DNA of 64,000 nt, taken from Candidatus Spongiisociaceae bacterium. Its GTDB lineage: Bacteria; Actinomycetota; Acidimicrobiia; Spongiisociales; Spongiisociaceae. Shown in pieces: positions 1-64,000 of this stretch (positions within the stretch are counted from its first letter, which is position 1; every line of letters starts with the position of its first letter). The stretch spans positions 1,760,001 to 1,824,000 of the forward strand of contig OZ253564.1 of the NCBI GenBank assembly GCA_965262915.1, in the 5' to 3' direction. The notes beneath the pieces were generated by a model. That model was not told the DNA's origin. It saw only the letters and a list, made by a program, of their open reading frames with translations, and did not search any database. The translations under genes were made by a program, and so were the position numbers.

Positions 1-530
1 TTGACCCGTGCTTTGAGATTCATGCCCTTTAGCTGGTGTTTTAGCGGCTCGGGAGCTGTTACGACCAGCGCATGTATCTGGTTAGCGGCCTGGGTGCGGG
101 CCTTGACCGCGGAGCGGCGCACCACCCACAGCATCCGTATGCACTCGACCGGGCCCACACCGGACTTGGGAACCGCGGTTGCTTCGCCCGAGGCAGCTGC
201 CCGAGCTGCCGCCTCGGCGTCGACGCTGTCGGTCTTGCCGCCCTTCTGGCGGCGTAGTTGGCGGTTGGGGCGGTTGACCTCCACCACCTCGATGTTCATC
301 TCGGTCAGGTAACGGGCCAGGCCGGCGCCGTAACTACCCGTTCCTTCCACCCCAACCCGAACCAACTGTCCCCGCGACTCGAACCAGGTGACCATTCGCC
401 GATAACCGGATTCCTCCACCGCGAAAGACTCCGATCCCAGTACCCGCCCGACGCCATCCACCACCGCTGCTACGTGGACGTCCCGATGGGTGTCAACCCC
501 ACCGTAGATAATCTGGTCTGCTTCTCCCAT
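1..530 (-). mobile_element. IS110-family DEDD transposase/recombinase, N-terminal part (runs off window start)
   Basis: Not in ORF track. Manual translation from ATG at 530 (GAGGAG RBS upstream): MGEADQIIYGGVDTHRDVHVAAVVD...VGVEGTGSYGAGLARYL...KGGKTDSVDAEAAARA, with the GVDTH, EGTG and KTDxxDA motifs of IS110 RuvC-like domains. Confidence 0.9.
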
Positions 531-534
531 GATG

Positions 535-750
535 CTCTTCTCCTCTAGGGGATAGACTCATTTCCGATCCCCGGACCCGTGTGCGGTTGGACAGGCCACT
601 CACGGTGGAGAAGTTGAAGGCTCCTATTAGGTCACATCCGCCCCGGGTCACGGGCGTCACGCCCCAGGCCGGGAACGGGCCGACAGATCGATGAAAAGGC
701 ACAAGGCCAGATTTCAGTTGGGTCAGACCCGCCCTAGCCCAGGAACCCTC
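535..750 (-). ncRNA. Putative IS110 bridge RNA in the non-coding left end
   Basis: ~230 bp non-coding end upstream of the recombinase with two stem/internal-loop modules. One contains ACTGAAATC (identical to the target flank), the other TGAGTGG (complement of the junction CCACTCA). CATAAT -10 box at 753-758. Confidence 0.65.
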
Positions 751-761
751 CAATTATGAGT

Positions 762-2190
762 GGATTTCAGTGGGGAGTGACCGATGGGAGTAGGTCCCAG
801 TTGGGTTTCCCCGCGTAGAGAAGGGCGCGGATTCGGTAGTTCGCGAAGTTGGGTAACCCGAACGCTGCTCGTTTGATCCGTTTGATGAGGTTGTTGAGGG
901 CTTCGGTGGGTCTGTTGGTTACCTTCGAGATGTGCCAGTTGGTGATCTGGGGGGTCCAGCGGGCGATGGTACGTCCCAGCTTGTTGATCTCGGGTGGGCA
1001 GGATTCGTCCTGGAGGTCGTCTGCGAGCCCGAGGGTGTATCGGAGAGCAAGGACCGGACTTTCGATCCCGTAGATGCCCCGTACCGTTTCGGTTGCGTGC
1101 CAGGCGGTGCGTACCTCCCCGTGGGGGTCACCGGCATCCAAAAGACCACGCAGCCGGGTTTGACCGCGGTCGCTGATCCTCTCATGCGCAGCGGTGAGGA
1201 GGCGGCGTATCCGATACAGCGGGTCATCCTTGCGGCCTCGATGCCCGAGGGTTTCGTTCTGGGTGCGGCGTCGTACTTCGTCGAGTCGCTGGTTGGCCAA
1301 GCGGATGACGTGGAAGGGGTCTGCTACCTGCACAGCGTTCGGGAGCACCCGGTTATACGCCTTCCGATACGAACCGGACATGACCCGACACCGCCCAGCG
1401 GATAGCCTCACACCATTCGGTGGGCTGCGCCCGGAACCAGGCTGCGGCGCTTTCTGCCGTTCTACCACCGACTATGTCGAACCGGCTGGTGGCCTCCCAC
1501 GTCGACGACAGAGGTGCACCAGACTTTGGTACGCCAACGGCCCCGACGCCAGAACAACGTCTCGTCCACTCCCACAGCTTCGACGGTCCCGACCCGATCG
1601 GTGTCTGCTTCCAGCAGCGCTTCGCCCCAGCGGACGACCTCATTGTTCACCGTATGCCAATCACAACCCAACTCTGCGGCGACCTCGTCGACCGAACGGC
1701 CCCGCCCACCCACCCCGATGGTCACCCACCGGGCCGCTCTCGATGTCAACAACGCCCGTTGGGGACCAATCGTGGGGTCTTGTTCGATGAACGATCTGAT
1801 CTCACAGTCGGGGTTCGGGCACGTCCAGCGGCGTTTCCGCCACCGCAGCCGAACCGGACGGCCGAACGCCGGTAGATCCACCAACACAACCGTTCTGTGA
1901 CCCTTGGACCACACCGGGCCGCCACAGGACTCACACAACGGGCGGGGCTTGCGGGACCCGATCACCACCCCAAGCGGTGCACCCTCGCCCGAGTCGTTGA
2001 TCCCTACCAGATCAACGTCGCCCAGGCCTACCAACAACTCGCACATGCGCGCAGGGATCAGCTTCCACAGGGGTCCTCCTGCCTCGGATGTCTTTTCTCA
2101 GCACCCGATTATGGAGGACCCCCCATCACTTCTGGTGGATTACCACTCCCCCTGGCAGATCCCCGACTCCCCACTCATTTCCGAAGAGCC
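762..2190 (-). mobile_element. ISL3-family insertion sequence, degenerate, right end interrupted by IS110
   Basis: Left IR GGCTCTTCGGAAATGAGTGGGG (2190-2169). The right IR reads CCCCACTGAAATCC and lacks the terminal GAAGAGCC. Transposase has CxxC...CPNPDC zinc finger, GVDET, ADPFHVIRLAN and EALNNLIKRIKR. Confidence 0.9.
767..2068 (-). pseudogene. ISL3 transposase, frameshifted
   Basis: Homology is split over ORFs 1462-2046, 1353-1643 and 767-1468, with frameshifts near 2055, 1483 and 1390. Likely original GTG start at 2068 after a GGAGG RBS. Confidence 0.85.
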
Positions 2191-2870
2191 CGATATCAGA
2201 GCCGTCGCAGAGGAGATCTCCTTGGCGGAGACCGACGCGCAGCGGAACAGTCTGGACGTTCCGCTGGCCACGCTGCTGTCCCAGATCCGAACGGCTGCCG
2301 CAACCAGAACAGCACGTGTAGCCACATCCGACCCCGGACCCGACCCCGGCGCGGCTGCCAGGTCGGCGTCAGACGAATCGTCGACCTCTATGACCACCGT
2401 AGCGGGAATTCTGAGACCGGAGGGTGGTCTAGGTAGCGAGAAACCCGTAGCGGTGTTGATCACCGACGCCAACCGGCTGAGAGATGCCTATGTGGAGTTC
2501 GGAGGGACCTATGAGGGTGAGGACGCTACGACGGTGTTGCCGCCGCCTCCGCCGGAGCCGCCTGGTGTGCCTACCAATGTTGGGATGTCGGTTGAGGATG
2601 GTGTGGTTCTTGTTACCTGGGATGAGCTGGAGTCGGGTGGGGATGTGGAGGAGTATCGTGTCTGGTTCTTGTCCGAGCTCGCGGATGGGGGCCACGAAGT
2701 CGTTCTACAACGTCGCGTCGTATCTGGGTGAGCGGTTCTTCGAGATCACCTATATGGTGGGGTTGTTCGGTGACGAGTTCTCGGTGCAGGTGCGGGCGGG
2801 TAATCGTGTGGGGTTTTCGCCGTGGACCGAGAAACGTTTCTTTACCACACCGTCGTCATCGTCGGCGTGA
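2191..2870 (+). pseudogene. 3' remnant of a surface protein with Pro-rich linker and fibronectin type III-like domain
   Basis: LPPPPPEPPGVPTNV...VLVTWD...YRVW, then a shift at G5 2687-2691 to ...FSVQVRAGNRVGFSPWT (FN3 pattern). The 5' end is cut by ISL3. Confidence 0.6.
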
Positions 2871-3339
2871 TGCCTGCTCTCGGTGATCTGTCTGTGGTTT
2901 GATTGCAACCGGCCGCGGTGTGGTGACCTGTGGTCGTGGTCGTAGGGGTGGGACCGGGGTGGGCCGGGGTTTCAGCGGTGCGGGCTTTCCGATCGAGTGG
3001 GTGTAGGTAGGTGGGATCTCCCTTGTTGAGGTGGGCCGGCGCGAACCCGTTCCCGTCGCCGGGTCAAGATCCCGAGACTGTCTGTGTCACAAACATAGAC
3101 AGGCCCGACTATTGCCCGGCCCGTCGGGCCAAGGTTGCTCACCTTGACGTGGTTCTGCAGAGGAGAATACCGCTTCGCGCTCCGGCCGACAACTAGCGTG
3201 ATCGGGTCGATGTCCAAAGGAACGAGTAGGCGCGTACATCGATGGATTCAACCTGTACTACGGTCTTGGAGATGGCGGGCTACGCTCGTCCCGGCGGCCG
3301 GATGGTGTCCTTCTCTCCGCAGACGCGCTACCGGGATAA

Positions 3340-5592
<2,253 letters not shown>

Positions 5593-5595
5593 GGG

Positions 5596-5774
5596 TGTAC
5601 CAAGCACCGGGGCGGTGCCGAACCGGACGTCGTTCGACCGCCAGGGATCACGAATTCGCGGGACCGCATAGCCCGGCTGCGAGCGGGCAGAACGCGTTCC
5701 GAGTCCTGGAAGGTGGTGGTGGGGGTGGGCCCGATGCAAGGGTGGGTGGCGGCGTTTTTCACGATCTGGTGGCG
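5596..5774 (+). ncRNA. Candidate structured ncRNA or dispersed repeat, copy A
   Basis: Colinear conserved blocks shared with 12170-12345 at an offset of 6571-6574. Confidence 0.45.
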
Positions 5775-5879
5775 CCAACCGGAGGATGGGCCAGGCAGGC
5801 AGTGCCGGACTCACAGGCGTTAGCCACGGACCGCCGGTCGCCGGACAACCGACTCGGCACTGTTCACCGGCGCGTCGGG

Positions 5880-6047
5880 CTGGTGGTCTGTCTGCAGAAC
5901 AACTTGCCGTGCCCTGCTTGCCGACGACGCCCCTCGCTGCGTTCCGCCTCCTCGAAGTACGCTGGGGGTACGCCTTCGTCGGCGGGCCTTGCGAGGACTG
6001 CCGCTGTCGGCGTATGCCACGATGCCATGTCGCAGACAGACCACTAG
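5880..6047. mobile_element. 168-bp MITE / palindromic element, copy 1
   Basis: Ends CTGGTGGTCTGTCTGC...GCAGACAGACCACTAG. A similar same-length copy is at 55371-55538. Confidence 0.85.
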
Positions 6048-6127
6048 CATCGGGCAACCCACCCTCGGGGTGGGCAATACCTACCCGGAGAGGCCACGAC
6101 AGGTCCCTATAAGAGAGGTGTGACAGC

Positions 6128-6436
6128 GTGCCGATGTCCTATCTAGCCCAGGCCCAAGGTGACAGCTTCAGTTTCCTGCTGCCCCTGCTGCTCCTGGGAG
6201 CCCTCATGTACTTCCTCATCATCCGTCCGCAGCGCAAGCGGTCGCGGCGCCAGCGGGAGTTGTCCGCAGCTCTGGAGATCGGGGATCAGGTAAGAACGAT
6301 CGGTGGACTGCTCGGTGTGGTGGTCGGACTGGGTGACGACTGGGTGTTGCTCGGTGTCGAAGATGGCCGCGTCAGGGTGCAACGCAGCGCCATCGCCGGT
6401 CGGGCCGGACCCGACAACCCTTCCGATACGAGGTAG
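6128..6436 (+). CDS. yajC: Preprotein translocase subunit YajC
   Basis: TM followed by YFLIIRPQRKR, GDQVRTIGGLLG; upstream of secD. Confidence 0.93.
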   Translation: MPMSYLAQAQGDSFSFLLPLLLLGALMYFLIIRPQRKRSRRQRELSAALEIGDQVRTIGGLLGVVVGLGDDWVLLGVEDGRVRVQRSAIAGRAGPDNPSDTR

Positions 6437-6445
6437 TAACCCGGC

Positions 6446-8023
6446 GTGTCCCGCCGGTGGACCACCGTCATCGTGATCGCGGCCTTGGCCTGGGGCGGGC
6501 TGGCCGCGGTGTTGGCGGTCGGTTGGGCGCCCAGGCTCGGGCTCGACCTGCAGGGCGGCACCTCGGTGATCCTGGAAGCGCCGGAAGGGGCCGACGAACG
6601 GGTGGTCGAGACGGCCGTCGAGGTCATGCGCCGGCGGATCGAGGACTTCGGGAGCGTCCAGGAGCCCGAGATATCCATCACCGGCGGAACCTCGATCCTC
6701 GTTCAGTTGCCCGGCGTCACCGATCAGGACCGCGCCTTGGACGCGGTGGGGAGGACCGGCCTGCTCTCGTTCCGGCCGGTGCTGTCGTGCACATCGGTCG
6801 GGCTCTCCTTCTCGTGCATACCCAGCGACCTCTCCCCGGTCCAGTTGCGGGCCGAGCAGGCGGGGGAGGATTTCGTCTTCCCGGCCGATGTCGACCCGGT
6901 GACCGGGCTGACGAGCGACGACCAGGTGAACAGTGCCCGCTCCTACCTGCCCGAATACGATGACGCGGGCAACGTGGTCGCCATCTACGAGGTGGGTCCG
7001 GCGGATCTCTCCGCCCTTCACGACGGCCTGTGCATCCAAGGGTTCGTCGACTGTTCCCGCCTCCCGACCGATCCTGCGCCTCTGACCGGCGCCGAGGTCG
7101 AATCCGCACTGGCCCTCTTCGGGCAGCAGGCCGACAGTGCCTGGACCGTGCAGCTCAACCTGACCCCCGACGGCGCCGGTCGGTTCGCCGCGATGACCGG
7201 GCTGCTGGCCCAGTTCCCTCAGGGAACCCCCAACCGTCGCCTGGCGATCGTGCTGGACGGAGCGGTCATGTCGGCGCCGGAAGTGTCGGCGGGCGTCGGT
7301 AGGGAGGGAATAACCGGCGGGACCGCCATCATCACCCTCGGGGCCACCGAGAACGCCCAGCAGGAGGCCGAGGACCTGACGACCGTTCTGCGCTACGGGT
7401 CCCTGCCGGTGGCCTTCGAGCGGTCGTCCGTCCAGAAAGTGTCCGCCACCCTGGGAGAGGACTCCCTGCGAGCGGGGCTGGTGGCCGGAATCGGGGGGCT
7501 GATCCTGGTGGTGCTGTTCCTGCTCGTCTACTACCGGGCGATGGGACTGGTCACGCTGGTGGGATTGACCGTGTTCGGGGGCCTGCTTCTGGTGATCTTC
7601 GGGACGCTTGGTGCATGGCAGGGATTGACGCTGACCCTTTCCGGGGTGGCGGGTGTCATCGTGTCGGTGGGCATAACCGCCGACTCCTACATCGTGTTCT
7701 TCGAGCGGGTCAAGGAAGAGGTCCGCAACGGCCGGACGATCGTCGACGCCACCAACGAGGCGCACAGGCGGGCGTTCCGGACCATCCTCACGGCCGACTT
7801 CGTATCGTTCGTGGGCGCCCTCCTGCTGTGGGCCCTGGCCATCGGACCCGTCAAAGGGTTCGCCCAGGCACTGGGCATAGCCACCGTCCTCGACGTGATC
7901 GTGTTCCTGCTCTTCACTCGTAACGCGGCCGCCATCATGGCGAGGAGCCGGTTGGGGGACGGGGGTCCGTTCAGCATACGGGCCGCGGCGGGCCGGTCAC
8001 CTGCGAGCGGAGGTGTCGCGTGA
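6446..8023 (+). CDS. secD: Protein translocase subunit SecD
   Basis: LGLDLQGG, LRYGSLP, VSATLG, ITADSYIVFFERVKEE, VKGFA. Confidence 0.96.
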   Translation: MSRRWTTVIVIAALAWGGLAAVLAVGWAPRLGLDLQGGTSVILEAPEGADERVVETAVEVMRRRIEDFGSVQEPEISITGGTSILVQLPGVTDQDRALDAVGRTGLLSFRPVLSCTSVGLSFSCIPSDLSPVQLRAEQAGEDFVFPADVDPVTGLTSDDQVNSARSYLPEYDDAGNVVAIYEVGPADLSALHDGLCIQGFVDCSRLPTDPAPLTGAEVESALALFGQQADSAWTVQLNLTPDGAGRFAAMTGLLAQFPQGTPNRRLAIVLDGAVMSAPEVSAGVGREGITGGTAIITLGATENAQQEAEDLTTVLRYGSLPVAFERSSVQKVSATLGEDSLRAGLVAGIGGLILVVLFLLVYYRAMGLVTLVGLTVFGGLLLVIFGTLGAWQGLTLTLSGVAGVIVSVGITADSYIVFFERVKEEVRNGRTIVDATNEAHRRAFRTILTADFVSFVGALLLWALAIGPVKGFAQALGIATVLDVIVFLLFTRNAAAIMARSRLGDGGPFSIRAAAGRSPASGGVA

Positions 8024-9075
8024 GCACCTTGACCCGGCTGTACCGGGGCGAGACATCCTTCGGGTTCGTGGGCCGGTCACGCCAGTGGTTCATCGTCTCC
8101 GGAGTGGCCATGGTGCTGTGCCTGGGGAGCCTGGCGATCCGGAACTTCAACCTCAGCCTGGACTTCACGGGAGGCACGGCCATCACCATGCCCAATCCGG
8201 CGGGCACCGGTGTGGCGGAGGTTCGCTCGGTGCTGCGGTCAGCGGGCGGAACGGCCCGCATCCAGCTCGTCGACGACGGCGCGGTGGTGCGGGTCCAGAC
8301 CGAGGCGGTCGATCTGGACACCGAGCGCGAGATGGTCCGCTCCCTGGTCGAGGTCACCGGCACCGAGATCGACCTGACCGATGTGGAGTCGGTCGGCCCC
8401 ACCTTCGGGCGCCAGATCGCCCGGCGGGCCTGGCAGGCGTTGCTCGTGTTCCTCGGGGTGGTGGTCGTCTTCATCAGCATCCGATTCGAGTGGAAGATGG
8501 CGGTGGGCGCCATCGCGGCGCTGCTGCACGACCTGGTACTGACCTCGGGGGCCTACTCCCTGCTCGGATTCGAGGTCACCCCCGCCACCGTGGTGGCGGT
8601 CCTCACCATCCTCGGCTACTCCCTGTACGACACGGTGGTCGTCTACGACAAGATCAGGGAGAACGTCGCCGAGGACCAGGAGCGCCGTACCTACTCCGCG
8701 ATCGTGGATCGGTCCATGAACCAGGTTCTCATGCGGTCGATCAACACCTCGCTGACCAGCCTCCTGCCGGTCGGCTCGCTGCTGTTCGTCGGGTCGATCC
8801 TCCTCGGCGCCGGAACGCTGCGGGAGTTCGCCCTCGCGCTGTTCGTCGGTATCGGGGCGGGCACCTACTCCTCGATCTTCATCGCCGCGCCCCTGCTGGC
8901 GCTCTGGAAGGAGCGCGAGGCCGAATGGTCCCGGCGCCGCTACCGGGCCGAGCGGAAGGCAGCCGGGCGAACCGCCTCCGGTGCGCCGCAGGGGAGGCCC
9001 GGCGCGGCGCCGGGTCGGCTCAGTTCCCGAGGTCAGCGTACGTCGGGTGGGCGGACGCGGCCTCGGAAGCGGTGA
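8020..9075 (+). CDS. secF: Protein translocase subunit SecF
   Basis: LDFTGG, VGPTFG, LTILGYSLYDTVVVYDKIREN, RSINTS. Confidence 0.96.
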   Translation: MSTLTRLYRGETSFGFVGRSRQWFIVSGVAMVLCLGSLAIRNFNLSLDFTGGTAITMPNPAGTGVAEVRSVLRSAGGTARIQLVDDGAVVRVQTEAVDLDTEREMVRSLVEVTGTEIDLTDVESVGPTFGRQIARRAWQALLVFLGVVVVFISIRFEWKMAVGAIAALLHDLVLTSGAYSLLGFEVTPATVVAVLTILGYSLYDTVVVYDKIRENVAEDQERRTYSAIVDRSMNQVLMRSINTSLTSLLPVGSLLFVGSILLGAGTLREFALALFVGIGAGTYSSIFIAAPLLALWKEREAEWSRRRYRAERKAAGRTASGAPQGRPGAAPGRLSSRGQRTSGGRTRPRKR

Positions 9076-9135
9076 ACCGGGCGATCGGGCTACTCGGCCG
9101 GGCCCTGTGCGCCGGCGTCGGGTGGCGGTTTCCGG

Positions 9136-9141
9136 TACAAT
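9136..9141 (+). promoter_or_regulatory. -10 box TACAAT 6 nt before the apt start (leaderless-type)
   Basis: TAnnnT + 6 nt + start also occurs at 18251, 33480, 36201, 50334 and 57724. Confidence 0.55.
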
Positions 9142-9147
9142 GAAGAG

Positions 9148-9672
9148 ATGAATGCGGCGCAACTAGGCGCCTTGGTCCGGGATATTCCCGGTTTTCCCAC
9201 CCCAGAGGTGGTGTTCAAGGACATCACACCGGTGCTGGCGGACAACGCCGCCCTGCGGGTCGCGGTCGAGTCGATCGCGGCGCCATTCCGCCACGCCGGC
9301 GTGACGATGGTGGCCGGCATCGAGGCTCGGGGGTTCGTCTTCGCCCCGCCGGTCGCGCTGGTCCTCGACGTGGGGTTCGTGCCGCTCCGGAAGCAGGGCA
9401 AGCTCCCCTACCACACCCGCCGGGAGGAGTACCAGCTCGAGTACGGTACCGACAGCTTGGAGATCCACCAGGACGCGGTGGGTCCGGAGGACCGGGTGCT
9501 GGTGGTCGACGACGTGATCGCCACGGGAGGGACCGCCGCCGCGGCGGTGCGGCTGATACGGGGCCTGGGCGCCGAACTGGTCGGTGTGGGAGTGCTGATC
9601 GAACTCGCCTTCCTGAACGGCCGGGCCGCGCTGGGTGATGTCGATCTGCATACCGTCGTGACCTATGAGTGA
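9148..9672 (+). CDS. apt: Adenine phosphoribosyltransferase
   Basis: FKDITP, EARGF, RKQGKLP, YQLEYG, VVDDVIATGGT. Confidence 0.96.
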   Translation: MNAAQLGALVRDIPGFPTPEVVFKDITPVLADNAALRVAVESIAAPFRHAGVTMVAGIEARGFVFAPPVALVLDVGFVPLRKQGKLPYHTRREEYQLEYGTDSLEIHQDAVGPEDRVLVVDDVIATGGTAAAAVRLIRGLGAELVGVGVLIELAFLNGRAALGDVDLHTVVTYE

Positions 9673-11866
9673 GGTTGGGGTAGCCCACCGTCACCGCGAT
9701 GCTGCCCGGGCCGAACTCGAACCGATCCTGGCCGCCCTGCGACGTAACTTCCCCGAAGCCCAAGAGGACATCGTCATCCACGCTTACGACGTGGCCCAGA
9801 GGACCCATGCCGGCCAGTTCCGCCTCACGGGCGACCCCTTCATCACCCATCCGATCGCCGTTGCGATGATCCTGGCCGAGTACGGGCTCGATGTCGAGAC
9901 CATCGCGGCCGCTCTTCTCCACGACACGGTCGAGGACACCGACCTGACCCTGGAGGAGGTGGTGGCATCGTTCGGCCCCGACGTGGCCCGGATCACCGAC
10001 GGGGTCACCAAACTGGACCGGGTCAAGTTCGACCTCTCGCGGGAGGACGCCCAGGCAGCCACGATCCGCAAGATGGTGGTGTCGATGGCGCAGGACGTCC
10101 GGGTCCTGATCATCAAGCTGGTGGACCGCTTGCACAACCTCCGGACCATCCACCCTCTCCCCGAGGAGCGCCAGGCCGTCAAGGCTCGGGAGTCGCTCGA
10201 CGTGTACGCACCGCTGGCCCACCGTCTGGGGTTCCAGGAGATCAAGCACGAGATGGAGAACCGCTCCTTCGCCATCCTGTATCCGGCTCGTTACCACGAG
10301 ATAGAGGAGTTGATCCACCAGCGGGCGCCGGAACGGGAAGTGGTGATCGACAAGGTGATCGGGGAGGTGGCGGCCATGCTGGTCACCAGCGGTATTGGCG
10401 CCACGCTCGAGGGACGGCCCAAACACCACTATTCGATCTACCGCAAGATGGTCGACAGCCGCCTCTCGTTCGAGGATATTTACGACCTGATCGGCGTGCG
10501 GGTCCTGGTGGAGGAGGTCAAGGATTGCTACGCGGCGCTCGGTCTGGTGCACTCCCGATGGACACCGGTGCAGGGAAGGTTCAAGGACTATATCGCGGTT
10601 CCCAAGTTCAACCTCTACCAGAGCTTGCATACCACTGTGATCGGTCCCGATGGCCGACCGCTGGAGATCCAGATGCGCACCCACGAGATGCATGCCCGAG
10701 CCGAGTTCGGCATCGCGGCCCACTGGAGGTACAAGGAAGGGGGATCGAGCACTGACCTCGCGTGGATGGCCGACCTGCGGAGGCTACCCGAGGAATACGA
10801 CGAGCCCAGCGAGTTCCTCGCCAACCTCAAGCTCGACCTGTACGAGGATCTTGTTTTCGTGCTGACCCCCCGCGGTGACGTCCGCACACTGCCGAGGGGC
10901 GCCACCCCGGTGGACTTCGCGTATGCGATCCACACCGAGGTAGGCCATCGGTGCGTGGGCGCCAAGGTCAACGGGCGCCTCGTGACGCTTTCCACCGAAC
11001 TCGTATCGGGCGACATCGTGGAGATCATCACCACCAAGTCCGACGATTCGGGTCCCACCCGCGACTGGCTGGGGTTCGTCCGGACATCGAGGGCCCGGGG
11101 CAAGATCAAGCGCTGGTTCAGCCGGGCCCGCCGGGAGACCTCCCTGCAGTCGGGGAAGGAGAGGGTCGCCGATCTGATCAGGCGGGAGCGGGTACGCCTA
11201 CCGAGCGATGATCGGAACTCGATAATGGGCGAGGTGGCGGTGGCCCTCGGTTACCGGGATACGGAGGCGATGTACATAGCGGTCGGTGACGGCGCGGTAT
11301 CCCCCCAGACCGTGACCAGCCGCATCAAGCGACTGCTCGCCGTCCCCGTTGTGGGGGAGGATCTCGGATTCCTCGACACGCTCCGGCGCCGGGCCGATCG
11401 GCCCGCTGGAGAGGGCGTGATCGTCGAGGGCTTCGACGACGTATGGGTCCGCATAGCCCGCTGTTGCGGTCCGGTCCCCGGCGACGATCTGGTGGGTTTC
11501 GTCACCGTCGGTCGGGGGGTGTCGATCCATAGGGCCGATTGCAGCAACATGGAGAGGCTGGGCGACAGGACCGAGCGTATGATCGATGCGAGCTGGGCGC
11601 CCGGTCTGGTCTCCAGCTTCAGCGTATGGTTCCAGGTGGAGGCGCTCGACCGACCCAACCTCCTCCGTGACGTCACCTCGGTCATCTCCGACGCGGGCGG
11701 CAACATCGTGGGTGCGTCGTCCCGTACCGACCGGGATCGCGTAGCGGTGTTGCGCTACGAGGTGGAGCTGTCGGACCCGGGCCAGTTGAACCGTGTGCTC
11801 GCCGCCATGCGCCGGGTCGACAGCGTGTACGATGCCTTCCGCCTCAGGACCGGTGACCCCCATTAG
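9665..11866 (+). CDS. relA: Bifunctional (p)ppGpp synthetase/hydrolase
   Basis: HD domain (LLHDTVED, DRLHN), synthetase (RFKDYIA, YQSLHT), TGS, CC and ACT domains. Confidence 0.97.
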   Translation: MSEVGVAHRHRDAARAELEPILAALRRNFPEAQEDIVIHAYDVAQRTHAGQFRLTGDPFITHPIAVAMILAEYGLDVETIAAALLHDTVEDTDLTLEEVVASFGPDVARITDGVTKLDRVKFDLSREDAQAATIRKMVVSMAQDVRVLIIKLVDRLHNLRTIHPLPEERQAVKARESLDVYAPLAHRLGFQEIKHEMENRSFAILYPARYHEIEELIHQRAPEREVVIDKVIGEVAAMLVTSGIGATLEGRPKHHYSIYRKMVDSRLSFEDIYDLIGVRVLVEEVKDCYAALGLVHSRWTPVQGRFKDYIAVPKFNLYQSLHTTVIGPDGRPLEIQMRTHEMHARAEFGIAAHWRYKEGGSSTDLAWMADLRRLPEEYDEPSEFLANLKLDLYEDLVFVLTPRGDVRTLPRGATPVDFAYAIHTEVGHRCVGAKVNGRLVTLSTELVSGDIVEIITTKSDDSGPTRDWLGFVRTSRARGKIKRWFSRARRETSLQSGKERVADLIRRERVRLPSDDRNSIMGEVAVALGYRDTEAMYIAVGDGAVSPQTVTSRIKRLLAVPVVGEDLGFLDTLRRRADRPAGEGVIVEGFDDVWVRIARCCGPVPGDDLVGFVTVGRGVSIHRADCSNMERLGDRTERMIDASWAPGLVSSFSVWFQVEALDRPNLLRDVTSVISDAGGNIVGASSRTDRDRVAVLRYEVELSDPGQLNRVLAAMRRVDSVYDAFRLRTGDPH

Positions 11867-12000
11867 GGGGGCCCAAAACGGGGGAATGGTTGGCCCGTCG
11901 TTCGCTGACCTGACATTCGGCTATCGACCGTCGGGTCGACGGGGAGTCTCAACCACCCTCCTAACCTGACCTCACGCGGGGCCGACGAATGTGCGGCCCG

Positions 12001-12111
12001 TTTCCGATCTCGCCTTGGAGGATGCTGAACGATGACGATGGAGGCCGGCCTGCGACTCGCTGACCCGGCACCTCGGTTCGGGCGGGGCCGCCGGTGGATG
12101 CTCGGCGCCCT
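12001..12111. repeat. Diverged intergenic repeat, copy C
   Basis: Aligns by eye with 32517-32637 (GAGGATGCTGAACGATGACGATGG vs GAGAATGCCGACCAATGACGATTG; CGCTGACCCGGCACC vs CGATGACCGGCCACC). Confidence 0.6.
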
Positions 12112-12135
12112 CCCCTACCATTCCGAACAAAGGGC

Positions 12136-12164
12136 TTGAACCTGTCACACCGCCCCTGCATACT
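12136..12164 (+). promoter_or_regulatory. Promoter-like motif TTGAAC-17bp-CATACT containing TGTCAC
   Basis: Twin of 5564-5592. Confidence 0.5.
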
Positions 12165-12169
12165 TGACA

Positions 12170-12345
12170 CCAGCCAGGCACCTCGCGGCCGGGAGATTGA
12201 CGTCGGCCCGACCGCCGGAGGGAACGAGACGCCGGAGCGCCCGCCCTCGGCAGGCCGGGTGATGCGCGCTCCGACCCGAGGAGAGGTGGTGGGGGAGTGC
12301 TCACGGATGTGGATCCGCCCGCTCGGTTTTCGCGACCTGGCGGCG
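12170..12345 (+). ncRNA. Candidate structured ncRNA or dispersed repeat, copy B
   Basis: Homologous to 5596-5774; perfect 8-bp stem CGGAGCGC/GCGCTCCG. Confidence 0.45.
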
Positions 12346-12452
12346 GTCCCCGTCCTCGTACCCGCAGAGGCGCCGCGGCTTTCGCAGATCGACCCGTCGT
12401 GCTTCACCCATCGGCACGAGTCCCCGGCTGAAACCCCTAGTCTGCCCCTAAC

Positions 12453-13100
12453 ATGGAAATCCATCGACTCGAACTCTGGCTCGCCGCCACCAACACCTAC
12501 GTGGTGGCGCCCGCCGCGGACGGACCTGCGGTGGTAGTGGATGCCCCTCCAGATGGCGATGAGCTCGTGTCGCTGCTCGCCGCTCATCGCTTGACTCCGG
12601 TGGCGCTGCTGGTGACCCACGGGCACATCGACCATGTCGGCGGAGCGGGCTCTCTCGTGGCCCGTACCGGGGTGACTGCCTACATACATCCCGAGGACGA
12701 CTACCTGACGCTCCATCCCGCCGAGCAACTGAGACAGCTGTTCGGATTCGTGATGCCCGGCGACTACGAGCCTCCCCGGCACTACCGGCCGCTCGAGGAC
12801 GGCCTCCGCCTCGACCTGGCCGGGCTGGGCTTCGAGGTGCTGGCCACACCCGGCCACACGCCCGGACACTGCTGTTTCCACCTGCCCGAGCAGGGGATAC
12901 TCTTCTCCGGAGACCAGTTGTTCGCCGGTTCCATCGGGCGTACCGACCTCCCGGGCGGCGACCACCAGGTCCTGATGAGGAGCATGGCGGAAAAAGTCCT
13001 TCCCCTCGACGACGATGTCCGGGTGTTGCCGGGTCACGGATCCTCCACCACGGTGGGGCGGGAACGCCGCACCAACCCCTTCCTGGCGGGTTTCCGATGA
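12453..13100 (+). CDS. MBL-fold metallo-hydrolase (glyoxalase II-like)
   Basis: THGHIDH, TPGHTPG, FSGD, GRTDLPGG, PGHG. Confidence 0.92.
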   Translation: MEIHRLELWLAATNTYVVAPAADGPAVVVDAPPDGDELVSLLAAHRLTPVALLVTHGHIDHVGGAGSLVARTGVTAYIHPEDDYLTLHPAEQLRQLFGFVMPGDYEPPRHYRPLEDGLRLDLAGLGFEVLATPGHTPGHCCFHLPEQGILFSGDQLFAGSIGRTDLPGGDHQVLMRSMAEKVLPLDDDVRVLPGHGSSTTVGRERRTNPFLAGFR

Positions 13101-14344
13101 GCTTCCGGGCGCCCAAGGGGACCGACGACATACTGCCCCCCGATTCGCGCCGATGGAGGACCCTGCTGCGCTCGTGGGATATCCTGGCCGAGCAGTACGG
13201 GTACGCATATGTCGCCACCCCGATATTCGAGGCCACCGAACTCTTCGCGAGGGGGATGGGTGAAGCCACCGAAGTGGTCGAGAAGCAGATGTACAACTTC
13301 CGCGACAAGGCGGGCCGGCGCTTGACCCTCCGCCCCGAGATCACCGCCGGGGTGGTACGGGCCTACATACAGGGGGGCCGGTCGGGCGAGTTCAAGGGGG
13401 CCTACTCGGGTCCGGCCTTCCGCTACGAACGGCCGCAGGAGGGTCGCCGCAGGCAGTTCTGGCAGGTGGGAGTCGAGTACCTGGGCGCTTCCGATGCGGA
13501 GGCCGACCTGGAGGTCATCGAGCTCGGCTACCGGTTCCTGCTCGACTGCGGCCTCGGCGATGTGGTGGTACAGGTCAACTCGATCGGGGATCCGGCCGAC
13601 CGCCTTGCCTATCACCGGATACTGGGGGATTGGCTGGAGGAGCGGCGAGAGATGCTCTCCGAGGACGCCCGGCGGCGGATCCGCTCCAACCCGCTCCGGG
13701 TGCTGGACTCCAAGGCCGATCGCGAGGTGGTGGCGGACGCTCCCGTTCCGGTCGATCACCTGGGCGCCGCGACGGCGGCCCACTACCACCAGGTCATCGA
13801 GGGATTGGGAGAGAGGGGCATAGAGCACCGGCAGGACCCCCGGCTGGTGCGCGGGCTCGACTACTACAACCGGACCGTGTTCGAGTACATCCCGCCCTCG
13901 TACCAGGCGGCCCAGAATGCCGTGGGAGGGGGCGGTCGGTACGACGGGCTCACCCGGATCCTCGGCGGGCCCGCCGTTCCGGGAGTCGGCGTCGCCCTCG
14001 GACTCGACCGGATCCTGGCCGCGGCGGGAAGCCGCCCCGCGGCCCGGGCGCTCGATGTGTTCCTCGTGGTGGCGGACCAGGACCGTCGCAGTCTGGCCCA
14101 CGCCTTCGCCCGCCGGCTGCGCTCAGCCGGTGTCCGCTGCGACCTGGTGGCCGGACGGCGGTCGGTGAAGGCGCAGTTCCGGGCCGCCAACCGCCGGGAC
14201 GCGGCCGCCGCCGTGGTCATCGGAAGCGAGTGGGATGCCGGTCTGGTCACGGTCAAGGATCTGAGTTCCGGAGACGAGCTCCGGATGCCGGCCGGCGAGG
14301 TGGTGGCTTGGGTGATGGATAGCCCCGGAGGAGGTGGCCGTTGA
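13097..14344 (+). CDS. hisS: Histidyl-tRNA synthetase
   Basis: APKGTDD, LRPEITA, FRYERPQ, LVRGLDYY, GGGRYDGL. Confidence 0.97.
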   Translation: MSFRAPKGTDDILPPDSRRWRTLLRSWDILAEQYGYAYVATPIFEATELFARGMGEATEVVEKQMYNFRDKAGRRLTLRPEITAGVVRAYIQGGRSGEFKGAYSGPAFRYERPQEGRRRQFWQVGVEYLGASDAEADLEVIELGYRFLLDCGLGDVVVQVNSIGDPADRLAYHRILGDWLEERREMLSEDARRRIRSNPLRVLDSKADREVVADAPVPVDHLGAATAAHYHQVIEGLGERGIEHRQDPRLVRGLDYYNRTVFEYIPPSYQAAQNAVGGGGRYDGLTRILGGPAVPGVGVALGLDRILAAAGSRPAARALDVFLVVADQDRRSLAHAFARRLRSAGVRCDLVAGRRSVKAQFRAANRRDAAAAVVIGSEWDAGLVTVKDLSSGDELRMPAGEVVAWVMDSPGGGGR

Positions 14345-16131
14345 CCGTATATCGTTCGCATCTCGCGACAGAACTCCGGTTGGACCAGGCCGGGCAGCAG
14401 GCCAGGTTGGCGGGATGGGTGGCCCGGGTCAGGGACCTGGGCGGCATCTCGTTCTTCGACCTGCGGGACGGGAGCGGTCTGGTGCAGGTGGTGGTCGATC
14501 CGGCCGTGGTGCCTGCCGCCTCGGGGCTGCGCATGGAGTACTGCGTGGCGGTCGAAGGGACCGTTCGGCGCAGACCGGAGGGAACCGAGAACCCGGAGCT
14601 CGAAACCGGTTCGTTGGAGGTGGCCGCCGACCGCCTCGAGATCCTGAGCCGCTCGGCCCCGTTGCCCTTCATGATCGACGACCGGTCCGCCGCCGAGGAG
14701 AAGGTGCGGTTGCGGCACCGCTACCTCGATCTCCGCCGCCCCCGCATGGCCGCCAACCTGCGGGCTCGCTCGCTGTGCATCAGGGCCATCCGGGAGACCC
14801 TCGACGGGCTCGGGTTCCTGGACGTGGAGACGCCCACCCTGGTCAACTCGACGCCGGAAGGGGCGCGGGACTTTCTCGTGCCGAGCCGGTTGCGGCCCGG
14901 CCACTTCTACGCCCTGCCGCAGAGCCCGCAGCTGTTCAAGCAGTTGCTCATGGTGGCGGGGGTCGAGCGTTACTACCAGATCGCCCGCTGCTACCGGGAC
15001 GAGGACACCCGCGCCGACCGCCAGCTCGAGTTCACCCAACTCGACCTCGAGGGGGCATTCTGGGGGCGGGACGACGTGTTCGCCGCCATCGAGCGGGTGG
15101 TGGCAACGGTCGTGAGGCGCTTGCGGGGCATCGAAATCACCCTGCCCCTGCCGAGGCTCGCCCACCGGGAGGCGATGGCCCGCTACGGGACCGACAAGCC
15201 CGATCTGCGCTTCGGGATGGCGATCGCCGACCTGTCCGAGCAGTTCGCCGGTACCCGATTCCGCGGGTTCGGCCGGGTCCTCGGGTCCGGGGGAGTGGTC
15301 CGGGGTATCAACGCGGGTGCCCGGGCGCCCTCACGTGCCGAGCTGGACGGCCTGGTGGATCGGGCAAAGGACCTGGGCGCCGCCGGACTGGTCTGGGCGG
15401 TGGTCCGCGACGACGGGGAGTTGCGGTCGCCGGTGGCCAAGTTCCTGAGCGGAGCGGAGAGGGCGGGGGTCGCCGCGGCGCTGGGGGCGTCACCCGGTGA
15501 TGTCCTCCTGCTGGTGGCGGACCGGGAACAGGTGGCCTCCGCGGTCCTGGGGGCGATCCGGCTCGATCTCGGCCGGCCCGAGGGCCATGACGACCTCCAC
15601 TTCGCCTGGATCGTCGACTTTCCCGTGTTCGACCGGACGGACCAGGGTGATCTGGTCCCGTCCCACCACCCCTTCACTGCCCCGGTCTCGGTCGAGGAGA
15701 TGCGGGAGCGGCCGGGGGATGCGGTGGCCCGGGCGTACGACCTCGTGCTGAACGGATCGGAACTGGGCTCGGGCTCGGTGCGGATCCACGATCCCGACAT
15801 CCAGCGGGCGGTTTTCGAGATCCTCGGCATCTCCGGTGAGGAGGCCGAGTCTCGCTTCGGGTGGTTCCTCGAGGCCCTGAGGTACGGGACCCCGCCCCAT
15901 GCCGGTTTCGCCATAGGCATCGACCGTCTCGTGGCCATCCTCCAGGACGAATCGAGCATTCGCGAGGTGATCCCGTTCCCGAAGACGCAGAGCGGGGCCG
16001 ATCCGCTCACCACTGCCCCCACCCGGGTGGACGACACCCAGCTGGGCGAGCTCGGGATCGACTTGGCGGCCGAGACGAGAGCTGCCTGGGGTGAGACAGG
16101 CGACGGAGCCCGGTCCACCGGCTCGTCTTGA
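14341..16131 (+). CDS. aspS: Aspartyl-tRNA synthetase
   Basis: STPEGARDF, LPQSPQLFKQ, RQLEFTQLD, HHPFT, PPHAGFAIGIDR. Confidence 0.97.
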   Translation: MTVYRSHLATELRLDQAGQQARLAGWVARVRDLGGISFFDLRDGSGLVQVVVDPAVVPAASGLRMEYCVAVEGTVRRRPEGTENPELETGSLEVAADRLEILSRSAPLPFMIDDRSAAEEKVRLRHRYLDLRRPRMAANLRARSLCIRAIRETLDGLGFLDVETPTLVNSTPEGARDFLVPSRLRPGHFYALPQSPQLFKQLLMVAGVERYYQIARCYRDEDTRADRQLEFTQLDLEGAFWGRDDVFAAIERVVATVVRRLRGIEITLPLPRLAHREAMARYGTDKPDLRFGMAIADLSEQFAGTRFRGFGRVLGSGGVVRGINAGARAPSRAELDGLVDRAKDLGAAGLVWAVVRDDGELRSPVAKFLSGAERAGVAAALGASPGDVLLLVADREQVASAVLGAIRLDLGRPEGHDDLHFAWIVDFPVFDRTDQGDLVPSHHPFTAPVSVEEMRERPGDAVARAYDLVLNGSELGSGSVRIHDPDIQRAVFEILGISGEEAESRFGWFLEALRYGTPPHAGFAIGIDRLVAILQDESSIREVIPFPKTQSGADPLTTAPTRVDDTQLGELGIDLAAETRAAWGETGDGARSTGSS

Positions 16132-16243
16132 CCCCGCCCATGGACCCCTCGGCGCCCGGTATCCGCAACGCCGGTGCCGAGACGAGCCCGGAGGGTCGAG
16201 GTCCCGCTCTCCGGGAAACCCCTGCCCTGTCCCCCTGGTCGTG

Positions 16244-17614
<1,371 letters not shown>

Positions 17615-17739
17615 AGGGTTTCCGCCGACCTGGAATCCCTCGTGCAGCCCGCTCATACGTTTCACAAGGGGATAGTCGTCAGGGCGACGCCGGAGCGTGC
17701 CTCACCACCGTCCAAACCATGATCGTCGGGGAGGTGTGT

Positions 17740-18090
17740 CAGTGCCTTGCGCGTTTCGCCCGTGCTCGATGCGCGACGCTCAGGGCTAGCCGATGTCCAC
17801 CTGAGCAGACAGTTGCTTCCCGGTGGAACCCCGGGCCCCACGGATGGATTGGAGAGCACGAACTCGGCGGGTGATCTCCGCATGCTTGCGATCTTCGAGT
17901 TCGGCCGCTCTCGGGTCGGCTAGTACCCGATCGCGGGTGGCCTGCACCCGCGCCGTCGAGGTGCTCCACTCCTCGTCGCTGTGGTTCCCGGATCCTAAGC
18001 GAGGATCGGCTAGGGCCTCTGTGACGACCCGAATCGCTTCCCGCTCTCGATCCTCGCGTCGGTGATCCATATCCTTATCCTTTTGTCCAT
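17740..18090 (-). pseudogene. Degenerate XRE/HTH regulator or antitoxin
   Basis: ...LQSIRGARGSTGKQLSAQVDIG*P*ASRIEHG is an HTH_3 pattern with in-frame stops; TATAAT 7 nt before the ATG at 18090. Confidence 0.5.
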
Positions 18091-18113
18091 CTCGACGATT
18101 ATATGGTCTCGGG

Positions 18114-18163
18114 GAAGCCGAGATCGGCGACCGTCTGGAGGAGTGGGACCGCCGGCTGGGACG
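18114..18163 (+). repeat. 50-bp direct repeat, rarA 3' end (copy 2)
   Basis: Encodes EAEIGDRLEEWDRRLGR vs EAEIANRLEEWDRRLGR in rarA. Confidence 0.85.
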
Positions 18164-18262
18164 GCCCGCACGCGACTTTCGGCCTGAGTGGTGATACTCC
18201 ACACTCTCCCGAGAGAACCGGGGTCGATCTCGATACGGGAGCATATGGACTAGCATAGGGTC

Positions 18263-18508
18263 ATGGCCCGACGTGAGGTTCTGGTACAACTCGATGACGA
18301 TCTTGTAGAGCGACTGGATCACCTGGCCAGGGCTTTGGATACCAACCGTTCCGAGCTATTACGCCGGGGCGCGCGAGCCGTGATCGCAGCTGAGGATCTG
18401 GCTGTGGCCGACCGCGAGCTGGTCGCGGCCTACCGGCGCCTACCCCCGGATCCGGCACTCGTACGATCAGCGGCCCGTCTCGCAGCCCGAACCGCGCCTG
18501 AGTGGTAG
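18263..18508 (+). CDS. Ribbon-helix-helix (CopG-like) antitoxin
   Basis: VLVQLDDDLVERLD...NRSELLRR; directly upstream of a PemK/MazF toxin. Confidence 0.85.
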   Translation: MARREVLVQLDDDLVERLDHLARALDTNRSELLRRGARAVIAAEDLAVADRELVAAYRRLPPDPALVRSAARLAARTAPEW

Positions 18509-18832
18509 GTGGTCTCGAGAAACGAGATCTACTGGGCCGATCTTGGTCCGCCTGCAGGAGTGCGACCCGTGTGTGTGCTTACGAGAGACGCAGCCGCCAC
18601 GGTTCTCACGTCCGTCACGTGCGCACCCATCACCCGAACCGTGCGGGGGATAAGGTCGGAGGTCGAGATCGGTCCGGAAGAAGGATTGCCGGAACCCTGC
18701 GCCGTCAATTGTGACAACCTCATCACCATCCCGATCTCGTGCCTCGATTCCCGTCCGGTGGGACGGCTGGGCGAGGTCAAGAGGGCCGAGATGGACCGGG
18801 CTCTGCGCTACGCACTCGACATCCTCTACTGA
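18509..18832 (+). CDS. PemK/MazF-family toxin
   Basis: RNEIYWADLGP, RPVCVLTR, VTCAPIT, AVNCDNLITI. Confidence 0.9.
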   Translation: MVSRNEIYWADLGPPAGVRPVCVLTRDAAATVLTSVTCAPITRTVRGIRSEVEIGPEEGLPEPCAVNCDNLITIPISCLDSRPVGRLGEVKRAEMDRALRYALDILY

Positions 18833-18919
18833 TCGTCCCAGAGCCCTGGCCGTGGCGGGATCGGGGAGCCACGGGACCGTGTCCGGTAAGGGTGCGGGGT
18901 ACGGCTAACCTGATCCGCT

Positions 18920-21540
<2,621 letters not shown>

Positions 21541-21541
<1 letters not shown>

Positions 21542-21996
21542 TGAGCGAGCGCCACGGCCGGACCGGAGGGCCGGGGGGCCGTGTGATGGGAATCGATTAC
21601 GGGCGCAAGCGGGTGGGTATCGCCCTCTCCGACGGTCTGAGGATCGCTGCCCATCCCTACGAGGTCCTCGAGTCGGGTCCCCGTCTCGAGGATCGCCTGG
21701 CAGAGATGGTGAACCACAACGAGGTGACCACGGTCGTGGTCGGCCTGCCCACCTCCCTCGACGGGACGGAGCGGTCATCGGCTAAGCTCGCCCGCCGTTT
21801 CGCCGACCGGATCGGTGCGTTGCTGGACATCGATGTGGTCCTCTACGACGAGCGGTTCACATCGAAGATCGCCGAGCGGGTCCTGATAGAGGCGGGTACC
21901 TCCAGGGCCGGCCGACGGAGCCGGGTGGACAAGGTGGCCGCGGCGGTGATGCTCCAGGGCTACCTCGACCGCCTGGCCGGGGAGCCGCTCCGGTGA
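21541..21996 (+). CDS. ruvX: Holliday junction resolvase-like / pre-16S rRNA nuclease
   Basis: GIDYGRKRVGIALSD, VVGLP, DERFTS, DKVAAAVMLQ. Confidence 0.93.
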
Positions 21997-23117
21997 GCTA
22001 CGGACCCGAGTTCCTTCCCGAGGAGAGCGATCACGCCGGGGAACGGCCCATCGCGAGGGTGAAGGGAACCGTGATCGCCTTGCTGGTGAGCGGCGTGGTG
22101 GTGTACGGCCTGCTGGTGGGGGGCCAGAGGGCCGGCGACTGGGTGAACGGGCTGGGCCGGTTCGGAGCCGAGGATGAAGTGGTCGAGGTGGAGCCGGGAC
22201 GGACGGTGAAGGTGGAGGTGCCGGTGGGTTCCAGCGCCCGGGGGATCGCCGGGATCCTCGTGGACAACGGTGTCATCCGATCCGCAGTGGCCTTCGAGTC
22301 GGTGGTCCGGTCCCGGCAGGCGGGAAGCCTGCTCAAGGCGGGGCGATACGAGTTGGTGACCGGCGCCGACCTCGACGAGATCGTCGACATCCTGGTGGCC
22401 GGACCGACGGTGGAGACCTTCCGATTGACGGTGGTGGAGGGGCGCCGGATCGGGGAGGTACTGGCCGACATGGCCCGCCAGACCGGCCACTCCGAGGAGG
22501 AGTTGTCCGCCACCTTGATCGAAGGCGAGATCAGGTCGCTCTATCTCCCCGAGGGCGTGCGGGGGATAGCCGCTTGGGAGGGTCTCCTCTTCCCGGCCAC
22601 CTACGAGTTCTTCAGCGACGCCACCCCCGAGGAGATGCTCCAGCGTCTGGCCGACGAGACCGAGCGGCGGATGGACAGGATTGACTGGGAGCCGCTACTC
22701 CGGAAGGGAATCTCCGCGTACGAGGGCTTGGTGATCGCATCGCTCGTCGAGGCGGAGGCCGGAATCGACGAGGACCGACCGCTGATCGCCGGCGTGATCC
22801 ACAACCGGCTGGATCGAAGCATGAGGTTGGAGATCGACGCCACCGTCCTGTACGCGCTGGGCGAGCGGGGAAGAGGGTTGACCCTCGACGACCTCGAGTT
22901 CGTCTCACCCTATAACACCTACCGGGTGGCCGGCCTTCCCCCCACGCCGATCGGTACGCCGGGCTTCAAGTCGTTGGAGGCGGTGGTGGATCCGGCAGAG
23001 ACCAACTTCCTCTACTACGTCCTCACCTCGGAGGACGGTTCCCATTCATTCTTCGCCGATTACGGCGAGTTCCTGGACGCCAAACAGCGGGCCCGAGAGG
23101 AAGGTATCGCTCCGTGA
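21993..23117 (+). CDS. mltG: Endolytic transglycosylase MltG
   Basis: EGLLFPATY, ASLVEAE, NRL..MRLEIDATV, SPYNTY, GLPPTPI. Confidence 0.93.
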   Translation: MSYGPEFLPEESDHAGERPIARVKGTVIALLVSGVVVYGLLVGGQRAGDWVNGLGRFGAEDEVVEVEPGRTVKVEVPVGSSARGIAGILVDNGVIRSAVAFESVVRSRQAGSLLKAGRYELVTGADLDEIVDILVAGPTVETFRLTVVEGRRIGEVLADMARQTGHSEEELSATLIEGEIRSLYLPEGVRGIAAWEGLLFPATYEFFSDATPEEMLQRLADETERRMDRIDWEPLLRKGISAYEGLVIASLVEAEAGIDEDRPLIAGVIHNRLDRSMRLEIDATVLYALGERGRGLTLDDLEFVSPYNTYRVAGLPPTPIGTPGFKSLEAVVDPAETNFLYYVLTSEDGSHSFFADYGEFLDAKQRAREEGIAP

Positions 23118-23926
23118 GGCCTCTCCGGCTGGTGGTCCTCGGGAACCCGGTGGCCCACTCGCTCTCGCCGGTGATCCAGCGGGCCGCTCTGGAGTTCGCC
23201 GGGATCGAAGGAACCTATGTTCGCCGCCGGGTCGACGATGAAGGTATGGCGGAGGTGGCGGCGGAGATCCGGGACGGGCGGATGGACGGGGCCAACGTCA
23301 CGATGCCCCACAAGGCCCGGGCCGCCCGGCTGGCGGACCGCCTCTCGCCGCCGGCCGCACGGTGCGGTGGCGCCAACACCCTGTGGCGGGAGGAGGATCG
23401 CCTGTGCGCGCACACCACCGACCCGGACGGGGTGCGGTTCGCATGGGAACACGCCGGGCTACCCGACGGCGCGCCCGTGCTGTTGCTGGGCGCCGGTGGA
23501 GCGGCGGCGGCGGCTCTGGTCGCCCTGGAAGATCGTGCCCCGCTGGTCTCGGCCCGGCGGGAGGAGGCGGCCAGGTCCTTGGTGGACCGGGTGGCCCCGG
23601 CCGCTTCGGTGATCGGATGGGGTAGGGCGGTTCCGGGTGCGGTAGTGGTCAACGCCACCCCGTTGGGCATGGCCGGAGACAACCTGCCCGACGGCGTTCT
23701 CGACGAGGCGGCGGGCCTGCTGGAGATGAATTACGGCGGAGGGGAAACTCCGGCCGCGGCCTTTCTACGCTCCCGGAACCGTCCGGTGGCGCCGGGAGAG
23801 TTGATGCTGGTGGGCCAGGGAGCAGCCTCGTTCGCCATATGGACCGGGGTGGACGTACCGCCGGCCGTGATGCTGGCCGCGCTCGATGCCCGACGGGGTG
23901 TGGCACCCGAGTCCGACCGACGGTAG
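23114..23926 (+). CDS. aroE: Shikimate dehydrogenase
   Basis: GNPVAHSLSP, NVTMPHK, GAGGAA, VNATPLG. Confidence 0.93.
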   Translation: MRPLRLVVLGNPVAHSLSPVIQRAALEFAGIEGTYVRRRVDDEGMAEVAAEIRDGRMDGANVTMPHKARAARLADRLSPPAARCGGANTLWREEDRLCAHTTDPDGVRFAWEHAGLPDGAPVLLLGAGGAAAAALVALEDRAPLVSARREEAARSLVDRVAPAASVIGWGRAVPGAVVVNATPLGMAGDNLPDGVLDEAAGLLEMNYGGGETPAAAFLRSRNRPVAPGELMLVGQGAASFAIWTGVDVPPAVMLAALDARRGVAPESDRR

Positions 23927-23928
23927 GC

Positions 23929-24692
23929 GTGGGCGCCTGCCTGGTAGCCGGACTCATGGGGCTGGTGGTGGGCCGGTTCCTGTCGGTTCTGGTATCCGCG
24001 GTGCCGGACGGCGGGGCGGTGCGGCGAGCGATCGGCAACCGGCCCGGTTGTGGCTGCCGGGGGCCAGGCCCAGTGACCTCCTCCCGGTGGTTTGGTGGGT
24101 CCGGAACAGAGGCAGGTGCCGCCGGTGCCACGACGCCGCCGGCGTCACGAGCCCGTCCGTGGAGGTGGTTACCGCAGGTCTGTTCACCACAGCCCTTTGT
24201 CTCGTCGGATGGGGATGGACCCTTCCGGCCTACCTCTGGTTCGTTTCCGTGACGGTCGTGCTGGCGTTCATCGACCTCCACCACCGGCGCATACCGAACC
24301 GGATCCTGCTACCCGGAACCGCGGTGGCGGTCGCGCTGCTCGCCGGGGGAGCCGCGCTCGAAGGCCGCATAGGCGACCTACCGGAGGCGCTGGTCGCCGG
24401 TACCGGCTACTTCGCCGTCCTGCTGGTTGCTGCCCTACTGGCAAGGGGCGCCATCGGCATGGGCGATGTGAAGCTGGCTTTCATGCTCGGGATCTTCGCC
24501 GGTTACGGAAGGTGGGAGGCTGCGATGGTGGCCGGGATCGGCGCCTTCGTCCTGGCCGGCGCGGTAGCGGTGTTGCTGATGGTCCTCCGGGTCCTTGGCC
24601 GCAACGACCACCTTCCGTTCGGACCTTTCATGGTGGTGGCGGCCTGGATGGCCATCGCCAGGGACCTCACCGCCGGGGCAGGACCGGTCTAG
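23929..24692 (+). pseudogene. Prepilin peptidase (A24), frameshifted at G5 24059-24063
   Basis: N-terminus GLVVGRFLSV...PGCGC in one frame; DLLPVVWW..RGRCRRC, IDLHHRRIPN, GMGDVKL and PFGPFM in another. Confidence 0.75.
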
Positions 24693-24784
24693 TTGCCGGT
24701 TGTCGGCGATTGTCGGTTGTCGGTTGAAGGCGGTTGCCGGTCTGTTTACTATTAGATACTATCTATGAACTTGTAGTATATTGT

Positions 24785-24910
24785 GATGATTGATGATTGA
24801 TGATTGATGATTGATGATTGATGATTGATGATTGATGATTGATGATTGATGATTGATGATTGATGATTGATGATTGATGATTGATGATTGATGATTGATG
24901 ATTGATGATT
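24785..24910. repeat. Heptamer tandem repeat (GATGATT)x18
   Basis: 126 bp perfect array. Confidence 0.97.
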
Positions 24911-24980
24911 GGCAACTGGCAACTGGCAACTGGCAACTGGCAACTGGCAGCTGGCAACTGGTCACCGGCTGCTGGTTACT
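24911..24980. repeat. Heptamer tandem repeat (GGCAACT)x~10, degenerating toward the 3' end
   Basis: 5 perfect units, then GGCAGCT, GGCAACT, GGTCACC, GGCTGCT, GGTTACT. Confidence 0.93.
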
Positions 24981-25077
24981 GGGCGCGCTTCTATCATCTG
25001 ATGGGCGTTCGCGGGGATGTCCTGGAGAGACGACCACCCGCCGACCCGAGACCCGGTACCCGAGAACAGGCTGGCAC

Positions 25078-26319
25078 ATGTCGGAAACTCCCAACCCGGC
25101 AAGCATGCACCGAGCCGCGACCCGGGCGTTCGGAAGCCGGGTGATCCCCGGGTTGGTTATCGGCCACTCCGTGTTTCACTGGATCACGCAGAGCTTCGTG
25201 GTGGTCCTGCCCGAGATCCAGCAGGCGTTCCAGTTGAGCGGCGTCGGTGTGGGCGGGATCCTCGCCGCACGGGAATTGGCGTCGGGTTTCGTGCAACTGC
25301 CCGGAGGGGTGGCGGTCGATGTCCTGCGGAGGCATTGGGGTTCGCTCCTGGTTGCGTGTCTCGTGGCTTCGGCTCTGGGTTCCTTCGTCATCGGGGCTTC
25401 CCCTGCCTACTCTCTGTTGCTGGTCGGAATGGTCATCGTCGCCGTGGCCCACTCCATCTGGCATCTGCCCGCCTCGGCGTCCCTTGCACACCATTTCCGG
25501 CACCGGCGAGGGATGGGGCTGGCCTTTCACGGTGTCGGCGGCGGCGTGGGCGACGTTGCAGGTCCTGTCGTCACCGGAGCCCTGCTGGCGTTCCTGACCT
25601 GGAGGGAGGTGCTGAGTATCTACGCTGCGGCGCCCCTGTTGCTCGGAGCGGCGGCCGTCTGGGCGTTTCGAGGTATCGGACCGGATACGCAGGATGGCGA
25701 GCGCGCGGTTGCGCTGTCAGAACGGATCGCGATCACCAGGAGGCTCCTGGGAAGCCCCGTCCTCGGCGGGCTCGCTCTGGTGTACGGGTTGCGGACGATG
25801 GCGTTGGTGGCGTTGATAACCGTCCTGCCCCTGTACCTGGGTAGCGATCTGGCATTGTCCCCGGCTTCTCGCGGGTTCCACATAGGGCTGCTCATCGCCA
25901 TGGGACTGGTCACCAAGCCGATGGTCGGATACCTGTCCGATCGGTTGGGACGCAAGCAGGTGCTGGTGCCCGGATTGGTGTGGTCCACCGTGTTGGTCCT
26001 GATGCTGATTCCCTTCGATCGGGGTGTTCCGCTCACGATCGCGGTGGCGCTCCTGGGGCTGTTCCTGTATCCCGATCAACCGGTCCTGACCGCGGCCGTC
26101 TTCGACCTCGTAGGACACCAGGTGGCGAACACCGGTCTGGGGATGGTCTCCTTTGCCGGTGCCATGATGGGCACGGTGTCCCCGCTGGTTGCCGGAGCCC
26201 TGTACGAGAGGATGGGTTTCGACTCGACGGCCTACTACATAGCGGCTCTCTTCGCTCTGTCCGCGCTGTTCTTCCTGCTATTGCCGCTCTCCAAGAAGGC
26301 CGGTCGGCAGCAGGCTTGA
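25078..26319 (+). CDS. MFS transporter
   Basis: About 12 hydrophobic segments, GYLSDRLGRK motif; start uncertain (25078 or 25105). Confidence 0.9.
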   Translation: MSETPNPASMHRAATRAFGSRVIPGLVIGHSVFHWITQSFVVVLPEIQQAFQLSGVGVGGILAARELASGFVQLPGGVAVDVLRRHWGSLLVACLVASALGSFVIGASPAYSLLLVGMVIVAVAHSIWHLPASASLAHHFRHRRGMGLAFHGVGGGVGDVAGPVVTGALLAFLTWREVLSIYAAAPLLLGAAAVWAFRGIGPDTQDGERAVALSERIAITRRLLGSPVLGGLALVYGLRTMALVALITVLPLYLGSDLALSPASRGFHIGLLIAMGLVTKPMVGYLSDRLGRKQVLVPGLVWSTVLVLMLIPFDRGVPLTIAVALLGLFLYPDQPVLTAAVFDLVGHQVANTGLGMVSFAGAMMGTVSPLVAGALYERMGFDSTAYYIAALFALSALFFLLLPLSKKAGRQQA

Positions 26320-26408
26320 CCCCCTGCTCCTCCGGTTAACGATCCGGCTCCGGAGGCGGACACGTGCCGCTTGCGAACCATCGAGAGTGATAGGACGGTA
26401 GGTATGGA

Positions 26409-28178
26409 TCAGATCTCGATCCGGACGTGGACGATATCGATTCCGTGGTACTTCTGATGGCGGACGGACGAGGCATGATGCTTCAGTAGCCGGAACGAGA
26501 CCTCCTGTTCATCCGGTTCACCGATGTCGTTCATATACGCCAGATGATCCTCGAGATTCTCTCGATCAGAAGCAGCTATGAACTCCAGGTCCACCGTTCC
26601 GTTCCGGGCGCGAGCGAAGATGATCAACCTGCGTACACTGTCGGCCAGGCTGCGATCGTCCTGCTGAATAAGACTCAGCAGTATCTCCTCACCAGATGAC
26701 CGTAATCGGTTGATCGCCTCGCCTTCAAGATCCAACTTCGATGCGACCTTGCACAGGAACCGATCGATGTCCGGCAGAGCAGAGATCCTCAATTCAGTAT
26801 CCAGGCGCCTGCGTCGTGGGCCGGTCAACTCAACGAATTCGGACATCAGAATCGCTGCCAGACCACCGCTGATAATGCCGTTGCTCAGTAGCGAACTCCA
26901 GATGCGATCTAGCCGATCGCTAGAGATCCAATGGTGCTCGAATCCTGCGCCGATCCAGAAGGCTACTCCGACGATTGTAGCGGTGTGTCTATCGATGTTA
27001 TCCTGGATAATCATCCGGATTCCTCCGACAAATACCAGACCCAATAGAAAGATCATATAAGCCACTATGACAGGACTAGGAATAGACATGATTAGGGCGG
27101 TGACTTTCGGAGAAAAGGCCAACACTACGAATGTGGCTCCAACATATACCCCTGCACTGCGTGCGGCGATTCCGGTAGTAGCCACTATCGACATACCCGA
27201 AGGATCCGGGGTATTGGGCATCGTTCCGATCAATCCACTCAATACCCTCCCTACTGCCTCCGTATTGAGAGCACGTTGAACGATGCGGAAATCAGTCGCT
27301 CTCGGTATACGCCAGGAGACCTGTTGAACCGCGACGCCGGCTGCCACGGTCTTGACGGCGCTGATCAGCGTGACTAACAGAAATGTCGGCAGGAGCACCC
27401 AGAACTCCACGCCCGGGGTCAGATCCAGACCCGGCCAGGCGAGTGGGGGAATACCTACCCAGGATGCTGCGGTCACCACACGACCGTCGTACAGCCCGAA
27501 CAGGGTGGCTGTCACACAGCCTGCCAGTATTCCGATCAGGGGCGACCACGGTTGCCACGCGGATGATCCCCGCAATGCCAGTGCTACTACCACGATCAGG
27601 GTTACGGCGGCAGTGCCGAGAACGGCGGCCGGCGATGTGGCGTCCGGAGCATCCCCCAGCAAGCCGAATACGATCGGCATGATCGAGGCTGCTATCAGCA
27701 TGATCACGGTGCCGGAGATGACGGGCGTGATGATCCTGCGCAGCAGCGAGAGGTGCGGGACGAGCGCGAACTGGAGCAGCGACGAGACGACGATCAGGCT
27801 CGACAGCATGGCCGGCCCACCCTTGACCAGAGCCGTGATGCACACCGCGGCGAATACGGGGGAGGTACTCATGATAAGTATGTGTCCGGCTCCCAACCGG
27901 CCGATCCGTACAGTCTGCAGAACGGTGGTTATGCCACAAACGACCAGTGCCCCGAATATGGTCCAGGACAGGTAGCTATCGGCCTGGCCGGCCGCCCGAA
28001 CTATCACGGCCGTGTTCACGACTACCGGGGCCACGGCCGCCACGGCGATCTGCAGGGCGACGCCGAGGGCCACCGGCGTCGGAGGGCGTTCGTTCGGCTC
28101 GTACCGGATACTGTTGTCGGGTTGAGGCGTTTCCAAGTGCACCCCTTCGATTGGCATCACAGACGACGGGCCAACCAT
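26409..28178 (-). CDS. Xanthine/uracil (NCS2) permease with a C-terminal soluble domain
   Basis: GITTVLQ..IGRLGAG, ITPVISGTVIM, FSPKV..IPSPV; ~140 aa C-terminal extension. Confidence 0.85.
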   Translation of the reverse strand: MVGPSSVMPIEGVHLETPQPDNSIRYEPNERPPTPVALGVALQIAVAAVAPVVVNTAVIVRAAGQADSYLSWTIFGALVVCGITTVLQTVRIGRLGAGHILIMSTSPVFAAVCITALVKGGPAMLSSLIVVSSLLQFALVPHLSLLRRIITPVISGTVIMLIAASIMPIVFGLLGDAPDATSPAAVLGTAAVTLIVVVALALRGSSAWQPWSPLIGILAGCVTATLFGLYDGRVVTAASWVGIPPLAWPGLDLTPGVEFWVLLPTFLLVTLISAVKTVAAGVAVQQVSWRIPRATDFRIVQRALNTEAVGRVLSGLIGTMPNTPDPSGMSIVATTGIAARSAGVYVGATFVVLAFSPKVTALIMSIPSPVIVAYMIFLLGLVFVGGIRMIIQDNIDRHTATIVGVAFWIGAGFEHHWISSDRLDRIWSSLLSNGIISGGLAAILMSEFVELTGPRRRRLDTELRISALPDIDRFLCKVASKLDLEGEAINRLRSSGEEILLSLIQQDDRSLADSVRRLIIFARARNGTVDLEFIAASDRENLEDHLAYMNDIGEPDEQEVSFRLLKHHASSVRHQKYHGIDIVHVRIEI

Positions 28179-28199
28179 TATCCGTTCTGCAGCATTCTT

Positions 28200-28634
28200 C
28201 TACAGGTATCTGAGAATGTGGGTGGCCACGGCGACGGTCTCGCCTCGCTGGTTGATGGCAACCACATCGGCCAATGCCCGTGACTTCTCAGGCACGAGGG
28301 ATGTGATGCGGTATGTGACGGTGATCGTGTCGCCGATGAACACCGGCGCCGTAAAGCGCACGCGGTCGTAGCCGAGACTGACGGCGTGGTCCCCCGAGCG
28401 GGTGATCATCATTCCGGCCGTGGTGGACATGAAACCCACGATGAGGGCGCCGTGGGCGATGCGAGCGCCGAAACGGCTCGACTCCATCACCTCCTCGTTG
28501 ACGTGCATCTCGAAGAAGTCACCGGTGATTCCGGCGAACAGGTAGATGTCGGTTTCCCCGACAGTCTTGGAGAAGGTGGTCTCATCACCGATCTCGAGAG
28601 TCGCCAAACCGGCGACGGGTTTAACGCTGGTCAC
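28200..28634 (-). CDS. MaoC-family dehydratase
   Basis: FAGITGD..MH, FGARIAHG, FTAPVFIGDT. Confidence 0.9.
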   Translation of the reverse strand: MTSVKPVAGLATLEIGDETTFSKTVGETDIYLFAGITGDFFEMHVNEEVMESSRFGARIAHGALIVGFMSTTAGMMITRSGDHAVSLGYDRVRFTAPVFIGDTITVTYRITSLVPEKSRALADVVAINQRGETVAVATHILRYL

Positions 28635-28694
28635 CGTTCACCTCCCATCCTCCGGTAGCTTACGACGAGCCCGAACGGCTGTGCCGGCGGATGA

Positions 28695-29640
28695 TCAGGG
28701 AGGTGGTCTCCACCCACCCAGAGCCTCTTCGATGAGACCGGCGACCATGAGGGCTACTTCTTCTTTCCAGGGACCGGCCCCCACCTGGACACCGATGGGC
28801 AGGCGGTCGGGTGACGTACCGGCGCGCACCACCGCGGCGGGCAGGCCGCTGAGGTTGTAGTGGTGGGTGAAGCTGGTGTGTGGCCACCCGCTCGCCACCG
28901 TACCGTGAGGTAGGGCCGGGGTCGCCCACGCAGGGGAGAGGATGGCGTCGTAGTCCTCCAGGAACGATACGAGCCGGCGCCGGAACCGGTCGCGTCTTCC
29001 GACGAGGGCGGCCGTCTCGCGGCCCGAGAGGGCAGAAGTGTCGTCGGTGTCCTCCAGCCACCGGATGAGAGGGTGGGTCTCGGTCGTGCCGGCTTCCTGC
29101 AGGAGCCGCCGGACGGTTACTCCCCCATCGGCATGGATGACGGCCTCCTCTATTGCGTGGCCATCCTCGAACCCGGGCGGTCGGGCTTCGGTAACCGATA
29201 CGCCCGCCTCCGCCACGGCCTCGGCGGCCACCTCGACGGTGCTGCACGTATAGGGGTCCGGAAGTACACCGCCGCTGTCTGTGAAGTAGGCGACCCGGAC
29301 GGAGTCGATGGCCTTCTCGCTTCCGAGGTCGAGCGGCATGCGGACCGCATATGGGTCACGACCATCGGTTCCGGACAGCAGCCGGAGCGCCAGGGCCAGA
29401 TCAGCTACGTTGCGGGCCATGGGACCGATCTGGAACATGGGGCCGAGGAGTCCCGCGAACGGGGGCCAGTGGCCGGTACTCGGCACCCGTCCCGTGGTTG
29501 GCTTGAGGCCGGCGATACCGCAGAAGTGAGCAGGCAACCGGATGCTGCCACCCACATCGCTGCCGAGGCCCAACGGAGACAGTCCGGCGGCTATGGCAGC
29601 AGCCTCACCCCCGCTGCTTCCCCCGGGAGTTCGGCACGGG
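28695..29640 (-). pseudogene. Amidase-signature enzyme, 5'-truncated
   Basis: Begins abruptly at RTPGGSSGGEAAA...LGSDVGGSIRLPA; the N-terminal third is missing. Confidence 0.85.
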
Positions 29641-29645
29641 GAGAC

Positions 29646-30055
29646 CTAAGAAGAAAGGAATCCCTCTATCGCTTCCATGAACGCTCTGCCTTGGACAGGG
29701 CGTCGGATGCGTCGACGGCTGTCCAATCACGCCTTGCATAGTCGTAGACCGCGATATTGCGGCTACGCAATAGCTCCGCTAGTATACCCCGAAGGTCCAT
29801 GGGTAAGTCCCGTTGACTAATGGCAGTATCTACTCCTATTTGGACACTCTAGTGCCCTTTAGTTCTGATACCAAGCCAACCCAATCCCACCTTAGCAGCA
29901 TAGAATACAGCATAATAGCTATCGTTGATATACTTAGGATATGTTCCGATAGATGGGTCCGACTGATAGATGGGTCCGACTGATAGATGGGTCCGAGCTG
30001 AACGCAATTCGCGTCGGCTGTCGTCCATAAGCCATTCGATATGCTGCTCATCCAT
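29646..30055 (-). pseudogene. HEPN-domain toxin, inactivated
   Basis: SYYAVFYAAK, TKGH* (TAG at 29849), RNIAVY after the stop, a further frameshift near 29680 and an internal 17-bp tandem duplication. Confidence 0.75.
29945..29996. repeat. 17-bp tandem repeat (GATAGATGGGTCCGACT), ~3 copies
   Basis: Directly visible; net in-frame 30-nt insertion in the HEPN gene. Confidence 0.9.
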
Positions 30056-30431
30056 CTACTCGCCGCCCTTCACACTTCACAAAGTAGTGAAAGTCGTCGT
30101 CGCTGGTCTCCAACCACTCCAACCTAGTGGGATGTCCTTGTATGAATACCCCATGTGATAACTGGATAGGTAATTCCACCGAACACAATGACCTGACTTC
30201 TTCACTAATCAGCCCGTGTTCGTGAAGAACTACTAGCAGGTCCACGTCCGAGTCGGGACGATGATCCCCTCTGGCCCTCGACCCGAATAGCCATACCTGT
30301 GCAAGCCGACGACCGAAGACACGCTTATAACCTGCGATAGCCTTCGATATCGCATCCTGTACAACTTCCTCAGAGGGTGTTTTGTAATCTACGGCTTGAA
30401 GGCCCCTAGTAGTCACCGACATCCTTCCCAT
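30048..30431 (-). CDS. Minimal nucleotidyltransferase (MNT) antitoxin
   Basis: LFGSRARGD...SDVDLLVV; overlaps the HEPN start. Confidence 0.9.
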   Translation of the reverse strand: MGRMSVTTRGLQAVDYKTPSEEVVQDAISKAIAGYKRVFGRRLAQVWLFGSRARGDHRPDSDVDLLVVLHEHGLISEEVRSLCSVELPIQLSHGVFIQGHPTRLEWLETSDDDFHYFVKCEGRRVDG

Positions 30432-30664
30432 AACAGATCTACGCCAGCCGATGTCGAGTTTTGTTCAAGAGAGTAGCGCTTGAACTACAACCAGCATATG
30501 GAGCATCAATCTCACATAGCTCATGTATTATACTACGCGCTCACGTGATCTGTGATCGGCCTTCATACGAGCCTGGCAACGGTGGACCTACCCGGTATCG
30601 ACTTGCCTCTCGGCGGAGGGGCTTACCATGTCACGATCGCGAGCAGCGGAGACGGAACGAGAAC

Positions 30665-31609
30665 TTGGATTACGGGCTCGGACTTCTGACGACCGGCTCC
30701 TACGAACGCGTGCTGGAGACCGCCTCATGGGTGGATAGCACGGGGCTGGTCAACTTCGCGGTCCCCGATCATTACCTTGATGAGTCGCCCGCCGGTCTGC
30801 CGATGCTCGATGCTTTCGCCGTTCTTGGGGGTCTCGCCAGGGAGACCGTGGCCGTCGAGCTGGCGGTGATCGTGAGCCCCGTCACCTTCCGGCATCCCGC
30901 GGTTCTGGCCAAAGCGGCGATCACCATCGACCGTATGTCGGGAGGCCGGTTTCTGCTCGGGGTGGGCACCGGGTGGCTCGAGAGGGAGCACACCGTTCTG
31001 GGGTTGAACTTCCCACCTCTGGCGGAGCGCTTCGACCTCCTCGAGGACGCTCTCGGCTACCTAAGGGCTGCCTTGGCCCCGGAACCGACCCCCTACACCG
31101 GCCGGTTCCACCGCCTTGAGCGACATCCGCTGCAGATCCCGCCGGGTCGGAGGGTTCCTCTGGTGGTGGGAGGCACCGGCCGGTCGCGCACGCCGAGGCT
31201 GGCGGGAATCCACGCGGATGAGCTGAACCTCCATTCCACTTCGATCGCCGGGGTCGAGGCCCGGATAGGGAGAGCGCGGAAAGCGGCGACCCTTAGCGGA
31301 CGGGATCCCGATGAACTACGCATCAGCTATTCGAGCGCCGTGGTGGCGGGCGCCAGCGATAAGGAGTACCGGTCCCGGCTCGTCGAGGCGGCCGGAAACG
31401 AAGGGATGGAGGCCGGAGAGTTCGAAGCTCTGTTGAGCCGGCGCCATACCCTCCACGGGACCTACCAGCAGGTGATCTCCAGGCTCGGCCGGCTCGAGGA
31501 GGTGGGAGTGAGCCGCTTCTACATCCAGCGGCGTCTCGAAGCCGACCTCGACGAAGCCGGGGAGATACTCGAGGGGATCGGTTTCCGAACGGGGGTGCCC
31601 GCGTCGTGA
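30665..31609 (+). CDS. LLM-class (luciferase-like, possibly F420-dependent) oxidoreductase
   Basis: VPDHY, FRHPAVLAK, DRMSGGRF.LGVGTGW, VVGGTG; TTG start at 30665 inferred. Confidence 0.88.
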   Translation: MDYGLGLLTTGSYERVLETASWVDSTGLVNFAVPDHYLDESPAGLPMLDAFAVLGGLARETVAVELAVIVSPVTFRHPAVLAKAAITIDRMSGGRFLLGVGTGWLEREHTVLGLNFPPLAERFDLLEDALGYLRAALAPEPTPYTGRFHRLERHPLQIPPGRRVPLVVGGTGRSRTPRLAGIHADELNLHSTSIAGVEARIGRARKAATLSGRDPDELRISYSSAVVAGASDKEYRSRLVEAAGNEGMEAGEFEALLSRRHTLHGTYQQVISRLGRLEEVGVSRFYIQRRLEADLDEAGEILEGIGFRTGVPAS

Positions 31610-31694
31610 TTACCCTTCCGGCAACAGGCCGTTCAGCAACGATTGCGGTCGGGCTGGTTCTCCCATCCGGCCGGGCAAAGCGAGGTGACGTCCG

Positions 31695-32489
31695 GTGACT
31701 GTTCCCCACGAGCGACGGTTCGAGTTCGATGTGCAGGGCTTCGTCCATCTCCGTGGCGCCTTGGCGCCGTCCGAGGTCGGGGAATACCTCCGGTGGGTCG
31801 AAGCTGCGGAGGGGGCCGATGTCCGGGCGCTGGGCGGCGATCACCAGGACCGGCTGATCAACCGGCCGGTCTCGCGGATCATCGACGTGGACCCTCGCTT
31901 CGCGTGTTTCCTGGATCACCCGGCGGTCGCCGACTACCTGGCAGATTTCCTGGGGACCGGCTACAAGCACATCGACAACGAGCTGTACTACACGTACCCG
32001 GGCTACAAGGGCGGACCCTGGCACCGCGGAGTCCGAGCCCATCCGACCGGCCATGTGGTGGAGGGCCGCTTTGTCTGTCCGATGGTGAAGGTCTTCTACT
32101 GCCTGTCGGCTATCGGGCCGGGCGAGGGGGAGTTCGCGGTGGTTCCCGGCAGTCACCGGGCACAATTCGACGTCGACGGTGGCCCGGCCGACCGGGACGA
32201 CGACCCCTTGCACCGCACGGCCGACGGGCGCATCGATCTCCCCGGCCAGAGGGTCTTCGACGACGTGGCGGCCGGTGACGTGATCGTTTTCAACGAGGCC
32301 CTGCTCCACACGGGCCGTCCCAATCCCTCCCCGAAGACCCGCAAGACGGTCATCGTCAACTTCGGCCGCGAGGAAGCCGGTCCGTGGCCCGGCTACCGAC
32401 CGCTACCGGCAACGTTGCAGAGTGTGACACCCCGCCAGGCTGCCATTCTCAGCACCGCCGACGGTCTGTGGGTCGAGCAAGCCTCATAG
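31695..32489 (+). CDS. Phytanoyl-CoA dioxygenase (PhyH)-family protein
   Basis: FDVQGFVHL, PWH, VVPGSH, AGDVIVFNEALLH. Confidence 0.85.
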   Translation: MTVPHERRFEFDVQGFVHLRGALAPSEVGEYLRWVEAAEGADVRALGGDHQDRLINRPVSRIIDVDPRFACFLDHPAVADYLADFLGTGYKHIDNELYYTYPGYKGGPWHRGVRAHPTGHVVEGRFVCPMVKVFYCLSAIGPGEGEFAVVPGSHRAQFDVDGGPADRDDDPLHRTADGRIDLPGQRVFDDVAAGDVIVFNEALLHTGRPNPSPKTRKTVIVNFGREEAGPWPGYRPLPATLQSVTPRQAAILSTADGLWVEQAS

Positions 32490-32516
32490 CCGCTCACACC
32501 CTGTAGATCCCACCAC

Positions 32517-32637
32517 TTTCCCCAGCGCCGCTGAGAGAATGCCGACCAATGACGATTGCTCTTGGCCCGTTGTCCGATGACCGGCCACCAGGCATGATGA
32601 GGGGCCGGGTAGGGGCCGGCGGCGACTCTCGCGCTCT
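32517..32637. repeat. Diverged intergenic repeat, copy D, bracketed by TCACACCCT/AGGGTGTGA
   Basis: Homologous to 12001-12111; 9-bp IR at 32494-32502 and 32645-32653. Confidence 0.6.
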
Positions 32638-32668
32638 GATTCTGAGGGTGTGACTCGATCCGAACCTG

Positions 32669-32924
32669 CTACCCGGACCCGAACGCTCCGGCGGCGCGCG
32701 CCTCCTCGATCTGCCCGTCGTTGAGGTCTAGTACCTCCCGTAGCACCGCTTCGGTGTGGGCGCCCAGGGCCGGTGGTTGCTTCAGGGGGATCGGGGGCGT
32801 GCCGTCGATGTGAACCGGGTTGCCAACCGTCGGGAGACGGTCGGAGCCCAGATCCACCAGTATGCCGTTGTGGATTACCTGGGGGTCAGCGACCACTGCT
32901 TCGTAATCGGCTACCGGCGCGCAG
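32669..32924 (-). pseudogene. CaiB/BaiF CoA-transferase C-terminal remnant
   Basis: CAPV..YEAVVADPQV...PPALGAHTEAVLREVL. Confidence 0.75.
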
Positions 32925-32925
32925 G

Positions 32926-33265
32926 ACGGCCAAGCTGGTGGACGTCTTCCCGGACGGGCGCTCCTTACAACGTGTGCGACGGGATCCTCCGAGCCAGGTT
33001 CAGGAACTCCTTCGAGGCGCCCGTCGCGGTGACTCCCGGTGAACCCCACCACGTCGAGATCGATCTCGGACCCACCAGCCTGGTGTTCGGCCGCGGCCAC
33101 CGGATCCGCTTGCACGTGTCGTCCAGCAACTTCCCCGCTCATGCTCGAAACCTCAACACGGGTGGGGTGAACGCCGACGAGTTCGAGCCCGTCGTGGCGC
33201 ACCAGACCCTCCTCCACGATCCGGACCACCCGTCCCACCTGCGGCTGCCTGCGAGGTGGCGCTGA
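32926..33265 (+). pseudogene. CocE/NonD hydrolase C-terminal remnant
   Basis: TAKLVDVFPDG, DGILRARFR, GHRIRLHVSSSNFP, RNLNTG; frameshift near 32965. Confidence 0.8.
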
Positions 33266-33491
33266 CGTGCCGGTGGCCGGCGGCCGGTGGTGATTCTCCG
33301 GGCCACCGGCTCGTGGCCTCACCTCGGACATTCCGGATCCTCGCGCGCTCGCGGAGTACGCGGTCGATGTCATGATCGAGAGGGTTTGAGAGGCCTCGTC
33401 CACCGCGACGCGGTCGAACCTCCCCGGTACCCGATCGACAAGTCTGAAGCAGCGGCGGGCGGATCGAAGTCTTCACGTCTACCATCCGGGC

Positions 33492-34643
33492 ATGCTCCGA
33501 TTCTTGACAGCAGGCGAGTCACACGGTCCCGGTCTGGTGACGATCGTCGAGGGTGTTCCGGCCGGGTTGACGGTCACCCGGGAGGGCTTTGGGGCCGAAT
33601 TGGCCCGCCGCAGGCTCGGGTACGGGCGCGGCGCCCGGATGAAGATCGAACAGGACAAGCTGGAGATCATGGGCGGGATCCGCCATGGGCGTACGCTCGG
33701 GTCGCCGGTGGCGGTAATCATCCGCAATACGGAGTGGCCCCGCTGGAAGGAGGAGATGTCGCCCGATCCGGGTACGCCCAAACGGCCAATGACCACGCCC
33801 CGTCCCGGACACGCCGACCTGGTGGGGATGCTCAAGTACGACACCAAGGACGCCCGCAACATCTTGGAGCGGGCTTCGGCGCGCGAGACAGCCGCGCGGA
33901 CCATCGCCGGCTACCTCGCCAAGCAATTGCTGGAGAGCATCGGCGTGACAGTGCTCAGTCACATAGTGGCTATCGGTAGGGCGATCTCGCCTTCTGAACG
34001 CCTCCCGACCATCGAGGACCTCCCGTCCATCGACTCCTCCGAGGTACGGGCTTTCGGTGCCGAGGCCGAAGCGGCCATGATCGCCGAGATCAAGCGGGCC
34101 AAGGCCGACCGGGACACGCTGGGGGGCGTCATGGAGGTGCTCGTGTACGGTCTGCCTCCCGGAGTCGGGTCCTACGTCCAGTGGGACCGGCGCCTGGATG
34201 CGAGGCTGGGGGAAGCTCTCATGTCGATCCAGGCGATGAAGGCCGTGGAGGTCGGTGACGGGCTGGAGAGTTCCCGCCGGCGGGGTTCCGAGGCCCACGA
34301 CCACATCTATTACGCAGATGGAGAGTTCTACCGCAACACCGACCGAGCGGGGGGAACCGAGGGCGGGATGACGACCGGCCAACCCCTGCGGGTCCGGGTG
34401 GCCATGAAGCCGCTCTCGACGGTGATGCGGCCCCTCCCCACTGTGAACGTGGTGACCAAGGAAGCCGAGGTCGCCTTCCGGGAGCGTTCCGACGTGTGCG
34501 CCGTGCCTGCCGCCGGGGTGGTGGCCGAGCAGATGGTGGCGATCGTGGTGACCCAGGAACTCCAGCGTAAGTTCGGGGGAGACACGGTGGACGATTTCGT
34601 GGTGAACGTCACCTCCTACCGGGCCCGGCTCCGGGCGTTCTAG
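33492..34643 (+). CDS. aroC: Chorismate synthase
   Basis: LTAGESHG, PRPGHADL, ERASARET, ERSDV. Confidence 0.97.
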   Translation: MLRFLTAGESHGPGLVTIVEGVPAGLTVTREGFGAELARRRLGYGRGARMKIEQDKLEIMGGIRHGRTLGSPVAVIIRNTEWPRWKEEMSPDPGTPKRPMTTPRPGHADLVGMLKYDTKDARNILERASARETAARTIAGYLAKQLLESIGVTVLSHIVAIGRAISPSERLPTIEDLPSIDSSEVRAFGAEAEAAMIAEIKRAKADRDTLGGVMEVLVYGLPPGVGSYVQWDRRLDARLGEALMSIQAMKAVEVGDGLESSRRRGSEAHDHIYYADGEFYRNTDRAGGTEGGMTTGQPLRVRVAMKPLSTVMRPLPTVNVVTKEAEVAFRERSDVCAVPAAGVVAEQMVAIVVTQELQRKFGGDTVDDFVVNVTSYRARLRAF

Positions 34644-34664
34644 CGCTCCCCTGACGGAGGGTCG

Positions 34665-36188
34665 ATGGGGAATCTCTGGCTCATCGGCATGATGGGCTCC
34701 GGAAAGACCACCGTGGGCAAGCGGGTGGCAAGGGTCCGCGGTATGCCATTCGCCGACGTGGATCAATTGGTGGAGGCGCGGACCGGGAAGCCGGTCATCG
34801 AGATCTTCCGCGAGGAAGGTGAAGGAGCCTACCGGCGGCTGGAGTCGGCCGAGATCGGACGCCTGGCGGCGGAGACGGCGGGACACGCCGGGGGTCGGGT
34901 GATCGCCACCGGCGGCGGAGCGGTGCTCGACGGCCGCAGCGTGGAGGCGATGCGCCGGACGGGCGTAGTGGTCTGGCTGGATGCTCCTCCGCCCTCGCTG
35001 GCGCGCCGGGTGGGGGAGGAACGGCCCCTGCTGGTCGGCTCGGATGTCTCCAACCGTCTGGCGGAGATCCTCGACCGCCGCCGCCCGTTGTACGGAACCG
35101 CGGCCCATTTCACCCTCGACGCCGACCGCCCCGCCGCCATGGTGAGCGATGATGCCTCCGGCTACGCCCGGGTGGCGGTGGGGAGTTCATCGGAGGTCCT
35201 GGTCGGGCCCGACCTGCCCGTACGGATACTTCCCGCCTCGACCGCACGCGAGCAGGCCGTGGTCATCGCCCAGCCGGGCGCCATGCCCGTAGCTCGCCGA
35301 ATCATGGCGAGGTTGGAGGCGGAGGCCTGCACGACGCTCATCGAAGTTCCCGATCGCGAGGAGGCCAAGACGCTCGCCACGCTGAGGATGCTCTACGACC
35401 GTCTGGCGGAGCTCAATCTCGGTCGCCATGACACCGTCGTCGGGGTCGGGGGAGGGGCCACCACGGATGTGGCCGGCTTCGCCGCCGCGACCTGGCTCAG
35501 AGGCATCGAGTGTGTCCTCGTTCCGACCACCCTGCTGGGAGCGGTGGACGCATCAATCGGAGGCAAGACCGGCATCAACGTACTCGGTAAGAACCTGGTG
35601 GGCGCCTTCTGGCATCCGGCCCGGGTGGTCATCAGCACCGACGTCCTGGCCGGGCTTCCCGAGGAGCTGCTGCGAGAGGGTTCCGCGGAAGCGGTCAAGG
35701 CCGGGTTCATCTCCGATCACCGGCTGGTCGACATCTTCATGGTGCACGGGCTGTCCTTCCCGATGGCCGAGGTGGTCAGGAGGGCGGTGACCGTCAAGGC
35801 CGCCGTGGTCTCGGGTGACTTCCGCGAGACGGGGAACAGGGCGATACTCAACTTCGGGCACACGATCGGCCACGGTGTGGAGGTGGTGTGCGGGCTGCCC
35901 CACGGCTACGCCGTCTCGGTGGGCATGGCGGCTGCGGCGGCCATCTCGGCGGAGCGGTACGGGCTCGACGCGAGCGTCGTTCTGGATGCTCTCGGGAGGC
36001 TCGGCCTGCCGACCCGGGTCGGGCAAGCCGACCGGGCCTCCGTGCGGCGGTTGATCTCGCGTGACAAGAAGCGCACCTCGGACGGACTGCGCATGGTCCT
36101 GCTGCGGCGGATCGGAGAACCCGTCGTGGAGTTGGTGGACGAGTCGGCCCTGGGAACCGGCCTCGACGCGGTCGGGGTGACCGGCTGA
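34665..36188 (+). CDS. aroKB: Fused shikimate kinase / 3-dehydroquinate synthase (AroK-AroB)
   Basis: GMMGSGKTT and ATGGG, then GGG..TDVAGFAAATWLRG, PTTLL, GGKTG, LNFGHT. Confidence 0.93.
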   Translation: MGNLWLIGMMGSGKTTVGKRVARVRGMPFADVDQLVEARTGKPVIEIFREEGEGAYRRLESAEIGRLAAETAGHAGGRVIATGGGAVLDGRSVEAMRRTGVVVWLDAPPPSLARRVGEERPLLVGSDVSNRLAEILDRRRPLYGTAAHFTLDADRPAAMVSDDASGYARVAVGSSSEVLVGPDLPVRILPASTAREQAVVIAQPGAMPVARRIMARLEAEACTTLIEVPDREEAKTLATLRMLYDRLAELNLGRHDTVVGVGGGATTDVAGFAAATWLRGIECVLVPTTLLGAVDASIGGKTGINVLGKNLVGAFWHPARVVISTDVLAGLPEELLREGSAEAVKAGFISDHRLVDIFMVHGLSFPMAEVVRRAVTVKAAVVSGDFRETGNRAILNFGHTIGHGVEVVCGLPHGYAVSVGMAAAAAISAERYGLDASVVLDALGRLGLPTRVGQADRASVRRLISRDKKRTSDGLRMVLLRRIGEPVVELVDESALGTGLDAVGVTG

Positions 36189-36212
36189 CGGCCGCTGCTG
36201 TACAATCCGCCC

Positions 36213-36770
36213 ATGGTCTCCACCAACGATGTCAAGTCGGGAATGGCGCTGGATCTACCGGACGGGCTGTTCCAGATCATCGAACACCAGCATGTGAAAC
36301 CCGGCAAGGGCAGGGCCTTCGTCCGGATGAAGCTCAAGAACCTGATGTCCGGGGCGGTGGTCGACCGTACCTTCCGCGCCGACGAGCACGTACCGCAGGC
36401 CATCATCGACCGGCGGGACCACCAGTACCTCTACCGGGACCACTTCGGCTACCACTTCATGAACCTGGAGACCTATGCGCAGTTCGCGCTGTCGGAGGAG
36501 GAGGTCGGGGAGGCGCGGCGCTACATCACCGAGGGTTCCACCGTGATGCTCCCCCTCTACCGTGACCATCCCATCGGCGTTGAGCTGGCGGCTTCGGTCC
36601 GGCTCGAGGTCACGGGCGCCGAGCCTGCGGTCAGGGGCGACCGCGTCTCGGGTGCAACCAAGCCGGTGACGCTTGAGACCGGCCTGGTCGTTCAGGCGCC
36701 GCTCTTCATAGAAGCCGGTGACACCATCAAGGTCGACACCCGTTCCGGTACGTACATCTCCCGCGCCTGA
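36213..36770 (+). CDS. efp: Elongation factor P
   Basis: HVKPGKG, LETGLVVQAPLFI, VDTRSG. Confidence 0.97.
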   Translation: MVSTNDVKSGMALDLPDGLFQIIEHQHVKPGKGRAFVRMKLKNLMSGAVVDRTFRADEHVPQAIIDRRDHQYLYRDHFGYHFMNLETYAQFALSEEEVGEARRYITEGSTVMLPLYRDHPIGVELAASVRLEVTGAEPAVRGDRVSGATKPVTLETGLVVQAPLFIEAGDTIKVDTRSGTYISRA

Positions 36771-36800
36771 CGGGGCCGGAATGTCGCCGGGTCTCCGCAC

Positions 36801-37190
36801 ATGACCGTTCGTGAGCCGCGGACTCGGGCCCTCGAAGCTCTTTACCAGGCCGACCTGCGCGAGCTTGCGGAACCGGCCGAGGGCTTGGGTGGCCGCGCCC
36901 GACGTTACGTGGAGGGCGTTTGGAAGGACCGCGAGCACTTGGACCGCCGGCTCGAATCCGTATCGGAGCGCTGGCCGGTACGTCGCATGCCCGCGGTGGA
37001 TCGGGCAATCCTGCGCCTGGGTCTGTACGAACTCCTCTACGAGCCGACCCCGACCGCGGTGGTGATCGACGAGGCGGTGGAACTCGCCAAGCGGTACTCC
37101 ACGAGGCGCAGCGGCGCCTTCGTCAACGGGATCCTGGCCACCCTGGCAGCGCAGGCCCGGCCGGACGATTTTCCTTCCAAGGAAGCGTGA
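36801..37190 (+). CDS. nusB: Transcription antitermination factor NusB
   Basis: DRAILRLG, EAVELAK, FVNGIL. Confidence 0.95.
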   Translation: MTVREPRTRALEALYQADLRELAEPAEGLGGRARRYVEGVWKDREHLDRRLESVSERWPVRRMPAVDRAILRLGLYELLYEPTPTAVVIDEAVELAKRYSTRRSGAFVNGILATLAAQARPDDFPSKEA

Positions 37191-37306
37191 GCTCATGGGC
37201 CGCTGCGTGTAGCAACGCCCAACCGGATAGCTCACGTTCCATCCCAAGATGCTATCCTAGATTCGAGTAAGGCAGGGTAAATGAAGCTCCCGACTATCCG
37301 AACCCT

Positions 37307-37939
37307 ATGACTGTGTCTGAGTCTTCTGACCCAGGAGGCTTCGAAGGTACGGCCTATCCTCAGCCAGCCCGGCTAGGTAGGCGGCTACTGGCTCGAATCA
37401 TCGACTGGATATCGTATTCGATAGTTGGTTTTTGTCTCGTGTTATCTTCGACTATATGGCTGGGTTTATTGACAGGTTTTGTCGGTATGGGTGGTTGGGA
37501 TACAAAACCTGGCGTTGCGTTGATCTGGATCGAGAATCTTACACTACCTGACTCTGTACGGTTGGTGCCGGTCTATTTCTCATACTTGATTGTTGTCAGC
37601 GGCTTGGCGGTGGTATTCCTTTACGAACTACCGCTCACCGCCGTTCGAGGGCAGACGGTCGGGAAGATGCTGACCGATGTCAGAGTAGCCCGTGTCGAGG
37701 ATGAAGGTACTCCCGGATGGGGACCATCTTGTATCAGGTGGGCGGTGCTCTACATTCCTCTGTTGGTCCCTTTCGGACCGCTACTAACTGTTCTGGTGGC
37801 TATTTCACCGATATTCGATGCTAGTCGTCGAGGATGGCACGATAAGATCGCCGGTACGATCGTTGTTGATAGATCTTCAAGGCAAGGCCGAGGAGCTCTG
37901 AACGGAGCCGGGGACCGAGAGGTAGCTGATCTTGTCTAA
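37307..37939 (+). CDS. RDD-family membrane protein
   Basis: RRLLARIID, GQTVGKML, RGWHDKIAGT. Confidence 0.88.
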   Translation: MTVSESSDPGGFEGTAYPQPARLGRRLLARIIDWISYSIVGFCLVLSSTIWLGLLTGFVGMGGWDTKPGVALIWIENLTLPDSVRLVPVYFSYLIVVSGLAVVFLYELPLTAVRGQTVGKMLTDVRVARVEDEGTPGWGPSCIRWAVLYIPLLVPFGPLLTVLVAISPIFDASRRGWHDKIAGTIVVDRSSRQGRGALNGAGDREVADLV

Positions 37940-38594
37940 GTCTTCTGGTTGCGAGGAGTTGTCGGATAGTAGTCGCTGTCCTACGGCCGGTTTGTGTAGG
38001 CGGCTACTGGCCCGATTCATCGACTGGATAGTATACGGAATATTAGGCTTTGGCCTCACATACTCATTAGTAATGGGGCTGGTATACGCCGGACCAGCGT
38101 ATACCGGTATGGGTAGCTGGAATGCAGATCGTTTAGGTACGACCATTATGATAGCAACGGACTTCAGCGGGATAGACACTTGGAAGTACAAGTTCCCGAG
38201 ATATATCATGATCGAAAACGTCGATATGTACGGTTTTCTCAATGGCTGGGTCCTCTTTTTCTTCTGGTACTTGATCCTTATTGTCGGTTTCCTGGCGATC
38301 TCTATCTACGAGCTGCCGCTGACGGCGGTTCGGGGACAGACGGTGGGGAAGATGCTGACCAACGTCAGAGTGGTGAGCGTGGAGGATGGTGGTGTTCCGG
38401 GGTGGGGGCGGTCCTGCGTGAGGTGGGCGGTGCTCTACCTGCCCCTACTGGTTCCTTTCGGGGTGCTGTTCACCCTTCTCGCGGGTGTTTCGCCACGGTT
38501 CGACGTCCGTCGCCGCGGGTGGCACGACAAGGTGGCCGGGACGATGGTCGTTCAGGTAACCCAGGAATCTGCTACCGTCCCCCGAAACCTTTAA
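37932..38594 (+). CDS. RDD-family membrane protein (tandem paralog)
   Basis: RRLLARFID, GQTVGKML, RGWHDKVAGT. Confidence 0.88.
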   Translation: MSKSSGCEELSDSSRCPTAGLCRRLLARFIDWIVYGILGFGLTYSLVMGLVYAGPAYTGMGSWNADRLGTTIMIATDFSGIDTWKYKFPRYIMIENVDMYGFLNGWVLFFFWYLILIVGFLAISIYELPLTAVRGQTVGKMLTNVRVVSVEDGGVPGWGRSCVRWAVLYLPLLVPFGVLFTLLAGVSPRFDVRRRGWHDKVAGTMVVQVTQESATVPRNL

Positions 38595-38618
38595 TCCGGT
38601 CCGGTGAGGCCGGGAAGG
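38588..38618 (+). promoter_or_regulatory. PyrR-binding RNA loop
   Basis: CCTTTAA-TCCGGTCCGGTGAGGCCGGGAAGG fits the CUUUAA...RGUCCNGNGAGGC...AAGG consensus; directly upstream of pyrR. Confidence 0.75.
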
Positions 38619-38730
38619 AGAACCGCATGCGCCTCCTCGAAGCGCCGAGGTCGGGGTACGACAGCCCCGCCCGGTGCCGCCCACCGCTTCCCCCCCGCCG
38701 CTCCGGTGGTCGCGCGCCCGGGAGGATTCC

Positions 38731-39306
38731 ATGCCGCTCGTGATGGCTGCGACCGATGTGAGGAGATCGGTGAGGAGGATGGCCCACGAGATCGTCGAAG
38801 GATCCAGGGGCGCCCTCCCGGTGCTGGTCGGGATACATACCAGGGGGGTACCGCTCGCCCGCCGTATCGCTTCTGCCATCACGAGTTTCGGCGGATCGCG
38901 GGTGCCGGTCGGAACTCTCGACATCGGCTTGCACCGGGACGACCTGGCCCGGCGGCCCACCGCCCCGCTGGCCGCTACCCGCCTGCCGGTGGACATCACC
39001 GACCGGACCGTGGTGCTGGTGGACGATGTTCTCTACACGGGCCGCACCGTCCGGGCGGCCCTCGATGCCCTCAACGACTTCGGCCGTCCGGCCCTGGTGA
39101 GGCTGGCGGTGCTGGTGGACAGGGGCCACCGGCAACTCCCCATCCGGCCCGACCATGTGGGCAAGAACCTGCCCACCTCTCCCATGGAGAGGGTCTCGGT
39201 GCGCCTGTCCGAAGTCGACGGAGGCGAGGACGGGGTCTGGATCCACACCGGACCGCGGCCGTCGGGTGGGCGTGCGGGCGGCGGAAGGAAGGAGGTCCGG
39301 ATATGA
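38731..39306 (+). CDS. pyrR: Pyrimidine regulator / uracil phosphoribosyltransferase
   Basis: [38 protein letters not shown]. Confidence 0.96.
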
Positions 39307-40211
39307 GTTTTCTAACTACCAGGGGCGTTCCCCGGAGGGACCTCGAGGAGATGCTCGACCTTGCGGACGAGTTCAACGAGGTGCTGGCCCGGCCCATCCC
39401 CAAGGTACCGGCCCTCCAGGGCAAGCTGGTGGCCAACCTGTTCTTCGAGAACTCGACCCGGACGCGACTGTCGTTCGAACGCGCCACCCGGGCTCTGTCG
39501 GCCGACGTCATGAGTTTCAGCGTGGGGTCTTCGTCCGTGGCGAAGGGCGAGAGCCTCAAGGACACCGCCCTAACCGTCGAGGCATTGGGCGCCGATCTGA
39601 TGGTGGTGCGCCACAAGGCCACCGGGGCGCCGTGGCGGATCGCCGGATGGACCGACTGCCCGGTCATCAACGCCGGTGACGGCGCCCACCAGCATCCCAC
39701 CCAGGCGATGCTGGACGCGCTCACACTAAGACAGCGGTTCGGCCATCTCGACGGGCTCCGGGTGGCCATAGTCGGCGACATCCGCCACTCGCGGGTTGCC
39801 CGCTCCAACGTCTTCGCCTTCACCACACTGGGTGCCCGGGTGGTCCTGGTAGCACCGCGGACCCTGCAGCCGGTGGTCACGGAGGGTTGGCCGGCGGACA
39901 CCGCCGACGACTTGGACGAGGTGCTGGGGGAAGTGGACGTGGTGTACCTGCTCCGCATCCAGGCGGAGCGAGGCGGCTTGTCGCTGTTCCCGTCCCTGCC
40001 CGAGTACGTGTCCCGCTACGGGATGACCCGGGAACGGTTCGACCGGCTGTCGCCCGAGGCGGTGGTGCTCCACCCGGGGCCGATGAACCGGGGTGTGGAG
40101 ATCGCCGATGCGGTGGCCGCTCATCCACGGGCCCTGATCCTCAACCAGGTCGCCAACGGCGTTGCCGTGCGGATGGCGGTGCTGTTCCGCCTGCTGGGCG
40201 GTAAGGGATGA
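39303..40211 (+). CDS. pyrB: Aspartate carbamoyltransferase catalytic subunit
   Basis: [25 protein letters not shown]. Confidence 0.97.
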
Positions 40212-41554
40212 GCGCCATCCTGGTGGCCGGTGGCACGGTCCTCACCCCTTCGGGCGAGGTGCGGGCCGACGTGCGCCTGTCCGGTGATCGGGTGGTCGAG
40301 GTCGGTCCCGATCTGGCGCGCAACGGTACGGGCGCCGGCCATCGGGCCGACGACGAGGTCATCGACATCTCCGGTCGCGTGGTGGGTCCAGGGTTTGTCG
40401 ATCTCCACGCCCATCTGCGCGAGCCGGGCCAGGAGTGGAAAGAGGACATCACCTCGGGCTCGGCGGCGGCCGCCGCCGGCGGATTCACCGCGGTCGTAGC
40501 CATGCCCAACACCGATCCGCCGACCGACTCCGGGCATCTGGCCCGCTACATATCGGAGCGGGGAAGGCAGGTCGGCCTGGTGGAGGTGGCCCCGGCGGGA
40601 TGCATGACCGCCCGGATGGAAGGTTCCCGCCTCTCGCATCTCGACGAACTGTTCGCCGCCGGAGTGCGGGTGTTCACCGACGACGGCCTTACGGTGACCG
40701 ATGCGGGTTTGTTGCGAAGAGCCATGGAGTACCTCGAGTCCCGCGGAGGGGTGATCGCCCAGCATGCCGAGGACCCGGGGCTCAGCCGGGACGGCCACAT
40801 GCACGAGGGGGAGGTGTCCTCCCTGCTCGGGATGGCCGGGATCCCAGCCATCGCCGAGACAACTGTGGTGGCTCGCGATCTGGACTTGGCCGCACTCACC
40901 GGCGCCTCGTACCACGCGCAACACGTGAGCTGCGCGCAGACGGTCGAGTTGATCCGCGCCGCCAAGGAGAGAGGGGTGGCTGTGACCGCCGAGGTGACCC
41001 CCCACCATCTCTGGTTCTCCGAACGGCACGTGCTGTCGATGGACCCGGTGTTCAAGATGTACCCGCCGCTGCGTACCCCCTCGGATATCGAAGCCCTCGC
41101 CGACGGGCTGCGGGAAGGCGCGATCGATGCGGTGGCCACCGACCACGCCCCCCACGCCGCCCACGAGAAGGACGTTCCTTTCGAAGAGGCGCCGAAGGGG
41201 GTCATCGGGCTGGAGACCGCCTTCGCCGCGGTCCGCTCGGCGCTCGATCCGGACCCGCGCCTGCTGTTCCGGCGGATGTCGGTCGCCCCGGCCGCCATAG
41301 CCTCCCTCGAACGTCACGGTCGCTGGATAGAACCCGGAATCCCCGCCAATCTGGTGGTGGTCGATTGGGAAGAGGAGTGGGAACCACAGCGCTTCGTGTC
41401 GAAGTCGGCCAATTCGCTGTTCGCCGGGGTGCCGCTCACCGGGAGGGTCTGTTACACGTTCTACGAGGGCCGGGTCACCCACGACGGTGGTGCAAGGGCG
41501 GCGGGACTCGCCCACCGGGTCGGGACGGTAGCGATGACGGGGGGTGCCCCTTGA
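40208..41554 (+). CDS. pyrC: Dihydroorotase
   Basis: [25 protein letters not shown]. Confidence 0.96.
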
Positions 41555-42717
41555 GGAAGGGGATCCTGGTCACCGCCGACGGGGAGGTCTTCGAGGGCCG
41601 GTCGGTGGGCGCCGACGGAATCCGGGTCGGGGAGGCGGTGTTCAACACCTCGATGACCGGTTACCAGGAGGTTCTCTCGGACCCCTCCTATGCCGGGCAG
41701 GTGGTGGTGATGACCTCTCCCCACATCGGCAACTACGGCGTGAGCGACCACGACGATCAGGCAACGGCCCCGGCGGCCCGCGGGCTGATCGTGCGATCCC
41801 TGTCCCGCAGCCATTCCAACTGGCGGGCCGAGGGCAGCCTGGCCGCCTACCTGGTGTCCCATGACCTGGTCGCCGTCGCCGATCTGGACACCCGGCGCCT
41901 TACCCGCCACCTCCGCGACAACGGGGCCATGCCGGTGGCTGTCGGCACCGATACAGACGTTGGGGAACTGTCCGAGCTGGCGGCCTCGGCGCCCCGCATG
42001 GAGGGGCAGGATCTGGCGACCGGGGTGACCACGCCCGTTCCATACCGGATCGATCCCGGAATAGCGCCGGTAGGGCGGGTAGTGGCCGTGGACCTGGGTA
42101 TGAAGCGCGACATCGGCCGCCAACTGGCCGCCAGGGGCCTCGAGGTGCACGTCCTACCGGCCACATGCAGTGCGGACCACATACTCGAGCGGGGTCCCGA
42201 CGGCATATTCCTCTCCAACGGTCCCGGGGACCCCGACGCGCTGACCGATCAGATCGCCGCGGTGCGCGGTGTTCTGGGCAGGGCACCGGTGTTCGGAATC
42301 TGCCTGGGCCACCAGGTCCTCGGCCTGGCGCTGGGCGCGGCCACCTTCAAGCTTCCGTTCGGCCATCACGGCGGCAACCACCCGGTAAGGCGCTTGGCGG
42401 ACGGGCGGGTGGAGATCACAGCCCAGAACCATGGCTTTGCGGTCGATCTGTGGTCCTTGACCGATCGCGAGCCGCCGGTCGCAACCGGCCTGGCCGGTCC
42501 CGAACTCCTGCCCGGGCGGGTGACCGGTGATTTCGGCGAGATGGCCCCCTCCCACCAGAACCTCAACGATGGGACGCTCGAAGGGCTGCGGTGCCTGGAC
42601 ATCCCGGCCTTCTCCGTCCAGTACCACCCCGAGGCAGCCCCCGGACCCCACGACGCCATGGGCCTGTTCGACGACTTCATGGAACTGATGGGGCTAGCCA
42701 CTCCCGGTGCTCCGTGA
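41551..42717 (+). CDS. carA: Carbamoyl-phosphate synthase small subunit
   Basis: [30 protein letters not shown]; TTG start. Confidence 0.96.
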
Positions 42718-45700
42718 TGCCGAGACGGACCGATATCCGCAGCATCCTCTTGATCGGGTCGGGCCCCATCGTGATCGGCCAGGCCTCCGAGTTCGACTAT
42801 TCCGGCACCCAGGCCGCCAAAGTGCTCAGAGCGGAGGGGTACCGGGTGGTGCTGGTCAACTCCAACCCGGCCACCATCATGACCGATCCCGAGTTCGCCG
42901 ACGCCACCTACCTCGAACCCATCACCCCTGAGATCGTCGAGAGGATCATCGAGCGCGAGGCCCCCGACGCGCTGCTTCCCACTCTGGGGGGGCAGACGGC
43001 TCTCAACGTCACGGCCGCACTGGCCCGGTCGGGTGTCCTCGATGCCCACGGCGTGGAGTTGATCGGGGCCGGTTTCGACGCCATCGAGCGGGCCGAGGAC
43101 AGGGGACTCTTCAAGGAGACGATGGCTGCCGTGGGAATCGAGTCGCCCCGGTCGCACTATGCCCGTTCGATGGAGGAGGCATTGGATGCGGCCGGGGACC
43201 TCGGCTACCCGCTCATGGTGCGGCCCTCGTTCATCCTGGGAGGGGGTGGGACCGGCATAGCAATGGACGAGGAGGCATTCCTCGGGATCGCCCGCCGGGG
43301 TCTCGACGCCTCGCCGGTAGGCGAGATACTGGTGGAGGAGTCGGTTGCCGGATGGAAGGAGTTCGAGCTCGAGGTGATGGCCGACCGCAACGGCAATGCG
43401 GTCATCGTCTGCTCGATCGAGAACCTGGATCCCATGGGGATCCACACCGGGGACTCGATTACGGTGGCGCCCATCCAGACCCTCTCCGATCGGGAATACC
43501 AGGAGATGCGGGACGATGCCATCACCTGCCTCCGGGCGATCGGAGTGCAGACCGGCGGCTCCAATGTACAGTTCGCCGTGGATCCCGCCACCGGGCGCCG
43601 GCTCATCATCGAGATGAACCCCCGGGTGTCCAGATCCTCTGCCTTGGCGTCCAAGGCCACCGGATTCCCCATCGCCAAGATCGCCGCCCTCCTGGCGGTG
43701 GGATACGCGCTGGACGAGATCGCCAACGACATAACGGGGGCCACCCCTGCCTGTTTCGAGCCGGTGCTTGATTACACGGTCGTCAAGGTCCCTCGTTTCG
43801 ACTTCGCCAAGTTTCCCGCCACACCCGACCGGCTCGGCACTTCGATGCGGTCGGTAGGAGAGGCGATGGCGATAGGACGTACCTTTCCCGAAGCGCTCCA
43901 GAAGGCTCTGCGAAGCCTGGAGACCGGCCGCTACGGGCTTAACGCCGACCCCGGCGAGAGGGCTGTGCGCCGGATGTCCGACGACCAGCTGGCCGTGTCG
44001 GTGGGGGTCCCCAGCTCGGGGAGGATCTTTGCGGTGGGGGAGGCGCTCCGGCGCGGCCGGAGCATCGAGGAACTGGCCCGGGCCACGGGCATCGATCCGT
44101 GGTTTCTCGATCAGATGGGGGAGGTCTGCGAGGTGCGGTCCAAGTTGGAGCAGGCCCGGGCGCCTGAGACCGCCCTGGTTCTCGAAGCAAAAAGGATAGG
44201 GTTCTCCGACGCCCAACTCTCCTACCTGTGGGGGCTCCCGGAAACCGAGATCAGGGAGTTCCGCCGTGCGGAAGGGATCCGCCCCACCTACAAGCGAGTC
44301 GACACCTGCGCCGCCGAGTTCGTGGCGCGAACCCCCTACTTCTACTCCACCTACGAGGATGAGAGCGAGGTGGAGGGCTCCGAGCGGCCCCGGGTGGTGA
44401 TCCTCGGTTCCGGTCCCAACCGGATCGGCCAGGGGATCGAATTCGACTATTGCTGCGTGCACGCTTCGTTCTCCCTCAAGGAGGCCGGTTACGAGACCGT
44501 CATGGTCAACTGCAATCCGGAGACGGTGTCCACCGACTACGACACCTCCGACCGCCTCTATTTCGAACCCCTCACCGTCGAGGACGTGCTGGAGATATGC
44601 GAGGCCGAGAACCCGGTGGCGGTGGTGGTGCAGCTCGGTGGCCAGACTCCGCTCAACCTGGCCCGGCGGTTGGAGAGCCAAGGGGTGCCGATAGCCGGAA
44701 CGGCACCCGACCGTATCGACGAAGCGGAGGACCGGGAGCGTTTCTCGGCGCTGTGCCGCAAGTTGGGCATCGCCCAGCCACCACACGGGACGGCCACCAG
44801 CGCTGCGGAGGCCCGCGGGGTGGTGGAACGGATCGGGCTTCCCGCCCTGGTGCGGCCGTCCTACGTTCTGGGGGGAAGGGCCATGCGGGTCGTGTACTCC
44901 CAGCGGGAGCTGGGTGATTACCTGGACGACCTGTACGGGACGGACCAGCAGGCAGGCCTGGAGATGCTGGCCGCCCCGGTGCTCATAGACCGGTTCCTCG
45001 AAGCGGCTGTGGAGGTGGACGTGGACGCCATCTACGACGGCCGCGAGATGCTCGTCGGGGGGGTGATGGAGCATGTGGAGGAGGCGGGGGTCCACTCCGG
45101 AGATTCGGCGTGCGTGACCCCGCCCCCCACGATCAGCGATTTGGCCCGCAAGGCCATAGTCGGCGCCACCGGGGACCTGGCGGAGGCGTTGGAGGTGAGG
45201 GGACTGGTCAATATCCAGTTCGCGGTGAAGGGCGACGAGGTGTTCCTGCTGGAGGCCAATCCCCGCGGGTCACGAACCGTTCCGTTCATCTCCAAGGCTT
45301 CCGGGATCCCCCTCGCCAAGCTCGCCTCCAGGGTGATGGTCGGCACGACGCTGGAACAACTGAGGGAAGAGGGAAGGTACACGGACCCCGGAGAGCGCAG
45401 CTTCGTGGCGGTCAAGGAGGCGGTCCTCCCCTGGGACCGTTTCCCCGAGGAGGACACCATCCTGGGGCCCGAGATGCGGGCCACCGGCGAGGTGATGGGG
45501 ATCGGTCGGGGAGCCGGGGTCGCGTACGCCAAGGCGATGATGGCGGCGGGGAGCGCCATACCGGTCTCGGGCACCGTCTTCCTGTCCTTCGCCGATCGTG
45601 ACAAACCGGCCGGTGGCAGGGTGGCCGAAGCGCTGGAGGGTCTGGGATTCCGGCTGCTGGCCTCGCCCGGCACCGCTGATTTCCTGCGCCGGAAGGGGGT

Positions 45701-45962
45701 GATGGCGGAGACTGTACACAAGGTGGGGGAGGGTCCGAACGACACCGTGGAGCGGATCGAGACGGGCGAGATGGACATGGTCATCAACACCCCGCAGGGA
45801 CGCCGAGCCCGCGGGGACGGCAGGTTGATGAGGCGGGCGGCTTCGTCCCGCGGCGTGCCCATCGTGACCACCGTGGCCGGTGCCGAGGCGGTGATCCGCA
45901 GCCTCCGCGGATCGCCGGAAGCGGTATACGAAGTGTGCAGCCTCCAGGATTGGCACCGGTGA
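42717..45962 (+). CDS. carB: Carbamoyl-phosphate synthase large subunit
   Basis: [40 protein letters not shown]. Confidence 0.98.
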
Positions 45963-46870
45963 TCGACCGCTCGGTCGTGCTCGGGTCCGTGGCGCTCCGG
46001 TCGCCGTTGATCGGAGCTTCGGGAACGGTTGGTTCGGCAGTCGACTTCATGCCTGTCGCCCGACCCGAGTACTACGGGGCGCTGGTCGCCAAGTCGGTGG
46101 CGCCCGAGCCTTGGAGCGGTAACCCGGCCCCGCGCCTGGCGCCGGCCGGGGTGGGGATGCTCAACGCGATCGGCATCCAGAATCCGGGAATCGACGCCTG
46201 GGTGGCCGAGTTCGGCACCAGGTTGAGCGGGATCGGTGTACCGGTATGGGGTTCGGCCGTCGGCCACACCCCTGCCGGGTACGCCCTCGTGGCAAAGGGC
46301 CTCGAGGAGGCCGGGGTGGAGGCGGTGGAGGTCAACCTCTCGTGTCCCAACCTCGATGGCCATGGTCTGATCGCCCTGGATGCGGCGGCCTCTGCCCGGG
46401 TCGTCGAGGCGGTCCGGCAGATCACCTCGTTGCCGGTCTCCGCCAAGCTCTCGCCCAACGCGTCCGACATCGTGGCGGTGGCGCGGGCGGTGTGGGATGC
46501 GGGGGCGGACTGGGTGGTCCTGACCAACACGGCATGGGGGGCGGGGATCGATATCGAGACCCGCCGGCCGCGTCTCTCGACGGTGACGGGCGGATACTCG
46601 GGACCTCCCCTCAAGCCCATAGCGTTGAGGTGCGTTGCCGAGGTGACGGCTGCTTTGCCCGGGCTACCGGTTGTGGGGTGCGGGGGAGTAACCAGGGGCA
46701 CCGACGTGGTCGAGTTCCTCATGGCGGGAGCGGCGGCGGTGGCGATCGGGACGGTCCACTTCTCCGAGCCCCGTGCCGCGCGACGGATAGACCGGGAGTT
46801 GGCCCGATGGTGCCGATCGCACGGCGTGGACCGGCTGTCCGACCTCGTGGGAGCCATGATCCGGGCGTGA
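45959..46870 (+). CDS. pyrD: Dihydroorotate dehydrogenase (class 1)
   Basis: ASGT, NLSCPN, KLSPN, GGYSG. Confidence 0.93.
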
Positions 46871-46964
46871 CTCCCGCGCCACCGCCCCGGGTTTGTGTGT
46901 CTCCGCTCGACTGCGGCATCATTGCGGCGAACAGATAACGTCGTGGACATGAGGCGGGGGCATC

Positions 46965-47690
46965 GTGGCCGACGGGCATAACCCGATTCTGGTGGCGCTC
47001 GACGTTCCCACCGCGGAGCGGGCTGTCCGGCTGGCCCAGGAACTCGTTCCCTACGTCGGTGGTTTCAAGGTGGGGCTGGAGCTCCTGACCGGCCCGGGGC
47101 CACGGATCATCGGGGTGATAGCCCGATTGGGCAAGCCCGTGTTCGCCGATGCCAAGCTCCACGACATTCCCAATACCGTACGCGCCGCAGCCCGGCACCT
47201 AGGAGCGGCGGGTGCCCGGTGGGTGACCGCCCACGCCGCCGGGGGCAGGGCGATGCTGGCTGCGGCGGTGCAGGGTCTGAGCGATGGCGCCGGGGCGAGG
47301 CAGGCGGGAATCCTGGCCATCACGGTGTTGACGAGCCTGGATCAGGAGTCGCTGGCCGCCACCGGAGTGACTGCTTCTCCCGGGAGGTTGAGCGCCCGCC
47401 GGGCCCGGCTCGCCGGCGGGGTGGGGTGTGAGGGTGTGATCACCTCCGTCAAGGAACTGGGGGTCGTATCCGACGTGGCACCCGATCTGCTGACCGTGGT
47501 GCCCGGGATCCGCCCGACGGGTGTTTCCGCAGACGACCAGGTGCGATCGGCCACGCCCTCGGAAGCCCTCGCTCGGGGCGCCGGCTACCTGGTCATCGGG
47601 CGGGCGATCACCAAGGCGCCGGATCCGGTGCGGGCGGTCAGGGACATCCTGTCGGGTCTCGACGGACCCGGGGACGGATGTGGAGGTTGA
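46965..47690 (+). CDS. pyrF: Orotidine-5'-phosphate decarboxylase
   Basis: DAKLHDIPNT, PGIRP, IGRAIT. Confidence 0.96.
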   Translation: MADGHNPILVALDVPTAERAVRLAQELVPYVGGFKVGLELLTGPGPRIIGVIARLGKPVFADAKLHDIPNTVRAAARHLGAAGARWVTAHAAGGRAMLAAAVQGLSDGAGARQAGILAITVLTSLDQESLAATGVTASPGRLSARRARLAGGVGCEGVITSVKELGVVSDVAPDLLTVVPGIRPTGVSADDQVRSATPSEALARGAGYLVIGRAITKAPDPVRAVRDILSGLDGPGDGCGG

Positions 47691-47855
47691 GCACCGCCGG
47701 GCCTTGGCGGTCTGCTTGGACCGGTCGCACCCGTGCTTGCCGTCGATGTCCTCCGCTGCGTTCTGCCTCCCCACTAGGCTTTTGCGCGCCGCGCGTGGTG
47801 GCCCACGGATCGGTAGGCCCTACGATGCGGCATGCAGTAGAGCAAAGGAACTCGA

Positions 47856-48167
47856 ATGGCACCTCCGCAGCTGACCGCAGAGCAACGGGCCCAAGCCTTG
47901 GAGAAGGCGGCGATGGCCCGCCGCAAGCGGGCCGAAGTAAAGCAGTTGCTCAAGACCGGCTCCATATCGTTGTCCGAGTTGCTGGAGGGAGCAGAAGCGG
48001 ACCCGATGGTGGCTGGAATCAAGGTCAGCGCGGTGCTTGCTTCGATGCCGAGGATCGGGAAGATCAAGTCCAAGCGCCTAATGGAGAAGCTCGGCATAGC
48101 GGACAACCGGCGCATCCGGGGTCTCGGTGAGCGACAGCGCGCCGCCCTCCTCGAAGAGTTCAGCTGA
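47856..48167 (+). CDS. mihF: Actinobacterial integration host factor
   Basis: LTAEQRAQALEKA..AR..RAEVK, RIRGLG.RQ. Confidence 0.93.
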   Translation: MAPPQLTAEQRAQALEKAAMARRKRAEVKQLLKTGSISLSELLEGAEADPMVAGIKVSAVLASMPRIGKIKSKRLMEKLGIADNRRIRGLGERQRAALLEEFS

Positions 48168-48786
48168 GCCTACGGCCCTTACCGGAAGTGGCAGGGGCCG
48201 GCTGGTCATAATCTCGGGGCCGTCCGGGGTCGGTAAGAACACCGTGGTCAGGGGTATGGCGGCCCATCGCCCGTTCCACTTCTCGGTCTCCGCCACCACG
48301 CGGGCGGCCCGGCCGGGTGAGACCTACGGGGTCGACTACCACTTCATCGATGAGGGGGTTTTTGCGGCGATGATCAGGGAGGACCGGTTGCTCGAATGGG
48401 CCGAATTCGCCGGGAGCCGCTACGGCACTCCTCGTGACCAGGTGTTCGATTACCTCGCGGAAGGCCAGGATGTCGTTCTCGACATCGAGGTGAGCGGGGC
48501 TATCCGGGTGATGGGCTCGTACCCCGACGCGGTGTCGATATTCGTTATGCCCCCGTCCATCGAGGAACTCGAGTCACGCATGCGAGGTCGGAGGGACATG
48601 TCAGAGACTCAGATAGCGACTCGCCTGGAGCTGGCCGGGGAGCAGATAGAGGTGGGACCGCAACGTTTCCGTCATGTGGTCGTCAACGAGGATCTCGACA
48701 CGACTGTGGCCGCCATTATGGATATACTCGGGTCGACCGTGAGGGAACCTGCCGTGGGTCGGACTCCAACGAACCGGGACCGGTGA
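48127..48786 (+). CDS. gmk: Guanylate kinase
   Basis: SGPSGVGK, SATTR, YGTP; start uncertain (41-bp overlap with mIHF). Confidence 0.94.
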   Translation: MSDSAPPSSKSSAEPTALTGSGRGRLVIISGPSGVGKNTVVRGMAAHRPFHFSVSATTRAARPGETYGVDYHFIDEGVFAAMIREDRLLEWAEFAGSRYGTPRDQVFDYLAEGQDVVLDIEVSGAIRVMGSYPDAVSIFVMPPSIEELESRMRGRRDMSETQIATRLELAGEQIEVGPQRFRHVVVNEDLDTTVAAIMDILGSTVREPAVGRTPTNRDR

Positions 48787-48835
48787 GGTTCCCTGACGCG
48801 GTTGCAGGTAGCGAGCCGTGAAGGATGATTCTCAA

Positions 48836-49120
48836 ATGATGATCGAACCAGCCGTCGAGGAAATCATCGCCAAGACCGGCGGGCGCTTCAAGCTCGTTGT
48901 CCTGGCATCCCGCCGCGCCCGGCAGATCAACAACTACTACAGCCAGTTGGGCGGTGGTATAGGGCACTACGTACCCCCCCAGGTTCATTCCCTGAGCCAC
49001 AAGCCCCTCACCATCGCGCTGGAAGAGATCGCAGCCGGCAAGCTCACGATTGCAACCGGTGACAGCTCCGCCGATGGGGACAGCCACGAGGCGGGGCCCG
49101 ATGAGGTCGGGGGCGAGTAA
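48836..49120 (+). CDS. rpoZ: RNA polymerase omega subunit
   Basis: SRRARQINNYY, KPLTIALEEI. Confidence 0.94.
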   Translation: MMIEPAVEEIIAKTGGRFKLVVLASRRARQINNYYSQLGGGIGHYVPPQVHSLSHKPLTIALEEIAAGKLTIATGDSSADGDSHEAGPDEVGGE

Positions 49121-50315
49121 CCCCGCCTTAGCCGGCCGTCGCCTGGTACTGGGGATCTCTGGAGGTATCGCCGCATACAAGGCGGTGTATCTTGCTCGCC
49201 GCTTCGTCGAGGTCGGGGCCGACGTGAGGAGCGTGATGACCTCCGGCGCGCTTCGCTTCGTGGGGGAGCAGAGCCTGGCAGGGGTCACGGGACGGGCTGT
49301 GGTCACTTCGCTGTTCGGTGGGATCGAGGTGAGTCCCCACACCGAACTCGCTGCGTGGGCGGACGCCGTGGTGGTGGCGCCGGCTACCGCCAACGTGATA
49401 GCCAAGGTGGCCAACGGGCTGGCCGACGATGCCCTGACCACCACCGTGGCTGCGTTCGACGGACCGGTCGTTATGGCGCCCGCCATGCACACCGAGATGT
49501 GGGAGCAGCCGGCCACCCGGCGGGCTGTGCAGCTCCTGAAGAACGACGGCCGTTACCTGGTCGGTCCGGTATCGGGGGCCCTGGCCGGGGGAGACACCGG
49601 TCCGGGCCGTATGGCCGAGCCGGAGGAGATTCTCCTGGCAGCGGCAGCCGTGTTCGATGCCTCCCTTTCGGGGCTGACCGTGCTGGTGACGGCAGGCGGG
49701 ACCAGAGAGGCCATCGACCCGGTTCGCTATGTGGGCAATCGTTCCTCGGGCAAGATGGGACACGCCCTGGCGATGGAGGCAGCCCGTCGGGGTGCGCGGG
49801 TGGTTCTGGTCACCGCCGCCCCCACGGCTCGGATGCCGGAGACCGTGGAGGTGGTTGAGGTCGAGTCCGCGGAGGATATGGCTAGGGAGGTCTGGTCGAG
49901 GGCTGCGATGATCGATGTGGCGGTCCTGGCCGCGGCGGTGGCGGACTTCCGTCCCGTGGCGGTGGCCCCCACCAAGCTGGCCAGGGCCGACGGGCCTCCC
50001 CGGATAGTGTTGGAACCCGCGCCCAACGTGCTGGCCGGGCTGGTGGAGCGGGTCGGACGAGGGACGACCGTGGTGGGGTTCGCGGCGGAGACCGGAGGGT
50101 TGGACCGCGCGGTATGGAAGGCCGCTTCCTACGGCGTGGACTTCCTGGTGGCCAACGATGTCACCCTCCCCGGCAGCGGGTTCGGAACGGATACCAACCA
50201 GGTGTCGATCATTTTCCCAGACGGCAGCCGGCAGGCTCTGGCGCTCATGACCAAGCGAGAGGTGGCCGCAGAGATCTGGTCGAGAGTCGTGGATCTGCGT
50301 GGCGACGCTGTATGA
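49101..50315 (+). CDS. coaBC: Phosphopantothenoylcysteine decarboxylase/ligase
   Basis: GGIAAYKA, APAMH, TAGGTREAIDPVR, SSGKMG, GFAAET. Confidence 0.96.
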   Translation: MRSGASNPALAGRRLVLGISGGIAAYKAVYLARRFVEVGADVRSVMTSGALRFVGEQSLAGVTGRAVVTSLFGGIEVSPHTELAAWADAVVVAPATANVIAKVANGLADDALTTTVAAFDGPVVMAPAMHTEMWEQPATRRAVQLLKNDGRYLVGPVSGALAGGDTGPGRMAEPEEILLAAAAVFDASLSGLTVLVTAGGTREAIDPVRYVGNRSSGKMGHALAMEAARRGARVVLVTAAPTARMPETVEVVEVESAEDMAREVWSRAAMIDVAVLAAAVADFRPVAVAPTKLARADGPPRIVLEPAPNVLAGLVERVGRGTTVVGFAAETGGLDRAVWKAASYGVDFLVANDVTLPGSGFGTDTNQVSIIFPDGSRQALALMTKREVAAEIWSRVVDLRGDAV

Positions 50316-50345
50316 GGGTCTCTTGACCAGCCGTATACTGAGGTC

Positions 50346-51530
50346 GTGATGCGGTTCTTCACCAGCGAGTCGGTAACCGAAGGCCACCCCGACAAGATGG
50401 CCGACCGCATCTCCGATTCGATCCTGGACGCCATCCTGGAGCGGGATCCGGAGGCGCGGGTGGCCTGCGAGACGATGGTCGCGTCCTCGAAAGTCATCGT
50501 GGCCGGGGAGACCAGGAACGACGCCGGCTTCGACCATCGCGATTTCGCGAAGGTGATACGCGAAGCCCTGCGCGACATCGGATATACGTACGCGGACGCG
50601 GGATTCCACGCCGACAAAGTCCCGATCGACGTGTTGCTCGCACCCCAGAGCGCCAACATCGCCGCAGGTGTCGAGGTAGCTCTCGAGGCGCGCTTGGGGG
50701 GTGACGACCCGCTCGACCGGCTCGGCGCGGGCGACCAGGGTCTCATGTTCGGGTACGCCAACCGGGAAACCGACGAACTGATGCCGGCGCCGATCCAGTT
50801 GGCGCACCGCCTGGCGGAGCGGCTCGCGGAGGTGAGACAGACGGGACTGCTCGGCTACCTGCGGCCGGACGGAAAGACGCAGGTGACCGTCCGGTATGAC
50901 GGCCGCGAGCCCGTACATGTCCCCCGGGTGCTGATCTCCTCGCACCACGCGCCCGACGTGTCATCGGAGCAGTTGGAACACGATGTGCGCGCGCAGGTGC
51001 TCATGGCGATCGACTACGCGTTGATCGACGACACGACCGAGTTGCTCGTGAACCCTACGGGCCGTTTCGAGATCGGCGGTCCGGAAGGTGATGCCGGGCT
51101 CACCGGCCGCAAGATCATCGTCGACACCTACGGAGGCTACGCGCGGCACGGGGGAGGGGCCTTCTCGGGCAAGGATCCGACCAAGGTGGATCGGTCGGCT
51201 GCCTATTTCGCCCGCTACGTGGCGAAGAACGTGGTGGTGGCCGGTTTGGCCGAGCGGTGCGAAATCCAGGTTGCATACGCCATCGGCATGGCCAGGCCTT
51301 TCTCCGTCGATCTCGAGACCTTCGGCACTTCGGTGATCGACCCGGACAAGCTGAGTGCCCTGGTGGAGGACTTCTTCGACTTCCGGCCGGCGGCGATTCT
51401 GGAAACCCTGGGGCTGCGCGCACCCATCTACGCGAGGACGGCGGCCTACGGTCACTTCGGGCGGCCGGGGTTTCCCTGGGAATCGACCGAACCAGCCGAG
51501 GAGCTAGCCAGAGCAGCAGGTTCAGTCTGA
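50346..51530 (+). CDS. metK: S-adenosylmethionine synthetase
   Basis: [26 protein letters not shown]. Confidence 0.98.
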
Positions 51531-53311
51531 CCCTGACCACCGTTGCCCGGGTGGTCCCCGACATCCCCACCTTCGCGGTCGATGACGGATTCGCGTATCG
51601 GGTTCCCTCCGCCCTCGCCGACCGGGTGACCGTGGGATCGCTCGTCAGGGTTCCGCTGGCCGGTCGTCGCGTGCGCGGGTACGTGATCGGTATGGAAGGG
51701 GACTCCGGAGATCTCGATCCCCAGAAACTCAAGGATGTCCGCTCAGTATCCTCGCCGATCCCCGTGTTCGCCGAGGCGATGTTGCCTTCTCTCGAGTGGG
51801 CGGCCTGGTACTACGTAGCCCCGCTGGCCAGAGTGCTTGCCAAGACCGGTCCGCCCAACCTTCCCAAACGGCTTCCTCCCCTCGAACTTCCGTCCGTTCC
51901 CCGCTGCGACGGACCGGTTCCCGAGGTGGCTGAGGCGGCAACGGCGGGTGGCCCGTCCCGGACGGTACAGGTCGTGGTCGGCACCGGGTGGGCGGAGTTG
52001 ATCCGGGGGACGATCGCTGCCCCGGTGCGGGCGGAGAAGTCGGTGCTGGTCGTGGCGCCCAGCGCCGTGGAGGCGTCCCGGCTGGCATCCCGGTTGGTGG
52101 CCGATTTCGGCAGTCGGGTCCTGGATGTCGCAGAACAGGATCCTGCCTCTGTTACGTCCGCGTGGTCGCACGCCGCCACCCAGGGGGGTCTGGTAGTGGT
52201 CGGAACCATGCGGGTGATTTGGTGGCCGGTGATGAACCTATCGATGCTGGTGTTGGTGGAAGACGGTCGGCGGGGGATGAAGGAACGGCAGACCCCCACG
52301 GTGGCAGTTCGGGCTCTGGCGCGGGTTAGGGCGGTGGCCGAGAGGTTGCAACTGGTTCTGGTAGGAAGGGTGCCGACCGTTCAATCTCTGCACGAGGGAA
52401 CGGAAGTGATCCGGGTTCCGGGGCGTCTGTGGGCACCGGTCGAGATCGTGGATCGAAGCGAGGACCCGCCGGGTGGCGGGGTTCTCACCGCCCGAGCCCG
52501 GGTGGCCATCGCCTCGACCCGGCGCCGGGGTGGGAGGGTGCTTGTCTTCACGCACCGGCGCGGGTACGCGCCGGCGGCCCGTTGTGTTGGCTGCCGCCGG
52601 TTGAGGAAGTGTCCGGAGTGCGGGTCCCGCCCGGACCACCGTGACACCTGTCCGCGCTGTGAGGCGGTGGTTGGGGCATGTCGCTCCTGTGGGGGGTCCC
52701 GTTTCGAACCGCTGGGGGCTGGCGTCGGTCGGATTGTCGAGGAACTCCACGGGCTGGTGGGGGAAGAAGTCGGGGAGGTGGCAGCAGGCAGACCGGTGAT
52801 GGTCGGGACCGAACGGGATCTGATCACCGTTCCTCCGGTTGACCTGGCCGTGGTGGTGGACGCCGACGGTTTGGTGCGGGGCACCAACTACCGAGCGACC
52901 GAGGATGCGTTGTCGATCCTGGCCCGGGTAGCGTCCACCGTCCACCAGCGGGGTGGCCGATGGGTGATGTTGCAGACAGCCGATCGCCGCCATCCGGTCT
53001 ACGCAGCACTGCGGCGGGCGGATCCGTTTCCCTTCCTGGAAGACGAACTGGTGGCGCGCCGACGCTTCTCGCTACCTCCTTGCGGCGAGGTGATGGTCGT
53101 GGAGGTGGAGGGGACCGACGATCCGTCGATAATGGACGGGGTCATCGAAGGCGCCACCGTCTACGGCCCTTCCCGGGAGGCCGCCCGGATCAGGTGGATA
53201 GTTCAGGATCATGACCTCTGGGGTGTCAAGGAGCGGTTGCGGGTCACGGTCGGCCGGCTGCGTGATCAGGGGTGCAAGGTGAGGGTGGACGTGGATCCCC
53301 GCGAGTTCTGA
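51527..53311 (+). CDS. priA: Primosomal protein N' (PriA-like, degenerate helicase motifs)
   Basis: N-terminal DNA-binding domain ([12 protein letters not shown]), four CxxC pairs after RRGY, C-terminal VDVDP, position after metK; start uncertain. Confidence 0.85.
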
Positions 53312-53406
53312 CCGGAGACTGCCGCCGACCGCTGCTCGCATCAGGCACGGGTGCCGAAGTGACAGAGGGCTTCCCTTCCCTAAGCCGTTGGTTTATGTTA
53401 GATAAC

Positions 53407-54783
53407 ATGTTTGAGCGAAATCTTGGCTCGAGTAGTACGAAGGGTGTCGCGGGCGGCGAAGGCCCGCCGGATGAGGAGTCCGGCGAGGCTATGGATACGG
53501 TCGTGGAGACGGCCTCGGGCAGCCCGCACGTGAACCCCACCGGTGGCGTGTTCGACCTTGTCGAGGATGCTCTGGGGGAGCGGGAATTGTCTGCTCTGGA
53601 TTGGGTCGAGCTTGCATACCGGGCGCTGGGTCGGGTCGAAGTGGAAGGGTTGTGCCGTTCGGATCGGGAGGAGTTGGCGTCAGGCCTGGCCAGGGTGGGA
53701 TCCGTGGCGGCTTCGGGCCTGTGCAGGGTAGCCGAGTCAACGTCGGCTTCCGAGCCGGGTATCGATGTGGGGGAGATGCTGCGGCAGGCTACGGGTCTCT
53801 CCGCTCGGGAGACCAAGGACATGGTCGTGGTGGCGAGCGAGTTGAGGGACATGCCGGAGGTGGCCGAACGGTTCGCGTCCGGGAAGATGACCTTCGGGCA
53901 CGTCAAGGCTCTCGCGGCTGCTGCGCAGGAAGTCGGCGCCGAGATGGTCAACCAGCAGAAGGGGTTGCTGGATCTGGCGGGTGGCCTGCCGTCGGATACT
54001 TTCCGGAGGCGGGTGCGGAACTGGGCGACCCGGGTGATGCTCGATGCCGGTGTGGATCAACTCGACCGGCAGCGGCAGGCCCGCCGCGGGGCGATATGGA
54101 CGGATTGGCGGACCGGGATGCGAGTGCTGCGTTTCGAACTTGATCCGGTGAATGCCAGTCTGGTGGAGCAGGCCATCGACGGGAAGTTCCGCAAGCTATG
54201 GCTGGCCGACTCCGGCGGGGGTCAGGATCCCGACGACGTACGTACGCCCGCACAGCGGCTGGCCGATGCCTTCTTCGAGAAGGTCACCAAGCGAGATTCC
54301 TTCAGCTATGAGGCTCTCCCGGGTGGCGACGGCAAGACCGGATCGTCGGTGCTGTTGGTCCTGACGGCCGACGTCGCCGTCATCGATGGAACCGACCCGG
54401 ACGGGACGGTCGAGGTCTTGGGCGTCGGTCCCGTTCCCCGGCGCATGCTCGAGACACTCTCGCCGGATACGGAGCTGGTATCGATGATCTTTGCGGGGCC
54501 GGGGCGAGTGCTCTGGATGGGACGCAAGACCCGCCTCGGCAACACCCCCCAGCGTCTAGCTGTGGCGATACGGGACGGGGGCTGTTTCGAATGCGGCGCT
54601 CCGATGCACCGCTGCCAACTCCATCACATCCGGGAGTGGCGCCGAGACCAGGGTCCCACGGATGTGGACAATCTCGTCGCTGTGTGTCCCAAACATCACC
54701 GGTGGCTAAGCGACAACAACCTGCAGGTCCACCGGGCCGGCAACGGCTGGGAGACCAGACCCCGCGACGGACCGTCGCCGTAG
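53407..54783 (+). CDS. DUF222 / HNH endonuclease protein (13E12-like)
   Basis: RTPAQRLADA, RDGGCFEC...HHIREW...TDVDNLVAVCPKHH; start at 53407 or 53491. Confidence 0.88.
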   Translation: MFERNLGSSSTKGVAGGEGPPDEESGEAMDTVVETASGSPHVNPTGGVFDLVEDALGERELSALDWVELAYRALGRVEVEGLCRSDREELASGLARVGSVAASGLCRVAESTSASEPGIDVGEMLRQATGLSARETKDMVVVASELRDMPEVAERFASGKMTFGHVKALAAAAQEVGAEMVNQQKGLLDLAGGLPSDTFRRRVRNWATRVMLDAGVDQLDRQRQARRGAIWTDWRTGMRVLRFELDPVNASLVEQAIDGKFRKLWLADSGGGQDPDDVRTPAQRLADAFFEKVTKRDSFSYEALPGGDGKTGSSVLLVLTADVAVIDGTDPDGTVEVLGVGPVPRRMLETLSPDTELVSMIFAGPGRVLWMGRKTRLGNTPQRLAVAIRDGGCFECGAPMHRCQLHHIREWRRDQGPTDVDNLVAVCPKHHRWLSDNNLQVHRAGNGWETRPRDGPSP

Positions 54784-54879
54784 GAACTCTCGGCTGGTAG
54801 CTGACGCTCGCCTTCCTCGATCGTAGGGGTTGCCCGGATTCGCAGGACCCGTCACTATCATGCGGGTCTAGGAGATCCG

Positions 54880-55374
54880 GTGGCCATATTTCCCATCCGC
54901 ACGTTTGGCGATCCCGTGCTGCGGGTTCGTACCGATAGGGTCGAGGTCTTCGACGATGCGCTGCGAAGGCTCGCCGAAGACATGATCGAGACCATGTACG
55001 ACGCGCCCGGCGTGGGCTTGGCGGCGCCCCAGATCGGTGTATCGAAGCGTATCTGCGTGTTCGATGCCGGTGATGGTCCCCAAGTGCTGGTCAACCCGGA
55101 AGTCGTCGAGGGATCCGGTAGCTGGGAGTTCGATGAGGGTTGCCTCTCGGTGCCGGGGCACTACTGGACGATCGTCCGGCCGGCGTGGGCGAGGGCTGCC
55201 GGGCAGGACCTGGACGGGGCTCCGGTCGAATATGCCGGTGAAGAACTCCTCGGCAGGGTTCTCCAGCACGAAACGGACCATCTGAACGGAATGCTGCTCA
55301 TAGAGCGGCTTGACGGGTCCACCCGTAAGGCAGCCCTTCGCGATCTCCGCAACAAGGCACTCGGGTTGGCCTAG
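54880..55374 (+). CDS. def: Peptide deformylase
   Basis: GVGLAAPQ, EGCLS, QHETDH. Confidence 0.97.
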   Translation: MAIFPIRTFGDPVLRVRTDRVEVFDDALRRLAEDMIETMYDAPGVGLAAPQIGVSKRICVFDAGDGPQVLVNPEVVEGSGSWEFDEGCLSVPGHYWTIVRPAWARAAGQDLDGAPVEYAGEELLGRVLQHETDHLNGMLLIERLDGSTRKAALRDLRNKALGLA

Positions 55375-55538
55375 TGATCTGTCTGCAAAGTGATTCGCCG
55401 TGTCCTGCTTGCCATCGACGCCCCTCGCTGCGTTCCGCCTCCTCGACGTACGCTCCCGGTACGCCTTCGTCGGCGGGCCTTGTGAGAAACGCCGCTGCCG
55501 GCGCATGCCACACCGCCACTTCACAGACAGACCACTCG
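55371..55538. mobile_element. 168-bp MITE / palindromic element, copy 2
   Basis: CTAGTGATCTGTCTG...CAGACAGACCACTCG, between the def stop and the fmt start. Confidence 0.85.
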
Positions 55539-56449
55539 TGATCCGGACGGCATTCCTGGGGACTCCGCGATCGGCCGTTCCCTCGCTCGAGACACTCGCC
55601 GAGTTCGCTGACCTCCGCTTGGTGGTCACCCGCCCGGACCGTCCCCACGGCAGGGGCCGGACCCCGGTTGCGCCCCCGGTGAAAGCCAGGGCGCTCGAAC
55701 TGGGGATTCCGGTCCGCCAACCGTCCAATCCGCGGGAACTCGATGCCGTTGTCGCCCGGCGGGCTCTCGATGTTGCGGTGGTGGTTGCCTACGGGATGGT
55801 CGTGCCGGAAGAGGCGCTTGGCCGTCCGCGTTCCGGCATGGTGAACCTGCACTTCTCTCTGCTGCCCCGGTGGAGGGGCGCGGCACCGGTCCAGCAGGCC
55901 ATCCTGGCGGGTGACCCCACCACGGGAGTGACTCTGATGGAGATGGAGACAGGACTCGACACCGGAGCTGTCCTTGGGGTCTGGGAGACGGCGATCGGGG
56001 TGGACGAGGCCGCCGGTCCGTTGACCGATCGGCTGGCGGTCGGGGGAGCCGAACTCCTCAGAGACAAGCTGGAAGCCGTAGTCAGGGGGGAACTCGTACC
56101 GGTGCCCCAGAGTGAGGGACTCGCCACGCGGGCACCTCGCTTCACGACAGGTGACGCCAGGCTTGACTTCAGCAGACCGGCAACCGAGGTGGTACGAACC
56201 ATCCGCGCCTTCCATCCTCGTCCCGGTGCCTATACCTGCTGGCGCAAACGGCGGTTCAAGTTACACCGGGGGCAGGTGGTTTCCGGTCACCTCGAACCGG
56301 GTCGGTTGGAAGCCCATCCGCGGGGTGTGCGGGTGGGCACGGTCGAAGGGTGCGTCGAGCTGATGACCGTCCAGCCGGCCGGAGGGAAGTCCATGGAGGC
56401 TCTCCGGTGGCTCCGGGGCGTCAAGGGTGATCCGGGTCGTTTCGTGTGA
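55538..56449 (+). CDS. fmt: Methionyl-tRNA formyltransferase
   Basis: FLGTP, VTRPDRP, NLHFSLLPRWRGAAP, LDTG. Confidence 0.96.
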   Translation: MIRTAFLGTPRSAVPSLETLAEFADLRLVVTRPDRPHGRGRTPVAPPVKARALELGIPVRQPSNPRELDAVVARRALDVAVVVAYGMVVPEEALGRPRSGMVNLHFSLLPRWRGAAPVQQAILAGDPTTGVTLMEMETGLDTGAVLGVWETAIGVDEAAGPLTDRLAVGGAELLRDKLEAVVRGELVPVPQSEGLATRAPRFTTGDARLDFSRPATEVVRTIRAFHPRPGAYTCWRKRRFKLHRGQVVSGHLEPGRLEAHPRGVRVGTVEGCVELMTVQPAGGKSMEALRWLRGVKGDPGRFV

Positions 56450-57645
56450 AACCCGGGGTCGAAGCGCGGTTGGTGGCAGCCCGGCTCGTGGGAAGGGTGG
56501 TTCGAGGGGGCGCTTGGTCAAACGTGGTGGTTCGACATCTGGATCTCCTACCGGATGATGCACGCTTGGTGCGGCACCTCGTCTACGGGACGCTGAGAAA
56601 CCTCGGACGACTGGATCGGGCGGTCGCCGGGTTGTCGCACCGACCGGTTCCCACCATTGACGACGGTCTACTCGATGTGCTCAGGGTGGCCTTCCACGAG
56701 GTTCTGTTCGGGCGCACCGCCGGCCACGCGGTGCCCGATATGGCGGTCGAGTCGGCCCGGGCTCTCGGTTACGGCCGAGCGGCCGGGTTCGTCAATGCCC
56801 TGGTCAGGAACCTGCAGCGATGCGGGGAACCTACGCCGCCATCCGGAACCGCCGAGAGGTTCGGCCTGCCGGAGTGGCTGGTCGAAGATCTGGTCTCCAC
56901 GTGGGGGAAGGAGGCGACCTCGGCGTTTGCCGAGGCGGGCCACAAGGACGCTCCGGTGGCGTTCCGGATGCAATCGGGCGCAAGCCCGCCCGTCGACGCG
57001 GTTCCGGCTGCGGTTCCCGGTGCCTATTCGCATCCGGAGGGCCGCGTCCCGCCCGGCGCAATAGTGCAGGATCCTGCCTCGGTGGCGGTGGTGCGGGCGA
57101 TGCGCGTCGGTCCCGGAGATCAGGTTCTCGAGGTCGGGGCTGCGCCGGGAGGCAAGACGCTGGCGCTCTGGGATCGGGAGCCCGACCGGCTCGTTGCTCT
57201 GGACATACACCCCCGACGCATTCGGAGAGCCAGGGAACGTGCGGCCCGTTCGGGCTTCGCAGGTTGGTGGGTGAGAGCGGACGGCGTTCGTTTGCCGTTT
57301 CGCCGGGCTTGCTTCGACAAAGTACTGGTGGATGCGCCCTGCACCGGTTTGGGGACCCTCCGCCGCCGTCCGGAGATCGGTTTCCGTGTCTCTGTGGGGG
57401 ACCGCGACCGGTTGGCCAGACTCCAGCGGCGCATGCTGGAGGAGGCGCTGGAAGTGGTCCGACCTGGTGGGCGGGTCGTCTACGCCGTATGTACGGTGAC
57501 ATCGGCCGAGACAATCCAGGTCACGGCCGGCTTGGGCAGCCGCCCTCCGGGTGATTTGCCTGGCCAGCACCTGGAAGGAGGTCTGCTCATGGGCCCGCAC
57601 CTGACCGGGACCGATGGCATGTTCATCTCGGTTATCGATCGGTGA
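56446..57645 (+). CDS. rsmB: 16S rRNA m5C methyltransferase (RsmB/Sun)
   Basis: NusB-like N-terminus, AAPGGKT, DAPCTG, RRRPE. Confidence 0.9.
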   Translation: MKPGVEARLVAARLVGRVVRGGAWSNVVVRHLDLLPDDARLVRHLVYGTLRNLGRLDRAVAGLSHRPVPTIDDGLLDVLRVAFHEVLFGRTAGHAVPDMAVESARALGYGRAAGFVNALVRNLQRCGEPTPPSGTAERFGLPEWLVEDLVSTWGKEATSAFAEAGHKDAPVAFRMQSGASPPVDAVPAAVPGAYSHPEGRVPPGAIVQDPASVAVVRAMRVGPGDQVLEVGAAPGGKTLALWDREPDRLVALDIHPRRIRRARERAARSGFAGWWVRADGVRLPFRRACFDKVLVDAPCTGLGTLRRRPEIGFRVSVGDRDRLARLQRRMLEEALEVVRPGGRVVYAVCTVTSAETIQVTAGLGSRPPGDLPGQHLEGGLLMGPHLTGTDGMFISVIDR

Positions 57646-57735
57646 CCATACGACTGGCCCCCGGCTACTGATCCGTAACACCCTCCACCGAGCAGCCGTA
57701 CACCACCTCGGACCCTCTGACGGTACTCTACGACC

Positions 57736-58413
57736 GTGATCAAACCGGTTCGCATCGCGGCATCGATCCTCGCAGCCGACTTCGCCTGGCTCGGCCGGGA
57801 AGTTGCCAGGGTGGAGTCCCACCTCGACATGCTCCACGTCGACGTGATGGACGGTCACTTCGTTCCCAACATCTCATTGGGAATCCCTGTGATCCGCTCC
57901 CTCCGAGCGGTATCCGGTTTGCCCTTCGATTGCCACCTGATGACCACCAACCCCGACTCCCTGATCGGCGCCCTCCGCGAAGCGGGTGCCACCGGGATCA
58001 CCGTACATCTGGAAGCAGTACCCGACCCCACTCGGATAGCCCGCCTGGCCCGCCAGATCGGACTCGGTTTCGGGGTGGTCATAAACCCCGGAACGCCCTA
58101 CGAGGCCATGGATCCTTACCTCGAACTCTGCGACCTGGCACTGGTCATGTCTGTCGAGCCGGGATTCGGGGGGCAGGAGTTCATAGGCGCGGTGCTCGAG
58201 AAGGTCGAAGAAGCCCGCAGCGCCATTGACAGCCGGGGCCTGGATGTCGACCTGCAGATCGACGGTGGGATCACTTCGCACACGATCGGAGCGGCCCGCC
58301 GGGCCGGGGCCGATGTGTTCGTGGCGGGAACCGCTATCTTCGGTCGGCCGGATCCTGTGGCGGCGATCACCGATCTGAGGAACGCGGCCACTCCGGGGGG
58401 TGCTGAGCAGTGA
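57736..58413 (+). CDS. rpe: Ribulose-phosphate 3-epimerase
   Basis: HVDVMDGHFVPN, MSVEPGFGGQ, DGG. Confidence 0.97.
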   Translation: MIKPVRIAASILAADFAWLGREVARVESHLDMLHVDVMDGHFVPNISLGIPVIRSLRAVSGLPFDCHLMTTNPDSLIGALREAGATGITVHLEAVPDPTRIARLARQIGLGFGVVINPGTPYEAMDPYLELCDLALVMSVEPGFGGQEFIGAVLEKVEEARSAIDSRGLDVDLQIDGGITSHTIGAARRAGADVFVAGTAIFGRPDPVAAITDLRNAATPGGAEQ

Positions 58414-58525
58414 CAATTGCGCGGCTTCACCGCTCGCCGGCCGGAATCCTCGTCATTGACCGGCGCAACGCCCGGGAATCGGTCGGTACCGTCGTCGAGG
58501 CCTGGCAGGTGGAAGGAGACGGGCC

Positions 58526-59971
58526 GTGAGTCCGGCCTGGTCGGAGACCGAACGCTGGATGATCAGAGCGATCGAATTGGCCCGCCCCCACCGTACCCAT
58601 CCCAATCCCCGGGTCGGATGCGTCATTGCGGATGCAGCCGGAGAGGTGGTGGGGGAAGGGGCCCATCGAGGTGTCGGGACCGACCATGCCGAGCAGCAAG
58701 CCCTGCGGCAGGCAGGACCTGCCGCCCGCGGCGGTGTCGCCGTCGTGTCCCTGGAGCCATGTGCACATTTCGGTCGGACCCCCCCCTGTGCCGACGCGCT
58801 GGTAGCGGCGGGGATTGCCAAGGTCGTGACGGCCACCCGCGATCCGGATCGACGGGTCGGAGGAAGAGGGCTGGAGATACTGGAGAATGCCGGGATCGAG
58901 ACATCGGTCGGGCTGTTCGCACATGAGGCCATCGCTCTCGACCCCGCGTACCACCACCATCGACGTACCGGCCGCCCATATGTCCGGGCGGTACTCACCG
59001 GTGGGCTGGACCGCTCTGACAGTGCGATCCGATCCGACGTGCATACGCTCGAGGATGGCATCGACCGCATGATTGCCGCGACCGATCTCACTGCTCGGGA
59101 CGGAGGCGGAGGGAGCCCGACGAACCGGTTGATCGGGCTGGGGGAACGGGGTCTCATCTACGTGGGAGTGCGGGACGAGGAACTGGTTGCCCGGCTTCAT
59201 GGGGCGGATCTGATCGATGCAGTGACCGTCTACTCCGACCACCCGACGCTGGACGACGATCCTATCTGGAGCAGTGGCGGTTACCACCGCGTGGCTTCCC
59301 GGTCGGTCGGCTCCCGTTACCGCATCGATCTGGACCGGATCGGTCGGCTGCAGGCACGACTGGTAAGACGAGGTGCCGAAGCGAGCATCCCCACCCGATA
59401 CGGCCGATTCCGGGCAATCGGTTACGAGTCCCTCGCAGACGGCCGCCAGCACGTTGCGCTGGTGCGTGGCACGGTGGCAGGAACCAGGGACGTGCTGGTG
59501 CGAGTCCATTCGGAATGCCTCACCGGAGATGTCTTCGCCAGCCTCCGATGCGACTGTGGTTCTCAGTTGGATGAGGCGTTGCGGCGCATCGGGGAGGGGG
59601 GCCGGGGGGTCGTCCTGTACATAAGGGATCACGAGGGTCGGGGTATCGGATTGATCCACAAGCTGGCTGCCTACGCGTTGCAGGAGCGGGGGCGGGACAC
59701 AGTCGAAGCCAATCTCGATCTCGGGTTCCCCGAGGACGGCCGCGACTACGGCGTGGGAGCTCGGATCCTGAGCGATCTCGGGGTCAGCACGCTGCGCCTG
59801 TTGACCAACAACCCCGCCAAGCGGGCAGGTATCGAGGAGAACGGCCTCAGGATCGTGGAGCGGGTTCCGCTGGTCACCGGCGAGAACGAGCACAACCGGT
59901 CTTACCTGCGGACCAAGGTCACCAAGTTGGGACATTTGATGGACTTGCAGGATCGGCCCCCGCAAAAGTGA
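58526..59971 (+). CDS. Fusion of RibD deaminase, degenerate reductase and GTP cyclohydrolase II (RibA)
   Basis: PNPRVG, HAE and EPC..TPPC, then [26 protein letters not shown]. Confidence 0.9.
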
Positions 59972-60039
59972 GAGGGGCGGTGCGCCGGCTCCGCCGCCTA
60001 GAGGGTACTCGTCTCCCGATCTCCTATACTGCCGGTTGC

Positions 60040-60220
60040 GAACAAGACGAAGAGGAAGCCGGTTGCTTCCCACCCGGCCACCGGAGGTGGTTTTACCGGG
60101 GTCTCCGAGACACCCGGTCGCCAAGTGTGCCGAGGTAGTAGCACCCCGTGACACATTGTGATACGAGGGGAACCGACACCCCTAGGGGTATGGCTGACGC
60201 AGCCGGGCTTCTGTTTTTCT
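60040..60220 (+). promoter_or_regulatory. Probable L20 leader of infC-rpmI-rplT
   Basis: GGAAGC-cggtt-GCTTCCCACC stem resembles L20 leaders; TATACT -10 at 60025-60030. Confidence 0.45.
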
Positions 60221-60273
60221 ACCTATTACGCGTTGATGCTGCACGAACAGACCGACGAGCAAAGGAGATCCGT

Positions 60274-60831
60274 ATCGCCAAACTACGTGTAAACGACGAG
60301 ATCCGCGCTACCGAGGTGAGGGTGGTGGCTCCCGACGGTTCCCAGGTCGGGGTGAAAAGCCTCCGGGAGGCCAGATGGTTGGCCGACCAGTTGGGCTTGG
60401 ACCTAGTGGAGGTGGCGCCCGGGGCGACTCCCCCCGTGGCCCGGTTGATGGACTACGGCAAATACAAATACGAGCAGTCCGTGAAGGAGAGGGAAGCGCG
60501 CAAGAAGCAGTCGCGCAGCACGGTCAAGGAGATCGCCTTCCGGGTCAAGATCGGGAATCACGACTACGAAATCAAGCGAGACCGTGCCCTGCGCTTCCTG
60601 AACAACGGGGACAGGGTCCGCGTACGGGTCTGGCTTCGGGGTCGTGAAGCCTCCCGTCCCCAACTGGGTATGGCCATTCTCGATCGGCTCAGTACCGACT
60701 TGGCCGAGATGGCGCGGATCGAGCAGGAGCCCAAGATCGAAGGCCGCAACATGACAATGGCCTTTGCGCCGCTCAAGAGGCCGACCCGGCGACCCGTGGA
60801 GGGTAGTTCGGGTCGCAAATACGAGGTTTAG
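60274..60831 (+). CDS. infC: Translation initiation factor IF-3 (ATC start)
   Basis: AAGGAG RBS then ATC; [26 protein letters not shown]. Confidence 0.95.
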
Positions 60832-60839
60832 GAAACACC

Positions 60840-61034
60840 ATGCCGAAGATGAAGACTCATAAGGGTGCCGCCAAGCGGTTCAAAGTGACCGGATCCGGGC
60901 GCCTACGACGGCGGCAATCCCACCGTGGCCACCTGCGCCTAGCGAAGGGCAAGGATAGCTACCGGCGCCTGAAGGGCGAAGCAGACCTGGCCAAGGGCGA
61001 CGAGAAGCGGGCCAAGCGCCTGCTCGGGATGTAA
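60840..61034 (+). CDS. rpmI: 50S ribosomal protein L35
   Basis: [20 protein letters not shown]. Confidence 0.97.
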
Positions 61035-61058
61035 GCGGACAGTGAGGGAGGTCCGACA

Positions 61059-61415
61059 ATGGCACGAGTAAAACGCGCCTCGAATGCCCGCTCCAGGCAT
61101 AGAAAGGTTCTGGAGAGGGCGAAGGGTTACCGCGGCGCCAAGAGCCGGAGTTACCGGGCTGCCAACGAACAGGTGATGAAGTCCTTGCAGTACGCCTACC
61201 GAGATCGGCGGGCGCGCAAGGGCCAGTTCCGGCGACTGTGGATCAGCCGCATAAACGCTGCTGCCCGTGAAAACGGGACGACCTACTCACGGCTTATAGC
61301 CGGACTCAAGGCCGCTGACTTCGGCGTGGATCGCAAGATGCTGGCCGACATAGCTGTCAACGACCCGGAGACCTTCCGCCAGATCGTCGAGATGGCCGGG
61401 ACCGACCGGACGTGA
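61059..61415 (+). CDS. rplT: 50S ribosomal protein L20
   Basis: [30 protein letters not shown]. Confidence 0.97.
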
Positions 61416-61424
61416 TCTCGCCAG

Positions 61425-62468
61425 ATGGTGGACGGGTCCGCTAGCCCGATGGACCCGGGGGGGATCGCGCAGATCGTCGACACGGCTCGGGAGCGGATCG
61501 CGCAGGCGGCCGATTTGGCCGATCTGGCCCGTGTCAAATTGGAGACTATCGGACGCCAGGCCGAGATCACCGAGGCGCGGCGGGGGATAGGCGCCCTCGA
61601 ACCACATCTCCGCAGGACCGTGGGGCGGGCGGTCAACGAAGCCGTGCGGTCGCTCACCCAGGCCATCGAGGCGAGGCGGGCAGTCCTTGAGATCGAGGCC
61701 GAGAACGCACTGCTCGAGCAGGACCGGGTAGATGTGACCCTGCCTTATGGCCGGCCCAGTCGGGGAACCCACCACCTCCTGACGCGGACCATGGACGAGG
61801 TGTGTGACGTGTTCCGGTCGATCGGTTACCAGGTGGCGGAGGGTCCTGAACTCGAGCTGGCCTGGTACAATTTCGACGCGCTCAACACCCCACCCACCCA
61901 TCCATCGCGATTCGAGTCGGACACGATGTACGTGGAATCCTTCGACGGCGAGGTGCGCACCGGCCCCGACGAGTTGCTCCTACGGACCCAGACCTCGCCC
62001 ATGCAGATCCGGTACATGGAACAGCATCCTCCTCCCGTCTATGTCGTTGTACCGGGAAGGGTGTTCCGCACGGACACTTGGGACGCCACCCACTCGCCCG
62101 TGTTCCACCAGATAGAGGGACTCGCGGTGGACTCGGACATTACGTTCGGTGACTTGAAGGGAACCCTGGCCCATTTCGCAACGGAGTTCTTCGGGCCCTC
62201 CGCCCGAACTCGCTTCGTGCCGCATTTCTTTCCGTTCACCGAGCCATCGGCCGAGATGCTGGTGTGGTTCAACGGCGAGTGGTTGGAGATGCTCGGGTGC
62301 GGGATGGTGGATCCCAACGTCTTCGAGGCGGTGGGGTACGACCCGGCCGAGGTGACCGGGTTCGCCTTCGGGATGGGAGTGGAGCGCCTGGCGATGGTCA
62401 AGCACGCTATCACCGATATTCGCCACTTCTACGAAAACGACCTGCGAATACTCGGGCAGTTCCGATGA
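61425..62468 (+). CDS. pheS: Phenylalanyl-tRNA synthetase alpha subunit
   Basis: NFDALN, LRTQTS, FHQIEG, FPFTEPS, GFAFGMGVERLAM. Confidence 0.97.
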   Translation: MVDGSASPMDPGGIAQIVDTARERIAQAADLADLARVKLETIGRQAEITEARRGIGALEPHLRRTVGRAVNEAVRSLTQAIEARRAVLEIEAENALLEQDRVDVTLPYGRPSRGTHHLLTRTMDEVCDVFRSIGYQVAEGPELELAWYNFDALNTPPTHPSRFESDTMYVESFDGEVRTGPDELLLRTQTSPMQIRYMEQHPPPVYVVVPGRVFRTDTWDATHSPVFHQIEGLAVDSDITFGDLKGTLAHFATEFFGPSARTRFVPHFFPFTEPSAEMLVWFNGEWLEMLGCGMVDPNVFEAVGYDPAEVTGFAFGMGVERLAMVKHAITDIRHFYENDLRILGQFR

Positions 62469-62511
62469 GGTTCCCGCGTGCCCGAGGCCGGTGCATCGGA
62501 GCGACCAACAG

Positions 62512-64000
62512 ATGAAGGTCCCGATCGGTTGGCTGGCCGACTTCCTCGATCTCCCGACGCGGGATCCGCACCAACTCGAGCAGGTCCTGGTCTCGCTTGG
62601 CCATGAGGTGGAGTCGATCGAGGAGTTCCTACCTTCCTTCGAGGGCGTGGTCGTCGGGCGGGTAGAGGAGGTGCGGCCCCATCCGGATGCCGACCTGATC
62701 CGCTTCTGCCGTGTCTACGACGGTTCCCTGACCCACGACGTGGTGTGCGGGGCGTGGAACTTCGGCGCCGGCGCGCTGATCGCGTATGCCCGGGTGGGCT
62801 CGCGGCTCGCCACGGACACCGACCGGCCCACCGAAGTGGGCAGCCGCAAGATCCGGGGAGTGGTTTCGCATGGCATGATCGCATCGGCCCGGGAACTGGG
62901 ACTCGGGGACGATCATGAGGGCATCCTGGTGCTGGACGAACTGGGCGCGGCGCGTGCCGACGACCTGGGTCGTCCGCTCGATGAGGTGATCGGTCTCTCC
63001 GACGTGGTGCTGGATGTGAGCATCACCACCAACCGCGGTGACTGCATGAGCATTCGCGGCTTGGCCCGCGAGCTGGCTGCGTACTGGCAGATCCCCCTCA
63101 AGGACGTGAGTCCGCGTCCCGAGGTCGGCTCCAGGACCGCGGACTTCGAGGTTTCCATCCGCGATACGGGAGCCTGCCCACGGTTCGTAGCCCACCAGGT
63201 CGACGGCGTGACGATCGGCCCGTCGCCGATGTGGATGCAACTTCGCCTGCTGGCCATCGGGCAGCGGCCCATCTCCAATGTGGTGGACGTCTCGAACTAT
63301 GTGATGTGGGAGTTGGGCCACCCGATCCACACCTTCGATGCCGACACCGTGGCCAGGCGGCACATCATCATCCGCCGGGCGATGGAGGGGGAGACCCTGG
63401 AGACGCTGGACGGAGTCGAACGGGAACTGCGCGCCGGAGACATCCTGGTCACGGACCCGTCGGGCCCCATAGCCCTGGCCGGGGTGATGGGGGGAGCCTC
63501 GACCGAGGTGTCCGGATCGACCACCAACATCCTCGTGGAGGCCGCCAACTGGCATCCCCCTTCCATCCTTCACATCTCTCATCGTCTGGGCCTCCGCAGC
63601 GAAGCGTCCGCACGGTTCGAGCGTGGAGTCGATCCCAACCTGTCGGGCCTGGCCAACGCCCGGACTGTGGAGCTGATCGCAATGACAGCCGGGGGTGTGC
63701 CGCGGGCGGGCGCGGTGGACTCCTACCAGGTCCCGGTGTCGCCCTGGGAGGTGGGCCTCGAAGCGCGGGACGTGAGCCGGTTGCTGGGGCCGGCCCCTTC
63801 GTTCGAAGAGTCCCTCGTCCTGCTCAACCGGCTGGGGTTCGGGGTGGTCCGGGAGGATAGCGCCGCTCGGGTCACGGTTCCCACCCATCGCGCCGACGTG
63901 ACCCGTCCTGTCGACCTGGTGGAGGAGATAGCCCGCCTCCACGGGTTCGACCGCTTCCCCGATCTGGTCCGGTACGGCCGGAAGGGTACGCTGACCCCGT
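62512..64000 (+). CDS. pheT: Phenylalanyl-tRNA synthetase beta subunit (runs off window end)
   Basis: Manual translation MKVPIGWLADF, HPDAD, VCGAWN, NRGDCMS, ISNVVDVSNY, RFERG, DLVEEIARLHG. Confidence 0.96.
   Translation, partial: MKVPIGWLADFLDLPTRDPHQLEQVLVSLGHEVESIEEFLPSFEGVVVGRVEEVRPHPDADLIRFCRVYDGSLTHDVVCGAWNFGAGALIAYARVGSRLATDTDRPTEVGSRKIRGVVSHGMIASARELGLGDDHEGILVLDELGAARADDLGRPLDEVIGLSDVVLDVSITTNRGDCMSIRGLARELAAYWQIPLKDVSPRPEVGSRTADFEVSIRDTGACPRFVAHQVDGVTIGPSPMWMQLRLLAIGQRPISNVVDVSNYVMWELGHPIHTFDADTVARRHIIIRRAMEGETLETLDGVERELRAGDILVTDPSGPIALAGVMGGASTEVSGSTTNILVEAANWHPPSILHISHRLGLRSEASARFERGVDPNLSGLANARTVELIAMTAGGVPRAGAVDSYQVPVSPWEVGLEARDVSRLLGPAPSFEESLVLLNRLGFGVVREDSAARVTVPTHRADVTRPVDLVEEIARLHGFDRFPDLVRYGRKGTLTP

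Follow-up and report, generated by a model that had tools for sequence, protein, structure and literature searches.

IS4321 and IS5075, members of the IS1111 group, are said to target the 38-bp inverted repeats (IRs) of Tn21-family transposons, a behaviour reportedly described by Partridge & Hall in 2003. Such IR targeting and the bridge-RNA mechanism of IS621 are known already; in the literature covered, which included PMC11208160 and PMC11187229, no published case was found of an IS110 element that targets an ISL3 IR. The bridge RNA of the IS110 group has two internal loops, one for the target and one for the donor; in each, 8–9 nt on the 5′ side base-pair to the bottom DNA strand and 4–7 nt on the 3′ side to the top strand (PMC11208160). 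The IS1111 group is characterised by subterminal IRs of 11–13 bp and by a long right end, past the gene, that holds the guide RNA (PMC11187229). Here we describe, at one edge of the window (the whole 64,000-nucleotide stretch of DNA that was analysed), an IS110-group insertion sequence that very probably works like IS621, and whose left end, the 231 nt that precede the transposase gene, is predicted to encode a two-loop bridge RNA aimed at the right IR (IRR) of ISL3 elements.

The host of this insertion is an ISL3-family element that lies on the minus strand at 762–2190, minus its 8-bp tip, and whose transposase is split into two frames (767–1468 and 1462–2046). It has the features of its family, namely a DDE_Tnp_ISL3 transposase with a zinc ribbon and HTH, 24-bp IRs, and an 8-bp duplication, CGATATCA, on both sides. 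The transposase matches PF01610 (3.4e-39), PF14690 and PF13542; the two fragments score 142 and 84 bits against NF033550, below the cut-off of 180 because the gene is split. The left IR (IRL), CTCCCCACTCATTTCCGAAGAGCC, is intact on the plus strand at 2167–2190 and is present in 29 identical genome copies, none of which is occupied; it is followed by one copy of the target duplication at 2191–2198, the second being at genome 1759269–1759276, left of the window. Re-reading of the sequence bears out the claim of an earlier note on this DNA that the IRR stops at 762, where it is interrupted by IS110: the inner 16 nt, CTCCCCACTGAAATCC, remain on the minus strand at 762–777 (the minus strand of 762–775 is CCCCACTGAAATCC), and the severed 8-bp tip, GATGAGCC, lies left of the window at genome 1759277–1759284. 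The note had predicted GAAGAGCC as the continuation of the IR, in place of which 12 intact IRRs carry the tip GATGAGCC. Its forecast for the far end was right in outline, as the plus strand there reads CGATATCA GGCTCATC and then GATGCTCCTATGG (duplication, 8-bp IR tip and IS110 right end), and wrong at one tip base and the crossover bases.

Four of 24 sequencing runs were compared as assembled contigs, in which RNA ends, strand, level and circles are not visible. Contigs of two runs contain the empty site, joining the flanks and skipping 2,922 bp (ISL3 1,437, IS110 1,477, and 8), and among the contigs listed none connects the right end to the left end. Separately, one contig in X7 contains an opposite-strands joint, from L016 1727 to 3040.

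The IS110 element occupies 1–761 of the window on the minus strand and measures 1,477 bp in all (genome 1759285–1760761), 715 bp of it past the window's left edge, its ends having been set from 16 copies and from intact ISL3 IRRs. Its open reading frame spans element positions 232–1461 of 1,477, so that the left end comprises 231 nt ahead of the gene and the right end 16 nt past the stop codon; the first 176 codons of the 409-aa transposase are at 3–530 (minus strand). The full protein has a DEDD RuvC-like domain, a Tnp domain and a C-terminal XRE-type HTH (PF01548 at 1.2e-23, PF02371 at 1.7e-19 and PF13560 at 3.6e-06), and scores 210 bits against NF033542 ('IS110 family RNA-guided transposase', NCBIfam; cut-off 140). 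Long terminal or subterminal IRs are absent, as in the IS110 group, and judged by protein domains and end layout the element is a member of the IS110 group of the IS110 family, that is, of the bridge-RNA elements. Membership of the IS1111 group was considered and is ruled out by the 16-nt right end and the guide loops in the left end, on the definition in the accessible portion of PMC11187229.

The left end begins ACTCATAATT at 761 on the minus strand, abutting the cut IR and carrying a −10 box, both as the earlier note had it: it opens ACTCATA.., and the −10-like hexamer CATAAT is at 753–758 (minus strand, element positions 4–9). Its partner TTGACA is in the right end, whose tip is ..GGAGCATC, and when the ends are joined in silico they give TTGACA, 17 bp, CATAAT, so that the junction promoter proposed to form on circularisation is present as a candidate in the joined sequence. 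In 8/8 lineages the right end has TTGACA, TTGCAA or TTGCAC 15–20 nt from the tip and the left end has CATAAT, CATACT or CATAGT at positions 4–9, with 17-bp spacing.

The 231-nt left end shows a bridge-RNA layout, in which each of two stems surrounds two guides (all on the minus strand). The target-loop stem has its 5′ strand, GGGCGGGUCUGAC, at 722–734 and its 3′ strand, GUCGGCCCG, at 676–684, and pairs CGGGTCTGAC (722–731) with GTCGGCCCG (676–684); in the consensus fold columns 11–29 pair with 75–93, with several compensatory changes. Within this loop lies the left target guide (LTG, ACUGAAAUC), a 12-nt segment, CCAACUGAAAUC, at 710–721, which has the same sense as the IRR top strand, CCCACTGAAATC, and matches it over 9 contiguous nt and at 11/12 overall. 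Read on the plus strand, 710–722 (gatttcagttggg) matches the flank at 763–775 (gatttcagtgggg) at 12/13, the value reported earlier. A small hairpin in the loop, GGCCUUGUGCC (698–708), has invariant pairs (43–45 with 59–61) and a length that differs among lineages. It is followed by the right target guide (RTG), UCAUC with a conserved GA, at 688–694, complementary to the TC-GATGA of the right junction; GAUCU stands directly after the variable RTG 5-mer in all lineages. CUUUUC (693–698) had been suggested as the right target guide, and is rejected in favour of UCAUC-GA. The donor-loop stem, read manually and less well resolved than the other, has its 5′ strand, GGAUGUGAC, at 631–639 and its 3′ strand, CUGUCC, at 589–594, and encloses the left donor guide (LDG) AUAGGAGC at 620–627 (within TAATAGGAGCC, 619–629), which reads in the sense of the right end of the element, ..CCATAGGAGCATC, and the right donor guide (RDG) UGAGUGG at 596–602, complementary to CC-ACTCA at the left junction. 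The guides are of 9 contiguous nt (LTG), 5 nt plus GA (RTG), 8 nt (LDG) and 7 nt (RDG), and the target-loop stem, the LTG, the LDG and the RDG (TGAGTGG in the DNA) are where the earlier note had placed them.

A single-sequence fold of 560–750 on the minus strand was no better than shuffles (z = −0.33), and a comparative fold was used because single-sequence folding is uninformative in DNA of 64% GC. Folding and aligning the non-coding end with homologues, as had been proposed, recovered the target-loop stem, with double changes at 14 of the 41 pairs of the consensus; the donor-loop stem was poorly resolved, as RNAalifold predicted pairing between stretches of the two donor guides. An Rfam 15 scan of window positions 1–3000, at E values up to 1, gave 0 matches, and the RNA fits none of the curated models. 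RNA-library contigs of one study span the left end at 90–95% identity, with DNA carry-over possible; such cover is missing over stretches of the transposase gene, to which no weight is given.

The mapping of the other genomic copies against ISL3 IRs, which the note had called for, shows a regularity: of the 17 elements with this LTG, 16 have entered the IRR of an ISL3 copy, always at one base, 8 bp from the IRR tip, and in one orientation, and the remaining one (left end at genome 3665109) is in an unrelated site. Genome-wide, 16 of 42 ISL3 right ends are occupied, among them 15 of the 31 with a perfect ACTGAAATCC, and occupancy is zero among both the six AAACGC-variant IRRs, which belong to a variant ISL3 lineage, and the 29 left IRs. 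The right flank, among the 15 copies for which a right end was found, is GATGA in 11 and GAAGA in 4. When all left ends are taken together, 9/35 match their own flank at fewer than 9 of 12 positions, several of these being truncated elements. A chance test on the 14-mer repeat in the window alone was not significant (two matches at up to two mismatches; at least two in 10 of 100 shuffles), and it is the genome-wide evidence, the 16 identical junctions together with the matrix of own versus other guide and flank pairs described below, that decisively carries the claim of more than chance matching.

A shared junction could instead reflect common descent, if IS110 had entered one ISL3 copy a single time and the composite had then been multiplied by the ISL3 transposase. 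The composite in the window does have an 8-bp duplication at its outer ends, and the whole 2,922 bp are missing from the contigs of two runs, although this does not reveal the order of events. However, the IS110 copies are at least 98.95% alike (98.95–99.6%), whereas the ISL3 copies that carry them are 85.6–94.4% alike, and the outer flanks are all different. Moreover, the same ISL3 site is held by two IS110 lineages, ~81% alike in DNA and with identical guides, the IR tip is 1.5 kb away from the rest of the IR, and the guide-to-flank rule also holds for other lineages at unrelated targets. We consider multiplication of a single composite very unlikely, and repeated guide-directed insertion the better reading.

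Seven IS110 lineages of this genome provide a direct comparison of guides with targets, in which both target guides change together with their flanks. Over its final 9 nt the LTG agrees with the lineage's own flank at 9/9 in 7/7 lineages, and with other flanks at 8/9 at most (a 7-by-7 matrix); the 5-nt RTG matches its own right flank at 5/5 in six of the seven and at 4/5 in one, and other flanks at no more than 3/5. The LDG and the right end share an A or a G at the same position in 8/8 lineages. Loop sequences therefore vary with their targets; invariance would have counted against the earlier proposal, and none of the three refuting conditions set in the note (on the far end, the other copies and the loops) was borne out. 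That proposal, of an IS110 programmed against ISL3 ends and using another insertion sequence as its landing site, appears well founded on the 16 identical junctions and the guide/flank matrix. Several further IS110 lineages aim at the ends of other insertion sequences, and one IS110 is inserted in the bridge-RNA gene of fellow IS110 copies. Beyond this genome, a full copy occupies the identical ISL3 site in another MAG, relics are found at ISL3 ends in genomes G007, G005 and G041, and a one-base co-change of LTG and flank distinguishes G000 from G021.

These comparisons also bear on whether the recombinase itself recognises the ISL3 IR, for example through its extra C-terminal XRE-type HTH, with the guide-like matches being secondary. 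The HTH_31 match is at residues 351–386 and is present in 5 of 6 tested transposases of the clade, and a second, non-base-pairing layer of target recognition is reported for ISPpu10 in the available part of a preprint (10.64898/2026.03.19.712850). But similar proteins with the same HTH use unrelated targets that track the loop sequences, and we regard targeting by the protein as more improbable still than multiplication of a composite; the HTH could still contribute affinity.

Least probable of all is that the 12–13-nt IR copy in the left end acts at the DNA level, as a recombination site or a mere scar, with no RNA guide involved. Guide-coding DNA does act as a pseudo-target, as in G007, where a left end is fused at ..ACTGAAATC straight to GATGAGCC, and in G021, which has 51-bp left-end units stacked through insertion into guide-coding DNA; such behaviour is to be expected if the DNA copy of a guide mimics the target. 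The segment is, however, always 12 nt after GGUCUGAC and within a conserved covarying stem, and a second guide, of opposite strand, matches the other flank, as in published bridge RNAs.

The crossover is less simple than the 'CC core' that had been proposed, with CC at the target crossover but TC at the element's right end. Across lineages the second position is always C; at the first, targets have C, A or T and right ends have T throughout. GA is present in every RTG, and the RDG follows the target-side core. In its register, the LTG of lineages A, D and F differs by 1 nt from that of B, C, E and G. An alternative boundary, with the left end starting from CACTCATA and a shared TC core, was rejected as it needs 23-nt IRRs, and the genome has 15 empty sites of the 24-nt type versus 1 of the 23-nt type; for lineage D the alternative is also contradicted, by 9 empty 15-mers versus 0 14-mers.

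The anatomy, the repeated identical junctions and the guide-target covariation are direct observations, and the following course of events is modelled on them. A bridge RNA would be made from the left end, driven in a circular form by the TTGACA-17-CATAAT promoter and perhaps supplied additionally by read-through from ISL3. In its donor loop AUAGGAGC would read the element's own right end and UGAGUGG its left end, and the recombinase would integrate the excised form into the IR at the boundary of ..AAATCC with GATGAGCC, giving an insertion 8 bp from the ISL3 tip, always in one orientation and just downstream of the ISL3 transposase gene. Splitting the IR presumably immobilises the ISL3 copy. 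That insertion disables its host, as the earlier note supposed, is suggested indirectly by broken frames in 7 of 10 occupied ISL3 copies versus 2 of 17 unoccupied ones.

We offer as a tentative and rather doubtful extension that the bridge-RNA IS110 lineages of this Acidimicrobiia genome form a guild, diversified by a change of target to the termini of other insertion sequences (two of the ISL3 family, and a third repeat end) and to a gene for a DEDD transposase, with one lineage aimed at the DNA that encodes the donor guides of related IS110 copies. On this view transposons would be in an RNA-guided arms race with one another: every insertion would immobilise the element it strikes, IR variants would offer an escape (the unoccupied AAACGC IRR lineage being an example), and the site just past the ISL3 transposase gene would tie bridge-RNA supply to the victim's transcription.

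The locus provides a clear natural example of one mobile element landing on another, with a predicted guide RNA that matches the ISL3 end and 16 ISL3 copies hit at one spot, and suggests that specialisation on the termini of other insertion sequences is within reach of IS110-group bridge-RNA elements. A single genome with at least seven related recombinases, whose guide/target pairs differ, constitutes a natural reprogramming series, and the tolerated RTG mismatch (GAAGA), the mismatched crossover bases and the one-base register shift are data on how far bridge-RNA rules bend. About half of the matching ISL3 ends are split here, which bears on checks to the load of insertion sequences in IS-rich, host-associated bacteria. 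The fixed site just after the ISL3 transposase gene suggests a route to bridge RNA in the integrated state, the expression of which is raised as a problem in recent work on IS621 (PMC13626964).

The closest known system is IS621 of E. coli (Durrant et al. 2024, PMC11208160; Hiraizumi et al. 2026, PMC13626964), which likewise has a DEDD and Tnp recombinase, a long left end that codes for an RNA (a predicted one here) whose loops bind target and donor, 5′ guides of the same sense as the top strand and complementary 3′ guides, and a repeated sequence as its natural target; its −35 in the right end and −10 in the left end have candidate counterparts here. It differs in that its target is a REP with a shared CT core, whereas here the target is the IR of another insertion sequence and the crossover bases are of the form xC, with CC on the target side but TC at the element's right end; the protein here is of 409 aa with the extra C-terminal HTH, and the RNA has no Rfam match. 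Other members of the IS110 family, ISPpu9, ISPpu10 and ISEc21, have host REP or intergenic repeats as targets in the parts of the literature available, whereas those here are the ends of other mobile elements and, in one case, the bridge-RNA gene of IS110 relatives. IS4321 and IS5075 resemble the present element in being DEDD-transposase elements with a fixed position and orientation inside another element's terminal IR; as far as the accessible descriptions go, they differ from it in that the present RNA region precedes the gene, only 16 nt make up the right end, there are no such subterminal IRs, and the victim is an ISL3-family insertion sequence and not a Tn3-family transposon.

The IS110 element at the left edge of the window is 1,477 bp long (genome coordinates 1759285–1760761), with the first 176 residues of its transposase coded on the minus strand at window positions 3–530 and the protein continuing past the window's left edge. 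The full transposase of 409 aa matches PF01548 (DEDD_Tnp_IS110; 1.2e-23) and PF02371 (1.7e-19), and scores 210 bits against NCBIfam model NF033542, 'IS110 family RNA-guided transposase' (cut-off 140). It is flanked by a left end of 231 nt and by 16 nt between its stop codon and the right end. A C-terminal HTH_31 match lies at residues 351–386, coded left of the window, and an XRE-type helix-turn-helix (PF13560 / PF01381), which could be a DNA-binding add-on, follows the transposase domain in five of the six transposases examined in this IS110 clade (including loci L042–L045); it is absent at E-values up to 0.01 from the transposase of lineage B, one of seven IS110 lineages (A–G) with different guides and targets in this genome.

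The host is an ISL3-family element (window 762–2190) whose transposase is broken into two frames and whose left inverted repeat (IR) is intact at 2167–2190, reading CTCCCCACTCATTTCCGAAGAGCC followed by CGATATCA. The earlier note described the sequence within the window correctly throughout, and its prediction for the far end was largely accurate. The plus strand left of the window reads ..CGATATCA GGCTCATC GATGCTCCTATGG.., in which the other copy of the ISL3 duplication (8 bp) comes first, followed by the tip of the right ISL3 IR (8 bp) and then by the right end of the IS110 (minus strand, ..CCATAGGAGCATC); one tip base and the crossover bases differ from those predicted. An empty site is also represented, as contigs from two public runs join the flanks directly with nine shared letters, skipping 2,922 bp that correspond to ISL3 (1,437), IS110 (1,477) and one duplication copy. 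The ISL3–IS110 pair is thus an insertion absent from some populations.

All lineages share a left-end layout that reads, 5' to 3', GGUCUGAC, a variable 12-nt segment, a short hairpin, a variable 5-nt segment, the conserved GAUCU and GUCGGCC. The consensus fold recovers the hairpin and an enclosing stem (columns 11–29 with 75–93), with double changes in 14 of the 41 predicted pairs. In the window copy the left target guide is the 12-mer CCAACUGAAAUC (710–721), which has the same sense as the top strand of the IR and therefore pairs with the bottom strand. The right target guide is a 5-mer plus GA, UCAUC-GA (688–694), complementary to TC-GATGA; the CUUUUC previously assigned this role was a misidentification. 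A second loop holds the left donor guide AUAGGAGC (620–627), in the same sense as the right end ..ATAGGAGCATC, and the right donor guide UGAGUGG (596–602), complementary to CC-ACTCA. This geometry is that of published bridge RNAs, in which, according to PMC11208160, the 5' side pairs with the bottom strand over 8–9 nt and the 3' side with the top strand over 4–7 nt. The ISL3 left IR (2167–2190) contains CCACTCA, exactly the sequence that the right donor guide reads and that opens the IS110 left end (CC-ACTCATA); the agreement may be a coincidence or a remnant of common history.

The decisive test is covariation between guides and flanks, compared over the seven lineages, whose flanks differ. 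Over the final 9 nt of the 12-mer, all seven lineages match their own left flank at 9/9 positions, against 2–8 for the flanks of other lineages. For the right flank, whose first 5 nt were compared with the 5-mer's complement, agreement is 5/5 in six lineages and 4/5 in one, against 0–3 elsewhere. The loops vary with the targets. A motif scan found 35 IS110-type left ends in the genome, 26 of which match their flank at 9/12 positions or better, with truncated or rearranged copies among the remainder. The left donor guide and right end agree at one position in 8/8 lineages (A in six, G in two). Empty copies of the predicted targets number 16 for lineage A, three for B, nine for D, two for E and six for G. 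Elsewhere, a lineage-E-like element of genome G021 carries CCUUGUAAC and is inserted after CCTTGTAAC, whereas its counterpart here follows CCTCGTAAC and has CCUCGUAAC. In G002 a lineage-B-like element likewise shows a 9/9 flank match.

Sixteen of 42 ISL3 right ends (16/34 with a narrower search pattern) are fused to ACTCATA at the identical base and in the same orientation, and 16 of the 17 elements carrying the guide CCAACTGAAATC lie in such right IRs. Occupancy is 15/31 for right ends reading ACTGAAATCC, 1/4 for single-variant ends, 0/1 for a 23-nt variant and 0/6 for a sub-lineage reading ACTGAAACGC; ISL3 left IRs (ACTCATTTCC) are never occupied (0/29). The 0/6 is consistent with escape from targeting, although the six copies are mutually related. 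The unoccupied sub-lineage IR CTCCCCACTGAAACGCGATGAGCC (e.g. genome 479395, 1601909, 1720323 and 3227277) mismatches the guide beside the crossover. Of the 15 copies with a right end found, 11 have GATGA as their right flank and four have GAAGA; one mismatch is therefore tolerated. We considered whether a single composite had multiplied, and rejected this: the nine nearest relatives of the window IS110 are 98.95–99.6% alike whereas their host ISL3 copies are 85.6–94.4% alike, the outer flanks all differ, and a second IS110 lineage (~81% alike in DNA) has the identical site and guides. The occupancy thus reflects repeated insertions. The seventeenth guide carrier (left end at genome 3665109, minus strand) has ISL3-directed guides and yet is flanked by CCCAAAGAACCCC and ACCGCCGTCA, a site similar to the target of lineage C (GGCAAAGAACAC/AACGCAGCCGTCA); this element may have inserted off-target or be a recombinant.

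A second ISL3-family element (locus L040, genome 689150–690750; 398-aa transposase, NF033550 277 bits; 19-nt IRs CTGCGCG[A/G]AAACGTGGGTT) is targeted by three further lineages at sites 541943, 546193, 4997572, 2009343 and 2806495: B inside its IRs (CGCGAAAAC/GTGGG), E in the final transposase codons (CCTCGTAAC/ATGAC) and G some 20 nt in from one end (GGGGTGAAATC/CTTGG). Lineage D inserts at CCGGGAAACC/CGGGGCGATTCA (genome 962696 and other CCGGGAAACC sites), at a distance of 12 nt from where a third repeated element ends; only one side of this sequence is conserved, and nine copies of the 15-mer are empty.

Guide DNA is itself a site of insertion. An IS110-family element with a 406-aa transposase (NF033542 185 bits) is inserted in the donor-guide-coding DNA (GATAG/GAGCC) of at least three IS110 copies, with CT on either side; it is seen at L046 about 164–1648 (genome about 3638543–3640027), at genome 287119 and 4422068, and at L039 of another genome. 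Its left end holds CAGGCTCCT and GTTGAT, matching this target, and this IS110 is thus directed against the bridge-RNA gene of related elements. In G007 (L018 1520–1580) a left end is fused at ..ACTGAAATC straight to GATGAGCC, the remainder of the element being deleted, and in G021 (L021; G021:C1:1562055-1562355) 51-bp left-end units are stacked in tandem through insertion after guide-coding TCACCTTGGAAC. In both, guide-coding DNA acts as a pseudo-target.

Intact ISL3 right IRs read ..AAATCC GATGAGCC; the CC core proposed earlier holds for the target and left junction, but TC is found at the right junction. Every lineage has C as its second crossover base; as first base, targets may carry C, A or T, but all right ends carry T. 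The right target guide carries GA in all lineages, while the right donor guide reads CC-ACTCA in A and D and AC-ACTCA in B, C, E, F and G, tracking the target-side bases in A–E. The 12-mer includes the crossover C in B, C, E and G and stops one base short of it in A, D and F, where the following U could wobble with the opposing G. The lone 23-nt right IR, one C short (genome 306092, minus strand; ..AAATCGATGAGCC / ..ACTGAAATCGATGAGCC), is exactly the sequence specified by perfect pairing of both target guides; it may be a footprint left by excision or have arisen by chance.

Joining the ends would create a putative junction promoter, recognized here at the sequence level: in 8/8 lineages a -35-like hexamer (TTGACA in five, TTGCAA in two, TTGCAC in one) lies 15–20 nt from the tip of the right end, left-end positions 4–9 carry a -10-like hexamer (CATAAT, CATACT or CATAGT), and 17 bp separate the two after joining. 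The integrated left end has the same orientation as the ISL3 transposase gene and begins 6 bp past its stop codon, and read-through could therefore supply the RNA. An RNA-library contig, X20 (262 nt, 13 differences), crosses the ISL3/IS110 junction and extends 59 nt into ISL3, a weak hint of read-through that DNA carry-over could also produce.

Another Acidimicrobiia MAG has the same arrangement with a 100% identical transposase and an outer flank absent from the source genome, and in a Candidatus Spongiisociaceae record the IS110 right end is followed by GATGAGCG. In a search of 29 same-family genomes the junction pattern (up to two mismatches) was matched in the source genome and five others, and the exact junction in the source genome only; the lineage-F form TCACTGAAATTC is the sole form in four of the other five and is also present in part of G007. 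Three genomes, G007, G005 and G041 (another genus), have relics at ISL3 ends. Among 27 ISL3 copies with both ends found, which are mutually related, the longest open frame is below 440 aa in 7/10 occupied versus 2/17 unoccupied copies; this is only suggestive, and fits immobilization followed by decay and, equally well, longer exposure of older copies to insertion.

In the full-text and supplement literature searched, and in passages of the seekRNA paper (PMC11187229), we found no earlier case of an IS110 element targeting an ISL3 IR. The mechanism proposed for the window IS110 is the same as that of IS621, with added interest in the series of retargeted lineages inside one genome. IS4321 and IS5075 likewise land in the IR of another transposon, but these belong to the IS1111 group and have the RNA at the opposite end.
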